DNA from: Deltaproteobacteria bacterium TL4
GTDB taxonomy: Bacteria; SAR324; NAC60-12
Assembly: GCA_051382335.1 (NCBI GenBank)
Contig: JBBCAX010000034.1
Coordinates: 1 to 64,000 of the forward strand
Reading direction: 5' to 3'
DNA: 64,000 nucleotides
The notes under the pieces: model-generated
Databases searched by the model: none
Told to the model about the DNA's origin: nothing
Seen by the model: only the letters and a program-made list of their open reading frames with translations
Position numbers and translations under genes: made by a program
In this document: positions 1 through 64,000 of the stretch, one piece after another
Position numbering within the stretch: position 1 is the first letter of the stretch
Layout: every line of letters starts with the position of its first letter

Positions 1-161
1 CTAATAGTTCATGGTACTCATTACCTTAGGAACACGGTTTGTTCGCTGTTTGCTGGCTGGTTTCCCGCCAGTGCCGCATGATCGGTTCCATAGCATTGAA
101 AGCCAGTGGCTTTCCTATAGGGGACTTTCACCCCATCAGATCACGCCCATGCTGGGCGTAC
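1..161 (-). mobile_element. 5' end (domain I) of a group IIC intron, running off the window edge
   Basis: Minus strand from 161 reads GTACGCCCAGCATGGGCGTGATCTGATGGGGTGAAAGTCCC, matching the typical IIC 5' end GTGCGCCCRGCATGGG...GGGTGAAAGTCCC. It starts directly after a hairpin-forming attC site. Confidence 0.8.
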
Positions 162-259
162 CCAAGGTGATGAAGCTGACCTTGCGAACAGTTGAGGAGC
201 ACTAAAGGATTTGTGGTTTGCCACGCTCCTCGCCAGGCAGCTTATCACAATGGTTTGCG
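162..259 (+). other. Integron attC recombination site with its R'' box interrupted by the intron
   Basis: C(162), spacer CAAGG, L'' TGATGAAG (168-175, one extra G), L' CTTATCA (241-247), spacer CAATG, R' GTTTGCG (253-259). Inner arms CTGACCT/AGGCAG and GAGGAGC/GCTCCTC also pair. Confidence 0.75.
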
Positions 260-282
260 GTATTCTTTCGATATTCGAATTT

Positions 283-1458
283 TCAACCACTACTGTTTTG
301 CCCTACAGGAAGGATCACCCTGAAAGTGGCTCCTTCGCCTACCCGGTTTTCCAGTTCAATAAGCCCCTGATGATCGTGAACAATTTTTTTGGAGATGGAA
401 AGCCCAAGGCCCGTTCCTTCACCAGGTGGTTTGGTGGTAAAAAATTGTTCAAATATTTTATCTTCCAAATGAGGGGGGATTCCACCACCGGTATCTGAGA
501 CCTCAATACCGACAGCATCCTTGTTGAGAGGGGAGGTTTGCCGCGGAATTTCATAGGAGCGTACCTTGATCTGTGTGTTTTGGTTACCGCTGGTTTCCAC
601 CGCGTTTCTGGCGTTCGTTAAGAGATTCATTAGGACCTGTTCCAATTGTATTGAATTACCGGATACTTCGGGAAGGCTGTCATTGAGTTCCTTTACCAGC
701 TCTACATTGACCTTAAGTTGCAGTGAAACAAACTTGAGTGCTGATTCAATCACGTTGTTGACCTGAACATTTACCTTTTCATCACCAATCGTGGTGCGCC
801 TGCTGAAGACTCGCATATGGTCAATGATTTGCGCCATTTTGTCGACTTGATTGACGACCTGTTTTAAATCCTCTTTCAACTCTTCCTTATCCAAACGATT
901 CTCGCTGATATCTATTAATAAACTTTGACTGAGAATCTTGATAACGTTGAGCGGTTGTTTCATCTCATGCGCCACCCCTGCTGAAAGCTCTCCAATGGCT
1001 GATAATTTTTCGGATTGAATCATCTGTTCCGTTGCGTTTTTAAGTTCTTGTGTTCGTTGCTCTACCCTCCGTTCAAGTTCTTCTTCAGTTGTTTTGATCA
1101 TTAATGCGGATTTAATTCTCGCTTTAAGAATTAATTTGCTGAGCGGTTTGGTTACATAATCAATCGCCCCCATCTCAAAACAGTTGGAAAATACTTGTTC
1201 ATTGGTATCCCCTGTTAACATAATCACTGGAATTTTGTAAAATTCAGGGTGCGTTTTGAGTTGTTTGAGCAAAGTGATGCCGTCAATTCCTGGCATATTG
1301 ATATCCATTAAAATCAAACTGAAGGGTTCTTGTTCCAACATGCGGAACAGCACTTTGGGAGACAGGATGAAGGTTGATGAATACCCAAACTCATCCAGAT
1401 AGATCGTCACTTCCTCTGCGACGCGTTTTTCATCGTCCAGGATAAGAATTTTTGCCAT
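283..1458 (-). CDS. Receiver domain fused to histidine kinase (REC-HisKA-HATPase)
   Basis: N-terminal ILILDDE...LMDINMP receiver; H-box VAHEMKQPL; NLLTNARNA; FFTTKPPGEGTGLGL. Confidence 0.92.
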   Translation of the reverse strand: MAKILILDDEKRVAEEVTIYLDEFGYSSTFILSPKVLFRMLEQEPFSLILMDINMPGIDGITLLKQLKTHPEFYKIPVIMLTGDTNEQVFSNCFEMGAIDYVTKPLSKLILKARIKSALMIKTTEEELERRVEQRTQELKNATEQMIQSEKLSAIGELSAGVAHEMKQPLNVIKILSQSLLIDISENRLDKEELKEDLKQVVNQVDKMAQIIDHMRVFSRRTTIGDEKVNVQVNNVIESALKFVSLQLKVNVELVKELNDSLPEVSGNSIQLEQVLMNLLTNARNAVETSGNQNTQIKVRSYEIPRQTSPLNKDAVGIEVSDTGGGIPPHLEDKIFEQFFTTKPPGEGTGLGLSISKKIVHDHQGLIELENRVGEGATFRVILPVGQNSSG

Positions 1459-3871
1459 AGAGTACCTGCGTGATTAAATCATTAAAAGCGTCTTCATCAT
1501 TTTCTATGGAGGCTTTTTCGATTTGATTAAGAATATGGGGGAAGGGAGACTTAAAATCTTTTAGGCTGTTCCTCATTTTTTTTATTTGCTTGCTCACGCT
1601 TCCTACATCAAAAACAACAATTCTAGAGAGTATTTCAAATTCATTCAAGACTTGTTTTTTAACCTCCTCGGGTAACAATGGAAGTGCTGGCGTTTCTTTC
1701 CTTTGTTCAGGTTGATCCTGACGTAAGTATTTAATGAGAACAGGAAACAGTTTTTGAAACTCAATAGGTTTTGTCAGGTAATCAGAGACGCCTGCGTCAA
1801 AGGCTTTTCGTTTTTGTTCACTGAAGGCATCGGCTGATAAAGCGACAATGGGAGTCTCAACAAATTCTTTATGGGTACGAATTTGTCTGGTAGCGGTTAA
1901 ACCATCAACCTTGGGCATGTGCAGATCCATAAGGATGAGATCCGGCTTCAACTCAAACGCTTTGTTAACGCCTTCCTCCCCATTGAACGCCTGGTGTATT
2001 CCCAGTCCGATCTTCTGAAATAAGACTTGAATCATATCCTGGTTCATCGGATTATCCTCAACCACTAAAATCACATTATCTTTCGTAAAATATAAATCAT
2101 CAGGAAGGACATCCCGTTGTTCAGGAAGTCGTACCGCGGATTCAATGAGCGGAAGTTTAACAGAAAAGGTGGATCCTTTTCCAAGTTCGCTCTCTACCCA
2201 AATTTCGCCATGGAGCAGCTCAACCATTTTTTTAGTGATGGCCAATCCTAGTCCTGTTCCTCCAAATTGACGGGTAATAGTTTCATCCACCTGCTCAAAA
2301 CTCTCAAAAATATGTGCCTGTTTATCTTTTGGAATTCCAATGCCTTCATCGATAACTTGAAATAAAATGAAATTTTCCAGATTTTGAACTTTCAATTGAA
2401 CACGTTTGCCTTCCATTGTGAATTTTAAAGCGTTGCCTACCAGATTCATCAAAATCTGGTTGAGTCGTGTTCGATCGGATTCAATAATTTCAGGAAGCTT
2501 TGCATCAACATCAAAGGTGTAATCGAGTTCTTTTTGAAGGGCTTGGACTTTATTGATATGGAAAATCCCCTGAACCAGGAGTTTAAGATTCAGCGGTTCT
2601 ATCGAAACATCCATTTTCCCCGCCTCGATTTTAGAGAGATCCAGAATATTATTGATTAATTCCGACAGGTTTTGGCCGCTGATCTGAATATTTTCTAAAT
2701 AGCGTCGTACTTCTATGGAAAATTGATATTCCTTGGCATGATTCAGCAAAATCTGGCTGAATCCGACAATCGAATTGAGGGGCGTCCGAATTTCGTGACT
2801 CATGTTGGCTAAAAACTGAGTTTTCGCTTTACTGGCCTCTTCCGCTTGTTTTTGGGCTTGTTTTAATTGAGCTTCGGCTTTTTTACGTTCGGTGATATCC
2901 CTGAAGACAAGAATACCCCCTAATAATTCATCGCCTCTTCGAATAGGAGCCGCACTATCATCAATCGGGATTTCCTGACCATTCTTCGCAATCAATACCG
3001 TATGATTCGCTAACCCGACAATGGTACCTTCTGCTATCACTCGATGTATAGGACTCGTCACTGGATTCCGTGTTTTTTTATTAACAATGTGGAAAATTTC
3101 TTCAATGGAGTGTCCCTGAGCGTTTTGAGAAGTCCATCCCGTAAGTTCTTCCGCAACAGGATTCATAAACACAACACAAGCGTTCATGTCCGTTGTGATA
3201 ATTCCATCCCCAATGCTCGCTAAGGTGGTTTCCAACCAGTCTTTCTGTTGCTGAAGTTGATTATTGGATTTCTGAGCTTGGTAAAAATACGCTTCTTCAC
3301 CAAGCGGGATAAAACGTATGACAATTGTGGCCGCCGGAAATGTGACCAAAAGGAGTACCATTTTGATCATCAAAGAAACTTGGTCAGGCAAAGAAATAAA
3401 AAAAATAGGGAACATAAACTTCAAGAATAAGAGATCGCTGACGAGTAGCAACGAACAAATCAGGATCATGAACAAACCATTTTTCTTGCTAAGACTGATA
3501 AAACATAAGGTTATAAAAGCAAAATAGCCAGCCATTGAGGACTCTCTCACATCCGGAAGAAACAAAAAAGTGCCAAAAACTGTTAAAAGGAAAGTAAATA
3601 AGAAAAAATATAAAGCAATATTTTGATAAGTTTTCTGATAGGATAGAAAATACAAAAAAGAACTTACCAATAGAGGTATCATAAAAAAAGTAATTACCAA
3701 TAACTGAGTATAATGACGGAAGTAATAATAAAAAATAAGAACAGTCGGTACCATTATTAACATGACTATAAACGTAACGATAGCAATATTCGCAGTGATT
3801 TTTATTCGATTTAAACTTAACTCATTTAATTCCTCTAATTTCATCTTTTCCTTAAAATAAGAAACGTACAT
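1430..3871 (-). CDS. Membrane hybrid sensor kinase (multi-TM, PAS, HisKA, HATPase, REC)
   Basis: Hydrophobic N-terminus, PAS (IGDGIITTD...), FLANMSHEIRTPLN, GGTGLGL, VVEDN...LMDLHMP. Confidence 0.93.
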   Translation of the reverse strand: MYVSYFKEKMKLEELNELSLNRIKITANIAIVTFIVMLIMVPTVLIFYYYFRHYTQLLVITFFMIPLLVSSFLYFLSYQKTYQNIALYFFLFTFLLTVFGTFLFLPDVRESSMAGYFAFITLCFISLSKKNGLFMILICSLLLVSDLLFLKFMFPIFFISLPDQVSLMIKMVLLLVTFPAATIVIRFIPLGEEAYFYQAQKSNNQLQQQKDWLETTLASIGDGIITTDMNACVVFMNPVAEELTGWTSQNAQGHSIEEIFHIVNKKTRNPVTSPIHRVIAEGTIVGLANHTVLIAKNGQEIPIDDSAAPIRRGDELLGGILVFRDITERKKAEAQLKQAQKQAEEASKAKTQFLANMSHEIRTPLNSIVGFSQILLNHAKEYQFSIEVRRYLENIQISGQNLSELINNILDLSKIEAGKMDVSIEPLNLKLLVQGIFHINKVQALQKELDYTFDVDAKLPEIIESDRTRLNQILMNLVGNALKFTMEGKRVQLKVQNLENFILFQVIDEGIGIPKDKQAHIFESFEQVDETITRQFGGTGLGLAITKKMVELLHGEIWVESELGKGSTFSVKLPLIESAVRLPEQRDVLPDDLYFTKDNVILVVEDNPMNQDMIQVLFQKIGLGIHQAFNGEEGVNKAFELKPDLILMDLHMPKVDGLTATRQIRTHKEFVETPIVALSADAFSEQKRKAFDAGVSDYLTKPIEFQKLFPVLIKYLRQDQPEQRKETPALPLLPEEVKKQVLNEFEILSRIVVFDVGSVSKQIKKMRNSLKDFKSPFPHILNQIEKASIENDEDAFNDLITQVLYGKNSYPGR

Positions 3872-4114
3872 TGATTCAGTATAGTTCCCAACATTATTTC
3901 AGTTACCTCAAAGCAAATCTTGTAAATGTGCTGTTTACAAGACGTTTCCAGGAGTGAAGCCTGCCTCAAATTTCTTATTGGACTCAACCGGGGTTGTCTT
4001 GATTTTATTCATTAAGGAAGTTCAAAGTGGCCTTAATCTAAGTAATTATCGGAGGTATGGACGAATGTAAAGTGAGATTATTCTAGGGGCCTCTGAACAA
4101 AAGGCTTACGTCTC

Positions 4115-4912
4115 TTATCCGCCTGCGTTTTGAGTCATTTGATAGGACTGATATAAGTGCTTCCATTCTTCCAGTTCCAGGGTTTCCGCTCTTCGATTTT
4201 CCAGTAAGGAATGAAGCTTTATTTCCTGTTGAGAGTACCAGTCAGGATAAAAGCGTTTGATGGTATTGATTAATATTTTTCTTTTTTGCTGAAACAGGTG
4301 CTGCAGCCAATGAATAAAATGCTGTTCTTGAGGGCTTTGAAACCCGGAAGAATGGGACACCAGGTGAATCACTGCGGAATTGACTTTGGGTGGAGGGTTA
4401 AAAGCGGAGGGAGGAACGGTGAAACCCAGAGTACGTTCAAAGCCCAAAGCCATCGCAACTGACAGATATCCATGCTTTTTCCCCGCCTCAGATTCGGCGC
4501 AGATACGTTCCGCAACCTCCTGCTGAACCATGACGGTAATTGACTTGACCGAAGTTCGAAGCGGCAGGATCTTGAGTAAGATCGCTGTTGCCGACTCATA
4601 AGGCAAATTGGCGACTATTTTATAGGGTTCCGGGTAGAGGTGAAGAATTTGCTCCTCAGACAGGTGCATTACATCGCCATGAACCAATTGAAGTGACGGG
4701 TGTGGACAGTGCTCCTGAAGGTAGTCATGAAGACTCTTATCAATCTCGACAGCAGTCACAATCGCTCCTCGCTGAAGTAACTGCCGGGTCAGAATTCCTT
4801 TCCCTGGACCAATTTCCAAAACCTGAGCACCTACGCGAATGTCGGCAAGTTCAAGCATTTTATGAACATAATGTTCACGAATTAAAAAGTTTTGTCCCCA
4901 TTTTTGCTTCAT
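4115..4912 (-). CDS. rsmA: 16S rRNA adenine dimethyltransferase
   Basis: GQNFL, LEIGPGKG, VANLPY, MVQQEVAERI, F.PPPKVNSAV motifs. Confidence 0.93.
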   Translation of the reverse strand: MKQKWGQNFLIREHYVHKMLELADIRVGAQVLEIGPGKGILTRQLLQRGAIVTAVEIDKSLHDYLQEHCPHPSLQLVHGDVMHLSEEQILHLYPEPYKIVANLPYESATAILLKILPLRTSVKSITVMVQQEVAERICAESEAGKKHGYLSVAMALGFERTLGFTVPPSAFNPPPKVNSAVIHLVSHSSGFQSPQEQHFIHWLQHLFQQKRKILINTIKRFYPDWYSQQEIKLHSLLENRRAETLELEEWKHLYQSYQMTQNAGG

Positions 4913-5295
4913 TATTTCCGAAGTTCTCCAGGTTTTTCGTCGGGTCGTGTTATTTCACTGATGCGGATACCATAACGTTCATTCACAACGACGATTTCAC
5001 CTCTCGCGATTAAACGGTCACCAATTAAAACCTCCATGGGCTCTCCAATGATTTTGGGGAAATCGACAACCGATCCGCTTTTCCAATTGATGACATCTCG
5101 AAGTTTGAGTTCTTTACGCGCGATTTCCACTTGTAAATATTGGGGAACATCTTCTACATACTTCAGTGTATGAAACACCTCCTCTTTACGGGAAGGCTTC
5201 GGTTTTTGTTCCTTTTTACCAGTGTCAAGGAGTGCATTTCTCTTCTCTTCCAGGCTTTTTTTATTTTTTTCTTCGGATTCGGCCATAGTCTGCAT
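4912..5295 (-). CDS. fliN: FliN/FliM-family SPOA-domain switch protein
   Basis: C-terminal GEPMEVLIGDRLIARGEIVVVNERYGIRISEI; stop codon overlaps the rsmA start (TAATG). Confidence 0.8.
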   Translation of the reverse strand: MQTMAESEEKNKKSLEEKRNALLDTGKKEQKPKPSRKEEVFHTLKYVEDVPQYLQVEIARKELKLRDVINWKSGSVVDFPKIIGEPMEVLIGDRLIARGEIVVVNERYGIRISEITRPDEKPGELRK

Positions 5296-5567
5296 GTATC
5301 AAGCGTTTTGGAGTTCAGGGAAAGCTACGAGGGTAAAGCGATGTTAAAGTACGTGAACCTTTCACCAGTGTCAATCACATCTTTTTTGTGACCTGATGAA
5401 AGAATTTGAACTTGCTTAATTGAAGAAGAATATAATATTATCCCCACCAGCTAAAAACCTTGCTGGATTACATTTATTATTAATGTCTTGAACATGATGG
5501 CCTTCATTGTGGTAAAATGAAATCTGTCTTTTCAACGGTGAATTAGAAACTTAAATCTTCAAATTGA

Positions 5568-6521
5568 ATGAACATGTCCCAAAAAACAGCACATCATCCA
5601 CTGATTATTCTAGGCTCAGGCCCCTCAGGTTTAACGGCCGCAGTCTATGCGGCACGCGCTAATTTGAAACCCGCTTTAGTTTCAGGCTTCGAGCCTGGAG
5701 GGCAACTTATGATTACCACAGAGGTTGAAAACTATCCAGGCTTTCCTGAAGGCGTACAAGGTCCTGACTTGATGGATTTGTTTCGGAAACAGGCAGAGCG
5801 CTTTAATACCCATTTTTATACGGGAGATGTTTTGCAGTGTGATTTGGCACAAAGACCCTTTACTTTGTCTCTTGAGGCAGAAACCTTGACTTGTGATGCA
5901 TTGATTATCGCCACGGGTGCCTCCGCAAGATGGTTGAATCTGGAATCTGAAGCAACCTATCGAAACCGTGGTGTTTCCGCATGTGCCACGTGTGATGGCT
6001 TTTTCTTCCGCAATCAGGATGTGGCCGTTGTCGGTGGAGGGGATACCGCCTTGGAAGAGGCGTTGTATCTCGCCAATATTTGCAGGTCGGTTCATATCAT
6101 TCATCGTCGAAACGAACTGAGAGCTAGTCAAATCATGCGAAAACGGGCTCTCGAACATAAAAAAATAACCTTTTACTGGGATTCTGTCGTAGAGGAAGTT
6201 CTGGGGAATGACCAACAGGGAATGAACGGTCTCAAAATTCGTAATTTAAAAACCAATGTCCTCACAGAATATCCCTGGACCGGGCTTTTTGTCACCATTG
6301 GCCACGCCCCCAACACCACGTTATTTAAAGGACAGCTGAACTTGAACGAAAATGGTTACATTCAGGTCACCCCTGGCACCACCCGTACTTCGGTGGAAGG
6401 CGTCTTTGCCAGTGGTGATGTTCAAGATCATGTCTACCGCCAAGCCATTACAGCCGCAGGAACAGGGTGCATGGCTGCTATTGATGCTGAACGATGGTTA
6501 GCTCAACAGGGGGTGCAATGA
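5568..6521 (+). CDS. trxB: Thioredoxin reductase
   Basis: [50 protein letters not shown]. Confidence 0.97.
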
Positions 6522-6970
6522 AAACAGACACACTCTACACCGATCCCGCTACTCTGGACCCTTATTTTAGGAAAAGTCTTATGTCTTTAGAATTTATAAA
6601 GTGGGAGGGCCCTATGTTGCCTATTCTGGGAAGCATTGGCGTCATACTCGTGATCCTTCTGATCGTTGTTTTCTTGAAAAAGAATAAAAAAAGTGAACAA
6701 TCCGAGGTGGGACGTAAACAAGGAACCGTCAAATGGTTCAATCCAACCAAGGGCTTTGGTTTTATTGCTCAAGATAATGGAGAAGATTTGTTTGTTCATC
6801 AGACTGAAATTTCACAATCCGGTTTTCGCTCCCTTAACAAAAGCGATCGTGTGGAGTTCGAGGTTGGAAAAGGACAAAAAGGACCTATCGCCAAAAATGT
6901 ACGGAAAATCGGACATGTGCGGCAGGTCTATCAACGAGAGAAACTTGAGGATGACTCCCCAGCGGAATAA
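6518..6970 (+). CDS. Cold-shock domain protein with N-terminal transmembrane helix
   Basis: Hydrophobic [18 protein letters not shown] followed by KKNKK, then [15 protein letters not shown]...DLFVH. ATG at 6518 overlaps the trxB stop; start uncertain. Confidence 0.85.
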
Positions 6971-7030
6971 TTATTAATTGATCTCTGGCATCATGCCCCA
7001 TTCATCATCACCCTCCATTTGGAAGAGTTC

Positions 7031-8248
7031 ATGTCAAAAGAAAAACTTGTATTAGCGTATTCTGGAGGACTCGATACCTCCGTCCTGGTTCACTGGTTAT
7101 CCTCAGAAGGGTACGATGTGATCGCGCTTTGTTTGGATTTAGGACAAAAAGTAGAAGATTTGGACGCAATTCGAGCAAAAGGACTAAAAGCGGGAGCACG
7201 AAAAGTTATCATAGAAAATGTTCAGGAAGAATTTGTCACCGACTATGTGTTTCCTTCAATTCAATGGAATGCTGCCTATGAAGGGACCTATCTTTTGGGA
7301 ACCTCTCTGGCGCGGCCTCTGATTGCCAAAAAACAAATTGAACTGGCTCGGAAAGAGGGCGCAACCACGGTTTCTCACGGTGCAACCGGTAAAGGCAATG
7401 ACCAGGTTCGTTTTGAATTGACGTATTTTGCGTTAAATCCTGACATTAAAGTGGTGGCACCTTGGAAAATTCCAGCGTTTTATAAAAAATATCCCGGCCG
7501 TCAGGAGCTTTTAGACTATGCGCAGGCTCAGGGAATTCCTGTGAAAGCCTCAAAAAAACAACCCTGGAGTTCTGACGAAAATCTCATGCACATCAGTTTT
7601 GAATCAGGGATGCTTGAAGACCCTTGGCAAGCGCCTCTGGAAGAAATGTTTGAACTGTCTCAGTCTCCTCAAAACGCTCCAGACGAATCACAGGAAATTT
7701 TAATTGAGTTTGAAAGCGGGATTCCGATAGGCGTTGATGGCCAAAAAATGACGCCAGCAGCCTTGCTGTCGCATTTGAATGACTTGGGCGGTCGACACGG
7801 TGTAGGAAGAGTGGATATGGTAGAATCGCGTTTTGTTGGAATGAAATCTCGTGGTGTTTATGAAACTCCAGGTGGAACCATTCTACACATTGCACATCGG
7901 GCGATGGAATCCATTACGGCTGATCGGGATGTGATCAATCTTAAGGATAGTTTGATGCCTCGTTTTGCGCGGCTGGTTTATAATGGATTTTGGTTCTCTC
8001 CAGAAATGGAACTTTTACTTTCTATGGGTAAAGCAACCCAGAAACGTGTTTCGGGACATGTCCGCTTGGTGCTGTATAAAGGCAATTGTATGGTAACAGG
8101 TAGAAAATCCCCATACAGCCTTTATGATGCGGATATTGCGACCATGGAAGCCGACGGTGGAAGGTACAACCCTCAAGATGCTGATGGCTTTATTAGACTC
8201 CATGCTCTTCCGTTAAAAGTGCATCATCGGGTCAAATCATCATCATGA
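7031..8248 (+). CDS. argG: Argininosuccinate synthase
   Basis: LAYSGGLDTS, HGATGKGNDQVRFE, KSRGVYETPGGT. Confidence 0.97.
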   Translation: MSKEKLVLAYSGGLDTSVLVHWLSSEGYDVIALCLDLGQKVEDLDAIRAKGLKAGARKVIIENVQEEFVTDYVFPSIQWNAAYEGTYLLGTSLARPLIAKKQIELARKEGATTVSHGATGKGNDQVRFELTYFALNPDIKVVAPWKIPAFYKKYPGRQELLDYAQAQGIPVKASKKQPWSSDENLMHISFESGMLEDPWQAPLEEMFELSQSPQNAPDESQEILIEFESGIPIGVDGQKMTPAALLSHLNDLGGRHGVGRVDMVESRFVGMKSRGVYETPGGTILHIAHRAMESITADRDVINLKDSLMPRFARLVYNGFWFSPEMELLLSMGKATQKRVSGHVRLVLYKGNCMVTGRKSPYSLYDADIATMEADGGRYNPQDADGFIRLHALPLKVHHRVKSSS

Positions 8249-9060
8249 AGCTGAATCTACTCCTTCCGCTGGTTACGTTTACTTTAATGGGAGTCACTCT
8301 TTGGCTGTTGACCCTGGTACAACAGCCTGAGCCTTCTTTGGAAATTCACATGGAAGCTCCCTCCCATGAAGAAAGCTCCTCGACCCCGCCTTCTCTCCTC
8401 CAGGAACAATATCAAAAAGCCCTGAGCCGTTTGTCTGAAAGCTTAAAACAACAGAGTGACTTAAAACAACAGGTTGAGGCCCTTTCAACAACACTTGAAG
8501 CAAAAGGAACTATTCAAAAACAGTTAGATGACTTCTACCTCGGTCGTGCCGTATTGAGCGCGTTCACTCAAAAATTGGGTTCTTATGAAACCTTGCTCGA
8601 GGGAAAAAGTTTCTTTAATTTTTTGCAAGGTTTAGTTCAAAATTATACCCAGCATCGTAGGGTATCTCTTCAGGGCATCCATGTTGAGGATGAGTCTTAT
8701 CCCCTATTAAAGAGAGAGTTGACAGAGTGGATCATCAAGCTTGAAGATCAAAAAGTGGGAGCCTTGGCAAACTTAACCGCCATTGCGCTGGTGGAGCCTT
8801 TATATAATTTACCCTTGACGTTGCTGGCATCAAGTCTTATTACAGACATTGAGGCTATTGATTATGATTCGCCTGTTTTCATTCAAGAGCAATCCTCTTC
8901 CCCTCAACGAGATTCAAAAGGGGAGTTGATTGTATCTCAACCAGCACGGCTGGAGTTCTATTCTCACGCTCAGCAGTTCTTTTATCGCAGAGGTCCTGTG
9001 TTTTCATCAAAGGTAGTCCTCTTCCTGAGGGTCTATTTAACTTTTGAAGCCATTAGGTAA
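8245..9060 (+). CDS. Hypothetical membrane-anchored coiled-coil protein
   Basis: 271-aa ORF overlapping the argG stop (ATGA); N-terminal hydrophobic segment. Confidence 0.65.
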   Translation: MKLNLLLPLVTFTLMGVTLWLLTLVQQPEPSLEIHMEAPSHEESSSTPPSLLQEQYQKALSRLSESLKQQSDLKQQVEALSTTLEAKGTIQKQLDDFYLGRAVLSAFTQKLGSYETLLEGKSFFNFLQGLVQNYTQHRRVSLQGIHVEDESYPLLKRELTEWIIKLEDQKVGALANLTAIALVEPLYNLPLTLLASSLITDIEAIDYDSPVFIQEQSSSPQRDSKGELIVSQPARLEFYSHAQQFFYRRGPVFSSKVVLFLRVYLTFEAIR

Positions 9061-9186
9061 CCTTTGTCGGTGCCGATTGTTTTTGCATCTGTGTTTGATT
9101 GTGGTATAATGCAGATATTGAACTGAGTTTTATAAGTGATGGCTGAGTCCATCAAACATGAATCAACACCAAGAAGGAGATTAAAA

Positions 9187-9861
9187 ATGTTCAACACAAA
9201 TCAAGCTATCGCGGTGGGTGTCCAACCGGTTGAGGTTGCGTCCGTTGGCGAGCGTTTAAACTTTCTCAAAAAAGTCTATAGCTTACTTGCAGCCTCTGTT
9301 GGAACGGCGACTTTGGGCGCGTTTCTGGGGGCAGGACCGTTGTTTCCTGTCGTTGCGCCTCATCTCATCCTTTTCTCTATTTTGGAGTTCGCACTGATTT
9401 TCTTTGCAATGAGCGTCCAGAGGAAACCGGGACTCAATATAGTGGCCTTGTTTAGTTTTACAACAATGACTGGTTTGACCTTAGGTCCTTTATTGCTGCT
9501 TTACGGTCAGAGTACCGTTGTTGAAGCGCTAATGTTGACGACCCTGACCTTTGTGGGACTCACCGCCTATGTGTTTTTTTCAAAGAAAGATTTTAGCTAT
9601 TTAGCAGGCTTTGTGACCACAGGTCTGATCATCGTGATCGTTGGAGGATTGATCAATCTATTCATGCAAAACAGTATGCTGCACTTTGCAATATCTGGCA
9701 TTGGAGTTTTCCTTTTCAGTGCGTTTATCTTATATGATACCTCAAACATTTTGAGACGTTATAGCACTGATGACTATGTGATGGCGACACTGGCCCTTTA
9801 TTTGGATGTGCTGAATCTGTTCATCATGCTTCTTCATCTGCTAGGTATGGGTGATGATTGA
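9187..9861 (+). CDS. Bax inhibitor-1/YccA family membrane protein
   Basis: About 7 TM helices, FILYDTSNI, ATLALYLDVLNLF; AGGAGA RBS upstream of ATG 9187. Confidence 0.9.
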   Translation: MFNTNQAIAVGVQPVEVASVGERLNFLKKVYSLLAASVGTATLGAFLGAGPLFPVVAPHLILFSILEFALIFFAMSVQRKPGLNIVALFSFTTMTGLTLGPLLLLYGQSTVVEALMLTTLTFVGLTAYVFFSKKDFSYLAGFVTTGLIIVIVGGLINLFMQNSMLHFAISGIGVFLFSAFILYDTSNILRRYSTDDYVMATLALYLDVLNLFIMLLHLLGMGDD

Positions 9862-9881
9862 GTTACATTGAATAATGTACC

Positions 9882-11954
9882 ATGAAACGACTGTTATGGC
9901 TGCTTCTTTTCGGCACAGTGGGATTCATAGGCTCAGGGCTGGTTGGTATGGTGTTGGCCTTTTTCCTATGGTATCCCGAAATGGTGCTCGATTTTGAGTA
10001 TGCCATAGCTCACTCTCCTCAAAACACGGTTCTCTATGATCTCCAAGGAAAGCCTTTTCACGTTTTGAAAGGTCTTGAAAACCGACGCATTATCCCTCAT
10101 GAACAAATCAGTAATTTTCTGATATTGAGTGTGCTTGCCGCTGAGGATGTTCGCTTTTTTCAACATCGGGGCATTGATGTATTCCGTTTGTTTAAAGCCT
10201 TATGGATTAACATTAGCAATGCCAGTTACAGCCAGGGAGCGAGCACCATCACTCAGCAACTCGCTAAAATCACGTTATTAACTCCGGAGCGGACGTTAAT
10301 TCGGAAATTTCGCGAAATCTTCATCGCGTGGGCCTTGGAACTCAAATATGATAAATTTCAAATTTTAGAATATTATTTGAATAGTATTTATCTGGGACAT
10401 GGAAATTATGGAGTGGAGCAAGCCTCACTTTCTTATTATCGGAAACATGCCTCAGCGTTGAATCTTGCTGAATCGGCAATGTTAGCGGGAATCATCAAGA
10501 AGCCTGAAAAACTGCTGAGATTCCCCACTCATAAAAAATCGGACTCCTCTCCCTATATTTCTGCATCCTTGATTCCGAAGGCTCTAAAAAGGCAAAGACT
10601 CATCCTTCGAAAACTGGTTTCTGTTCGTTGGATCACACCGGAGCAATACCAAAAAGCACTTCAAACCGAAGTTCGTATCCTGCCCACACGATCAAAATAT
10701 AAATCAGGTGCGTATTTTGTGCAGCACATCATCAATTTACTCAAAAACGAACACCATCTTAACTATATCAATGGAGGGGGGTATCAGGTCTATACGACTC
10801 TGGATTCCAACCTTCAGCAATATGGAGAAGCCCTTTTTGAACAATCCTTTGCGGAACTCTCCTTAAATGCCAAACAAGCGGCATTAGTCAGCATCGAACC
10901 TCAAACGGGATATGTTCGTTCACTGGTGGGAGGCTTGAATTTTGAGGATTCTCAATTCAACAGAGCAACACAAGCGCAACGACAACCAGGTTCCGCATTT
11001 AAAACCTTTGTTTATGCCACTGCGTTAGAACAAGGTTTTGCGCCAAATTCCTCATTTACGGATGAATCCTTGTCTTTTGAATGGGAGCGTGAGAATGGAG
11101 AGGTTGGCGTCTATGAACCTCGAAATTCCGATCGCTTATACGGTGCGGAACGTCCATTATTCAATTCATACCATGGAACTTATTTTGAAGATCAAATGAC
11201 TTTGGCAAAAGCGTTTGAGAAGTCCGTTAATAGTATTGCCGTACAACTCTTACATACAGTAGGCATTGACAACGTTATCCGAAATGTTAAAAACCTGGGC
11301 TTGACAATTCCATCAAATACAGGACTATGCCTCGCTTTGGGATGCGCTGAAGTTTCACTGTTGGACTTAACGGCGGCGTATACTCCTTTTATGAACAAAG
11401 GATTCTTCACTAAGCCTGTTTTTATTCTGAAGATACTCAACAATCAGGGACAGGTTCTTTATGAGCATTCACCTCAAGAAAAAGTCTCTGTTTTTTCAGA
11501 GTGGACGGTTCATCAAATGAATCAAATGCTGCATCAAGTTACTATGCGAGGGACAGGTAAAAACGCAAACTGGGAACATAACCACAGGTTTATTGCAGGA
11601 AAAACGGGAACAACGACGGATTACCGGGATGCTTGGTTTATTGGATTTTCTGCTGAATTAGCCACCGGCGTCTGGATCGGGCATGACGATAATACTCCGA
11701 TGTCAGGTGAAAGTGGAGGCAGAACCCCCGCCTTGCTATGGAAGTCCTTCATGAAAGAAGCCTTGTCTCAGGTACCCAATACCAATCAATGGGTAGGTTC
11801 TCCCTCGGTGAGCTTTCCAACCTGTACGGTATCAGGCGATTTGGCTACAGTCAATTGCCCGGACGTTGCCGACTATGACTATCCTTTAGATAAGATTCCT
11901 TATCGCCCTTGTGGATTGCACCCCGGGCAACTTTTGTCTGGAGGAGCTCCCTAA
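9882..11954 (+). CDS. Class A penicillin-binding protein (PBP1A family)
   Basis: Transglycosylase AEDVRFFQHRG and GASTITQQLAK; transpeptidase QPGSAFK, SVN, GKTGT. Confidence 0.93.
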   Translation: MKRLLWLLLFGTVGFIGSGLVGMVLAFFLWYPEMVLDFEYAIAHSPQNTVLYDLQGKPFHVLKGLENRRIIPHEQISNFLILSVLAAEDVRFFQHRGIDVFRLFKALWINISNASYSQGASTITQQLAKITLLTPERTLIRKFREIFIAWALELKYDKFQILEYYLNSIYLGHGNYGVEQASLSYYRKHASALNLAESAMLAGIIKKPEKLLRFPTHKKSDSSPYISASLIPKALKRQRLILRKLVSVRWITPEQYQKALQTEVRILPTRSKYKSGAYFVQHIINLLKNEHHLNYINGGGYQVYTTLDSNLQQYGEALFEQSFAELSLNAKQAALVSIEPQTGYVRSLVGGLNFEDSQFNRATQAQRQPGSAFKTFVYATALEQGFAPNSSFTDESLSFEWERENGEVGVYEPRNSDRLYGAERPLFNSYHGTYFEDQMTLAKAFEKSVNSIAVQLLHTVGIDNVIRNVKNLGLTIPSNTGLCLALGCAEVSLLDLTAAYTPFMNKGFFTKPVFILKILNNQGQVLYEHSPQEKVSVFSEWTVHQMNQMLHQVTMRGTGKNANWEHNHRFIAGKTGTTTDYRDAWFIGFSAELATGVWIGHDDNTPMSGESGGRTPALLWKSFMKEALSQVPNTNQWVGSPSVSFPTCTVSGDLATVNCPDVADYDYPLDKIPYRPCGLHPGQLLSGGAP

Positions 11955-11998
11955 CCCATATATGAGCTGGACTAACTACTGTTGCGGGAATTTTTTTT

Positions 11999-13126
11999 AT
12001 GGAAACAATAAACATTCTCATTGTTGATGATGAACAAGATTCATTGTATATTCATCGCAGTATTTTGGAGGCGCCCAGGCGTACGATTTACGAAGCTTCT
12101 TCTGGCCAAGAAGCCTTAGAACTGGTTAAAAATCATGAGTTTGCCTTGATCTTGATGGATATCCAAATGCCAGAGATGAGTGGCTTCGAAACTGTGGATC
12201 TGCTTCGTAAGAACGCTACCTCACAGTTGACTCCCATCATTTTCCTGACCGCACATAGCCGATCCCGACAATCCATTTTTCAGGGGTACGAGAAAGGAGC
12301 GGTAGATTATTTGTTTAAACCAGTTCCGTCTTACATCCTTGAAAGTAAAGTCAAGGTCTTCATTGACCTTTATCAGCACAGAAAACATTTAGAACAAACC
12401 TATACAGAATTACAAACATCCAAGGGGCAACTCCATCACTCTATGGAATTTTATTCCTTTTCTGAGCGGATTTGTGATATTGCTCACGACCTCAACCAGC
12501 CTTTGGGAAACATCCATCTGCTCGCAGAAGTTTTATGTGAAGACTGGCAGGAAGAACATCCCCATAGTCCCCATTTGGGAAAACTGGAAAAGATACTCGG
12601 GCAAGTGAAAAGAGCCTCACAACTGACAAATCATTTGCGAACCTTTTCCCGAAGTGTGCTTTCTGAAAAACAAGAAGCTAAAGACATCAACGCTATTATT
12701 CAAGGAACCCTGTTTCTGCTGAATGAGGAACTCAAAACACAAGGGATTGAGATCCTCCTGGCATTGGAAGAACCGCTTTCTCCTGTGTTTTGCTATGCTT
12801 TTCAAATAGAACAAGTCTTGATTCATTTGATCAACAACGCAAAAGAAGCGATGGAAACAACGAATCGAAAAGAGCTCAGGATTTCATCGTATGAAAAGGA
12901 AAGACAGGTTATTGTTGAGATAGCGGATACAGGTTGTGGAATTTCTGATGAGGTTAAAGCACAAATGTTTGAATCCTTTTTCACAACCAAAGAGGAAACA
13001 CGAATGGGACTAGGACTCTCTATCAGTGCGGGAATTCTTAAAAATCACCACGGAACGTTAAATATTGAAAGTAAAGAAGGCGAAGGCACACGGTGTGTTG
13101 TTCAACTTCCTCTGCCACTTCAATGA
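11999..13126 (+). CDS. Receiver domain fused to histidine kinase
   Basis: ILIVDDE...LMDIQMP; IAHDLNQPL; FFTTKE..MGLGL. Confidence 0.9.
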   Translation: METINILIVDDEQDSLYIHRSILEAPRRTIYEASSGQEALELVKNHEFALILMDIQMPEMSGFETVDLLRKNATSQLTPIIFLTAHSRSRQSIFQGYEKGAVDYLFKPVPSYILESKVKVFIDLYQHRKHLEQTYTELQTSKGQLHHSMEFYSFSERICDIAHDLNQPLGNIHLLAEVLCEDWQEEHPHSPHLGKLEKILGQVKRASQLTNHLRTFSRSVLSEKQEAKDINAIIQGTLFLLNEELKTQGIEILLALEEPLSPVFCYAFQIEQVLIHLINNAKEAMETTNRKELRISSYEKERQVIVEIADTGCGISDEVKAQMFESFFTTKEETRMGLGLSISAGILKNHHGTLNIESKEGEGTRCVVQLPLPLQ

Positions 13127-13145
13127 TGAAGGCTAATGGTTCTGA

Positions 13146-13746
13146 TCATTGAAGTGACTCGTGATGGGATTCCATCGCTTGGTATTGTTTTGCCAGTTCT
13201 TTTATTTCTGCGGAGACCTTCCGTTGCCGCTTCTCAAGTTCTAACTTCATTTCGCTTTGGGTTCTTAAAAACAGGTAGGCTTTAGCCTCTTCCAGGAAGA
13301 GCGTCTTTTTTTTCAAGAAATTGTAATGCCAGGATCCCTGTAATGGGTCCCAAGAAAAACAGCCACCATTCCCAGGGGGAACCCCATGCACTTTGGGCAT
13401 AAACACTCTCTACAACCCAAAACAGGGGATATGCGGCAAAACCACCTGTAATTTTCATCGTAGCAGAAAGATCCGGCTTATAGGCGGTATACTTGGCGAA
13501 ATACCTTGAGGTATGCCATAAGGAGGCTTTTGCCAGAAACCTCGGGACACGCGGCAGAAAGGCGCCCACCATGTGGATTCACTGCGGAATTGGTATGATT
13601 CGCAACCATCACAACGGGTTTGTTGAGTGGTATATTTTCAAGGCCTACCACTTCAATCTCGCTAAAAAAAGCCCGAAGCAGAACTCGAAGAAATGCTGCT
13701 AATAATCGGTCGGCAAGTTTTCGTATTATTTTTTAAAGAAATTCAT
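13146..13746 (-). pseudogene. Decayed PlsC-like acyltransferase with C-terminal TM region
   Basis: Minus strand gives FFSEIEVVGLENIPLNKPVVMVANHTNSAV, then a frame change to GAFLPRVPRFLAKASLW, then TM-like segments. Early stop after an A6 run (~13729), further frameshifts, and too short for the family. Confidence 0.7.
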
Positions 13747-13748
13747 AC

Positions 13749-14789
13749 TTACTGCTTCGCTTCCTTGATATCTTCCCGGACCATCTCCTGAACCAACTGC
13801 TCTAGTGTATAAGTTGGTTTCCATCCCAGTATTTCTTTCGCCTTCGTGGCGTCACCAATCAGCAATTCAACTTCTGTTGGACGAAAATACTCAGGATCTA
13901 CTTGAACCACAACTTTCCCATTTTTCGAGTTGAGGCCTTTTTCGTTGACGCCTTCGCCTTCCCACTCAATAGAAACACCAACTTCCCGGAACGCCATATT
14001 AACAAAATCACGAATTTTTGTGGTAATTCCTGTGGCAATAACAAAATCATCTGGTTTTTCTACCTGTAGAATTTTCCACATAGCTTCCACATAATCTTTG
14101 GCATGTCCCCAGTCTCTTTGAGAATCAAGGTTTCCCAAGAACAACTGCTCTTGCTTGCCGAGAGAAATTCGAGCTACGGCGCGTGTTATTTTACGGGTTA
14201 CAAAGGTTTCTCCACGTAAAGGGGACTCATGGTTAAATAAAATACCATTTGAGGCAAACATGTTATAGGCTTCCCGGTAATTGACGGTAATCCAATAAGC
14301 ATAAAGCTTGGCGGCAGCATAAGGGGAACGTGGATAAAAAGGGGTTGTTTCTTTTTGGGGAACTTCTTGAACCAAGCCATACAACTCACTGGTTGAGGCT
14401 TGATAAAAACGAGTTTTTTCGACAAGTCCCAAAAGTCGAATCGCGTCTAAAATCCTCAAAGCGCCTAAACCATCCGTGTTCGCGGTATATTCAGGAGTAT
14501 CAAACGATACTTTTACATGACTCTGTGCCGCTAAATTATAAATCTCAGTGGGTTGAACCTCCTGGATGATACGAGTCAGATTGACTGAATCCGTCATATC
14601 ACCGTAGTGAAGAATGAAGTTTCGTTGTTCTATATGAGGATCCTGATAAAGATTTTCAATTCGCTTGGTATTGAATGATGAAGAACGTCTCTTAATACCA
14701 TGGACTATATAGCCTTTTTTTAAGAGCAACTCCGCGAGATAGGCACCATCTTGCCCTGTAATTCCTGTAATTAACGCAACTTTATTCAT
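13749..14789 (-). CDS. gmd: GDP-mannose 4,6-dehydratase
   Basis: [53 protein letters not shown]. Confidence 0.97.
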
Positions 14790-14868
14790 AATAACAACAT
14801 GCTAGGGTTAAAGGTTTCATACTTCAAGTGAAATATCGCATTTCAGCGACAGAATTGGCTATGAAATT

Positions 14869-17800
14869 TTAAAAGGGCAGAGGTTCATAGCTAAATTTAC
14901 GAGGTTTAAGTGTCAAGGCATGGACAAATTGTTCAGCGGCCTCAATAGTTGTACAATAGGGTAAATTATATTGCAAAGTCATACGTCGGATATGTCTTGG
15001 ATCCATGATATGTTTCCATCGATGCTTGGTGTTGATAACCAGGGCCAGTTCTTTTCGCTGCATGTATTCAAATACGCTATTTTTCCTATTAAAATTTAAA
15101 TGTGTTTTAATGACCTTTGTAACCCCAGCCTCTTTCAACATGTCCAATGTGTCTTGTGTCGCCAAAATCATATACCCCAAACTTTCGAGTTCCAGCGCAA
15201 CGGGTGTCACAGATTGCTGGTCTTTATCCAAAACGCCAATGAAAACATACCCTTTTTCTTGAATGCGACCGTATACGGCAACCTGAGATTTAAGAAAGGC
15301 TTCTTTGAAGGTCCGCGCACGTCCCATGACTTCGCCTGTGGATTTCATTTCGGGGCCTAATTCTGTGTCAGAGCCCGCAAATCGCGCAAAAGGAAAAACG
15401 GTTTCTTTGACTGAAAAATATTCAGGGACTTGATATTTGAATCCAATACTTTCCATGGATTCACCCAGCATCAAACGAGTTGCGTATCTCGCAATCGGGT
15501 GTCCAATAGCTTTACTCACAAAGGGAACTGTGCGGGAGGCACGGGGATTGACTTCAAGAACGTAAAGTTCCTGATCTTTGATGGCGAACTGAATATTCAT
15601 CAAACCTTTGATTTTTAATTCACGAGCCAAAGCAAAACTCTGTTGCTTTAGCTGTTCTAACGCATTTTCTTTGAGTTGGTAAGGCGGTAGAGAACAGGCG
15701 CTGTCACCTGAATGTATTCCCGCACGTTCAATATGTTCCATAATCCCCGCGATTTCAAAATTTTCCGAATCCCCCAGCAAATCCACATCGATTTCCGTGG
15801 CGTTCAATAAAAATTTATCAATCAGGACAGGGTGTTCGGGAGAGACCTTGACCGCTGCGGCAAAATATTCTGCCAATTCTGATTCTGAATAAACGATCAT
15901 CATTGCACGTCCGCCTAAAACATAAGAAGGACGTACTAACAAAGGATAGCCTATCCTTTCACCAATTTCATAAGCTTCATCCAGGGAATCGGCCATTCCA
16001 TTTGGAGGTTGTTTCAAATTTAATTTATCCAGCAGTTGAACAAATAATTCACGATCTTCCGCTCGATCAATACTTTCAAAAGAAGTTCCCAATAAAGGCA
16101 CACCGGCCTCATTCAGGGGTTTTGCCAATTTTAAGGGTGTTTGTCCACCCAATTGTACAATCACACCGAGGGGGTTCTCTTTTTCGATGATATGCATCAC
16201 ATCTTCGAAAGTAATTGGCTCAAAATAAAGCCTATCTGAAGTGTCATAATCGGTACTTACCGTTTCGGGATTGCAGTTCACCATGATCGATTCATATCCT
16301 TGTTCTCGAATAGCGAAAGCCGCATGAACGCAACAATAGTCAAACTCAATGCCCTGTCCAATCCGATTAGGTCCGCTTCCTAAAATAATAACTTTCGGTT
16401 TTTCTGTTGGAATTGATTCATTTTCATCTTCATAGGTGGAATAAAAATAGGGAGTTTCCGAAGGAAATTCCGCGGCACACGTATCTACCAATTTGAAAAC
16501 TGGCAGGATCTTCCAGTTTTTACGTGTTCGAGTGACTTCGGTTTCTTGACTATTTAAGAGCTTTGCCAACCGGCTATCCGAAAACCCTAATTTTTTCCAG
16601 GAACGTAAAATTTGTGGCGTAATACTCTCCAGTGTTTGTTTTCTGATGACTTGTTCTTCCTCAACCAGGGAGCGAATCTGAGCTAGAAACCAAGGATCAA
16701 TTTTGGTGATCGCAAAGAGTTTTTCATCACTCCACTCTCTTCGCATTGCATCTGCCAAAAACCACAAGCGATTACTGCTAGGCTTGGATAATTGGCGCAG
16801 AAGAAAGCTTTCTTGTTTCTTTTCTTTGCGCCCTTCATAGTCAGGTTCATCAAGCCCCATAGTTCCCGTTTCCAAAGATCGCAATGCTTTCTGCAACGAT
16901 TCCCTAAATGTTCGACCGATGGACATGATCTCTCCTACCGATTTCATTTGGGTCCCCAAACAATCTTCACTTAGAGGAAACTTTTCAAAGGTAAAGCGGG
17001 GAATTTTTGTAACCACATAATCTAGGGCAGGTTCAAAGCACGCGGGTGTCTTTTTCGTGATATCATTAGAAATTTCGTCCAGTGTATAGCCTACTGCCAA
17101 CTTCGCCGCAAACTTAGCAATCGGGAAACCGGTCGCTTTAGAGGCCAGAGCGGAGCTGCGAGAAACTCTAGGGTTCATTTCAATAACCATGATTTCCCCA
17201 TTTTTGGGATTCACGGCAAACTGAATATTGGATCCTCCGGTGTCAACTCCAATTTCACGGATAATGGCCAAAGACATGTCTCTCAAATTTTGATATTCAA
17301 CATCGGTCAATGTTTGAGCAGGAGCGATCGTAATGCTGTCTCCTGTGTGTATTCCCATCGGATCCAGGTTTTCAATCGAACAGACAATCACAACATTATC
17401 CCGTGTGTCTCTCATCACTTCCAATTCATACTCCTTCCAACCCAGTACTGATTGTTCTATCAGAACCTCAGTTGTAGGAGAGGCAATCAAGCCTCTGATA
17501 ACAATATCCGTTAACTGCTTTTTATCATAGGCGATGCCTCCTCCGGAACCTCCTAGCGTAAAGGAAGGACGGATAATCAAAGGATACCCCAATTCTCCCG
17601 TGACCACGTAGGCTTCCTTCACTGAGTGAACAATTCGACCAACCGGGACTTTATATCCAATTTTCCGCATGGCTTTCGCAAATTGTTCTCTGTTTTCAGC
17701 CTTATGAATCGCTGAAATCTTGGCACCAATCAACTCAACATGGTATTGATCCAATATTCCAGCCTCATGTAATTGTACCGCCATATTCAGTGCGGTTTGC

Positions 17801-18075
17801 CCCCCCATCGTCGGAAGCAGAGCATCCGGCCGCTCCCGACGAATAATAGCTTCCAAAGCAGTGACATTGATCGGTTCAATGTAGGTTGCATCAACCAAAC
17901 CTGGGTCTGTCATGATTGTGGCTGGATTGCTGTTAATTAGTATGACGCGGTATCCTTCCTCTTTAAGAGCTTTACACGCTTGAGTTCCACTGTAGTCGAA
18001 TTCACACGCCTGTCCTATGACAATTGGTCCTGACCCTATCAGTAATATTGATTTAATATCTGTTCGTTTCGGCAT
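14869..18075 (-). CDS. carB: Carbamoyl-phosphate synthase large subunit
   Basis: [30 protein letters not shown]; duplicated ATP-grasp halves; 1068 aa. Confidence 0.98.
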
Positions 18076-18373
18076 ATAATTAGTAAAATGAGGTTATATC
18101 TGGAGATATGATCAAATCTTGTTTTCGTTGTATCATCAGAATAAAAAGGCTTCTTTGTTCAAACATTGTACCTAAACTTGGCTACGGTCATAAGTTACAA
18201 GCATTTATTCAAAAAATAAAGTCGGTATGAAAAATAATGTATCTTTCGTTTAGAAAATACATTAAAAACCTGCCAAAGAACTACTGGGACGACGATCACA
18301 AGTCCGATTTGAGGATCCCGCTCATGAGGAACCAAAATAAAACTCAAAAACAGGCTCAGCGTTAACCACTTTT

Positions 18374-19084
18374 TTAAGCCGTTTGTTCAATGACCTCTTG
18401 CTCATAATCTCCTGTGAATTGGAGGATCTCCTTCTCTGTAGTCAGGTGAAAATAATATTTTCGAAAGGCTTCTCCAATTTGCTCATAAGGGAGATCGTCA
18501 TATTGTCCATGATCATTGACATACTCCATAAAGTGATTTCCTCTTTGATCATATTCTTGAAAAACGGAGTCTTCTTTACCATTAAAATCAAGAGGGGCAA
18601 CATTAAAATGTTCACATAAGGCAAGGTTAAAGGCTGGAGTTGCTTTAACCCATTTGCCTTCCAGATAAAGCTCGGTGTACCCATGATAGCGAAAAATGTC
18701 ACTCCGTAATAATTTGAGAAATCGGCCTGTCGCCAGATGATTTTTTACATCCGCAAAACCTAAACGACTGGGAATTCCTTCCGCACGCGCAACCGCAGCC
18801 AAGGCCACGGCCTTTGAAATGCAATTTCCGTATTTCTTCTCCAAAACGAAACTGGCTTTAAGACCTGTTCGTGTCATCTCAGCTTTATAAGGATCATATT
18901 TAATCCCATCCCGAACAGCATAATAGAGCTTGATCGCTTTCTCAACAGGTGAGGTTTCGCCTGCAGTCACCTGCCTGGCAAAACTTGTGACCTGGAAAGA
19001 GTCACTATCAATAAAAGCCGTAGCCTGTAGATTACGTTGCATTCCTTTTGTATTCTCTATATCGGACATGTGCACCTCCTTCAT
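18374..19084 (-). CDS. Transglutaminase-like domain protein
   Basis: LYYAVRDGIKYDPY, GNCISKA, GIPSRLGFADVKNH, HGYTELYLEGKWVKATP. Confidence 0.85.
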   Translation of the reverse strand: MKEVHMSDIENTKGMQRNLQATAFIDSDSFQVTSFARQVTAGETSPVEKAIKLYYAVRDGIKYDPYKAEMTRTGLKASFVLEKKYGNCISKAVALAAVARAEGIPSRLGFADVKNHLATGRFLKLLRSDIFRYHGYTELYLEGKWVKATPAFNLALCEHFNVAPLDFNGKEDSVFQEYDQRGNHFMEYVNDHGQYDDLPYEQIGEAFRKYYFHLTTEKEILQFTGDYEQEVIEQTA

Positions 19085-19153
19085 TTGATGTGATTATTTT
19101 AGTTTTCTCATGACAGGCACCCACCATCCCTCAGAGACTCGCTTCTGTTTTTC

Positions 19154-19753
19154 CTATGAATTTTTTCCGATCCCTTTAAAGAAAATATCGGTATAAATTT
19201 CAGCTAACTGTGCGAATGTTAACTTACGATCTCGATACCACTCAAGTGTCCAGTTAATTCCCCCAAACAGGAATAATCGGGAAACACTTAAATCAATATC
19301 CGCTCTTAGCGCACCTTGCTCTTGTGCTTCAATTAAGAGTTGCTTCCAGTAGTTATCATAATCATCGCGAAGGAATTGAGTTCGTTCACGAATTGCTTCT
19401 GGCGCATATTTAAAAACTCGAATATGAGTTGCGGTAAAGTCATCTAACGCAACCAACGTATTCAAATGAGCTTCAACGCCTACCTTGACTTTCTCATAAC
19501 TTGTGGCCTTATCCGGCAACGCTTGGATTGCGGTTTGGACCTCTGTCCAAACTTGGCTGATGCCATATTCAAGAACTTTTTCAAGAATTTCATCTTTTGA
19601 ACCAAAATGGTAGTAGATACTTCCCGCCTTCAGGTTACATTCTTTCGCAATTTCCCTCAGAGTTGTTTCCGCATAACCCTTATGACGAAACAGCTTTGCC
19701 GCAGCATTAAGTACTCTAACTCGGGTTTCATCCACTTTAAATGGCTTTTCCAT
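19154..19753 (-). CDS. TetR/AcrR family regulator
   Basis: AAAKLFRHKGYAETTLREIA...GSIYYHFGSKDEIL helix-turn-helix. Confidence 0.93.
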   Translation of the reverse strand: MEKPFKVDETRVRVLNAAAKLFRHKGYAETTLREIAKECNLKAGSIYYHFGSKDEILEKVLEYGISQVWTEVQTAIQALPDKATSYEKVKVGVEAHLNTLVALDDFTATHIRVFKYAPEAIRERTQFLRDDYDNYWKQLLIEAQEQGALRADIDLSVSRLFLFGGINWTLEWYRDRKLTFAQLAEIYTDIFFKGIGKNS

Positions 19754-19793
19754 CGTTTTGTCAGCAAATAGTTTTATATCTGAAGGGCAATCT

Positions 19794-19941
19794 CTAGGTG
19801 GCTGTCCGAGAATGGAGGTAGGGTGTGCTTAAGCGAAGCGAGCGCACCAGAAAGCTTACTGTCCCTTTATTTTTGGTGCGCTCGCTTCGCTTAAGCGGCA
19901 CCCTACTTATGCTCACCTTCTATTCTCGGACAGTCTCCTAG
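19794..19941. mobile_element. Palindromic MITE-like element enclosing an inverted GTAG-REP pair
   Basis: Ends CTAGGTGGCTGTCCGAGAAT / ATTCTCGGACAGTCTCCTAG. Internal GTAGGGTGTGCTTAAGCGAAGCGAGCGCACCA (19818-19849) has an inverted copy at 19874-19906. Confidence 0.75.
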
Positions 19942-19956
19942 CTTGACGCCTATCAA

Positions 19957-19972
19957 TCTAACGTTTGTTAGA
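19957..19972. promoter_or_regulatory. Candidate TetR operator palindrome TCTAAC-N4-GTTAGA
   Basis: Perfect 6-bp inverted repeat in the divergent region between the tetR and oxidase genes. Confidence 0.45.
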
Positions 19973-20243
19973 ATTCTATAAAAACTATCTCCATTTGTCA
20001 ATTCAGAACTTTGACTCATGAGTTCTCAAGAAGTGACTCCTGCTTGAAACTTCAATAAAAAGGTGTATTGGTAGGAAAATTTTTTTTCCATTCCATGAAA
20101 CGTGTTTTTCCTGGCATAAAAATAAGGCATTCTACCGGATGAGTAGCAGGGAAGCCGCCTGTTGAATTTTTTTCAAATCTTGTTTTTCAGAGCACATCCG
20201 TGATGAGTTCATTATTGATTCGTTCAAACTAATAGAGGGTCTG

Positions 20244-21803
20244 ATGATAAAAAGTGACTATGACTACATCATAATAGGCAGTGGATTTGGAGGATCGGTT
20301 TCGGCCTTACGTCTTTCGGAGAAAGGTTATAAAGTTTTGGTCTTGGAAAAAGGCAAATGGTTAGGCGCAAAAGATTTTCCTAAAACAAACTGGAATTTAA
20401 AGAAATGGATGTGGATGCCTGCGTTGGGTTGGTTTGGTCTGTTTAAAATGACAGTTTTCCGGCACGTAGCCATTCTTTCCGGAGTGGGTGTTGGAGGTGG
20501 TTCGCTGGTTTATGCGAATACGCTTCCTGTGCCTAAAATTAGATTCTATAAGGCCAAAGAATGGGCGCATTTGGCAGACTGGGAAAAAGAACTGGTACCT
20601 TTCTATCAAACAGCACTGACCATGTTAGGGGCGACCACAAATCCCAGACTGGAGGCCGGTGATAAAGCCTTACAGCAACTGGCAAAAGAAATTGGACGTG
20701 AAGAGCATTTTGAAAAGACGGAAGTTGGCGTCTTTTTTGGTAAACCGGAAGTTACTGTCCCCGATCCTTACTTCAAGGGGGAAGGGCCAGAGCGACAGGG
20801 CTGTAATTTGTGCGGCTCCTGCATGACGGGATGCCCCAATAACGCAAAAAACTCCTTGGACAAAAACTATCTACACCTTGCTCGCCGGAAAGGCGCAACC
20901 ATTCAGGCGGAATCAGAAGTCTATGATGTCATTCCAAACGGGGAAGAGGGGCAAAACGGATACACCGTTAAATGGAAATCATCCACAGCATTGAAAAAAC
21001 AAAAGGGCGAATTTCATTGTAAAGGCGTGATTTTTTCAGGTGGTGTCCTGGGGACAGTCGAACTCTTGTTAAAATTAAAAAAAAGCTCCCTCCCCCGTCT
21101 TTCCAATCGGGTAGGTTTTAATGTTCTGACAAACTCCGAAAGTTTGATCCCCATCACGTCCTACGATAACAAGGCTGTATTTTCAAAAGGTATTGCTATC
21201 GGTTCTATTCTGCACACTGACGAAAACAGTCATGTCGAACCTGTACGTAATGGTCCGGGGAATGGTTTTTGGCGATTACTCCTTGCCCCTATGATTCACG
21301 AAAAACGTGTCTGGGAACGAATTGGAAAACTGGGAATGGACTATCTTAAGCACCCTATCAATAATCTAAGAATCGCGACAGTGAAGGACTGGTCTCGGCA
21401 GACTCAGATCTTCATGTTCATGCAAACGATCAATAGCAAATTGCGGTTTTCTTTAGGGACGCTAGGTTTACAAACTTCAATTGATGAAGGTGAACCTCCC
21501 ACTGCGTTCATTCCAGAGGCAAAAGAATTAGCCACCCAATATGCACGAATACTCAATGGAAAACCAACAACGCTGATCAACGAAACTCTGTTGGGAATCC
21601 CCACAACCGCCCATATTTTGGGAGGTTCCATGATGGGAATGACTGCAGAAGACGGCGTGATTGACAAGAACAACCGGGTTTTTGGTTATGACAACATGTT
21701 CGTCTGTGATGGCTCAATGATTTCTGCGAATCCAGGTGTCAACCCTTCTCTCTCTATTACGGCTATTTCGGAACGGGCCATGAGTTTGATTCCTCATAAA
21801 TAA
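20244..21803 (+). CDS. GMC-family FAD oxidoreductase, cholesterol oxidase (ChoD)-like
   Basis: IIGSGFGGSVSALRLSEKGY, GVGGGSLVYAN, CNLCGSCMTGC, TAHILGG, NPGVNPSLSITAISERAM. Confidence 0.88.
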   Translation: MIKSDYDYIIIGSGFGGSVSALRLSEKGYKVLVLEKGKWLGAKDFPKTNWNLKKWMWMPALGWFGLFKMTVFRHVAILSGVGVGGGSLVYANTLPVPKIRFYKAKEWAHLADWEKELVPFYQTALTMLGATTNPRLEAGDKALQQLAKEIGREEHFEKTEVGVFFGKPEVTVPDPYFKGEGPERQGCNLCGSCMTGCPNNAKNSLDKNYLHLARRKGATIQAESEVYDVIPNGEEGQNGYTVKWKSSTALKKQKGEFHCKGVIFSGGVLGTVELLLKLKKSSLPRLSNRVGFNVLTNSESLIPITSYDNKAVFSKGIAIGSILHTDENSHVEPVRNGPGNGFWRLLLAPMIHEKRVWERIGKLGMDYLKHPINNLRIATVKDWSRQTQIFMFMQTINSKLRFSLGTLGLQTSIDEGEPPTAFIPEAKELATQYARILNGKPTTLINETLLGIPTTAHILGGSMMGMTAEDGVIDKNNRVFGYDNMFVCDGSMISANPGVNPSLSITAISERAMSLIPHK

Positions 21804-22038
21804 ACGCGATAAAACCGATTTCACCAAGACCAGCAATAGCGAAATCGGTTGGAGTCCTCATAGCTGAGAACTCGTGTGTGATACTTCTGACAGATAAAAA
21901 CCAATCTCTGAAAGCAATTTTAAAATAAACGAAAGCCTAAAACTCAAATGGGGTTCGTATTTTGCTTGATAGAAAACTTATCTTGAGATCACCACTCCGA
22001 TGATGTTGGGTCAATCTTAAACTACGGATCGGGAAGCA

Positions 22039-24510
22039 ATGAAAGACAAACGAATTGAAAGAATCCTAAATAAGATTACAGAGTTAGGGTTAGGGAACTT
22101 AGTTACGGCGACCATGCATGCGGATGGCAGAGACGACTTGGATGCCGTTTTGGTCGGGTTGAATATGTTGGGCGAAGAATTGTTGAAATCCACGGTGTCA
22201 CGGGATTACTTTGACAACATTCTTTCGACAATGGCGGATACGTTAATTGTGGCCAACTCAGACGGAATCATTCTCACCGTAAACCATGCGACACTCCGTT
22301 TACTCGGATATGAAGAATCCGAGTTGGTAGGACAGCCTCTCCATGTGATCTTTGCGACTCTGCCTAAATTTTTACAGGCTGCGGACATCAGGCAATACAT
22401 GGAACGTGGAAGAGAGAAGGCCGTGGAAGTGATTTATCTTTCTAAAGAGGGAAAACACATTAACATGTGGCTTTCCTGTTCTGTGATGAAAGACAAGCTT
22501 GACCAAAAACCCAAAGCCATTATTTGTATGGCGCAGGATATCACCACACAAAAAGACAGGGAAATGGCCTTCTACAAAATGTATCTGGCCGTTGAGCAAA
22601 GTTCTTTGGCGATTCTGATTACAGATCCCGACGCAAATATTGAGTATGTCAATCCGAAGTTTGAAAAGATGACCGGTTACTCACGTCATGAAGTTCAGGG
22701 CAAGAATTGCAACATTCTGCAATCTGGTAGAAACTCGACTGCATTATATCGTGAGATGTGGGAGAATATTTCACAAGGCAAAGAGTGGAGCGGAGAACTC
22801 CAAAACCGTGCCAAAGAGGGGACCGTCTATTGGGAGCAACTCTCCATTTCTCCAATTTTTGATGAACACAACAATATTGTCAATTTTCTGGGAATTGTAG
22901 AAGATATTACGGAAAAAAAACTGGCTCATTTTGAACTCAAACAAGCCAAAGAGGCCGCAGAACAAGCCAGTCAGGCCAAGTCACAATTCCTGGCCAATAT
23001 GAGTCATGAAATTCGTACCCCCTTAAATGCGATCAACGGTTACGCCCAAATTTTAATCCGGCGAGCACACCAGTCCGATATCCCGGACTCTTTCCAAAAA
23101 CCGTTGGAACATATTCGAACTGCAGGAGAAAACCTTTATGCCATCATCAACGATATCTTGGATTTGTCAAAAATTGAGGCAGGTAAATTACACATCGAAG
23201 AGGAGGTTTTTTCTCTTTCAGAATTACTCCAAAAAATAACGCGACTTAACTTGCATACCAGCAAAAATAAAGTTCCCTTACATTATGAGCTGACAGAAAC
23301 ACTTCCTGAAAATATTAAAACCGATCGAATTAAGTTGACTCAAATCTTAATGAACCTTGTCGGAAACGCGATTAAGTTTTCCAAACGAAACAGCCCTGTC
23401 CTCATCAAAGTACAACCTCAAAACGAAGATTTCCTTTTATTTCAAGTCATTGACAAAGGTATTGGAATTCCTGAAAATCATCGAGACCGTATTTTTGAAG
23501 CGTTTGAACAAGTCGATGGTTCGATTACCCGTCAGTTCGGAGGAACTGGCTTAGGCTTAGCGATTACCAAGAAACTGGTTATCGGGTTAGGAGGAGAGAT
23601 TCGGGTTGAAAGTGAGCTGAATCAAGGGTCATGCTTTTCCTTTACCATTCCTTTAAAACCTTCAAGCGCCTTAGAAATAAAGGAGCGTTTTTCGGAACAG
23701 GAACCCATTGTCTTTTCTAACGAAGTTTGTATTTTGGTTGTGGAAGATAACGAAATGAATCAAGAAATGATCATCACCTTATTTGAAGATTTCGGCATCA
23801 AAGTTCATCTGGCCTCCAATGGAGTTGAAGGCCTGGAAACTTTGGAACAGCTCGCGCAGGTCAATCAAAAGCCGGATTTGATACTCATGGATTTGCACAT
23901 GCCTAAAATGGGGGGGTTAGAAGCTATGGAGCACATTCGAAAAAACACGGAATACCAGTCCATTCCCATTGTCGTCCTTTCTGCCGATGCGTTCAGTGAG
24001 CAACAACAAAAAGCGTTTGCCGCAGGGGCCTCGGAATACCTGGTGAAACCCATTGATATTGACACCTTGTTACCAGTCTTAAACCAGTACTTAAAATCGA
24101 AGAATCACCCTAAAATGGAAATAAAAGACACACAACCGCAAACCGAGGGAGCTTCCTCCCTCCCCAAGAACGCTTCTGGTTCCACAGAGTGGGTTGATAC
24201 CCAGATCTTACTCAAATTAAAACCCAAACTTAGACAACGTGTTCTTACCTTGTTTTTTGAACAGTCTCCTGGAAATATTGACAAACTCAGACAATTTGCC
24301 AAAGACAATGACACCTTTCATTTTGGAGAACTGGCTCATAAGCTAAAGGGTAGCAGTCGGGGAATGGGAGCCATCCCTTTGGCAAAATTATGTGAAATCT
24401 TACAATTCAAGGGAGAACAAACGGATCTGACCGGCGTTTTCCCTTTACTTGATGAACTCGATCAGGTATCCCAAAAAACGATTGAAATCTTGAAAACACT
24501 GAAAGACTGA
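22039..24510 (+). CDS. Cytoplasmic hybrid kinase (PAS-PAS-HisKA-HATPase-REC-Hpt)
   Basis: Two PAS domains, FLANMSHEIRTPLN, GGTGLGL, receiver, Hpt AHKLKGSS. Confidence 0.93.
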   Translation: MKDKRIERILNKITELGLGNLVTATMHADGRDDLDAVLVGLNMLGEELLKSTVSRDYFDNILSTMADTLIVANSDGIILTVNHATLRLLGYEESELVGQPLHVIFATLPKFLQAADIRQYMERGREKAVEVIYLSKEGKHINMWLSCSVMKDKLDQKPKAIICMAQDITTQKDREMAFYKMYLAVEQSSLAILITDPDANIEYVNPKFEKMTGYSRHEVQGKNCNILQSGRNSTALYREMWENISQGKEWSGELQNRAKEGTVYWEQLSISPIFDEHNNIVNFLGIVEDITEKKLAHFELKQAKEAAEQASQAKSQFLANMSHEIRTPLNAINGYAQILIRRAHQSDIPDSFQKPLEHIRTAGENLYAIINDILDLSKIEAGKLHIEEEVFSLSELLQKITRLNLHTSKNKVPLHYELTETLPENIKTDRIKLTQILMNLVGNAIKFSKRNSPVLIKVQPQNEDFLLFQVIDKGIGIPENHRDRIFEAFEQVDGSITRQFGGTGLGLAITKKLVIGLGGEIRVESELNQGSCFSFTIPLKPSSALEIKERFSEQEPIVFSNEVCILVVEDNEMNQEMIITLFEDFGIKVHLASNGVEGLETLEQLAQVNQKPDLILMDLHMPKMGGLEAMEHIRKNTEYQSIPIVVLSADAFSEQQQKAFAAGASEYLVKPIDIDTLLPVLNQYLKSKNHPKMEIKDTQPQTEGASSLPKNASGSTEWVDTQILLKLKPKLRQRVLTLFFEQSPGNIDKLRQFAKDNDTFHFGELAHKLKGSSRGMGAIPLAKLCEILQFKGEQTDLTGVFPLLDELDQVSQKTIEILKTLKD

Positions 24511-24570
24511 TCTTAACTCATTTGGGGGGAGCTCATTTAATGACCATGGAATTTAGGGTAAAGAGGGCCC

Positions 24571-25569
24571 ATGTACAATGACTTTCTTTCTTTCAACTTG
24601 ATTAAAGGCATTTTGGATGTTGCCGCGGAAGATTATGGTTTTGATGTAAAAAAACTCCTGCAACACGCTAATATTCCCATCCAATTGTTAGAACATCCCT
24701 TTGCCCGAATCACCTACGAGCAGTTGCTGGGCCTGATCGAACGAGTTCTGCAATACACTCAAGATGAAGCGTTGGGCCTTCATATCGGAAAAAAAAACAT
24801 GAATTATGGTCGAGTTGGAGAAGTCATGTTTAATAGTTCATCGTTAAGACAGGGCTTGGAACTTTGTAGCCGATATCAACGTGTTGCGATGAAAGGGATT
24901 AACTTTGACTGGTTTGAGAATGGCGACAAGCTGTTTATACGAATAGAACCTCAAGTTCCAGAAATGGAAGTCTACCGTGGCATTGTTGAAGTCATCATGA
25001 CGGCGGTTCTTACGGCAGGCAGAAACCGTATGGAGCAAATGCCTGTTCCTTTGGAAGTCTCCTTTGAATATGAGACTCCTTCTTATCTGTCCAAATATGA
25101 AGAAGCCTTCCCTTGTCCTATTCGCTTCAATCAACCTCATAATCAAATGATCTTTAACTCAGAAGTCCTGGATTATCAATTCATCAACCCCGATCCGACT
25201 CTCTTCAGAATCATGCTGGATGTTTGTGAAAAGCTGATGAAGGAAATGTCGGACAAAGACGCGTTCACAACAAATGTCAAAAAACTGACGGAAAAAATGT
25301 TTGATTTCCAATTTCCAAACTTTGAAATTGTCGCTCGTACGATGGGAACAACCCCCCGAACTCTTCGCAGAAAATTGAATGAAGAACATGCCTCTTTTCA
25401 AGGAATCCTGAATGAAATCAGAGTGAAAAAAGCAACTTATTTTCTAAATAAAACCCATCTGTCCATGATGGAAATTTCCAACCAACTTGGATTTGCAAAC
25501 GCTAGTGCCTTTCACCGGGCTTTTAAAAAATGGACCGGTAAAACTCCAGGAGAATACAGAAACTCTTGA
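24571..25569 (+). CDS. AraC family transcriptional regulator
   Basis: C-terminal RTLRRKL...LGFANASAFHRAFKKWTGKTPGEYR. Confidence 0.92.
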   Translation: MYNDFLSFNLIKGILDVAAEDYGFDVKKLLQHANIPIQLLEHPFARITYEQLLGLIERVLQYTQDEALGLHIGKKNMNYGRVGEVMFNSSSLRQGLELCSRYQRVAMKGINFDWFENGDKLFIRIEPQVPEMEVYRGIVEVIMTAVLTAGRNRMEQMPVPLEVSFEYETPSYLSKYEEAFPCPIRFNQPHNQMIFNSEVLDYQFINPDPTLFRIMLDVCEKLMKEMSDKDAFTTNVKKLTEKMFDFQFPNFEIVARTMGTTPRTLRRKLNEEHASFQGILNEIRVKKATYFLNKTHLSMMEISNQLGFANASAFHRAFKKWTGKTPGEYRNS

Positions 25570-25786
25570 TTAATGACTGGCGGATATGGGGGAGGAAGCC
25601 CTCTCAGGGCAAGGATCATTTCATGGCAATTGAAATCTTTTTTTGCTTTTGATTCGCATTTTATAGTTGTTTTTTAGCATTTTTGTTGCCATCAAAAGAA
25701 AGAGGTGAGTCCACCGCAGAACCATAGGCACTGAAAGCGGAACTTTGAACGGGTGAATATTTCACTTTTTCTGGTACCACTTCACA

Positions 25787-25881
25787 GTCCCCCCCTGCAA
25801 AGGCAGGGGATCCGTTTGCGGGCACGAAGTATGTCTTTATTTTCAAACCCGGAACTGGAGACCTGTCTTCGCAGGGAGGAC
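25787..25881. repeat. Degenerate inverted pair of short palindromic REP-like repeats
   Basis: GTCCCCCCCTGCAAAGGCAGGGGATCC ... GGAGACCTGTCTTCGCAGGGAGGAC, resembling GTCATTCCCGCGAAGGCGGGAATCC-type repeats. Confidence 0.5.
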
Positions 25882-25933
25882 AAAAAATAATAACATGGCC
25901 GTTGGTGTGTCATCTAAGGTAGGAGTAAGGGAA

Positions 25934-26215
25934 ATGGCGTTTCTTGAAATCAAAGGGAATCGGAATATATATATTCATGAGCATGGAGAACAGATGGATG
26001 AAGTGCCATCTCATGGATACTGGCTTAATATTGATCAGTTTATTAGTATCGAGTTTAAAGAAACTGCTAAGGAACATAGCATTAATTTTAAAAAATTAAT
26101 AGGACAGGAAAACGATACATTAATCACTGTTGTTTCTGTGAGATTCGGAAAAAATGTTGAAGAATCAGAATCAGAATTTCAACAAATCCGTCAATTTTTA
26201 AAAAACCAAGGATAG
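25934..26215 (+). CDS. Hypothetical protein
   Basis: 93-aa ORF with a purine-rich RBS, directly upstream of the acyltransferase. Confidence 0.6.
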   Translation: MAFLEIKGNRNIYIHEHGEQMDEVPSHGYWLNIDQFISIEFKETAKEHSINFKKLIGQENDTLITVVSVRFGKNVEESESEFQQIRQFLKNQG

Positions 26216-26219
26216 AATT

Positions 26220-26969
26220 ATGGCTTCAATATATCAAAATATTCAAAATTTCGTGTCACCTTTCGTTAAGAAGTACTCCCGTTTGGAAGTGAAAGGGCTG
26301 GAAAACCTTCCATCAGGAACTCGTGGCGCAATATTGGCTCCGAATCATAGCGGAAGTTTATGGTGGGACGCTTTATGTTTAATCTCAGCAATTCCTGATC
26401 GAGAAATACGCTTTGTTGCACATTATTGGGACGCCAGTGTTGCTGTGATTCGTAAAAGTTTGGAAATGATGGACACTTATTTTCTTGACCAAAACTTGAA
26501 TACCATCGATACGCACAATGCGATCGTTCATGGGTTAAAAGCCGGTGAGTTGTTGTGCCAATATCCTGAAGAGTCGTATCATACCATTCGTGACCGGTAC
26601 ACTCTGTTCCGTCCCGCACCTCAAATCATCAAATACGCACATCTTGCGCAAGTGCCCGTCATTCCTGTCGCCGTCATCGGAGTGGAAGAAGCCGCGGCCA
26701 CATTGGGCGGGATCAAGCTGAGAGGTGTTCCCTTGCACATTCCTTTGCACGTCCCCTTGATTCTCCCCATTAAAGTCACCATTGAATTCGGGACACCTCG
26801 TACTTTTGAAGAACTCACAAGAACGCCCAAAGACTCCTCTTCCATCACAGAAAGCATTTATCAGCAGGGAGCCGATCAATTGGTGGAGTATATGAAATTT
26901 TTGATTGGCAACTACCGGGAATGTAAAATTTCAGAAGAACGCTATCTGGAAAGAAAAAGTTATTTTTAA
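26220..26969 (+). CDS. Lysophospholipid acyltransferase family protein
   Basis: EVKGLENLP, APNHSG...D, YPE, VPVIPVAVIG. Confidence 0.85.
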   Translation: MASIYQNIQNFVSPFVKKYSRLEVKGLENLPSGTRGAILAPNHSGSLWWDALCLISAIPDREIRFVAHYWDASVAVIRKSLEMMDTYFLDQNLNTIDTHNAIVHGLKAGELLCQYPEESYHTIRDRYTLFRPAPQIIKYAHLAQVPVIPVAVIGVEEAAATLGGIKLRGVPLHIPLHVPLILPIKVTIEFGTPRTFEELTRTPKDSSSITESIYQQGADQLVEYMKFLIGNYRECKISEERYLERKSYF

Positions 26970-27844
26970 CTTCTCAAGGTGTGTTGGTGTAAGGATAGAG
27001 TCTTACGAATAGCAGGGTAGATGGACGTTTCAGTTGTCAATTGTTGAAGCTCGATATGTTGCTGCAGGCAACTTTGACGTAAGTTTTCGTGATGACAACT
27101 GAAGTTTGTTTGGTATTTCTCCCAGTCTTGTTGCGATATCCAACGCTTCTGAGTGGGATTTTCAAGATTTTGTATTTGGAATTGTCGGAATGTCGGTTTG
27201 ATTTCCTCTGAATCCAAAATTCTATAAAAGGAAATATTTCTGGCTGTAAATTGGCTCATTTTTATCCAACGTTGCCATTCTGATTCTGGAACTAAAAAAT
27301 CGGAAATTAAAAATAAGTGATCTATCGAACGGATAGGATGGTTCAACTGGAAATTACCAGAAGTCGGCTCTTGGCCGTCTTTTAATTTTTTAAGTTGCTG
27401 AACCAAATGATAAAAGGCCTTTCTGGACGCACGAGGCATTAAAATTTTTTCAGAAGTATACATTGGATGCAAACTTAAACCATCCCCTTGCTTATGAAGA
27501 ACGTATCCTATTCCAAAAGCCAGGAGTGAAGCCGCACGAAACTTGGAAAGTGTTGAAGATTCAGACGCAAAATTCATGGATGCGGAATTATCAAACACAA
27601 TTAATGAACTCGCAGGGCTATGACGGTCGCGTTGTTTGACGTAGTAACGATCGGTCCGGGCATAAACACGCCAATCAATTTCTTTGATATCATCCCCGGC
27701 ACGGTACTCCCGATATTCCGAAAACTCCAGACTGCGACCGCGGTAAGACAGTGGATGAATCCCGATTCTATTAGCATGAGGAGAGGGTGTGAGGTACAGT
27801 TCAACTTGCTTGAGTTGCGTTAAAAAATCTTGATTGTCAATCAT
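26966..27844 (-). CDS. DUF58 domain protein
   Basis: GRSLEFSEYREYRAGDDIKEIDWRVYART; DNSASM. Confidence 0.88.
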   Translation of the reverse strand: MIDNQDFLTQLKQVELYLTPSPHANRIGIHPLSYRGRSLEFSEYREYRAGDDIKEIDWRVYARTDRYYVKQRDRHSPASSLIVFDNSASMNFASESSTLSKFRAASLLAFGIGYVLHKQGDGLSLHPMYTSEKILMPRASRKAFYHLVQQLKKLKDGQEPTSGNFQLNHPIRSIDHLFLISDFLVPESEWQRWIKMSQFTARNISFYRILDSEEIKPTFRQFQIQNLENPTQKRWISQQDWEKYQTNFSCHHENLRQSCLQQHIELQQLTTETSIYPAIRKTLSLHQHTLRS

Positions 27845-27853
27845 TCAGGATGC

Positions 27854-29134
27854 TTATTCTTCTGTGAGTTTCACAAAAATCATTTCTTCTTGACGACTAT
27901 AACTAACGATTTTTGCTGAGGTGTGTTTCAGGACACTTTCGGAATCAAAAAATACAACTTGAAAAGGAACCTCCTGATCTTGTTTAAGCTCAAAGTTCGC
28001 GTTATTACGGCCATTATTGTACTTATAGAAATCTGTGACCTTTTGTATTCCCCACGTGGCAAGCTCTTCTTCAGAAAGGGTGTTTCCGGCATAGACGATC
28101 CTGCTCTCCACCACGTTTCGACTGAGATCAAACGCGATCCCTTTGAGTTGAATCCAACGGATTTGATCTTCCGTTGGAAAACGATTGATGAGCGTTCCAT
28201 TGACCACAAATAACGTCCGCTGACTAGGAATGTTTTTCACCCGGATTCCTTGTAATGGCCCCGCAAACTCAAAGCGATGAACCGGCTTCCCCATGAGTTG
28301 ACTAAAAACCGACGAATCCACTAAACCTAAATAAATCCCTGTCCCTGTCACTCCAAGGAAAGCTAACAACACCAAGGTCAAAATAACCACCATCTTGCCC
28401 CAAGGAGGCTCTTCATCCATCTCGTCTTCTTCAACAATGGGCAAGTTTGCATGAGATCTTCGACGAAGTTGTCCTGGTTTGGTGTCTTGAGGGGAGGTAG
28501 TTAAAGCTTCAGATAATGTTGAGGTCAAGGGAGCTTGATTGAAAATATTCTCTGGAATTTCGGACAACGCCATCAACCGTTCGGAAGTTTCTTCAATCGA
28601 GCCGTTTTCTAATGGAGGCGAATCCGAGGACAGATGGTTTGAGGATGAGATTGTTTCCTCAGAACGAAGCGTTTTAGATCGGTCTCCTGCCGGTCCCATG
28701 AAAAGCTTATAGCGTTGGTTTTCTTTGATGGGCTTGTTTTTTACCTGAATCTCATCATCAAGCGCTGTAGATTCCAAATACGCCAGATCCGCTTCAGAGG
28801 GGACTTTAAGTTGACTTTGTGCTGATGAGGACATGGTCTTTTTCCCAAAAATCTCCGGAGTAAAAATATGCTGACATCGCATGCATTTGACTTTCGTGAT
28901 TTCCTCTGAGAGCCGCGCTTGCTTGACTCTGTACTTAGTTCCACATTGAGTACACTGAATAGCAATTTTCGCTTTTTCACCCGAGAAATCCGCAAAAGAG
29001 GATTCCTCTGCTGAGGAAAGAGGAATCTGATTTTGACAGCTCTTACATTTAACAAAAGTCTTGCCGCTAGGTAAAGAACCAACATCGAGGCGGTATGTTG
29101 CTTGACATGAAGAGCAATGGATCAGCATGGGCAT
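27854..29134 (-). CDS. Double MJ0042-type zinc-ribbon protein with TM helix and DUF3426-like C-terminus
   Basis: CSSCQATYR..VKCKSC and CTQCGTKYR..VKCMRCQHIF; TM helix at ~aa 250; LFVVNGTLIN. Confidence 0.78.
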   Translation of the reverse strand: MPMLIHCSSCQATYRLDVGSLPSGKTFVKCKSCQNQIPLSSAEESSFADFSGEKAKIAIQCTQCGTKYRVKQARLSEEITKVKCMRCQHIFTPEIFGKKTMSSSAQSQLKVPSEADLAYLESTALDDEIQVKNKPIKENQRYKLFMGPAGDRSKTLRSEETISSSNHLSSDSPPLENGSIEETSERLMALSEIPENIFNQAPLTSTLSEALTTSPQDTKPGQLRRRSHANLPIVEEDEMDEEPPWGKMVVILTLVLLAFLGVTGTGIYLGLVDSSVFSQLMGKPVHRFEFAGPLQGIRVKNIPSQRTLFVVNGTLINRFPTEDQIRWIQLKGIAFDLSRNVVESRIVYAGNTLSEEELATWGIQKVTDFYKYNNGRNNANFELKQDQEVPFQVVFFDSESVLKHTSAKIVSYSRQEEMIFVKLTEE

Positions 29135-29574
29135 TTTATATCAAAAAATATTTGAAAAACTGGAAACAGATCAAGGCACTTTTAAAAACTGAGAAACACA
29201 AATACAGCATTCAGATGCTTTTCAAAATATCAATGATTGCAATGCTTAGAAATGATTATCGCCCTTTTGCTCCGTCCAGTGATTTCCCAAAACAAACAAG
29301 ACAGCACATGCGAAACAGCTCCATCCAATAAGACTCGTAATCGTTAATACTGACATAATACACTCTTATTTTGTTAATCTCATTATGATTGACCTTTGCA
29401 TACTGATTTGAATATAGCAACCTCCCTAAGTGTTGCAAGATTTATCCGATCACGTTTACCGTAAATAACAAAATATTTTAGTATTTGATCCATGCGGCTT
29501 GCCTCTTTACCTTTCCCTCTCACTTTTTCCGTAGGCACTTAATTCGCACTCCCATGAATATAGTGAATATTTTG

Positions 29575-29799
29575 GGTAGTGTCCCAGATTGACTTTAAAG
29601 TTGTGAATAAATACTTGTCTTATCAGTAGTTTAAAAACTGATCCCTTCAGTGAATTCGACTATCTGTATGAAGCATGACAGCAAAACCTTATTGTTCCTT
29701 GATAAGATGTTTTCCATAGACGACATCCTGGGGTTTATTATTTTATTTAACTAATTGATATCATAATGCAATAACTGTATGTTAATCTGGGACACTACC
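29575..29799. mobile_element. 225-bp non-coding MITE
   Basis: 16-bp perfect terminal inverted repeats GGTAGTGTCCCAGATT / AATCTGGGACACTACC; no transposase ORF; no clear target duplication. Confidence 0.75.
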
Positions 29800-30069
29800 G
29801 AAATATCCATAAAGCCGTGGATAGAAACTTTTCAGAATTGGAGGCTAGCCGCAAACAGGAGGTTATATTGACTCCGGTTACCACAGGAACCAAACGACAA
29901 GCCTCGTCAGCTCCCAAAGAATCACAAGAAGAAGGCTGTTAGTGGTTTGCTACCTCATTCAGACTTTTTATCTGATCACTCTCTTTCCCGGACAGGCTTT
30001 TCCATTTCGTCCTTCCACAACCGAAGAGACTCTTTGATACCGCTTGGCAAAGGAAGGTTGTTAACACGT

Positions 30070-31353
30070 TTATAATTTTGCAATAGCGTTTCTTAAACCT
30101 TCGGCTGTTTTTTCCAGATCCTCATCGGTATGAGCCGTTGAAACAAATAAAGATTCGAAAGCTGAAGGCGCAATGTAAATGCCTTCCAAAAGGAGATTCT
30201 TAAAAAGTTTCGCAAACAATTTGGTATCGGTTTTCAGCGCTTCATCATAATTAGAAATCGGTTTATCTGAGATAAAAAATCCGAACATTCCTCCTGCATG
30301 ATGAGTTTGAACAGGAATTCCGGATTTAGAAAACGCAGATTGAATTTCATGAATCAACCATGAGGTCTTCCTTCCAAGCTCTGCATAGACTCCGTCTTTT
30401 TTGAGTATCTCCAAGGTTTTAATGCCTGCGGCAACGGCGATAGGATTTCCTGAAAGTGTTCCTGCCTGATAAACAGGCCCTACAGGAGCCACTTGCAACA
30501 TGATATCCTGGCGTCCGCCATAGGCGCCCACAGGAAGTCCGCCTCCAATCACCTTGCCAAAAGTGCTGAGATCCGGCATCACTTGAAGTAAGGCTTGAGC
30601 GCCTCCAAAATCGACACGAAATCCGGTCATGACTTCATCTAAAATCAGAACGATTCCCTCGCGGTCACAGACTTCTCTCAGACCTCTTATAAATTTCAGA
30701 TTAGGAGCAATCATTCCCATATTACCGGGAATCGGTTCCAGAATGATAGCGGCAATTTCTCCGGAATGTTGATCCACAAGGTTCGTAACGGACTCAAGAT
30801 CATTAAATTTTGCGAGTAATGTGGATTCCACAAAGGCCGCAGGGACTCCCGCAGAATCCGGAGTTCCTAAAGTTGTCGCACCCGAACCGGCTTTGACGAG
30901 TAAGAAATCAACACTACCGTGATAGCAGCCTTCAAATTTAATGACTTTATCTCGCCCGGTATACCCACGAGCAACACGAATGGCACCCATTGTGGCTTCT
31001 GTTCCAGAGTTTACCAAACGTAACATTTCCACACTGGGTACCGCCTCCCGGACCATTTCCGCCAGTTGTATTTCCGCTTCAGTAGGAGCACCAAACGAAG
31101 TTCCATTCCGTAGCGCATGGGTGATGGCATGGAGGACTTCCTCGTGGCAATGTCCCAAAATGAGTGGTCCCCAAGATCCTACATAGTCAATAAACTCATT
31201 ACCATCGACATCATATATCTTAGACCCTTTTCCCCTTTCAATAAAAAGAGGAGTCATTCCGACTGATTTAAACGCACGAACGGGGCTATTCACCCCTCCA
31301 GGAAGTGATTGTTGTGCCCGCTCAAAAAGTTGAATAGATTTTGAAATTTGCAT
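30070..31353 (-). CDS. hemL: Glutamate-1-semialdehyde 2,1-aminomutase
   Basis: PGGVNSPVRAF, NSGTEATM, DEVMTGFR, GKVIGGGLPVGAYGG, YQAGTLSGNP. Confidence 0.97.
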   Translation of the reverse strand: MQISKSIQLFERAQQSLPGGVNSPVRAFKSVGMTPLFIERGKGSKIYDVDGNEFIDYVGSWGPLILGHCHEEVLHAITHALRNGTSFGAPTEAEIQLAEMVREAVPSVEMLRLVNSGTEATMGAIRVARGYTGRDKVIKFEGCYHGSVDFLLVKAGSGATTLGTPDSAGVPAAFVESTLLAKFNDLESVTNLVDQHSGEIAAIILEPIPGNMGMIAPNLKFIRGLREVCDREGIVLILDEVMTGFRVDFGGAQALLQVMPDLSTFGKVIGGGLPVGAYGGRQDIMLQVAPVGPVYQAGTLSGNPIAVAAGIKTLEILKKDGVYAELGRKTSWLIHEIQSAFSKSGIPVQTHHAGGMFGFFISDKPISNYDEALKTDTKLFAKLFKNLLLEGIYIAPSAFESLFVSTAHTDEDLEKTAEGLRNAIAKL

Positions 31354-31761
31354 AAGTCCTAGTTCCACAAAGAATGTTATAGTGTGTGAGTTTCATTTTC
31401 AGTCTGCTTATCTCACAATTCAAATCGCAAGAAAAGTCAAAATATTAAGAGAAGACCAGGAAATCTGCCAAGAAATCGACTTTGATGGCGATTACACCTC
31501 AAAGGGACAATGTTTTACTGGGGGCAAAATCAAAATTTAATTCGTGTCTACACGGTGGGAGCCGTAGTGGCTCAAAGGAGGGATCAATAATGTGATGAGA
31601 AAAACCGCTTGAGTGAGTTGTGTACTCCACAAGTGCAGCATGCCAAAACTTTCACGAAATTCCGCCAAGTTCCAGCGCACCGCATCAAATACGAGACCTT
31701 TCATCTCTGGCGTAATAAAAAACGCTAAATAGATCCAAATAACAAATAAAATTCCTGGCTA

Positions 31762-33642
31762 TTACTTTTCAAGGCAACTGGAAAGGATCCGACTTCGAGA
31801 AGCATGACTCAACTTGCTAAGCGCTTTTGCTTCAATTTGCCGAATACGTTCTCTTGTGACATTGAAAGTCTGGCCTATTTCCTCGAGAGTGTGGTCATAA
31901 TCACAATCAATGCCGAACCGCATTTTGATCACTTTGGCCTCGCGATTAGTCAACGAATTTAAAGCAACATTAATACGATCCTGATCATCCCGATAGGTGG
32001 CCCATTCTCCAGGCGTTTCACAATTGTCATTTTCCAAAACATCCAATAGCGACATACCTTCCTCGTCTTCAAGCAGCGTATCCAACGACGTCGGTTCCTT
32101 GACAATACACAACGCTTCCATCACTTTGTCATGAACAATACTGGTCTTATCAGCAAGTTCATTAATACTGGGCTCGCGTCCTAAAAAGCTGACAAGCCGT
32201 CGGCGCGCACGCTGAAGTTTAGCGGTGGTTTCAACCATATGAATAGGGATCCTGATAGTACGGCCTTTATCCGCAATAGATCTCACAATCGATTGGCGTA
32301 TCCACCAAGTCGCATAGGTTGAGAACTTATAACCTCTCCGATATTCAAAGGACTCTACCGCACGTATCAGCCCAATGTTTCCTTCCTGGATCAAATCAAG
32401 AAACTGAAGACCTCGATTGCAGTAACGCCTCGCAATTGTAACCACCAAATGCATATGGGCTTCAATGAACTTATGAGTCACCTGTCCCGATCGTCTTTCA
32501 ATGCTTTTCAAGTTTTTTATGTCTTCCTGAAAGGCCTGGAGAGGCACCCCGGTTTGACTCTCCAGACGTTCCAGACGCGTTTTTTGAATGACATAACACT
32601 CTTGATACCGTCTTAAACTTCGCAAATCCTCACCAGTCTGTTTCCATGCGGATTTCCGTACCACTTTTTGTTCAGCCTGATCCAAGGCCACCCAATTTTC
32701 AATCTCTTCCACACTGTATGAGGACGCCTCCAACTTTCGAGTGTAATAGGTTGATAGCCGTAGCGCCTCTGTTACATGGTCATTATGCCGCATCATCAAC
32801 TGATAAAGTTTTTGAAGCTGCCTTGATGTAAAGTTGAGAGAACAAATCGCTTCACTCATTTGAGTGGACAGATTTTTAAGCATTAATTTTCTGGGTTTGG
32901 CCTTTGCTGATTCAATAGTCCACTCATCATAAGCGGACTTTAAACTGTTGAGAACCCCTAAAACTTGAGCACGCACGACTTCTTCATCTTGAAGCTCATT
33001 GTTATCGTAATTGATTGTCGTCACATACTGACCCACATCTGAGTCAGATGGCTCTATACGTGGAATCCATGCCAGTAAATGTTTGACTACAATCATCGAA
33101 CCGCTGATGATCTGGGCCGTTTTAATACGGAAATCTTCAAGTTGTTGAGCCATCGCGGTGGCTTCGTCCCGACTGAGAGATTTGATCTTTCCGATTTCTC
33201 TCAAATATTGATTCACCAAATCATCAAAAGGAGATTCCGTAGGTAACTCCGTATCACTTTCGGACACAACACGTTTTTTCTTTTTGGATGCGACAACCAC
33301 CTCACCAGAAGAGTCGTCAACATCAACAGCATCATCAGCATCATCAGCATCATCAGAATCGTCTGAGTCATCACTTTCCGAAACAGGTTGTCCCTGAATC
33401 AGTTGAATCTCTAATTCCGAAAGTGTTTTAGAAATGTTGCGCCACTCGTTCGAAGAAATATTTTTCTGGGGGAAAAGTGCTTGAATTTCTTCCTGGGTGA
33501 TTGTTCCTTCTTCTCGACTCTGAAGGAGCGATTGAACGTGCTTTAATGAAATGGGATTGCTGGCTGTTTCCATAACAGACTTGCTCATACTGGGCCTTTC
33601 ATTGCTAATCTTGCGGAACCTCATCAAGTCGAATGACCTCAT
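31762..33642 (-). CDS. RpoD-like sigma-70 factor (divergent)
   Basis: Acidic spacer, YLREIG, DLIQEGNIGL, GYKFSTYATWWIRQ, TLEEIGQTFNVTRERIRQIEAKAL. True start may be downstream (MSKSV). Confidence 0.9.
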   Translation of the reverse strand: MRSFDLMRFRKISNERPSMSKSVMETASNPISLKHVQSLLQSREEGTITQEEIQALFPQKNISSNEWRNISKTLSELEIQLIQGQPVSESDDSDDSDDADDADDAVDVDDSSGEVVVASKKKKRVVSESDTELPTESPFDDLVNQYLREIGKIKSLSRDEATAMAQQLEDFRIKTAQIISGSMIVVKHLLAWIPRIEPSDSDVGQYVTTINYDNNELQDEEVVRAQVLGVLNSLKSAYDEWTIESAKAKPRKLMLKNLSTQMSEAICSLNFTSRQLQKLYQLMMRHNDHVTEALRLSTYYTRKLEASSYSVEEIENWVALDQAEQKVVRKSAWKQTGEDLRSLRRYQECYVIQKTRLERLESQTGVPLQAFQEDIKNLKSIERRSGQVTHKFIEAHMHLVVTIARRYCNRGLQFLDLIQEGNIGLIRAVESFEYRRGYKFSTYATWWIRQSIVRSIADKGRTIRIPIHMVETTAKLQRARRRLVSFLGREPSINELADKTSIVHDKVMEALCIVKEPTSLDTLLEDEEGMSLLDVLENDNCETPGEWATYRDDQDRINVALNSLTNREAKVIKMRFGIDCDYDHTLEEIGQTFNVTRERIRQIEAKALSKLSHASRSRILSSCLEK

Positions 33643-33789
33643 ACTCTGGTTTCCAATGACTTCAAGTTTGATTTAATACAGCAAGACATGTACCATTGTA
33701 GACAATCAAACTCAAACTTGCATCAACGCATATGAAATGATATCACCAAAAACAAACTGGCAACCTAATAGACTCACACAAGGATTCTT

Positions 33790-34125
33790 ATGAAGATGCA
33801 TAATTCTCCCTTTTGGCTTTACTTCGGAATGTGGCTGTTGGTACTTCTTGATATGTCCTGCAGTTTAGACTCCAAAGAATTCAGTACACGCTATAGCGAA
33901 GGATATCAGGTAGAAGGCTACGCCCCTACGAACACGGCCGCCACGGGAACAGCCTGTGCTCGTCAATATCGAGATGCCGCTGACGCCGCAAAAAACGCGG
34001 CCCTTTTCAATTTAAGATCGGTTGTAGGCAACTACCGTTACGTCATACACTATCGTGAATCCCGACGCTTTCAAAAGGGCAGTCAGACGTGTATCGAAAT
34101 GATCGCTATCGCTCGTGAACCCTGA
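33790..34125 (+). CDS. Hypothetical exported or lipoprotein-like protein
   Basis: AAGGA RBS; hydrophobic N-terminus ending in Cys. Confidence 0.55.
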   Translation: MKMHNSPFWLYFGMWLLVLLDMSCSLDSKEFSTRYSEGYQVEGYAPTNTAATGTACARQYRDAADAAKNAALFNLRSVVGNYRYVIHYRESRRFQKGSQTCIEMIAIAREP

Positions 34126-34194
34126 TTTTTAAAAAAACTAAAAAGTGGTTTACGCTATTTGCACTACATTATCAACAAAATAAAGAAAAAAATT

Positions 34195-34416
34195 ATGGTC
34201 ATTGCAGATTTAAAACAAGACTGCTCTTCATGCAAAGGGAGTGGTAAAGCTTATGGTTTTGATGAATACGGAACGTTGCGGCATAAAATAACCCCTATTT
34301 GTTTGACCTGTCGGGGAAAAGGTTACGTACTGACAGCTTTGGGACAGGAGGTTTGGGACCTCTTTCAGCCTTTGGTGGAAGAACTCCTCTTGGGGAAAAA
34401 AGGGAATCGTGATTAA
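34195..34416 (+). CDS. Anti-TRAP-like / DnaJ-type zinc-finger small protein
   Basis: MVIADLKQDCSSCKGSG...CLTCRGKGYVLTALGQEVWDLF follows the Bacillus anti-TRAP pattern MVIA..DL...CxxC...CxxCxGKGxxLTAxG. Confidence 0.7.
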   Translation: MVIADLKQDCSSCKGSGKAYGFDEYGTLRHKITPICLTCRGKGYVLTALGQEVWDLFQPLVEELLLGKKGNRD

Positions 34417-35368
34417 AATTAAATTTTTGAAACTTCTACAAACTATGGTGACCCTCCTTTTTATGCTCGGATTCGTTATTCGGCCTCCAACGTTGAGTTT
34501 GATAGCGAAACCCTTCTCAGCGTTCCAATTGAAAGGAAGGGCCGTCGGGGATGTCTCCGCAAAACTGAAGGAGTTAAGCGGACTGGCACATTGTCAAACA
34601 ACCCCCGAGTGGATATGGGCCATCAATGACAAAGGGAATGAACCCGTACTCTACGCACTTTCAGAACAAGCGATGATTGTCGGTTCCTATCTTTTACCTC
34701 AACATTCCAATCGGGATTGGGAAGATCTCGCCTGTGGACGATGTTTATCTACCTCCCAGGAATGTCTCTATATTGGCGATATTGGCAGCAATGATGAGCT
34801 ACGGAAAAAGGTTCGAGTTTACATGATTTCTTTACCGATTTCTTTGGATAAACAATCAAAAAATCAGATAACGCCCATAAAATTAGTTTTAAACTATCCT
34901 GATGGTGGGCATAATGCGGAAACATTACTGGCCCATCCGAAGTTGCCCTTACTTCTGGTCATTACCAAAACAGGCGCAAAAAATGGATTTAGGAAAAATC
35001 CTGGCCTCTATCGCTATGCTGTTTCCGGTGAAGAGAAGAATCATCATAAACGGGTTATGTCTTATATGGGAGAAATTCCGCTGTTGAATATTTTAACCGT
35101 GGGGGATCCTGTCGATTATTTTCAAATAACTGGAGGTGATTTTTACCTTGATGGTAGTTGGATACTCCTTACAAGTAATAGCCTTTTGTACCGATTGCCC
35201 TGGCCTTTTGCTGGAAAAAAAGATATCCCAATCTCGGTTTGGAAAAATGTTCAACGTCCTCAAGTTGAGAGTGTGGCCTTTCATCGCAATGGAAAACAAT
35301 TTTGGGTTGCCTCAGAAGCTCATCACAAAACAGAGCCTTTATTCTTGATGGATATTCCAGGGTTATAA
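34409..35368 (+). CDS. Exported hypothetical protein, likely beta-propeller
   Basis: Signal-like N-terminus; ELSGLA, WAINDKGN, NRDWEDLA, YIGDIG, HNAETL, QVESVAF. Confidence 0.7.
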   Translation: MIKIKFLKLLQTMVTLLFMLGFVIRPPTLSLIAKPFSAFQLKGRAVGDVSAKLKELSGLAHCQTTPEWIWAINDKGNEPVLYALSEQAMIVGSYLLPQHSNRDWEDLACGRCLSTSQECLYIGDIGSNDELRKKVRVYMISLPISLDKQSKNQITPIKLVLNYPDGGHNAETLLAHPKLPLLLVITKTGAKNGFRKNPGLYRYAVSGEEKNHHKRVMSYMGEIPLLNILTVGDPVDYFQITGGDFYLDGSWILLTSNSLLYRLPWPFAGKKDIPISVWKNVQRPQVESVAFHRNGKQFWVASEAHHKTEPLFLMDIPGL

Positions 35369-35546
35369 GCTTTCAATATCAGGGAAACTAGTCTAAGGTG
35401 GAAGATGGATTTTGTTAGTTTGAGGGGATTCCTAATCCCTAAAAAACCGGATTGTGACAAAGACCCAGTGGTTGTGCGGAACAGACCAATCTTAGCCATG
35501 CTATCCAAACTTGGACGGATAGATTTCATAAATATATGGAGAAATT

Positions 35547-35831
35547 ATGAGTGAGAGTGTTGATGAGTTGACAATACGTTACGAAGAAAACGATATTGAA
35601 GTCATAAAGGAATTGAAAAAACATATCTTGTCTAAAGGAGCCTGGACAACCATTATGTTTCTATATCAGGAGTGGGACCGAGCTAAAGAAGCCTATAGCG
35701 AGCCTAAAGTCAGTATCCGCCGATATCAAAAAAGGAATAATCAGTTTAGTCAAAAATCAAAATTTAATATTTCCAGTGCAAAACAAGGCTTGGAAGTTGC
35801 CAAAATGTTACAGGAGTGGTTTCCTGAATGA
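35547..35831 (+). CDS. Hypothetical protein
   Basis: GGAGA RBS, 94 aa, overlaps the pabB start (ATGA). Confidence 0.7.
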   Translation: MSESVDELTIRYEENDIEVIKELKKHILSKGAWTTIMFLYQEWDRAKEAYSEPKVSIRRYQKRNNQFSQKSKFNISSAKQGLEVAKMLQEWFPE

Positions 35832-37201
35832 ACTCCGGTATTCAACTGAAACTGCAGTCGTCTCCCCAATCATTATTTAAAATTCTGTTAAGAAAGCAGG
35901 GTACCGGCGTACTTTTGGAAAGCAGTGATTATCATGAACGCTATGGTCAGTACTCCTTGATGAGTACGAACCCTGTTGCCTGGATTGAAAGCTGTCAACA
36001 GAAAATCACCGTAGGGCATGGCGAGCAACAGGCGGAAGTTCAAGGGGATGTTTTTGTTATTTTAAAGCAATTATTAGAACAATATCAACCTGTTGTTGTT
36101 CCCAGCGTTTCTCATTTTACAGGCGGAGCGATTGGAGTGATCGGTTATGATTTTTGTCAAAACTATTGGCCTCGTCACCACGTTGGCAAACCCGGTGTCT
36201 GGCCCGATTGTTATTTTGGAATCTATCCCTGGGTTTTGGTTTATCATCATCAATACCACCAGTACTTTTTTTATGGCAATACTACGGAATGGATTCCATT
36301 GCTTGAGGAATATGATCAGGAGTCTGACACAACGTTTGATTCTGACCTCAACATCGGTCCCTTGAAATCTTCTGTTGAGCCCCGAGAATATTTAGCTCAA
36401 ATTGAACAAATTCAGAACTGGATTCGTCAAGGCGATGTTTACCAAGTCAATCTTTCTCAGCAATATAAAACGAAATATACTTGTTCTTCTCAGGAACCTC
36501 TTCTGGCCGAGTATCAACTTTACCAAAATTTAATGCGGCACAATCCTGCCCCCTTTTCCGGCTTTATGCCTTTACGAAATCAACAAACGGTGCTCAGTTC
36601 CTCTCCAGAATTATTTTTCTCTCTTCAATCAGGGCATGTGGTGATGCGACCTATAAAGGGAACAGCGCCACGACATCAAGAACGACGTCTTGATGAAGCA
36701 CAAAAAATACAGCTTTGGAATAGCGAGAAAGATAAAGCGGAATTGATGATGATTATTGATTTGGAGCGCAATGATTTGGGCCGAGTTGCGGAATATGGAA
36801 GCATTCAGGTGAGCCATTTGCAGCAACTTGAAAGTTATGCAACCGTCCATCATCTCGTCGCGACTATTGAAGGCCAATTGGTACCGCAAGCCGGTGTTTT
36901 TGATTTATTAAAAGCGACCTTCCCTTGTGGCTCAGTAACAGGTGCTCCCAAACTAAGAGCAATGGAACGGATTTATCAGTTGGAACGTGTGCCACGGGCT
37001 ATCTATACGGGAAGCCTGGGATGGATTGATTTTAACGGAAACGCTGCTTTTAATGTTGCCATCAGAACGTTGCTCATACACAACAAGGAAATCACCTTTA
37101 ATGTAGGAGGCGGTATCGTTATCGACAGCATTCCTCAAAAAGAATATGAGGAAACGCTGCACAAGGGACAAGGGATGATGCGAGCGTTGGGAAAGGACTA
37201 A
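35828..37201 (+). CDS. pabB: Aminodeoxychorismate synthase component I (PabB/TrpE family)
   Basis: GDVYQVNLSQ, NPAPFS, SSSPELF, RPIKGT, AELMMIIDLERNDLGR, GSVTGAPKLRAM. The PIKGT motif favours PabB. Confidence 0.85.
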   Translation: MNSGIQLKLQSSPQSLFKILLRKQGTGVLLESSDYHERYGQYSLMSTNPVAWIESCQQKITVGHGEQQAEVQGDVFVILKQLLEQYQPVVVPSVSHFTGGAIGVIGYDFCQNYWPRHHVGKPGVWPDCYFGIYPWVLVYHHQYHQYFFYGNTTEWIPLLEEYDQESDTTFDSDLNIGPLKSSVEPREYLAQIEQIQNWIRQGDVYQVNLSQQYKTKYTCSSQEPLLAEYQLYQNLMRHNPAPFSGFMPLRNQQTVLSSSPELFFSLQSGHVVMRPIKGTAPRHQERRLDEAQKIQLWNSEKDKAELMMIIDLERNDLGRVAEYGSIQVSHLQQLESYATVHHLVATIEGQLVPQAGVFDLLKATFPCGSVTGAPKLRAMERIYQLERVPRAIYTGSLGWIDFNGNAAFNVAIRTLLIHNKEITFNVGGGIVIDSIPQKEYEETLHKGQGMMRALGKD

Positions 37202-37502
37202 TTCTTGCTGTATTTTTAGTTTCACTTTCAAAACTTGTTCCCCTCTGCCATCTCAGACCTTTTTGAAAAGCCTCATCCTTGGAGACAGCTTGCGTTTTAC
37301 AGGGACTATCGTAATTTAAAGGATCACTAGTCAATTTCTTGAATTATGTTAAACTGAGACTTAGTCCCTTAGAAGTTAAATTTTGAGTAAAAGCACAAAA
37401 TAATTTTAACGTAAAGGCGCAGAGGGCGCAAAGAAACGCAGAGCTGAATTTTAATGAAAAGCGTTTTTTATTGACTCACTTTTTTGGTGAAAATCCCTTT
37501 CT

Positions 37503-39380
37503 GTGGAGAGTATCTTGAATCGATTTACTTTTTTAGTCATTGTCACTTTAATGTTCATGCAAAGCGTTGCTCAAGGAGACTCTTCAGCACCTGGAACGTC
37601 TTTATTTCCACGAGCCGAGATTGTTAAAATTCAGGTCTATTTTTGGAAGAAAGTCTATACTGAAATCACAACAACCGAGGGCTATCTTCACGACAGTGAG
37701 TCAATCTTACCTATTTATGAGAAGGTTTCAGTACAAAACCTGTCAAGGAAAGAAGCCCGCAACTTGGTAAACGCGCAGAAACGTCAAGTGGAGCAAAAGC
37801 TTTATCAATTGGCGGATGCCTTACAGACGCAACAAACGCTAACCGCAGAGCAAAGCCGTTTACTCCAGCTTTTCTATGCGAACATCACTCCCCATCAATT
37901 AAGAACAGCGGCACATCGATTGCGTTTTCAATATGGTTTGTCTGATCGTTTTCAACAAGGGTTGATTCGTGCTGGTGCTTATATGCCTTATATTAAGAAA
38001 ATTTTTGAGCAACAGGGTCTTCCTATGGAATTGGTCCATATTCCTCATGTCGAATCCTCTTTTAATTGGGTATCTCATTCTAAAATAGGAGCCAAAGGAA
38101 TTTGGCAATTTATGTCCAGAACAGGTCGAGAGTATATGAAATTAGACGCAAGTATTGATGAACGAATAGACCCTTTCATTTCGACTCAAGCGGCGGCAAA
38201 ACTTTTGAAGAAAAATTATGAAATTTTAGGAAGTTGGCCGCTGGCGATTACAGCGTATAACCACGGTCCCAATGGCATTCGAAGAATTGCGAAAAGAATG
38301 GAAAGTGAGGATCTCGGTTATTTGATCCGACACTATGAAAGTCGGAGTTTTAATTTTGCGAGTAAAAATTTTTATGCCGAAGTGCTTGCCGCAGGAGATG
38401 TCGCGGAAAATTATCAACAGTATTTTGGACAACTGACCTTAAACGAGCCTCTCCATTTTCAAAATATCCGCCTGCCTCAACCCATGTATTTGCAGACGGT
38501 TCTCTCAATTCTCGATTATCCTCGTTCACAAATTCTCAATTTAAATCCTGCTTTAACTTATGCTGTAATTCAGGGTTATCGTCAAATTCCGACTTCTTAT
38601 CTTTTCAAAGTTCCTGAGAGGGCAGATACACCCATTAGGCTTAAGCCCCAGATTTTTGCAAATTTTTCTTCCGCACAGGCAGCAGAATCGCCAAATACGG
38701 ACTTACCTCTTTCTGAATCAACACCAACCTCGTCAGTTTCAGATGTAGACATTGCTGCCACACCAAGGGAACGCAGCCAAGCCTTGGATCAACGCCTGGA
38801 AGAAGACGGAAGCGAAGTGAAATGGGAGCAACCTACTGTTATTGTTCAAAAAGGAGATTCCCTGTTTTCAATTGCGCTTCAACATCGCGTTTCCGTGCCA
38901 AAACTTGCGGAAAAGAACGGATTATCTCTCGAAAATCCCAGAATTTATCCGAACCAGAAACTTTATCTTCCTCTTGAACCACAAAAAATATCAGTGATTA
39001 AAATCCCCATTACTCCGGCATTTACGGTTTCTGCAGAAGAACCTTTAACACGATATGTCAGTGTGTTTCAAGGAGACACGTTACTCAACCTTTCCAAACG
39101 ATATCAAATCGACATTGATGAATTGGCGTCTGTCAATCAACTGAAACCCGATAGTTCTACCTATCCTGGGCAAAAACTGAAACTGCCTGGAAGCTGGTTA
39201 CCTGATATTGAAGGTTCTGTGTCCAGCAATCGTCCAGCGACCGTCATAGTACGGTCTGGAGATAGTTTATGGTCCATTTCACAAAAAGTTGGAATCCCTA
39301 TGCATCAGTTGATGCTAGTCAATGGACTTTCACAGCGGTCGGTGATTTATCCTGGACAACAATTGATAGTAGGTCTATGA
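37503..39380 (+). CDS. MltD-like lytic transglycosylase with three LysM domains
   Basis: IPHVESSFN, GAKGIWQFM, AITAYNHG; three V..GD[ST]L..I LysM repeats. Confidence 0.9.
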   Translation: MESILNRFTFLVIVTLMFMQSVAQGDSSAPGTSLFPRAEIVKIQVYFWKKVYTEITTTEGYLHDSESILPIYEKVSVQNLSRKEARNLVNAQKRQVEQKLYQLADALQTQQTLTAEQSRLLQLFYANITPHQLRTAAHRLRFQYGLSDRFQQGLIRAGAYMPYIKKIFEQQGLPMELVHIPHVESSFNWVSHSKIGAKGIWQFMSRTGREYMKLDASIDERIDPFISTQAAAKLLKKNYEILGSWPLAITAYNHGPNGIRRIAKRMESEDLGYLIRHYESRSFNFASKNFYAEVLAAGDVAENYQQYFGQLTLNEPLHFQNIRLPQPMYLQTVLSILDYPRSQILNLNPALTYAVIQGYRQIPTSYLFKVPERADTPIRLKPQIFANFSSAQAAESPNTDLPLSESTPTSSVSDVDIAATPRERSQALDQRLEEDGSEVKWEQPTVIVQKGDSLFSIALQHRVSVPKLAEKNGLSLENPRIYPNQKLYLPLEPQKISVIKIPITPAFTVSAEEPLTRYVSVFQGDTLLNLSKRYQIDIDELASVNQLKPDSSTYPGQKLKLPGSWLPDIEGSVSSNRPATVIVRSGDSLWSISQKVGIPMHQLMLVNGLSQRSVIYPGQQLIVGL

Positions 39381-42052
39381 AGTTGCGTTGCTCGTTCGAA
39401 TTCAAGTGGGTTTTGCTGGGCTTCTATGTGGTTGCCCTCTGTCTGGTAACAGGATCCGTCCTTAGCGCGGCACAACCTGAAGTGTCTCAAGCTTACGATG
39501 AAGAAGAACGAATACTTACCGCCATCCAAATCAACCCCAAACATTCGATGGGATATGCTCGCCTTTCCCTTTATTACCAACAACAAAAACGTTGGGATGA
39601 TGCGGTTGAAGCCCTTGAAAAAGGCCTAAGTGTTGATCCCAAATCGGTTCCCCTTTTACGGATGAGAGGGAAGTTGCATCAAGTTCTGGGGAACCCCAAT
39701 CAAGCGCTAAAATTTTACGATGAAGTGTTGGAGAACAATCCTGAGCCAACCCTGCTTTTAGACAGGGCTCAAATGCTTTGGAGTTTTCATAATGTTCAGC
39801 CTGCAATTAAAGATCTGAAGCAGGCGTTAGAACAAGCGCCTGAATTGTTTGAAGTCCATCTTTTGTTGGGATTGATTTATTCGACTCAGAAAAAAGGGAA
39901 TGAGGCCTTGAACGAGCTCATTCGGGCAGCCCAACTGGAAGGACAGCATTCCGAGCTCTGGCGTCAAATCAGTTTATTGTGGAAGGAACGGGGTGATTTT
40001 CCCAAAGCCCGTTCAGCGATGTATGAAGCGGTAAAACTCAATCCTAATTCCTATCAGTATTTGCAACTGTATGCTTCCATGTTGGAAAAGACGATTTATG
40101 AGGAAGAGACGCAGAAGGAGTTAGCAAGTGTTTTGAAATCCATGCTGCATCTTTTTCCTGAAGATGCCTGGACTCATGGACATTACGGAAATTTGGAATT
40201 TTATCTCAAACAGGAAGCTCAAGCGGAAGCCTCTTTGACGCAGGCAGTGACGATTCGTAAAGATTACCCTTGGGCATGGTTTCGTTTGGGCTCGTTATAT
40301 ACTCAGCAGAAACGCTGGGATTTGGCGGTGAGTTCGTTTATGAAAGGGTTGGAATACGAACCTGATAACCTTCAAGTGAAGAAACAATTGGTTTTAGTTT
40401 ATGAAATGCAGGAGGATTTGCCCAAAGCCATCCCGCTGTATCAGCTTCTGCTCAAAAAAGCTCCTGAAGCAGAGCTGTTTCAAAGACTTTCGCAGTTATA
40501 TTGGAAAGCGTTAAAATTCCAGGAAGCGTTGGAAACGTTGAAGCAAGGGTTGAGGCTCTTTCCTGAAAATCCAGAGTTGAATTGGGAGTTAGGCAGTTAT
40601 TATGAAGCCTCTATGCAGTTGCCCAAAGCAAAAGCCGCCTACTTGAGTATCTTGGAAAAAAACCCCGCACACCTTCAAGCCTTGGTAAAATTAGCCCTTT
40701 TGGAAAAAAAGTTAAGGCATCCAAAGCAAAGCCAGTCCTATTTCAAACAAATACTTCAGCTTGCTCCGCAATATCACTGGGCTTACATTCAACTGATACG
40801 TCTGCAATTGCAAGATCCTCATTTTGAAGAGCAAGCAGAACAAAGTTTACTCCAGTATTTGAAAGGAGATCCCAACTCAGAATGGGGCTACCTTCAACTC
40901 GGGTTATTACAATTGAAGCAAAAACGTTTTCAGGAAGCGGAAGCTACGTTGAAACTGGGACTTGACAAGTACGCTCAATCGAGTTGGCTTCATGAGTCAC
41001 TGGCCCTGGTTTATGAAGCTCAAGGAAAGTGGACTGAGGCCCTGGCAGAATTTAATAGCGCTACAGTATCCCGCCCTGATGATCCCTCGTTGTTGAGTCA
41101 TCAAAGCTTTATTTATACACAATTGCAACAACCCGCTCAAGCCTTGGAAAAAATCACGAGTTCCATGTTAGTGACGGATTGGGGGTTGTGGGAGTGGTAT
41201 CAATTCATGCTGCTTCATCCTCAAACTTACCAAGAAACCTGGTTGGGAAAAGATCTAGCCTGGGTAAAACCTATTTTGAATGATATTTTGAGTTATCGAT
41301 TTCAACAAGCTCAGGCACAAATTGAAGTTGCGCCCTTGGAAGAAATAGCTCGTGAAGCCTTAAAACGATTTTTGTCACTGGCTCAATCCAAGGGAAAAGT
41401 GAAACCCTTCGCTGAACAAGCGTTCAAAACCAAGCCTCCGCTATGGGTTCAGTTCCAAGAAGGCTTTATTCAGGAAAGACAAGGCAACCTGGCTAGTGCG
41501 ATCCGGCATTACCTTCAGGTATTACAAGACGTCCCGGAGCCCTCCTGGATTCATATTCGCTTGGGTGTGGTCTACGAAAAACAAGACCAGCTCGAACAAA
41601 GCATTCACCATTACTCCCTCTTTGTTCAGCACTATCCCCATTCCCTGTGGGGAACCTTTCGCATTGCGGTCAATATGGGGTTGTTGGGAAAAGAAGCGGA
41701 AGCCATTGAAAAATACAAAACGATTCTTAACGTATATTCAAAACATGCGGCAAGCCTGAACAACCTCGCCTGGCTCTATTTAACCAGTCCCACACAACAA
41801 AAAAATGTGTCCTCAGCGTTGAAGCTCGCAAAACTGGCAGTAGATCTTCAAGACTCGGATGACCACCTGGATACCCTTGCGGAAGCCTACTTTCAGTCAG
41901 GCAATCAATCACAAGCAATTGAAACCATTAAAAGAGCTATTTTAAAGAGCACGTTGAATTCAAAAAAATTCAAATACTTAATGCAGCAGTACGAACGTTT
42001 TCAACAGGGTGAATTAAAATCGTTACCTGGACCTTTTGAGGAAAGCACCTAG
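39377..42052 (+). CDS. Exported TPR-repeat protein
   Basis: Signal peptide after ATG 39377 (overlaps the upstream stop); many TPR units; LNNLAWLY..DTLAEAYF. Confidence 0.85.
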   Translation: MKLRCSFEFKWVLLGFYVVALCLVTGSVLSAAQPEVSQAYDEEERILTAIQINPKHSMGYARLSLYYQQQKRWDDAVEALEKGLSVDPKSVPLLRMRGKLHQVLGNPNQALKFYDEVLENNPEPTLLLDRAQMLWSFHNVQPAIKDLKQALEQAPELFEVHLLLGLIYSTQKKGNEALNELIRAAQLEGQHSELWRQISLLWKERGDFPKARSAMYEAVKLNPNSYQYLQLYASMLEKTIYEEETQKELASVLKSMLHLFPEDAWTHGHYGNLEFYLKQEAQAEASLTQAVTIRKDYPWAWFRLGSLYTQQKRWDLAVSSFMKGLEYEPDNLQVKKQLVLVYEMQEDLPKAIPLYQLLLKKAPEAELFQRLSQLYWKALKFQEALETLKQGLRLFPENPELNWELGSYYEASMQLPKAKAAYLSILEKNPAHLQALVKLALLEKKLRHPKQSQSYFKQILQLAPQYHWAYIQLIRLQLQDPHFEEQAEQSLLQYLKGDPNSEWGYLQLGLLQLKQKRFQEAEATLKLGLDKYAQSSWLHESLALVYEAQGKWTEALAEFNSATVSRPDDPSLLSHQSFIYTQLQQPAQALEKITSSMLVTDWGLWEWYQFMLLHPQTYQETWLGKDLAWVKPILNDILSYRFQQAQAQIEVAPLEEIAREALKRFLSLAQSKGKVKPFAEQAFKTKPPLWVQFQEGFIQERQGNLASAIRHYLQVLQDVPEPSWIHIRLGVVYEKQDQLEQSIHHYSLFVQHYPHSLWGTFRIAVNMGLLGKEAEAIEKYKTILNVYSKHAASLNNLAWLYLTSPTQQKNVSSALKLAKLAVDLQDSDDHLDTLAEAYFQSGNQSQAIETIKRAILKSTLNSKKFKYLMQQYERFQQGELKSLPGPFEEST

Positions 42053-42099
42053 TCTGTCTGAATTTCAGTTTCCTCTGGACCTTTAACCGAAGATATTTT

Positions 42100-43506
42100 G
42101 TGACATCAACTCCCATTGTTCAAGGAAAAGCCACCCTTGCCGCAACTCAAGCCTGTCTCGAAAGTTGTTTCCAAAACTGGCATTATCAAAAAGAGTGGAA
42201 AAGACAGTTGTCCTCTTTAAAGGTTTATAGTTCCTTGTTGGGTATTGAATTTGAGACGCTGGATTTCCCTCAAATTCAGCAATCCGTGGAACATTTGATC
42301 ACCATGGGGTGCAATCACTTTCAATGGCACCTCAAACAGCCAGAGGAACTCGCCTTTGTTCGGTCTTCTCCCTTTTCCTCTTTTTTTAAAAATCCTCCCT
42401 CTTTCGCTTCTCGTCAAGCGGTAATTCTCTCTCTCCGACTCCCTTTACGCTCTCAGGAAAACCCGTTGGAAATCATGGAGCAGGCGAAGCAGGTTATGGG
42501 TATTGAACAATGGGACCGTGTGATTTTTTCGGATTCTCAAAATTTCAAGGCTTCCGAACAGCAGAATCAGCTTTCCAGCTACGGGATTGAGTTCAATGTC
42601 CAAACCTTTGCGCCAGAACAATTGAAACACTGGGATCAACAAAGAGTTCCTCATGTACAGGTTCCCTTCAATCTGGTGCAATTCAAACATTTTTTAAGTC
42701 GCCGTTGGACTTTGGAAGAAACACGGTATTCCCTGCCTCGATTATTGGAACACTGGGGGTGTAGCGTTTCCTTTCGGTCTCCTTTTTCTTTGAATGAAGA
42801 GGGCGAAGAGCTGAGTTTGTTGTCAGAACAAGTCAATCTCTGGGAAAATTATACCGAAAAAACAGCCCTGGGTTTGGAGTGGTTGCAAAGAGGCGAAGAT
42901 CAGTTAAACCAAACGCTTCGAGCATGGCCAACCTTTTCGCTGAAACCGGAAAAGTTACTATTTTCTTTTGTGGACCACCTTAAAGAAGCGCGTCAATACG
43001 TAACGCAAGTCGAGGAATGGGAATCTTATGTAAGCAACACCTGGTTCCCGCCTTTCCAGCAGCAGGCACACTATTGGTCCTTACAAGCCGCAATGGATCA
43101 AAAAGAATCCTGGGCCAAACAAATCCGTGCCTTCATGAAGCAGGTTGGAGAAGTCATGGCTCTTCATTCGGAGGCACTTCGTTCCCATCAAGCTTATCGT
43201 ATGCGACATTTTGTGAGGGTATTGGAAAGTCAACAGCCCGAGTCTATGACCTTAAAAACCTTTGGCGCGAAAACCTTACTGCTTTTGTGCTCAACACCTT
43301 GGCCGGAAACTGTTTTCTTTCCGTGGAAAGATCTCGACAGCAGTATTGAATACCTAGGCCTGATGCGATTTCCTCTTTTAAAAAACGCGGGGGTGATTTT
43401 AAAAGAACTGGCCACCTTGACAGAACCGCACGCTCCTGTAACTACAGAAAACAACCCCCTCTTAAACCCTATGAACTTTCGCTCCCGTCCTAAAGACAAA
43501 CTCTAG
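42100..43506 (+). CDS. Hypothetical protein, possibly a degenerate aldo/keto-reductase fold
   Basis: Long ORF; weak AKR-like traces (SSLLG, SSYGI, VQVPFNL) without recognisable catalytic motifs. Confidence 0.55.
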   Translation: MTSTPIVQGKATLAATQACLESCFQNWHYQKEWKRQLSSLKVYSSLLGIEFETLDFPQIQQSVEHLITMGCNHFQWHLKQPEELAFVRSSPFSSFFKNPPSFASRQAVILSLRLPLRSQENPLEIMEQAKQVMGIEQWDRVIFSDSQNFKASEQQNQLSSYGIEFNVQTFAPEQLKHWDQQRVPHVQVPFNLVQFKHFLSRRWTLEETRYSLPRLLEHWGCSVSFRSPFSLNEEGEELSLLSEQVNLWENYTEKTALGLEWLQRGEDQLNQTLRAWPTFSLKPEKLLFSFVDHLKEARQYVTQVEEWESYVSNTWFPPFQQQAHYWSLQAAMDQKESWAKQIRAFMKQVGEVMALHSEALRSHQAYRMRHFVRVLESQQPESMTLKTFGAKTLLLLCSTPWPETVFFPWKDLDSSIEYLGLMRFPLLKNAGVILKELATLTEPHAPVTTENNPLLNPMNFRSRPKDKL

Positions 43507-43549
43507 AAAACGGGAGCGTGAGAAGTGTAAAAACTCAGGTTTCTGGAGC

Positions 43550-46500
43550 TTATGCGGAAAGCTTTTCTTTCATCACACGTTTTGTGGCCTCGCCTTTTTC
43601 GGGATTACGGTGAAGCCGGAAAGCAAAGCTATTCACTCGACGTTCATCGAGAGGCGTTCCATCATCATAGAAAAACAAGAAGGGAACCTCTTTCTGATGA
43701 CGTAATAAACTTTCTTCAATCAATCCGTTATCACAACCCCAGCAACTGGTCATCACAATACCGTCATACACCTTCTTGCCCCATTGGTGAAGAACACTGC
43801 CCACCGCTAAGGCCGAACCGCCGTTGGTTGAAGCATCCAGGACCAGCTTGGTCTTTTCGATCGCTGCTTTCACTTCCGGTTGAGGGATCCAAGGATGTTG
43901 TTTTCTTACCAAGCCATAAAGCTCATTCCGAATGAACGTCATGTTGATAAGGAACAACCTGTTTTTTGTTGGACGGCTGGATCTTCCAAAAAACAGAGGA
44001 GGTTGTTGACGTGCCAGAAATTCCATAAAATCGCAGACCGGCTCTACGACAATGCGAACACCACGATCGCTTAAATGGCGGTACAGTCCATTGTTGGCAA
44101 AATCGTTGGCCTTGGTCAATAAATCACCTGAAACAAAAACAGTACGATAGGATTTGCCTTTGGGCTTTTTTCTTTCCAAGCGGGCAAAGTCTTGAGAGGC
44201 TTGCTTCAACAGCCTTTTGAGGGCCATCCAATTCCAACCCATTTGCATCGGTGCCGCAACTCCTTCTAAGACGCGCTGTTCCGCCAAGCCGATGATTTTT
44301 TTGCTGTAATAATGATAAAGCGCTTCCGCTTCTCCTTTGCGACTCTCTACGGCCATGTGATAGAGTTGCAGTTGTCGGATTAAATCCAGTGCGGTCAGTC
44401 CAGTCCAGATTTTTACGGACATTCCAGCGGGACCTGCGATTTTCAGGGATTGCACAAATACCCGATCATGCAATCCCATTTTTTCTACATTGATTTTGTC
44501 TTTAACATCAAACATTCCTGCTCGGCAGGATTGTCCTGTGATTTGCATCAACCGTGTTTCTTTTTGAGGTGGATTTTTCTCCAAATATTCACGGAACGCC
44601 CCCCAGAGCATTTGATAGGACAGACATTCTTTTCCGGAACAATCTTGCTTGCCACACGCAAAATTTTCATCACCCAGAGGAGGCGCCACATCCGCGTCAT
44701 ACCCGTAAGATCGGTAAACAGAGGCAAATAAAGGTCCCAGATAATCCACACCGCTTAAGAAAACATACTTTACCTTTGAATCCATGGAGACCATTTTTCT
44801 GGAGGAATGTTCGACATAAGCAAGGATGTTCTGGTTATCAGGAAGTGGAGTTGAGGCCTCCTCTTCCCTGAACTGTTTCACGGACTGCAAAAAGGCCTGG
44901 ATCCGAGTAATGAATCCCGCGGTTCCTCCATGACCATCGCTTTCCAGGATGGTGTGAGGATAGCCTTCAAGCAGGGCTTGAAACACTTGTTCCGTAAACG
45001 AAGCAGGTCCACAGCCGAAGGAGGAAATCAATAACGGGAACACATCCCTCAGATTTCTGGAATGACTTGCCGCTCTTAAAAACCGATTGGAATCGCCCCA
45101 GTACGCTTTTGTCATTTTTCCTATTTTAGAATCAATAGGAAAACAGTCCATCGGAATACCAAGGGCTCCGTTTTGTCGTAATAAATGCGGAATCGTCGCA
45201 TTGACCGACGGGTCATGAACGACGTGTAATGAGCCACAAACCAGCACTAACGGCAGCTTGTTTTCCCGACCATAACGCAGGGTCCGTTCTCCAATATTCT
45301 TGAGTGCTTTTTCATATTTATTTTGTGCTCTTATCGCGGCTTGCAGCGCAGGGCGAACTTTATCAGGATCAACCCCCAAGGCGATCGCGGCATTACGAAG
45401 TTCTGTCAACAAGTCAAAATTTTCCAGCCCACGGACTAACGACAGTTTAGGTCGAATCACCTGAACTTTTTTACCCCGTGTTTTCAGGGACTGCTGAACA
45501 ATTTCCGGCATGGCTTGCTCGGTGACACAGGTTTGGCCACCAGGTCCTTCACTGTCGCCAATATCCATAATTTTAGGAAAAAACAAAAAGGGAGTGTCTG
45601 TATTACAAATCGCATGAGCGATTTTTGCGGGTCCGCAAGAATCAAAGCTGTTACATAATTGTTCCCCTAAAGCCAAAGATTCGGAACCGGATTTCAAAAG
45701 TTTGACGGACAAACCCAATTCCTGGATGAAGGTAACAAAATAAGGAACGTAACCGGTAAGGGGTCCTGTCAAAGGAATACCAACCTCAGGAGTTTCTGAG
45801 GTGCTTTGTATAAAGCTGGCAATCAATTGATTTCTCAATTCAAAAGGATTGGGTGCCTCTTTTTCCAGTTTGGCCAAGGTTTTTGTTGACACTTCATACT
45901 TGGGACAAGCGCCTCCGGAGATGGCAATTCGTTTTTCGTTTCCTACCGTGATCGTCGTTCGTTCAATCGGACAAAGCGTCTGGCACTTTGCGTCGTTGCA
46001 TTGAAATTCTGAACGCTCCGTGATCTTGGCCTGCAGGATTTTATCCAGATCCAAGGAGGGGGCGTTGGTCAATTCCTGGCGACTGACTTGCTTACGAATG
46101 CAAAGTCCAATGCCCCAGGCTCCCATGGCGCCCGGATTTGGAGGCACAATGATGGGCTTTCCGGAAACCGCGGCTAAAGTCCATGCCAGCGATGCATTTG
46201 ACGCGGGTTTCCCTTGAAAGAAGATCTTTTGACTGAGCGTGCGCTGTCCCATCACACGATTGAGATAATTGTGAATCACAGAATATTGAAAGCCCGCAAA
46301 AATGTCGCCCAACTCAAACCCATCTTTTAGCGCTTGTGAGGCAGCGTCGGCAACATAAACCGTACACATCTGCCCCAAGTCAGGGGGGCGATTCGCCTTC
46401 TGAGCCAAATCAATAAACTCCTGAATGTTATTCACATCATAAAATACCGCTTGCTCTTCCAAAAAGGAACCGGTTCCCGCACTACAGGCTTTATTCATAT

Positions 46501-47851
46501 CACTTTCAATAATCCGCCCGCCACTGACACGGATATATTTCGCGTCTTGACCCCCAATTTCAATCACGGTCAAGTCTTTCCCGTGATCGGGGTCACATAA
46601 AATTGCGGCAGTCGCATGAGCAACAATTTCATTCAACACAATAATCGGTGTCGATTCAGGAAATACCGCTCGCAGCAAAGTCGCGACCGCTTCTCGTCCT
46701 GAGCCTGTTACCCCCACGGCCCGGACATCAGGTTGTCCTTGCTTGAGAATTGCCTGTATTAATCGGCGACTGGCATCTACCGGATTTCCTTTGGTTCGGT
46801 CATACACATCCAATATCGGTTTCCCGGTTTCAATCGAAATCAAAACCGCTTTTGCGCCTGTGGATCCCAAGTCCAATCCTAAAATTGCCGCTTGTTTAGT
46901 CCAGTCCGCTGTCGGCTCCTCTGCTTCCATGATGGTGACTTGATCTTTCCATAGGTGAGCCGGTTCTAAAACGGGAAAACGTTTCTTTCGAAATTCAATA
47001 ATATCCTGTGGGTCTTCTGGAAGTGCGCCTAAAAGCGACTTCCGGCTTTGCTCTGCCGCAATACTTGCCGCACCTACCGCTTCAAATGAAAGAAAGTTTT
47101 TCGGCAAGTGAACTTTTTGTCCTAATATTTTTTCAAAGGAATCCTTAAACGACTGGATTTGGGTACACCCACCTATTAAATAGACCGGTCCCTCGACTTG
47201 GTTACGTGCCAGCAAGGCTCTGGTATTTCTTGCGACCGAGGTGAAATAGCCGCGGAACAGATCTGGTGTGGGCTTACCTTGGTTGGCGAAATGTGTCATT
47301 TCACTTTTTGCGAAAACAGAACAGCGTGCGGTAATCGGAATGCTCGATTCAGCGGCTTGAGCTAACTCATCGGCTTCCCCAATACTTAAGCCAAAACGTC
47401 CCGCAATTTTTTGAATATTCTCGCCTGTACCGGACGAACATTTGTCGTTATCTAAATACTGGTAATGATAGGATTTAGACGAATTTGCCCCTGAGGTGGA
47501 GGCGTTTGAATTTCTGGAAAGAATACCATAACCTCTTGCGCCAACACTTACCAAATTTAAGGTGTCTTCCAAATCTTGGTCTAATTCCAGAGCGGCTTCT
47601 TGGCACGAATCTTCAGGTAAAATCAAGGCAGGTGCCTTTAATTCATCCGCATAAACACCTGTTGCGCCTAAAGCGTCACAATGGGCGATCCCTTTTTCAA
47701 GATACCATTGTTGAAATACGTCAAAGGGCTTTCCCTCATGAAGCCGATATTCAATATCTTCAAACTCCAGAGACCCATCCTCGTTAACGTTAGCAATCAC
47801 GAAGCTGGCGGAGGCTTTTCCCAAATCACAGCCTGCTATTCTTTTTGTCAT
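43550..47851 (-). CDS. Multidomain acyl-CoA dehydratase activase (two BadF/BcrA-D ATPase domains plus dehydratase-like domains)
   Basis: [77 protein letters not shown] before ATG 47851. Confidence 0.88.
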
Positions 47852-47936
47852 TATTACCTCTAGTAAAAAACATATTCCATGCTCGTTATGTCGCTCTGTG
47901 CTCATGCCAGAACATAACCCCCATACCTTTAATCAC

Positions 47937-48386
47937 CTAAAACTCACTCTTCTCTTCTGGAGTATTCTTTAAAAATTGATGGAGCACTTCCCTCATTTTA
48001 GAAAGATCTGCTTCCGGAATGCCTTGCGTCAGTTTCGCAAAAGTTTTATTCACAATGTTCATGACGGTCTCTTCGGCTTGACGCCCTGCTTGAGTTAAAC
48101 CAATACGTAGAGCTCTGCGATCATTAGGATCGGCTTGACGTAGAATAATCTCATCCCGCTCCATTCGATCCAAAAGCCCCGTCATGCTCGAAGGCTCCAA
48201 ACCCGCCCGCCTTCCGAGATCTGCCACTTGAAGGTTATCCTCATTCCACAATGATAATAAAACCCCAAGATAGGCAGGCTTGATGCTGCCGACTCCGGCA
48301 TTTGCAAATTCCTTCTTTAAGGCGGATGTCGCAATTAAAGACGAGCGGTATATTAAATAATAGATACAATTGGTTGGATCGACCAT
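47937..48386 (-). CDS. MarR family regulator
   Basis: LGRRAGLEPSSMTGLLDRMERDEIILRQADPNDRRALRIGLTQAG. Confidence 0.9.
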   Translation of the reverse strand: MVDPTNCIYYLIYRSSLIATSALKKEFANAGVGSIKPAYLGVLLSLWNEDNLQVADLGRRAGLEPSSMTGLLDRMERDEIILRQADPNDRRALRIGLTQAGRQAEETVMNIVNKTFAKLTQGIPEADLSKMREVLHQFLKNTPEEKSEF

Positions 48387-48599
48387 TTTGCTTCTGCCTC
48401 TTGAATATTCTTTGATGAAAAATGAAAAAACACCGCTCATCACAATCGATGTTTCATTCATGATTAAATCTTTCCTTAATTATACTTCGGATATGGATTA
48501 TACTCCAAAGTAAATTACGCATACATATAGTACGCATACGAAGTAAATGCAAGAAAAAAAAAGCATAATCTTGTCTTAACCAATGGTGCTATAGTATTC

Positions 48600-48893
48600 T
48601 ATAGGTTGTCATTTAAATAAATTCATTTTAATCAGGTTACGGTAGCCCTGGGTTTCGTCCCAGGGGCTGCTATAGGTTGTCATTTAAATAAATTCATTTT
48701 AATCAGGTTACGGTAGCCCTGGGTTTCGTCCCAGGGGCTGCTAGTTCCTTGTTCCTCGGGACGAAACCCGAGGCTACCATCCTCATTTATTGTGCAATTA
48801 TTTAAGTGAACGTCTATAGTTCCTTGTTCCTCGGGACGAAACCCGAGGCTACCATCCTCATTTATTGTGCAATTATTTAAGTGAACGTCTATA
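48600..48893. mobile_element. 144-bp TA-duplicating MITE nested in an identical copy of itself
   Basis: A-A-B-B pattern (71-bp and 75-bp units). The inner copy (48673-48816) is flanked by TA at 48671-72 and 48817-18 within the outer copy's central CTAG; the outer copy is flanked by TA at 48600-01 and 48892-93. Confidence 0.75.
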
Positions 48894-48906
48894 GATAAGT
48901 TTTTTC

Positions 48907-48960
48907 CTGGGAATGAGGACCTCTTGCCCTCACCGGAGGGCGGGACGCCCTCACTCCCAG
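48907..48960. repeat. Inverted REP-like doublet
   Basis: CTGGGAATGAGGACCTCTTGCCCTC ... GAGGGCGGGACGCCCTCACTCCCAG. Confidence 0.55.
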
Positions 48961-49206
48961 CCCAAAATACTTTTCTGAAACACTATAGTTTGGTTTCCAT
49001 GTAAACTTATTGAAATTAAATGGAAAAATGGTAGGCGGGGATTACATGCCCCGCTTTTCTGAGCGTTAAGTTTGCCGGACACGTAGTTCCGGCCTACCAT
49101 CAAGGTGTCCCGGATTAAACGAGTAGCCAATTGAACCATGCCGAAGTTCTCACCCCTGCTGAGTCTAAAAACACGGTAGAAAGTCTCGCGGCCAGAGACA
49201 GGCTAA

Positions 49207-49995
49207 TCAGAAGGTTTTGGGCGCAAAGTTGGCGGGAGTTTCGAGGGAAAACACTTCATCATGGATGGAGGCCAGATACAGCCCCGATTGCAGAACGTCC
49301 TCTCTCACGGAAGACTCAGTATCCACATAAACGACCATTCCCCGGATTGTTTTGTCGGAAAACTCCGGAAAAAACATCCGGAAGTTTTTCAGGATCTCCA
49401 GCGTTTGGTCCAGATCCCGTTGTTCCAGACGACTTTTGACTTCAATCACATACAACTCATTCACCGTGCCATTCGCATAAGCCACCGCATCCACTTCCAT
49501 GTTCTTTCCCTCTTTTCTTTTGCGGAGACGGGTCAGAAAGGTATCCATCCCAAAGCGCTCTGTCATGATTTTCGAGATGGAGGGAAACGCCATCCCTTCG
49601 GTGAAGGTGCCAAACTTGTTATTCAAGCCTCCGATATTTTTTGACAATTCTTTGACGATACGGTCGGTTTTCTCAAATTTTTCTTTGAGTTGCTGGTCGG
49701 TTTCCTTGAGCTGTCGGTCGGTTTCCGCTGTTTTTTCCTTCATCTCACGGCTGGTTTCTTTGAGCTGTCGATCGGTTTCAGTAAATTTTTCCTTGAGTTG
49801 CCGGTCGGTTTCCGCTGTTTTTTCCTTCATCTCACGGCTGGTTTCCTTGAGTTGTTGGTCGGTTTCCTTGAGTTGTCGGTCGGTTTCCGCTGTTTTTTCC
49901 TTCATCTCACGGCTGGTTTCCTTGAGTTGACGGTCGGTTTCTTTTTGGGCGATTGCCAAGCTGGCAACCAGTTCTTTGAGTTCTTGATCGGTCAT
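49207..49995 (-). CDS. Coiled-coil repeat protein with C-terminal PD-(D/E)xK-like domain (DUF3782-like)
   Basis: Tandem ETDRQLK and ETSREMKEKTA repeats, then EVDAVAYANG...VIEVKSRL. Confidence 0.75.
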   Translation of the reverse strand: MTDQELKELVASLAIAQKETDRQLKETSREMKEKTAETDRQLKETDQQLKETSREMKEKTAETDRQLKEKFTETDRQLKETSREMKEKTAETDRQLKETDQQLKEKFEKTDRIVKELSKNIGGLNNKFGTFTEGMAFPSISKIMTERFGMDTFLTRLRKRKEGKNMEVDAVAYANGTVNELYVIEVKSRLEQRDLDQTLEILKNFRMFFPEFSDKTIRGMVVYVDTESSVREDVLQSGLYLASIHDEVFSLETPANFAPKTF

Positions 49996-50033
49996 AAGCC
50001 CTTTTCAGACAAGCGTTTTTTTAAGCAGATGGT

Positions 50034-50255
50034 TTATTTTTGAAAAAAAGAATTTGGGGACAGGTCTTCTTTTTTCTTTTGAGTGAGTAATTCCTTGATC
50101 TGTACAAGAGGTAAACACGAAACCTGAGCAATCTGTTCCTCAGAAAGAGTCCCCATTTTGAGGAGGTTGATGGCGATTTCTGCTCTGCCTTCTTTTCTGC
50201 CTTCAAGCTTTCCCATGTCATAAGAAGATTCCACCATCCTTGCCTGATAATGCAA
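50034..50255 (-). pseudogene. C-terminal fragment of an Rpn/YhgA-like protein
   Basis: GKLEGRKEGRAEIAINLLKMG.LSEEQIAQVSCLPL.QIKEL is the typical Rpn C-terminal tail; no nuclease domain upstream. Confidence 0.65.
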
Positions 50256-50277
50256 ATCTTCAACATAAGACTCATTT

Positions 50278-50302
50278 CCTCGGGGCGAAACCCGAGGCTA
50301 CC
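50278..50302 (-). repeat. Solo GTAG-type REP of the same family as in the nested MITE
   Basis: CCTCGGGGCGAAACCCGAGGCTACC versus CCTCGGGACGAAACCCGAGGCTACC in the 48.7-48.9 kb element. Confidence 0.75.
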
Positions 50303-50483
50303 TCTGGCCGAAGCTAGACGCAACCACGAAAAGGTGACCTGGATTTGAACCATGCCCCCAAGCTGTGGCTTGGGAACGAGAAGAAACAAAGCGGGATACC
50401 CTGTCCCTCATAAAAAAAAATTCGACAAGGGACAAGCCACTGTACCCCGCTTTTTTAAATAATCAAATTCCCAAATAATCAAC

Positions 50484-50804
50484 TCACAAGCCTCCTCGGA
50501 TACAGCGAACATAGTTGTTATAGGACTTATCGTAGTAGCTCACGTAGCCATCGCTGAAGCCCACGCTCCACGCGTAGCTCGTGTCACCGGCGTAAGTAGT
50601 AGACGACCAATAGCCCGAGGAATTGGTATTAGGAAAATAGGTCGAATTAATAGCAGGACTATAGACAGAATAATCAACAATGGATTGCAGTTCGTTTTTA
50701 CTGGGGAGCCTCCAATCGCTTTTACCACCTAAACTCAAGCCTTCACAATAAGTCAAGGCGGCTTCCCAATTACGAGCGGTGTTATCATCTTCTTTTTGCC
50801 ATAA
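50484..50804 (-). pseudogene. 5'-truncated DUF1566 domain carrying DGR variable region VR-C, in frame behind the stop of the large lipoprotein gene
   Basis: CGA TGA TTA TGG CAA AAA... gives LWQKEDDNTARNWEAALTYCEG...YWSSTT...YVRCIRGGL*. Highly similar to the 3' part and downstream flank of 57480-57914. Confidence 0.75.
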
Positions 50805-53800
50805 TCATCGAACACACCGAACATACATGCTTATATTATTCTCCGATTTTACTTCTCCATTTTGAAAATTAACAAACCATACTATTTCGACTGTATTTTT
50901 ACTAATAGGATCGTAGTCATAATAATTAGTTTTGGACCAATAGTATGAAGATTTTGTATTAGGAAAAAATGAAGTATTGATTGCTGGATTGTAGTTTAAG
51001 TCATCCGTGATAGACTCCAACTCTTTGATGTTTGGAAGACGCCAATCAGTTTTTCCACCCTGACTCAAATTTTCGCAATAGCTCAACGCATTTCCACGAT
51101 TCTTTAATGTATTGTCATCTTCTTTTTGCCACATCAGTTCAGAAAAATTGTCAGTAATAGTTCCATCACCATTATCTAAAAATGAGGAATCCGTATTTGA
51201 GTAACCGCGAACACACCTCACACCATGTTTAAATCCCCATGACCGACTACCGACGGAACCATCTCTGAAAGAAACATCCCAAGCCAAATCCTGATTATTC
51301 GCATAACTTGTATTTGACCAATAATTACCGGTATCTAAAAAGTTGAAATAAGATTCATCGTATCTTAATTCTTTGTTATAAATAATAATTCGAATCAGTT
51401 CCTTTTTGGAGGGCACTCGCCAATCTGAGTAGAACGATAATTCGAGGTTTTCACAATAAGTTACAGCATCCGACATTGTTGGTGTATTTGTAGCATTTGT
51501 TTTTTGCCACACCAGTCCTGTGACATTATCAGTAACGGTTCCATCTTTATTGTCTGTATAAGACATTCTATTCTCTGAAGCATCTGAGAGCTCTTGTTCT
51601 GCTTTCGGAATATGTCCTGTAAAATCGTGAATTGCTTCACTAACCCAAGGACCTTCGCCATTGTTGTTTTTTGTAAAAACAAGTAAGTGGGTTGATCCAG
51701 AAGGAATGGACGTGTTCGTATCAAAATCAAAACTTAGGTTACTTCCAGAAGCGGCAAGAGTTGTGATCGGAGTGCTGTTTACTTTTGTAGTCGCACTTGA
51801 TCCCCAATAAAGTACATAATGTGTAATATCGCTCTCATATCTGGCTTTTGTAATTGTTACGCTTCCGCCTAACTCTCCAGCATCGGTATCTGTATCAACA
51901 AATACCACGCTGGTGGCATTATGAGATGGAACACCAACATCAACAACAACACCATTATGTCCTCCTCTAACACACTTGACATGATTCGTGTCGGTCTTCT
52001 CTGAACGCTCCACAAAACCATAGTAAAAGTCCACAAACCAAGATTGAGTCATTCCAGCGGTAAATATGAATGTTGTAGATGACCAGTATTTTGATGAATA
52101 AGTGTTAGGAAAATAAGTAGATTCGATTGCAGGATTAAATTCGGAGTCATTAGTTATGGACTCCAATTCTTTAATGTTTGGAAGACGCCAATCCGTTTTC
52201 CCACCCAGACTTAAGTTTTCGCAATAACTTAAAGATTCCCCCCATGATATTTTTGTATAGTAATCGTTTTCTTTCTGCCACATCAACCCTGAAAGGTTAT
52301 CTGTAACAGTACCATCACTATTATCGGTAAACAACGTAAACTCACTTACTCCATTGCGAACACACCGAACATAGTTATTCAGCGACATATGTGAGCTATA
52401 TACAACTCCGGAACCAAAATCAATAACCCAGGCTGTATTGCTAAATGCAATATAGTTAGAAGCTGTCCAATAATAATCAGAAGACTTCGTTTTACTGAAA
52501 TAGGCCTCATTGATGCTGGAATTATAAGTCCTGTAATTCACAATACGCATCAACGTTTTTTTACTTGGCAGTTGCCAATCAGAAAAGGATGCCAAGTTCA
52601 GGCTATTACAATAATCTTGAGCTTCTGACCATGTTCTTTTAGTGTTATCATCTTCCTTTTGCCATATTAATCCTGTGATATTATCGGTAATAGTTCCATC
52701 ATCATTATCAGTATATGAAGGTTCATTGAGTAAGTAATCGTGGTCTTCACCCAAAGTTGAGGTATAGGAAATGGTTTGTCCTGTATCAGGAATATAATAT
52801 CCATGACGACCATTATCAAAAATGATCACATTAACACCTCTTGCCATTTCGCCCCTAGTGTTTTTGGTAAAAACGAGTAAATGGGTTGATCCAGATGGAA
52901 TTGATGTATTATCAAAATCAAAAGTCTGGTTATTTCCTGTAGCGGATAAAGTGGAAATTGGGATACTATTTGCTTTTGTTGTCGTATCTGATCCCCAATA
53001 AAGTACATAATGAGTAATATTGCTTTCGTCACTGGCTTTTTTAATTGTTACGCGTCCTCCTAATTCTCCAACATCAGTATCTGTATCTAAAAAAGCTACA
53101 CTATTTGCAGTATGAACAGGAAAACTAACATTGCTTTCACCACTACCACGGACACAACGGACATAACATTCATTATTGCTTTTCCAATGGTCATGAACCT
53201 CTCCGTTGCTGAAATTCACATGCCATGAGTATAGGCGGATGTTGTTGGCTCTGGTAGTGGAAGAGCAATACTTATCTGATTTTGTATTTATGAAATATGT
53301 GGTATTTATCACTGGATTGTATTTTGAGTCATCCGTGATTGACTCCAACTCTTTAATGTTTGGAAGACGCCAATCCGTTTCTCCTCCCAGACTCAAATTT
53401 TCACAATAACTCAGCGAGCTTTCCCCATTTTTTTTTGTGTTGTCATCTTCTTTTTGCCACATCAATTCTGAAAAATTATCTGTAATGGTACCATCACCAT
53501 TATCATTATAAGAAAAAGTTAAATTTGAGGGTTTACGAACACATTTTATATACATCTCGGAAGTCTTACTGCCTGAAAATACATATCCATAACCTAATGA
53601 AACAGCAAAAACATTATTTGAATCGTTAGAATCAACGGTTGAAGACCAAACAGCGGAGGATACGGAAGTGGGAAAAAAGATTGTATCAATGGCAGGCTCG
53701 TACATTCCATAATTTATTATACGCATGAGTTCTTTCTTAGTTGGAAGACGCCAATCTGAATAAGACGCCAAGGTTAAATTGGCACAATAGCTTTCCGAAG

Positions 53801-56291
53801 CGTATGACCAAGGTTCTCTAAAGCTATTTTCACCTTGTTGCCACATTAATCCTGTTATCTTATCTGTGATAGTTCCGTCACTATTATCTATGTAAGAAAG
53901 TTCGTTATATAAATAATCATGATCTTCTCCAAACGTTTGTGTATAACCGATCGTTTGTCCAGTATCAGGAATATGATAACCGTAAATACCAACATCAACA
54001 ATAGGAGCGTTTGCACATATCCTATTTTCACCTTCATCATTTTCGGTGAAAACTAACAGGTGGGTTACTCCTGAGGGAATCGGTGTATTAGCATCAAAAC
54101 TGTATGATAAATTACCTCCTGTTTTTGCAATGGAGCTAATTGCGGTAGAACTTTGTTTCGTGGTACTATTAATCCCCCAATAGAGAACGTAGTGGGTTAT
54201 ATCACTTTCATCACTGGCTTTGAAAATTCTTACTTCTCCACTCAGTCTCCGAACATTAATATCGGTGTCGGTAAAGGTTACACTGAGGTCTGTGCAGGGT
54301 GAAACGGCTTCAATGATAACCACGTTGACCCCAGAGCTCATCTCTCCATCGGCATTTTTTGTAAATACCAAAAGGTGAGTCGCTTCTGATGGTATTGTTG
54401 TATTATTTGGAAAGGTATACGTTAAATTGCTTCCGGTTTTTTCTATAGTAGTAATTGGAGTAAGGCTTTGCTTGGAGGAACTACTCGATCCCCAGTAAAG
54501 AACGTAATGTGTAACATCGTTTTCGTCACTGGCCTTAGTCATTGTGACATCACCAGCTAATTGGCTGCCATCTAAATCAGTATCAGTAAAAGCCACACTA
54601 GAGGCGGCACTTGTGGGAACTCCCAAGTCAGTAATAGCCACGTTGATCCCCGTGCCCATTTCGCCATCAGTATTTTTTGTAAACACCAGTAAATGGGTTG
54701 CTCCTGAGGGAATGGAGGTATCCAAGCTAAATGGGTGAGTCACATTACTTCCTGTTACAGCCAGGGAGGTGATTTCGGATGTACTTTGTTTTGCTGTAGA
54801 ACTCGTCCCCCAGTAAAGAACGTAATGTGTAACATCGCTTTCGTCACTGGCTTTGATAATCGTTATATCGCCAGCTAACTGGCCGCCATCGAGATCAGTA
54901 TCATTGAAGATCACACTTACTGCGGCGTTTATTGGAACCCCTAAGTCAGTAATAGCCACGTTGATCCCAGTGCCCATTTCTCCATCGGCATTTTTTGTAA
55001 ATACCAAAAGATGAGTCGCTTCTGATGGTATTGTTGTATTATTTGGAAAGGTATACGTTAAATTGCTTCCGGTTTTTTCTATAGTAGTAATTGGAGTAAG
55101 GCTTTGCTTGGAGGAACTACTCGATCCCCAGTAAAGAACGTAATGTGTAACATCGTTTTCGTCACTGGCTTTAGTGACTGCTACATTTCCAGCCAACTTT
55201 CCACCCTCAAAGTCTGTATCTGTGAAGGACATACTGATCGCACTATGAGTTGGTACTCCTAAATCAGTAATAGCCACATTCACTCCTATCCCCATCTCTC
55301 CATTTGCGTTTTTAGTAAATACCAAAAGGTGAGTCGCTTCTGATGGTATTGTTGTATTATCTGGGAAGGTATGCGTTAAATTGCTTCCGGTTTTAACGAT
55401 AGTAGAAATTGGTTTAGCACCTTGCTTCTTGTTAGAACTCGTCCCCCAGTAAAGAACGTAATGTGTAACATCGCTTTCGTCACTGGCTTTAGTAATTGAC
55501 AGAAATCCTCCAAGTTCACCTCCATCTGGATCAAGATCAGTATAAGAAACGCTAACTGCGGCATTTTGAGGGGGGGGATGATTATCTGAATTCTGTTCTA
55601 TTTCAGTAATGCTGTTATTAAGGTGAGCGGTTGCTTCTTCACTGGAAACAAGGGTTTGTTTTCCACCTGTCAACGCTGTTTCTTTTGAGACAGCTATAAC
55701 CACTGACTGTACCGTATTATCCGCTTCAAAAATTTCAGGAGGTACGTTAAAGTTTATCGTTTCCGCAACGTTCTCAATGGCGATAACAACAGCGGGAGTG
55801 ATCGTAATCCCATTTGTAGGATCGCCATCATCATCCAGAGTTTGTAGAAACCGCGCAATATTGGTGACGGCCTGATTGGATGCGTCGGTTGCGTTTTCTA
55901 CTAGGTCTACAGGTGTAACAGTAGATTTTGCTTCCCCTTCACCAAGTACAATGCCTCCTACCGAAAATTGGACTCTGTTTCCTTCCTCGTAATAAAAGGT
56001 ACCATATTCATCAGTATTTCCTCTTTGTCCTCCTGAGACATAGACCACTCCATCCACCGGACTGTCTAAAAAGATGCCTTTCAGGATTTCAAGAGAGGCC
56101 TCTTGTTGTGATGAAGTGTCCGAGTCCTCAGGGTGAGTCGCTTCTGAATTATCTGTTTCTTTGCTTTCTTCTATATTAGAAGTCCCTTTTTTTTCAGAAT
56201 CATCTTTTCCTGATGTGTTATCACAACCATGAGTAAAGATCATACTTCCACAGAAAGTGAAAATTATAATTAGTATATTTATGTTTTTCAT
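50805..56291 (-). CDS. Large lipoprotein/adhesin with 7 copies of a ~100-aa repeat and 6 DUF1566 (Lcl C-terminal, CLec) domains
   Basis: Lipobox-like IFTHGC; repeats TDTD..G.L.G...THYVLYWG...THLLVFT.N; DUF1566 motifs DN.DGT.TD...LMWQ, WRLP..KEL, YWS, VRCVR arranged in three tandem pairs. Confidence 0.88.
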   Translation of the reverse strand: MKNINILIIIFTFCGSMIFTHGCDNTSGKDDSEKKGTSNIEESKETDNSEATHPEDSDTSSQQEASLEILKGIFLDSPVDGVVYVSGGQRGNTDEYGTFYYEEGNRVQFSVGGIVLGEGEAKSTVTPVDLVENATDASNQAVTNIARFLQTLDDDGDPTNGITITPAVVIAIENVAETINFNVPPEIFEADNTVQSVVIAVSKETALTGGKQTLVSSEEATAHLNNSITEIEQNSDNHPPPQNAAVSVSYTDLDPDGGELGGFLSITKASDESDVTHYVLYWGTSSNKKQGAKPISTIVKTGSNLTHTFPDNTTIPSEATHLLVFTKNANGEMGIGVNVAITDLGVPTHSAISMSFTDTDFEGGKLAGNVAVTKASDENDVTHYVLYWGSSSSSKQSLTPITTIEKTGSNLTYTFPNNTTIPSEATHLLVFTKNADGEMGTGINVAITDLGVPINAAVSVIFNDTDLDGGQLAGDITIIKASDESDVTHYVLYWGTSSTAKQSTSEITSLAVTGSNVTHPFSLDTSIPSGATHLLVFTKNTDGEMGTGINVAITDLGVPTSAASSVAFTDTDLDGSQLAGDVTMTKASDENDVTHYVLYWGSSSSSKQSLTPITTIEKTGSNLTYTFPNNTTIPSEATHLLVFTKNADGEMSSGVNVVIIEAVSPCTDLSVTFTDTDINVRRLSGEVRIFKASDESDITHYVLYWGINSTTKQSSTAISSIAKTGGNLSYSFDANTPIPSGVTHLLVFTENDEGENRICANAPIVDVGIYGYHIPDTGQTIGYTQTFGEDHDYLYNELSYIDNSDGTITDKITGLMWQQGENSFREPWSYASESYCANLTLASYSDWRLPTKKELMRIINYGMYEPAIDTIFFPTSVSSAVWSSTVDSNDSNNVFAVSLGYGYVFSGSKTSEMYIKCVRKPSNLTFSYNDNGDGTITDNFSELMWQKEDDNTKKNGESSLSYCENLSLGGETDWRLPNIKELESITDDSKYNPVINTTYFINTKSDKYCSSTTRANNIRLYSWHVNFSNGEVHDHWKSNNECYVRCVRGSGESNVSFPVHTANSVAFLDTDTDVGELGGRVTIKKASDESNITHYVLYWGSDTTTKANSIPISTLSATGNNQTFDFDNTSIPSGSTHLLVFTKNTRGEMARGVNVIIFDNGRHGYYIPDTGQTISYTSTLGEDHDYLLNEPSYTDNDDGTITDNITGLIWQKEDDNTKRTWSEAQDYCNSLNLASFSDWQLPSKKTLMRIVNYRTYNSSINEAYFSKTKSSDYYWTASNYIAFSNTAWVIDFGSGVVYSSHMSLNNYVRCVRNGVSEFTLFTDNSDGTVTDNLSGLMWQKENDYYTKISWGESLSYCENLSLGGKTDWRLPNIKELESITNDSEFNPAIESTYFPNTYSSKYWSSTTFIFTAGMTQSWFVDFYYGFVERSEKTDTNHVKCVRGGHNGVVVDVGVPSHNATSVVFVDTDTDAGELGGSVTITKARYESDITHYVLYWGSSATTKVNSTPITTLAASGSNLSFDFDTNTSIPSGSTHLLVFTKNNNGEGPWVSEAIHDFTGHIPKAEQELSDASENRMSYTDNKDGTVTDNVTGLVWQKTNATNTPTMSDAVTYCENLELSFYSDWRVPSKKELIRIIIYNKELRYDESYFNFLDTGNYWSNTSYANNQDLAWDVSFRDGSVGSRSWGFKHGVRCVRGYSNTDSSFLDNGDGTITDNFSELMWQKEDDNTLKNRGNALSYCENLSQGGKTDWRLPNIKELESITDDLNYNPAINTSFFPNTKSSYYWSKTNYYDYDPISKNTVEIVWFVNFQNGEVKSENNISMYVRCVR

Positions 56292-56467
56292 ATTTCTACT
56301 TTGATTTGGCTTATTATTTTCAATAAAATCCCCCACCGCATACGGTCTCGCTAACGCAAAATATTCGGTATGCGAAAACGGGGTGTTTACGGACTAAACT
56401 CCCAAGAGAGTGGGGTACTAACCCAATGCTGTGCAATAAAAATTAATTCTTTTTTTATTAAATAAGT

Positions 56468-56686
56468 TCAAATGAACGTACCATCAAAGAAACTTATAGT
56501 CTTAGCATTCTCATTATTATCCTCGCTATGCAGAGTAGTAGACGACCAATAATGATGGGGGGCTTTTCTCTTTATTGTTATAGTTGCAACCAAAACAAAG
56601 GCTATAGAGAAGATCAAAAAGAAAAGGTAAATGGATGAAATTTTCATAATTCTCTTCCTGCAGGATGCTGATTTTGACATAGTCAA
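56468..56686 (-). pseudogene. Short ORF ending in a DUF1566 remnant
   Basis: TM-like segment followed by HYWSSTT...AKTISFFDG. The sequence GTAGTAGACGACCAATA is shared with VR-C. Confidence 0.45.
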
Positions 56687-56714
56687 AGAGGACGGTTTAA
56701 GGGAATAATCCCCC

Positions 56715-57337
56715 TCAATTCATTTTGGCAAAAACCATTTCTATGATGTTTTCAAGGATTTCGATGTATTTATCAATTTCAGTAGAAGATAATGGCTTCA
56801 CAGTTTTAATAGAGGATAAAAGCTCGTCGCTTACGACAGATTTTTTGGTTTCCATATCATTTACCCCTAGTTCAACAAGCTCTCTTTGGTATGAGTAATA
56901 ATCTTCAAGAGAAAAAGAGGGATTATCGTTTACTTTATCTAATAGCAGCCTTGCAGCGTATTGATTATAGGTATTATGAATATGTTGTTCAACATAGCTA
57001 ATTTGACCATTTAAGATTTTTTTGATTTCTTCTTTTGCTGTTTTTTGTTGAACCTCATCATGATAGATGGTTTCCATCGCAAGATGAACAATATTTTGAA
57101 TGTGCATTGGATAAACTTCTGGACCAACAGCATAATATCCAGCACGCCCCTTGTTCTCTCACCGTACACTGGCGTGAACGTCTCAACCACATTATCAACA
57201 ACAGCTTGTCCTGTTTCACATTCCTCTGAATCTAGTTCATCAGCACACGCATTCAGGAGCATTATTGTACAAACAATAATGCTGCTAATAATACAGTTGA
57301 TTTTAGATTGGTTAATATTGACTTCAATCCCCATCAT
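56715..57337 (-). pseudogene. Probable lipoprotein gene split by a frameshift
   Basis: Lipobox LLNAC in 57011-57337; the frame of 56715-57107 stays open upstream to ~57160 (ENKGRAGYYAVGPEVYPMHIQ). Confidence 0.45.
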
Positions 57338-57479
57338 TTGAAGTACCTGTGTTGTTTATAAATTGTGAAAACTTTAAGGCAAAACCCTTTGTCTGAATTT
57401 AAAAAAAATTCGACAAGGGGCAAGCCCCTGTACCCCGCTTTTTTAAATAATCAAATTCCCAAATAATCAAATAATCAAC

Positions 57480-57653
57480 TCACAAGCCTCCTCGGACGCA
57501 ACGGACATAGTTCGTATTAGTCTTATAGTAGCCGTCCACGTAACCATTGTAGAAGTACACGTACCACGCATAGCTCGTATAGCTAGCGCTGGTAGTGGAC
57601 GACCAATAGTTCGACGACTTGGTATTAGGAAAATAGGTTGAATTAATGGCAGG
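57480..57653 (-). repeat. DGR variable region VR-B and conserved flank
   Basis: 174-nt block identical to 60039-60212 except 16 substitutions, all at positions 1-2 of NNC/NNT codons. Confidence 0.88.
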
Positions 57654-57914
57654 ACTATAGACAGAATAATCAACAATGGATTGCAGTTCGTTTTTACTGG
57701 GGAGCCGCCAATCGGTTCTGCCACCTAAAGTCAAGCCTTCACAATAAGTCAAGGCGGTTTCCCAATTGCGAGCGGTGTTATCATCTGCTTTTTGCCATAT
57801 CAATCCTGATTCATTATCGGTTACTGTTCCATCTGCATTGTCTGTAAAAGAAGCGGCATAAACCACGTTGACCAAAAATAAAAATAGCCCCATCCAACAG
57901 ATATATTTTTTCAT
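57480..57914 (-). CDS. Secreted single-domain DUF1566 protein, DGR target (VR-B)
   Basis: AAGGAG RBS, signal peptide ending VYA, FTDNADGTVTD, WRLP, YWSSTT...YVRCVRGGL. Confidence 0.9.
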   Translation of the reverse strand: MKKYICWMGLFLFLVNVVYAASFTDNADGTVTDNESGLIWQKADDNTARNWETALTYCEGLTLGGRTDWRLPSKNELQSIVDYSVYSPAINSTYFPNTKSSNYWSSTTSASYTSYAWYVYFYNGYVDGYYKTNTNYVRCVRGGL

Positions 57915-57940
57915 TTTCTTCTCCTTTTCAAAGTTTTTTA

Positions 57941-59356
57941 TTAATTCAAGTGTTCTTGTTTATTGGCAGGAAACAACACTTTTTCGGTGATGACTCGTTT
58001 CTTTAAACCTGAACTGTAATACCCCTCTTCATCAACGACAATGTACGAGTAGCCATGCGCTAATATTCGCTTTTTGAAATGTTTTAACAATCTTTTGGGA
58101 AATCCGCATTGTCCTCGAAATCCTCGCTTTCCTTCTTCCATTTTCAGATTTAATAATTTCGAAGCCTGTATCGCCCTTTCGTCATATAATTCATAGTATT
58201 GACCCACCTGAAAAAAAATGAAAAATGTTTTGTAACGACCAGAAAACCAATAATATTGGTTTTTAAATTTTTTTGGAATATAAGGGGGTTCATAGAGAGG
58301 ACGTAACTGATTTTGTTTATCCAATAAAAACAGATGGTTCAACCAAGGATTTTTTCCCCAAATAGCTTGGGTCAATTGAGAGGCATCAGCGTGTTTAAAG
58401 TGTCCAATGTAAGAAGCCAGTGTTTGTCGAACAGCGTTTCTGTTTTCCAAAGACAAATCAATCATAACAGACTGTAACACTTCTGAGACCTCATCGGAGG
58501 GGGGTGTAGCCGAAACACAACTAATAAATGTTTTACTTTGTTTTATTGACGGCCTATCCCCCTGTCTTTTTATTTTGTTTTGAAAAACAATTTGTTTTTC
58601 AAGAGAGATGAGTTTCAGCTTCATGTTACTCACAACCCTGTTCCGAACAAGGGTATAACCGGGTCTGACAATATATCCCAAAAAATCAGACCCTTCACTC
58701 ACTCGTTTTAGGATCACTCCAGGTTTCAAGGTCAAAGTCAGTTTTTGGTTGAGAAACACTTCGATAGACTCTTTCATGTGGAACAAGCGTTCTTTTGAGG
58801 GGTCTAGTAGAATAAAATCGTCCATATACCTCACGTAAAACTGGCATTTTAGGCGGTGTTTTACGTATTGATCCAGCTCATTGAGATAGATATTAGCAAA
58901 AAACTGAGAAGTTAAGTTACCAATGGGCAAGCCTTTCCCTGGTAAAGTATGAAAGAGCGACTTATGAGGTGGAACCCTATCTAACAAGTCAGGGACACCT
59001 CGATAAGTGTAGTTTTCTATACAGGGATGTTGAAGAATTATCTTTGTCATTTGTAACAACGATTCCTCTTTTAAATGCTTTTGAATGATATCAAGCAGGA
59101 TTTCCCGATCAATACTCATAAAAAAACTCCGTATATCCAACTGTAGAAACCATGCGGTCACTTTCCCGCTTTTTGTGACACGAAGCATAAAGGAACGTAA
59201 CCGCTCAACCGCAGCATGAGTTCCCTTGTTTTTTCTACAGGCGTAAGAATCATCAATAAACTTTGGTTCCCAAATTTGCTCCAAATGAGGAACCAGCAAA
59301 TGATGAATAACTCTGTCTCTAAAGTCCGCTGCGAAAACTTCTCTGAGTTTTGGTTT
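57941..59356 (-). pseudogene. DGR reverse transcriptase, N-terminally truncated, with C-terminal MutS domain I fusion
   Basis: KPKLREVFAADFRDRVIHH, SYACRKNKGTHAA, LDIRSFFMSID, GLPIGNLTSQFFANIYL, YVRYMDD, DFLGY. C-terminus QYYWF...FFQVGQYYELYDERA...GFP...GYSYIVVDE is MutS-I-like. The frame is closed by TGA just upstream of KPKLR. Confidence 0.88.
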
Positions 59357-59571
59357 TCCTCACTGCAATCCCGTAATTGGGTCAATGCCTGGTATTTTTC
59401 AAATTGAGAGTTTGCTTGAATGACCAACGTCACCAATTTTCGGGACAAATTCCGAAGATCCTGCCCCAAGGCGTATTTATGGGAGCGAGGAAAATCTTTT
59501 ACAATTTGTTCAGTCAAAACCGCTAACTCCATTGTTTTTTTATAAAGGGGTAAGTTTTCGTAATAAGCCAT
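59357..59571 (-). pseudogene. avd: Avd-like (four-helix-bundle) accessory protein, 3'-truncated
   Basis: YENLPLYKK...FPRSHKYALGQDLR...VIQANS. After ~72 codons it runs out of frame into RT coding sequence. Confidence 0.78.
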
Positions 59572-59891
59572 TATGTGGAAGCCTTAAGTCGAATGACCTC
59601 AGAAACAATTCGGGTCTTGTTTTCGTCCTGAAATGCAATCGCCACAGACTGTCCAGCTCGTAATAGTTTGCCTATATACGCATCCAGTCCTGATTTGGGA
59701 AAGCCTCCTGTCACATAGGGTTTTTCAGGGGTTCCCCCCATTTTTAATTTCAGACCTGTCAGCTGTGATAGCGTTTTAGCGTCTTCATTCATCAACTGCA
59801 TGAAAGCACCTACCTGCATCAGCAGGATGGTATCAGGTTCTTTTGTTTTAAGGTCTTCATATTGTAAAACTAATTTCTCTGAGTTCATCAT
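59571..59891 (-). CDS. Stand-alone MutS domain I-like protein
   Basis: QYEDLKTKEPDTILLMQVGAFMQLMNEDAKTLSQLTGLKL...GGFPKSGLDAYIGKLLRAGQSVAI follows the MutS_I consensus; TAATG overlap with avd. Confidence 0.82.
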   Translation of the reverse strand: MMNSEKLVLQYEDLKTKEPDTILLMQVGAFMQLMNEDAKTLSQLTGLKLKMGGTPEKPYVTGGFPKSGLDAYIGKLLRAGQSVAIAFQDENKTRIVSEVIRLKAST

Positions 59892-60038
59892 AAGTCTTTC
59901 TCTTTCAAATTGTATTGATTCCTTTAATTTATGGGAATTCCCCCATTTTTCAGAGCTATCGTCAAAATGTAAAAAAAAATTTTCAGGCTCCGCCATTTTA
60001 AAAAAATAATCAAATTTCCAAATAACCAAATAACCGAC

Positions 60039-60212
60039 TCACAAGCCTCCTCGGACGCAACGGACATAGTACGTATTAGTCTTATCGTAGCCGTACACGT
60101 GACCATAGTAGAAGTTCACGCTCCACGCAGAGCTCGTACCGTAAGCGTAGGTAGTGGACGACCAATAGTACGACGACTTGGTATTAGGAAAATAGGTTGA
60201 ATTAATGGCAGG
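60039..60212 (-). repeat. DGR variable region VR-A and conserved flank
   Basis: Aligns without gaps to VR-B; a GGC-GGA-GCC mini-hairpin lies downstream at 59986-59994. Confidence 0.88.
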
Positions 60213-63200
60213 GTTCACAAGCGCGTTATTGACGATCAACATTAGTTCTTTTACTGTAGGGAGTCGCCAGTCTGAATGAGAACCCAGTGTCAATGCACTA
60301 CAATAACTCCCAGCATTTGACCATGTACGTGTGCTATTATCGTCTTCCTTTTGCCACATTAAACCAGTTACGTTATCCGTAATAGTTCCGTTCCCATTGT
60401 AGGTATAGGAGGGTGGATTAATACTATAATCGTGATCTTCACCAAAGGTCGTAGTATAGGAAGTCGTTTGTCCTGTGTCAGGAATACAACTTGGGCAGAT
60501 ATCGGCGATTTTCATACTCACTCCTGTTGTCATTTCAACAGTGTTATTTTGTGTAAAGACCAGTAAGTGGGTGGCTCCGGTAGGCAGTGAAGTATTTGCT
60601 GAAAAGGTATGCGTTACATTGGAACCGGTTGCCGCCAACGTAGCAATAGCGGTTTGCCCACTCAGTTTGGTGCTGGCACCTGAACCCCAGTAGAGGGCGT
60701 AGTGAGTCACAAAAGTTTCATCAGTAGCTTTGGTGATGGTAACAGCACCAGCTAATTCATTTTTGTTTCCGTCCGTATCCGTGAATGAGACACTAACAGC
60801 AGTAAATGGTTGATCACCAATAGTAACATTGACCCCAGTACTCATTTCCGCTCCGGAATTTTGTGTAAAGACCAGTAAGTGGGTGGCTCCTGTCGGCAGT
60901 GAGGTGTTTTCTGAAATGGTATGCGTGACATTGGAACCGGTTGCCGCTAAAGTAGCAATAGCGGTTTGTCCACTGAGTTTGGTAGTGGCATTTGAGCCCC
61001 AATAGAGAGCATAGTGAGAAATATAGGTTTCATCAGTGGATTTGGTGATAGTAACCGTTCCTGCCAGTTCGTTTTGATTACGGTCAGTATCCGTGAACGC
61101 AACACTGACCGCTGTTTCAGTTGGTACTGGTGGCGCTAGATTTCCAGAGGCGTTATTGTCCGTGATTTCGCCACTGACGCCTTCTGTCATTTCGCCATAA
61201 GTGTTGTAAGTATAGACTAAAAAATGCGTAGCTCTTGGTGGTTTCCAGGTGTTGAGAGGCAGATTATATTTTAATTCGTCATTGGTTTTCGCAACCGTTG
61301 TCAACAGGGAGAGTTTGGTCGTGGCGTCCGTTCCCCAATACACTTTATATCCGGTGATATGGCTTTCATCGCTGGCTTTGATGATCGCGATTTTTCCAGC
61401 GACCTGATTTCCCTCCGCGTCAAAATCCACAAAACTGACACCTCCCGCTTTGAGGGTGGGGGGTTGAGAATCCGCAAGTTTAACACTGACTGGTGTTAAA
61501 TATTCCCCTTCTCCATATAAGGTGTAGACAAGTAGATGTGTTACTCCTTGTGGAATGGCAGTGTTCGGGGGAAGGAGATAAGAAAGATTGGAGCCTGTTT
61601 TAGAAAGTTGGGTAATCAGTGTGGTTTTTGTATTCGCGTCCGTTCCCCAATAAAGGTTGTAAGCAATTAGTTCCGATTCATCCGGGACTTTTGAAATGGT
61701 GAGTGTCCCGCCAATTTCTCCGACTTGAGGATCAGAATCGATCATGGTAATGGTTTGCGGACGTCGAAAAGTCGCTGTAATGGAATCATTTACCGGCCCT
61801 GTCATATTTCCAACCGCGTCTTTAAACCAGGCATAAAGGGTTTTTGTGCCATTACTGTAGGGAAAGGTATAAGCGACATTTTGGGAAAAGGCCTTTGTTG
61901 ATGTCACTGAGATCCATCCACTTGCGTTAAGTGCTGGGGTTTGTGAGTTTTCTGAAAGATAATATCCGGTAACGCCAATATTGTCCTGAGCGGCAAGGGT
62001 TAAGGTGACACTGTCATCAAAGGTAGTCGTTTGTCCATTATTAATCGAAATTGTAGCCGCGGAAGGTGAGCTTGGATCGGTGTTTATTGTGAAACTTCCT
62101 CCGCTGACCGGAGTGCTTTGAACATCATTTCCCGCCAAATCCTTCGCGTTTTGAAGGGTGACAGCAGCCGTTCCGTTTACTGTTCCAACTGTGTGAACGT
62201 ATTGGTAAACCGTGGCACTTACTTTAGTCATTGGTTTTGAAATGGTCTGGGAAGGTTCCTGGATGCGGAGGGAAGGAACAGGACTATCGCTGATTTGCTC
62301 GTTAAAAGTGGCGGTGATGGTGAGGGTTTCTCCGCCTGTTAGAGTCTGGTTGATGGAATAGGTAATTTTTGCGGTAGGGGCGGTGGTGTCGATGGTGATT
62401 GCTTTTGATCCGGTTTTTGACCAAAACCCTTCAATATTTTCCTCGACATAGAGCGTGTGTGTGCCTTCTGTTAAATTGGTTGCTGGTGTAAAGAACGTTT
62501 CTAACGTTTCGGTCGCGTCTTCATTCAAATTACTGTGATCCAATTTGTAGCGGTAAAGTCCCGAACCATTCGTCACAAGAGGAGTCCAACTCCAGGGGGG
62601 TTTAACATTTTTATTAGGTGATATCCCCGCGACAGTGGGCGAAGTATTAAGGGGAAGAGGGTTGCTTACCAGATCTTTGGTAGAAGTTTTGGACAAAGGG
62701 ATTGGTTTTTTATAATCCAGAAAATGAGGCTCAACGTAATACTCAATGGTTTTTTGATCTTGACTATAAAACGCGATATGAGCTCTGCCAAAACGGTCTA
62801 AAGCCAAAGCGCTGTATTTACCAATATCGTTAAACCCAACTCTTGGGACTTCAATTCTCCAGCGATTGCTCAATCCAAGGGCTTCTCCTCGTAAGCGAAT
62901 GGCGTAACGAAGTTCTTTTTTTCCTGGATGATAATAAGAAACACGGGCGGCGTTAAAGCGGTCAACGGCAAAGCCCAAAACATTATCCTGAATACTGCCT
63001 AACGATTCAATGACAGAAGACAACCAGCTTCCATCCTGTTTAATGGTGTGAATAAGGCTTCCCCCTTTCATGTAAACTGCTTGGGGACGACCGTCCTGAT
63101 CAATTCGAAGGTGAAGGCCATAACCCGCCTCTTCAGAAGCATCAACGACTTCAATTTCCCATTTATTAGAGTTGGTTTCAGAAGCTCCATAAAACAAATG

Positions 63201-64000
63201 CTGATTCATTCTAAAGAGGATTCTGGGTTCTCCCTTCGCATTGTAGGTTAAATCGTTATGAGTGCCTTTTTCTCCCACCACAACCGTTGAAATATTCCAT
63301 GTTTCTCTCAAGGCGTCTGAGGACGTCGCATACTTTAAGGTTTTGCTATCTTTGTAATATAAAAGCCCAAGTAACCCTGTGTTTCCTGATGCCATACTGA
63401 TTGACGCCTGATTAAAGGAGGCTGAGAGGGTGACCTCATCAAGCTCTCTTTTTACCCAATGTCCACTTCCTTGCTGAATCCAGCAACTGAGTTTGTTCCC
63501 TTCAATGGCACAAGTACTTGGAAGAACATTTAAGGGGTCTATTTTGATTTTACTGAATTTTCCATAGTCTCCGTTTCCATCCAGGGCTTCACTGTTCCAT
63601 ATTCCTTTGAAAAAAGTATAAATGATTTTTTTGTACTGGATATCATAGGAGCTGATATTGATTTCATCCTGATTAAGAGCCAGAGAGACATCGGTTCCAA
63701 AGTCGCTATCATTAATGGGGTATCGTGACGGGCGGTTTGACCTCAATGGTGGCAGGCGTCGCGTAAATTTCGTCACAACTGACATTTAGCAGCGTATATC
63801 CTTTCTTTACCCCTTTGAATAGGGCGGACTCAGTGTTGGACGATTGTTTGCTGACATAGCGGTCATCGAATTCCCACTTAAGTCCGTCTTTACAATCAAG
63901 AGAGGTTGGGGCGCCTCGTGTATCGGTGGCATACACATTAAAAATACGAGTCCCTTCAACGTCGAGTGATAAGCGTATGGGTGAAATCGCAATGGATTGA
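60039..64000 (-). CDS. Large surface protein with Ig-like domains, 4 copies of the ~100-aa repeat and a C-terminal DUF1566 DGR target (VR-A); frameshift near 63717; 5' end outside the window
   Basis: ORF 60039-63785 plus a different frame open from 63999 to 63712 (QSIAISPIRLSLDVEG...PVTIP) that joins ..INDSDFG if one C is removed from the C4 run. Confidence 0.82.

Follow-up and report, generated by a model that had tools for sequence, protein, structure and literature searches.

Known DGRs with MutS-like modules

MutS-like additions to DGRs have been described in two forms. In the survey of Wu et al. 2018 (PMC5758913), three RTs have a C-terminal MutS_I domain, namely those of Ca. Magnetobacterium bavaricum (FP929063), Desulfobacterium (FR695874) and a bioreactor sequence (AMWB01060384) (Table S1 rows 18, 27 and 28), and 16 DGRs have a free MutS-like gene, or MSL. 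The fusion DGRs resemble the locus considered here in the RT::MutS_I fusion and the CLec2/DUF1566 targets, and rows 27 and 28, with the order TG-AVD-TR-RT-TG and a small second target, resemble the clade to which it belongs. The MSL DGRs, of Architecture D (PMC5758913; Bacteroides Msl, bioRxiv 2024.11.15.621889), are alike in their order TG-MSL-AVD-TR-RT, in a small neutral protein that consists of MutS domain I only, and in DUF1566 targets. Each MutS-like module was already published in 2018, and the two are nowhere listed together in the rows concerned: the fusion DGRs list no MSL, and none of the 16 MSL rows has MutS_I in the RT (PMC5758913).

In Bacteroides ovatus, deletion of host mutS is reported to have raised VR mutagenesis ~5-10 fold; in the same preprint the lowest activities were those of three Msl-bearing DGRs, and two DGRs without Msl were highly active, which its authors credit to transcription (bioRxiv 2024.11.15.621889). 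MutS is described as dispensable for BPP-1 retrohoming (PMC5758913), and in a DGR reconstituted in E. coli loss of mutS was reported to have no effect on an 18-nt insertion reporter, which according to the authors is not a MutS substrate (PMC12875486). A literature search covering few subscription papers yielded nothing on MSL/tail pairing and no tests of binding, activity or function.

Anatomy of the locus

The DNA analysed here, called the window, is a 64,000-nucleotide stretch from Deltaproteobacteria bacterium TL4. On its minus strand the ORF list and Pfam give, in order, a 1248-aa target, a 106-aa MSL, the 5' part of avd, the frame of an RT and a second Lcl_C gene of 144 aa. Both flanking genes carry Lcl_C and are CLec-fold targets with a C-terminal VR; in target 1 the domain occupies residues 1133-1245 (Pfam E 2e-36). 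Unlike the fusion DGRs of Wu et al., the window thus has a free MSL between target and avd, in a cassette that is broken. The parts, and the sister cassette with which they are compared, are as follows.

60039..63785, minus strand: target gene 1, 1248 aa, C-terminal Lcl_C (DUF1566, CLec2-type); ORF and Pfam
60051..60178, minus strand: VR1 core of target 1; comparison with the C135 TR core
60000..60050, minus strand: VR1 3' flank (IMH region), tandem ~8-nt units ending TTTG; sequence, same pattern in relatives
59571..59891, minus strand: free MSL gene, 106 aa, intact; Pfam, structure model, Foldseek, alignment
59796-59804, minus strand: F-M-Q of the free MSL, in Phe-X-Glu register; alignment to MutS
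59359..59571, minus strand: avd, 5' 71 codons only; Pfam bAvd and alignment to C135 Avd
59354..59358, minus strand: deletion junction, ~610 bp gone; alignment to the intact C135 cassette
57941..59356, minus strand: DGR RT, N-terminally truncated, 471 open codons; ORF, Pfam, 55% identity to the 508-aa C135 RT
58817-58828, minus strand: YMDD of the RT; sequence
58025..58267, minus strand: C-terminal MutS domain I of the RT fusion; Pfam MutS_I
58190-58198, minus strand: Y-Y-E of the RT tail; register against MutS
57480..57914, minus strand: target gene 2, 144 aa, one Lcl_C domain; Pfam E 1.7e-40
57492-57619, minus strand: VR2 core of target 2; comparison with the C135 TR
57401..57479, minus strand: VR2 3' flank, tandem TTTG-type units with a GC-rich inverted repeat next; sequence
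57414-57430, minus strand: the GC-rich inverted repeat in the VR2 flank; sequence
50484..50804, minus strand: target 2 duplicate, 5'-truncated, VR misfitting the C135 TR, hairpin with two changes; sequence comparison
G000:C135:17536-23888, strand not given: intact sister cassette with both MutS-I modules (L001); paralogue search

A broken cassette and its intact sister

Key to the interpretation of the locus is a complete paralogue on another contig of the same genome, C135, with the order target-MSL-avd-TR-RT::MutS_I-target (target frame of 1124 codons, Avd of 123 aa, RT::MutS_I of 508 aa, second target small). Aligned to it, the window has lost the 3' half of avd, the spacer, the whole TR and ~72 N-terminal RT codons. 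The avd match, 69% identical to residues 1-71 of C135 Avd and scoring against Pfam bAvd at E 9e-7 (profile positions 5-59 of 107), ends after codon 71, and RT sequence resumes five bases later at K-P-K-L-R-E. The two are joined out of frame at 59354-59358: the avd reading continues beyond the join as far as a stop at 59158, and a stop codon lies just upstream of the RT sequence in the RT frame. The RT keeps its catalytic motifs in the window and is intact on C135. No Lcl_C-type TR was found within the window, and that of C135 is the only one found in the host assembly.

Read from its sequence, then, the window cassette is a broken DGR and not an intact one, and since it lacks a TR and the RT N-terminus it is unlikely to function on its own. 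The initial annotation rightly called the span a DGR but missed the break, with its cut in avd and its loss of the TR and of the RT N-terminus. Loci of the clade have often decayed in this way: in 11/35 metagenome loci with both MSL and a downstream tail, the RT core between the two is partly or wholly gone (9 distinct; short contigs favour short relics).

Targets and probable diversification in trans

Over the 128-nt core, both window VRs agree with the C135 TR at every non-A position (0/84 differences) and depart from it only at adenines, at 17/44 A sites in VR1 and 13/44 in VR2. Forty (40) other related cassettes, all those with an avd-RT segment, served as control: placed without gaps, their segments, one of them lacking a recognisable TR, depart from the C135 TR at 19-50 of the 84 non-A positions. 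The RT cores of the window and C135 are just 67% identical. Seven VRs, spread over five contigs (C34 and C135, two each; C53, C172 and C187), fit the C135 TR with no more than one non-A difference each. Because the window VRs match this TR at 84/84 non-A positions and other cassettes do not, the C135 cassette likely drives both window targets in trans, though the lost window TR may have been identical to that of C135. Degenerate DGR loci diversified in trans are described in Thiohalocapsa PB-PSB1 (PMC10907252); the word MutS occurs 0 times in the main text of that paper, unlike the present locus with its MutS-I modules.

A duplicate of target 2 was written differently. Its 180 nt upstream of the VR are 93% identical to target 2 (12 differences), and its VR differs from the C135 TR at 16/84 non-A positions; since the twin copies are alike upstream and unlike in the VR, two different templates wrote them. 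The middle of this truncated copy is abutted by an 1843-aa gene with six Lcl_C domains (50805-56336), a junction suggestive of a further deletion, which may have taken out an entire third cassette. On C103, C326 and C140, Lcl_C gene ends share non-A differences from the C135 TR (21-22/84), which suggests another template, lost or unassembled.

It may be asked whether the organism, or some of its population, has an intact locus that acts in cis with its own TR, the deletion being an assembly error or a minority variant. The RT remnant and the MSL are free of internal stops and frameshifts, the assembly consists of 445 contigs, and mixed intact and broken alleles are reported from Thiohalocapsa (PMC10907252). 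Yet the junction overlap is at most a few bases and lies far from any repeat, the window VRs are already a perfect fit to the C135 TR, and comparable internal deletions recur among the related loci (the 11/35 above). We regard an intact locus as highly improbable and treat the window copy as broken.

After the VRs of the clade come several tandem units of 8-9 nt, each with TTTG at its end, and usually a GC-rich hairpin (window 57430-57479 and 60000-60050; L063-L139); these units and the hairpin are not present after the TR in the clade. The units were considered as a site specific to DGRs with MutS modules, and this was rejected: tail-less DGRs also have them, if fewer, two or more being present in 22/23 tail+MSL VRs versus 42/133 tail-less ones, a contrast confounded by kinship.

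Other repeats and a second class of DGR were also seen. The window contains two exact tandem duplications of 71 and 75 nt with palindromic cores (48599-48891 and 49626-49941) and a 21/33/54-nt coding repeat array. The host genome, G000, has a DGR class with GSNRVNRGG-type templates after the RT, several copies being broken (C153, C133, C208, C387, C58, C156, C207 and C68); by eye, the ORF upstream on C153 looks HRDC-like.

The free MutS-like gene

The free gene scores against Pfam MutS_I at E 1.4e-15, above the Pfam cut-off. Its AlphaFold model (pLDDT 93) has Taq MutS as top Foldseek match (E 1.6e-9, TM 0.82), and E. coli MutS also matches. Its F-M-Q aligns to F36-Y37-E38 of solved MutS, with Gln at the position of Glu38. 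Thus a free MutS-I gene, proposed initially from the letters alone, is borne out by profile and fold, as is its overlap with the avd start, which amounts to one base at 59571 shared by the TAA of MSL and the ATG of avd. Small, neutral and directly before avd, it has the character of an MSL accessory gene, although at 106 aa it is shorter than the range given by Wu et al., which starts at 112, and its subfamily differs from the Architecture D rows in having Q-V-G-x-F-M-Q (PMC5758913).

The likeness to MutS1 of E. coli and Thermus aquaticus (1E3M, 1EWQ; E38Q mutant 1WBD) extends to fold (TM 0.8) and to the Phe36/Glu38 register. Unlike MutS1, both the MSL and the RT fusion end after domain I, with no connector, clamp or ATPase, and neither window module has a true Phe-X-Glu: Gln replaces Glu in the MSL (F-M-Q), and Tyr replaces Phe in the tail (Y-Y-E). 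On C135 the MSL likewise has F-M-Q, and the tail, with F-C-E, has the MutS motif. That F-M-Q and Y-Y-E stand in register with F-Y-E was as first described; that the asymmetry is simply MutS-like was not sustained, for the free copy keeps Phe and has exchanged Glu38 for Gln, a change reported in a review to abolish discrimination between matched and mismatched DNA in MutS (PMC3848065).

The MSL family is tight (46 matches including itself) and neutral (median pI 6.8). The Phe at the wedge position is invariant (47/47), F-M-Q is found in 42/47, and Glu38 has been lost in 46/47 homologues. Within the host phylum the MSL was found in 2/88 genomes, and no relative of it turned up in the viral collection searched. 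The QVG shared by MSL and tail was tried as a sign that the two are duplicates and was rejected, Taq MutS having QVG as well; a quick domain tree (~100 columns, weak, unrooted) did not join them.

The reverse transcriptase and its tail

The window RT has the LPIGNLTSQ and YMDD motifs that the initial annotation had named as DGR-type, and Pfam finds RVT_1 at E 7e-18. In the extension after the thumb, MutS_I is found at residues 364-444 with E 1.7e-11, above the Pfam cut-off, and the tail aligns to residues 17-118 of Taq MutS (E 6e-6) with Y-Y-E in the F-Y-E register; the proposed fusion of MutS domain I to the RT is thereby substantiated. At 58451-58580 the RT thumb region carries an in-frame insertion of ~30 residues that occurs nowhere else in the genome; at this point P0004 and P0005 contain different insertions.

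The fusion is conserved among homologous RTs. A tail-profile search returned 151 clusters at E <=1e-10, RT or thumb sequence being present in 79 of the best 150, and most of the rest look like C-terminal pieces. The tails are basic (median pI ~10); aromatic-X-Glu is present in 19/28 and an aromatic residue at the wedge position in 24/28. Just 6/31 of the tails scanned pass Pfam MutS_I. Most tails belong to a second RT clade in the quick tree, and here the tail is eroded, lacking a middle segment of domain I, and aligns with intact ones. For one eroded tail that was modelled (pLDDT 75), the four best structural matches in VIA-align were all MutS-family domain I (Z 7.2-8.0, rmsd 3.6-4.1, 87-94 residues; next best Z 4.2), a Z near 8 alone being middling by the tool's own note. 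With Foldseek the model gave no match at E <=0.001, the top ranks being all MutS family; a profile built from 18 eroded tails had no match among PDB sequences, and hhalign reached only 75% and 53%. By predicted fold, the eroded tails are still MutS-I.

Pairing of the modules across the clade

A metagenome scan for the MSL family gave 168 matches, of which the best 79 loci were kept. Among these, a tail (defined as at least 160 aa past the RT core) is present in 23/27 distinct complete RTs beside the MSL family, avd follows MSL in 50/66 loci with room, and a same-strand RT follows MSL in 33/44. Co-occurrence of fusion and free gene in many relatives, which the initial annotation proposed to survey, is thus supported, and at the level of sequence the pairing of MSL and tail is a feature of the clade that is new here. 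The RT tree that defines the clades is a quick version (62 rows, with a long-branch warning), open to just one viral locus in four and to 13 selected genome loci; no order of events was drawn from it.

Does pairing in the genome mean pairing in the protein? The initial annotation proposed that MSL and tail form an asymmetric heterodimer, a mini-MutS that would clamp cDNA/VR mismatches, hide them from repair and tether the RT. The 23/27 co-occurrence is in line with it, as are the complementary motifs, aromatic-X-Glu in the tail and Phe-X-Gln in the MSL, and the existence of two independent in-frame MSL::tail chains, L111 (2411-3001) and P0070. But tailed RTs occur without MSL in L003 and L006, as in the three fusion DGRs listed by Wu et al., and a search of the genomes behind L002, L003, L004 and L006, all less than 90% complete, found no such MSL in 4/4; in L067, L101 and L131 the same MSL family stands next to an RT that is distant, lacks a tail and is encoded on the opposite strand. 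Identity between the two RT clades (19 cassettes) is very unequal, falling from 63% in the MSL through 52% in the RT core and 41% in Avd to 23% in the tail, though the high MSL identity may come from recent module swapping and not from constraint. It counts further against a heterodimer that MutS dimerises via its ATPase end and not via domain I. As for the chains, avd, TR and RT core are gone from L111, and P0070 is seen as protein only; because MSL and tail lie equally close but in separate frames in L128, L130, L133, L136 and L137, the in-frame fusions are probably deletion by-products. With five joins out of frame and RT-core loss so frequent, the chains were not accepted as proof of partnership. 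Each module occurs without the other, and charge and rate are unlike in the two; this makes an obligate heterodimer doubtful, and the pair as first proposed is, in our estimate, quite improbable.

Possible roles of the modules

The explanation to which we give about even odds is that the window holds a broken DGR whose targets are rewritten in trans from C135, and that the two modules, side by side, help mismatch-rich cDNA to survive. Its fixed points are the anatomy, the deletion, the identity of the domains, the state of their motifs, the match of TR to VR and the conservation in the clade; the molecular steps are inferred from these. The basic RT tail, usually with aromatic-X-Glu, would grip the mismatched duplex as it leaves the thumb, at first the TR-RNA:cDNA hybrid and then perhaps cDNA:VR. 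The neutral, highly conserved MSL, made with Avd by joint translation across the one-base overlap, would enter the retrohoming complex and occupy the heteroduplex without strict mismatch selectivity. Because it has no ATPase domain it could not start repair, and host MutS/MutL would undo fewer of the events. The two modules would act in parallel and not as a fixed pair, and the unequal charge, motif and identity of tail and MSL were counted in favour of such a division of labour.

Shielding from host repair is plausible by analogy, in that host MutS undoes DGR mutagenesis in Bacteroides and this genome has both a MutS with F-Y-E and a MutL. Against shielding were counted the low activity of the Msl-bearing Bacteroides DGRs and BPP-1 retrohoming without MutS. 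The tail is absent from all complete RTs of viral DGRs examined (0/78), so that DGRs as a rule do not need either module. In full MutS the DNA is held by a clamp domain, which neither module has, and a lone domain I may bind DNA weakly.

The modules might, alternatively, be unrelated to host repair, the tail being an accessory nucleic-acid-binding domain of the RT and the MSL a protein or RNA adaptor in the complex of Avd, RT and TR, or else a regulator. A basic tail placed directly after the thumb would suit a processivity or target-docking domain, and the loss of the middle of domain I from eroded tails points the same way. So do the neutrality of the MSL, its loss of Glu38 in nearly all homologues and its attachment to avd, which it overlaps or abuts in the window and on C135 and which comes next in most metagenome loci with room. 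The Msl-bearing Bacteroides DGRs, moreover, are not reported as more active than others (bioRxiv 2024.11.15.621889). However, the Phe invariant in MSLs and the aromatic residue kept in most tails suggest that base stacking has been retained, and in one system host MutS demonstrably limits retrohoming (bioRxiv 2024.11.15.621889). We think a role apart from repair rather unlikely, and parallel action on mismatch-rich cDNA remains the preferred reading.

A bolder version of the repair connection would make of the modules the DGR's own anti-repair device: the tail, with its aromatic-X-Glu, would read cDNA/VR mismatches, the free Phe-X-Gln domain would dock onto it, and the resulting ATPase-less mini-MutS would cap the heteroduplex and exclude host MutS. 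We think this a long shot.

Significance

RT::MutS_I tails are far commoner than the three reported, and often invisible to Pfam. The clade unites both known MutS-like additions in one cassette, and since natural single-module variants exist, the roles of the modules are separable by simple deletions. The window copy is a relic; the C135 cassette is the one worth study and the test bed for such work. If the anti-repair reading were true, a mini-MutS would set the rate of a genome-wide hypermutation in which a single template serves at least seven targets.
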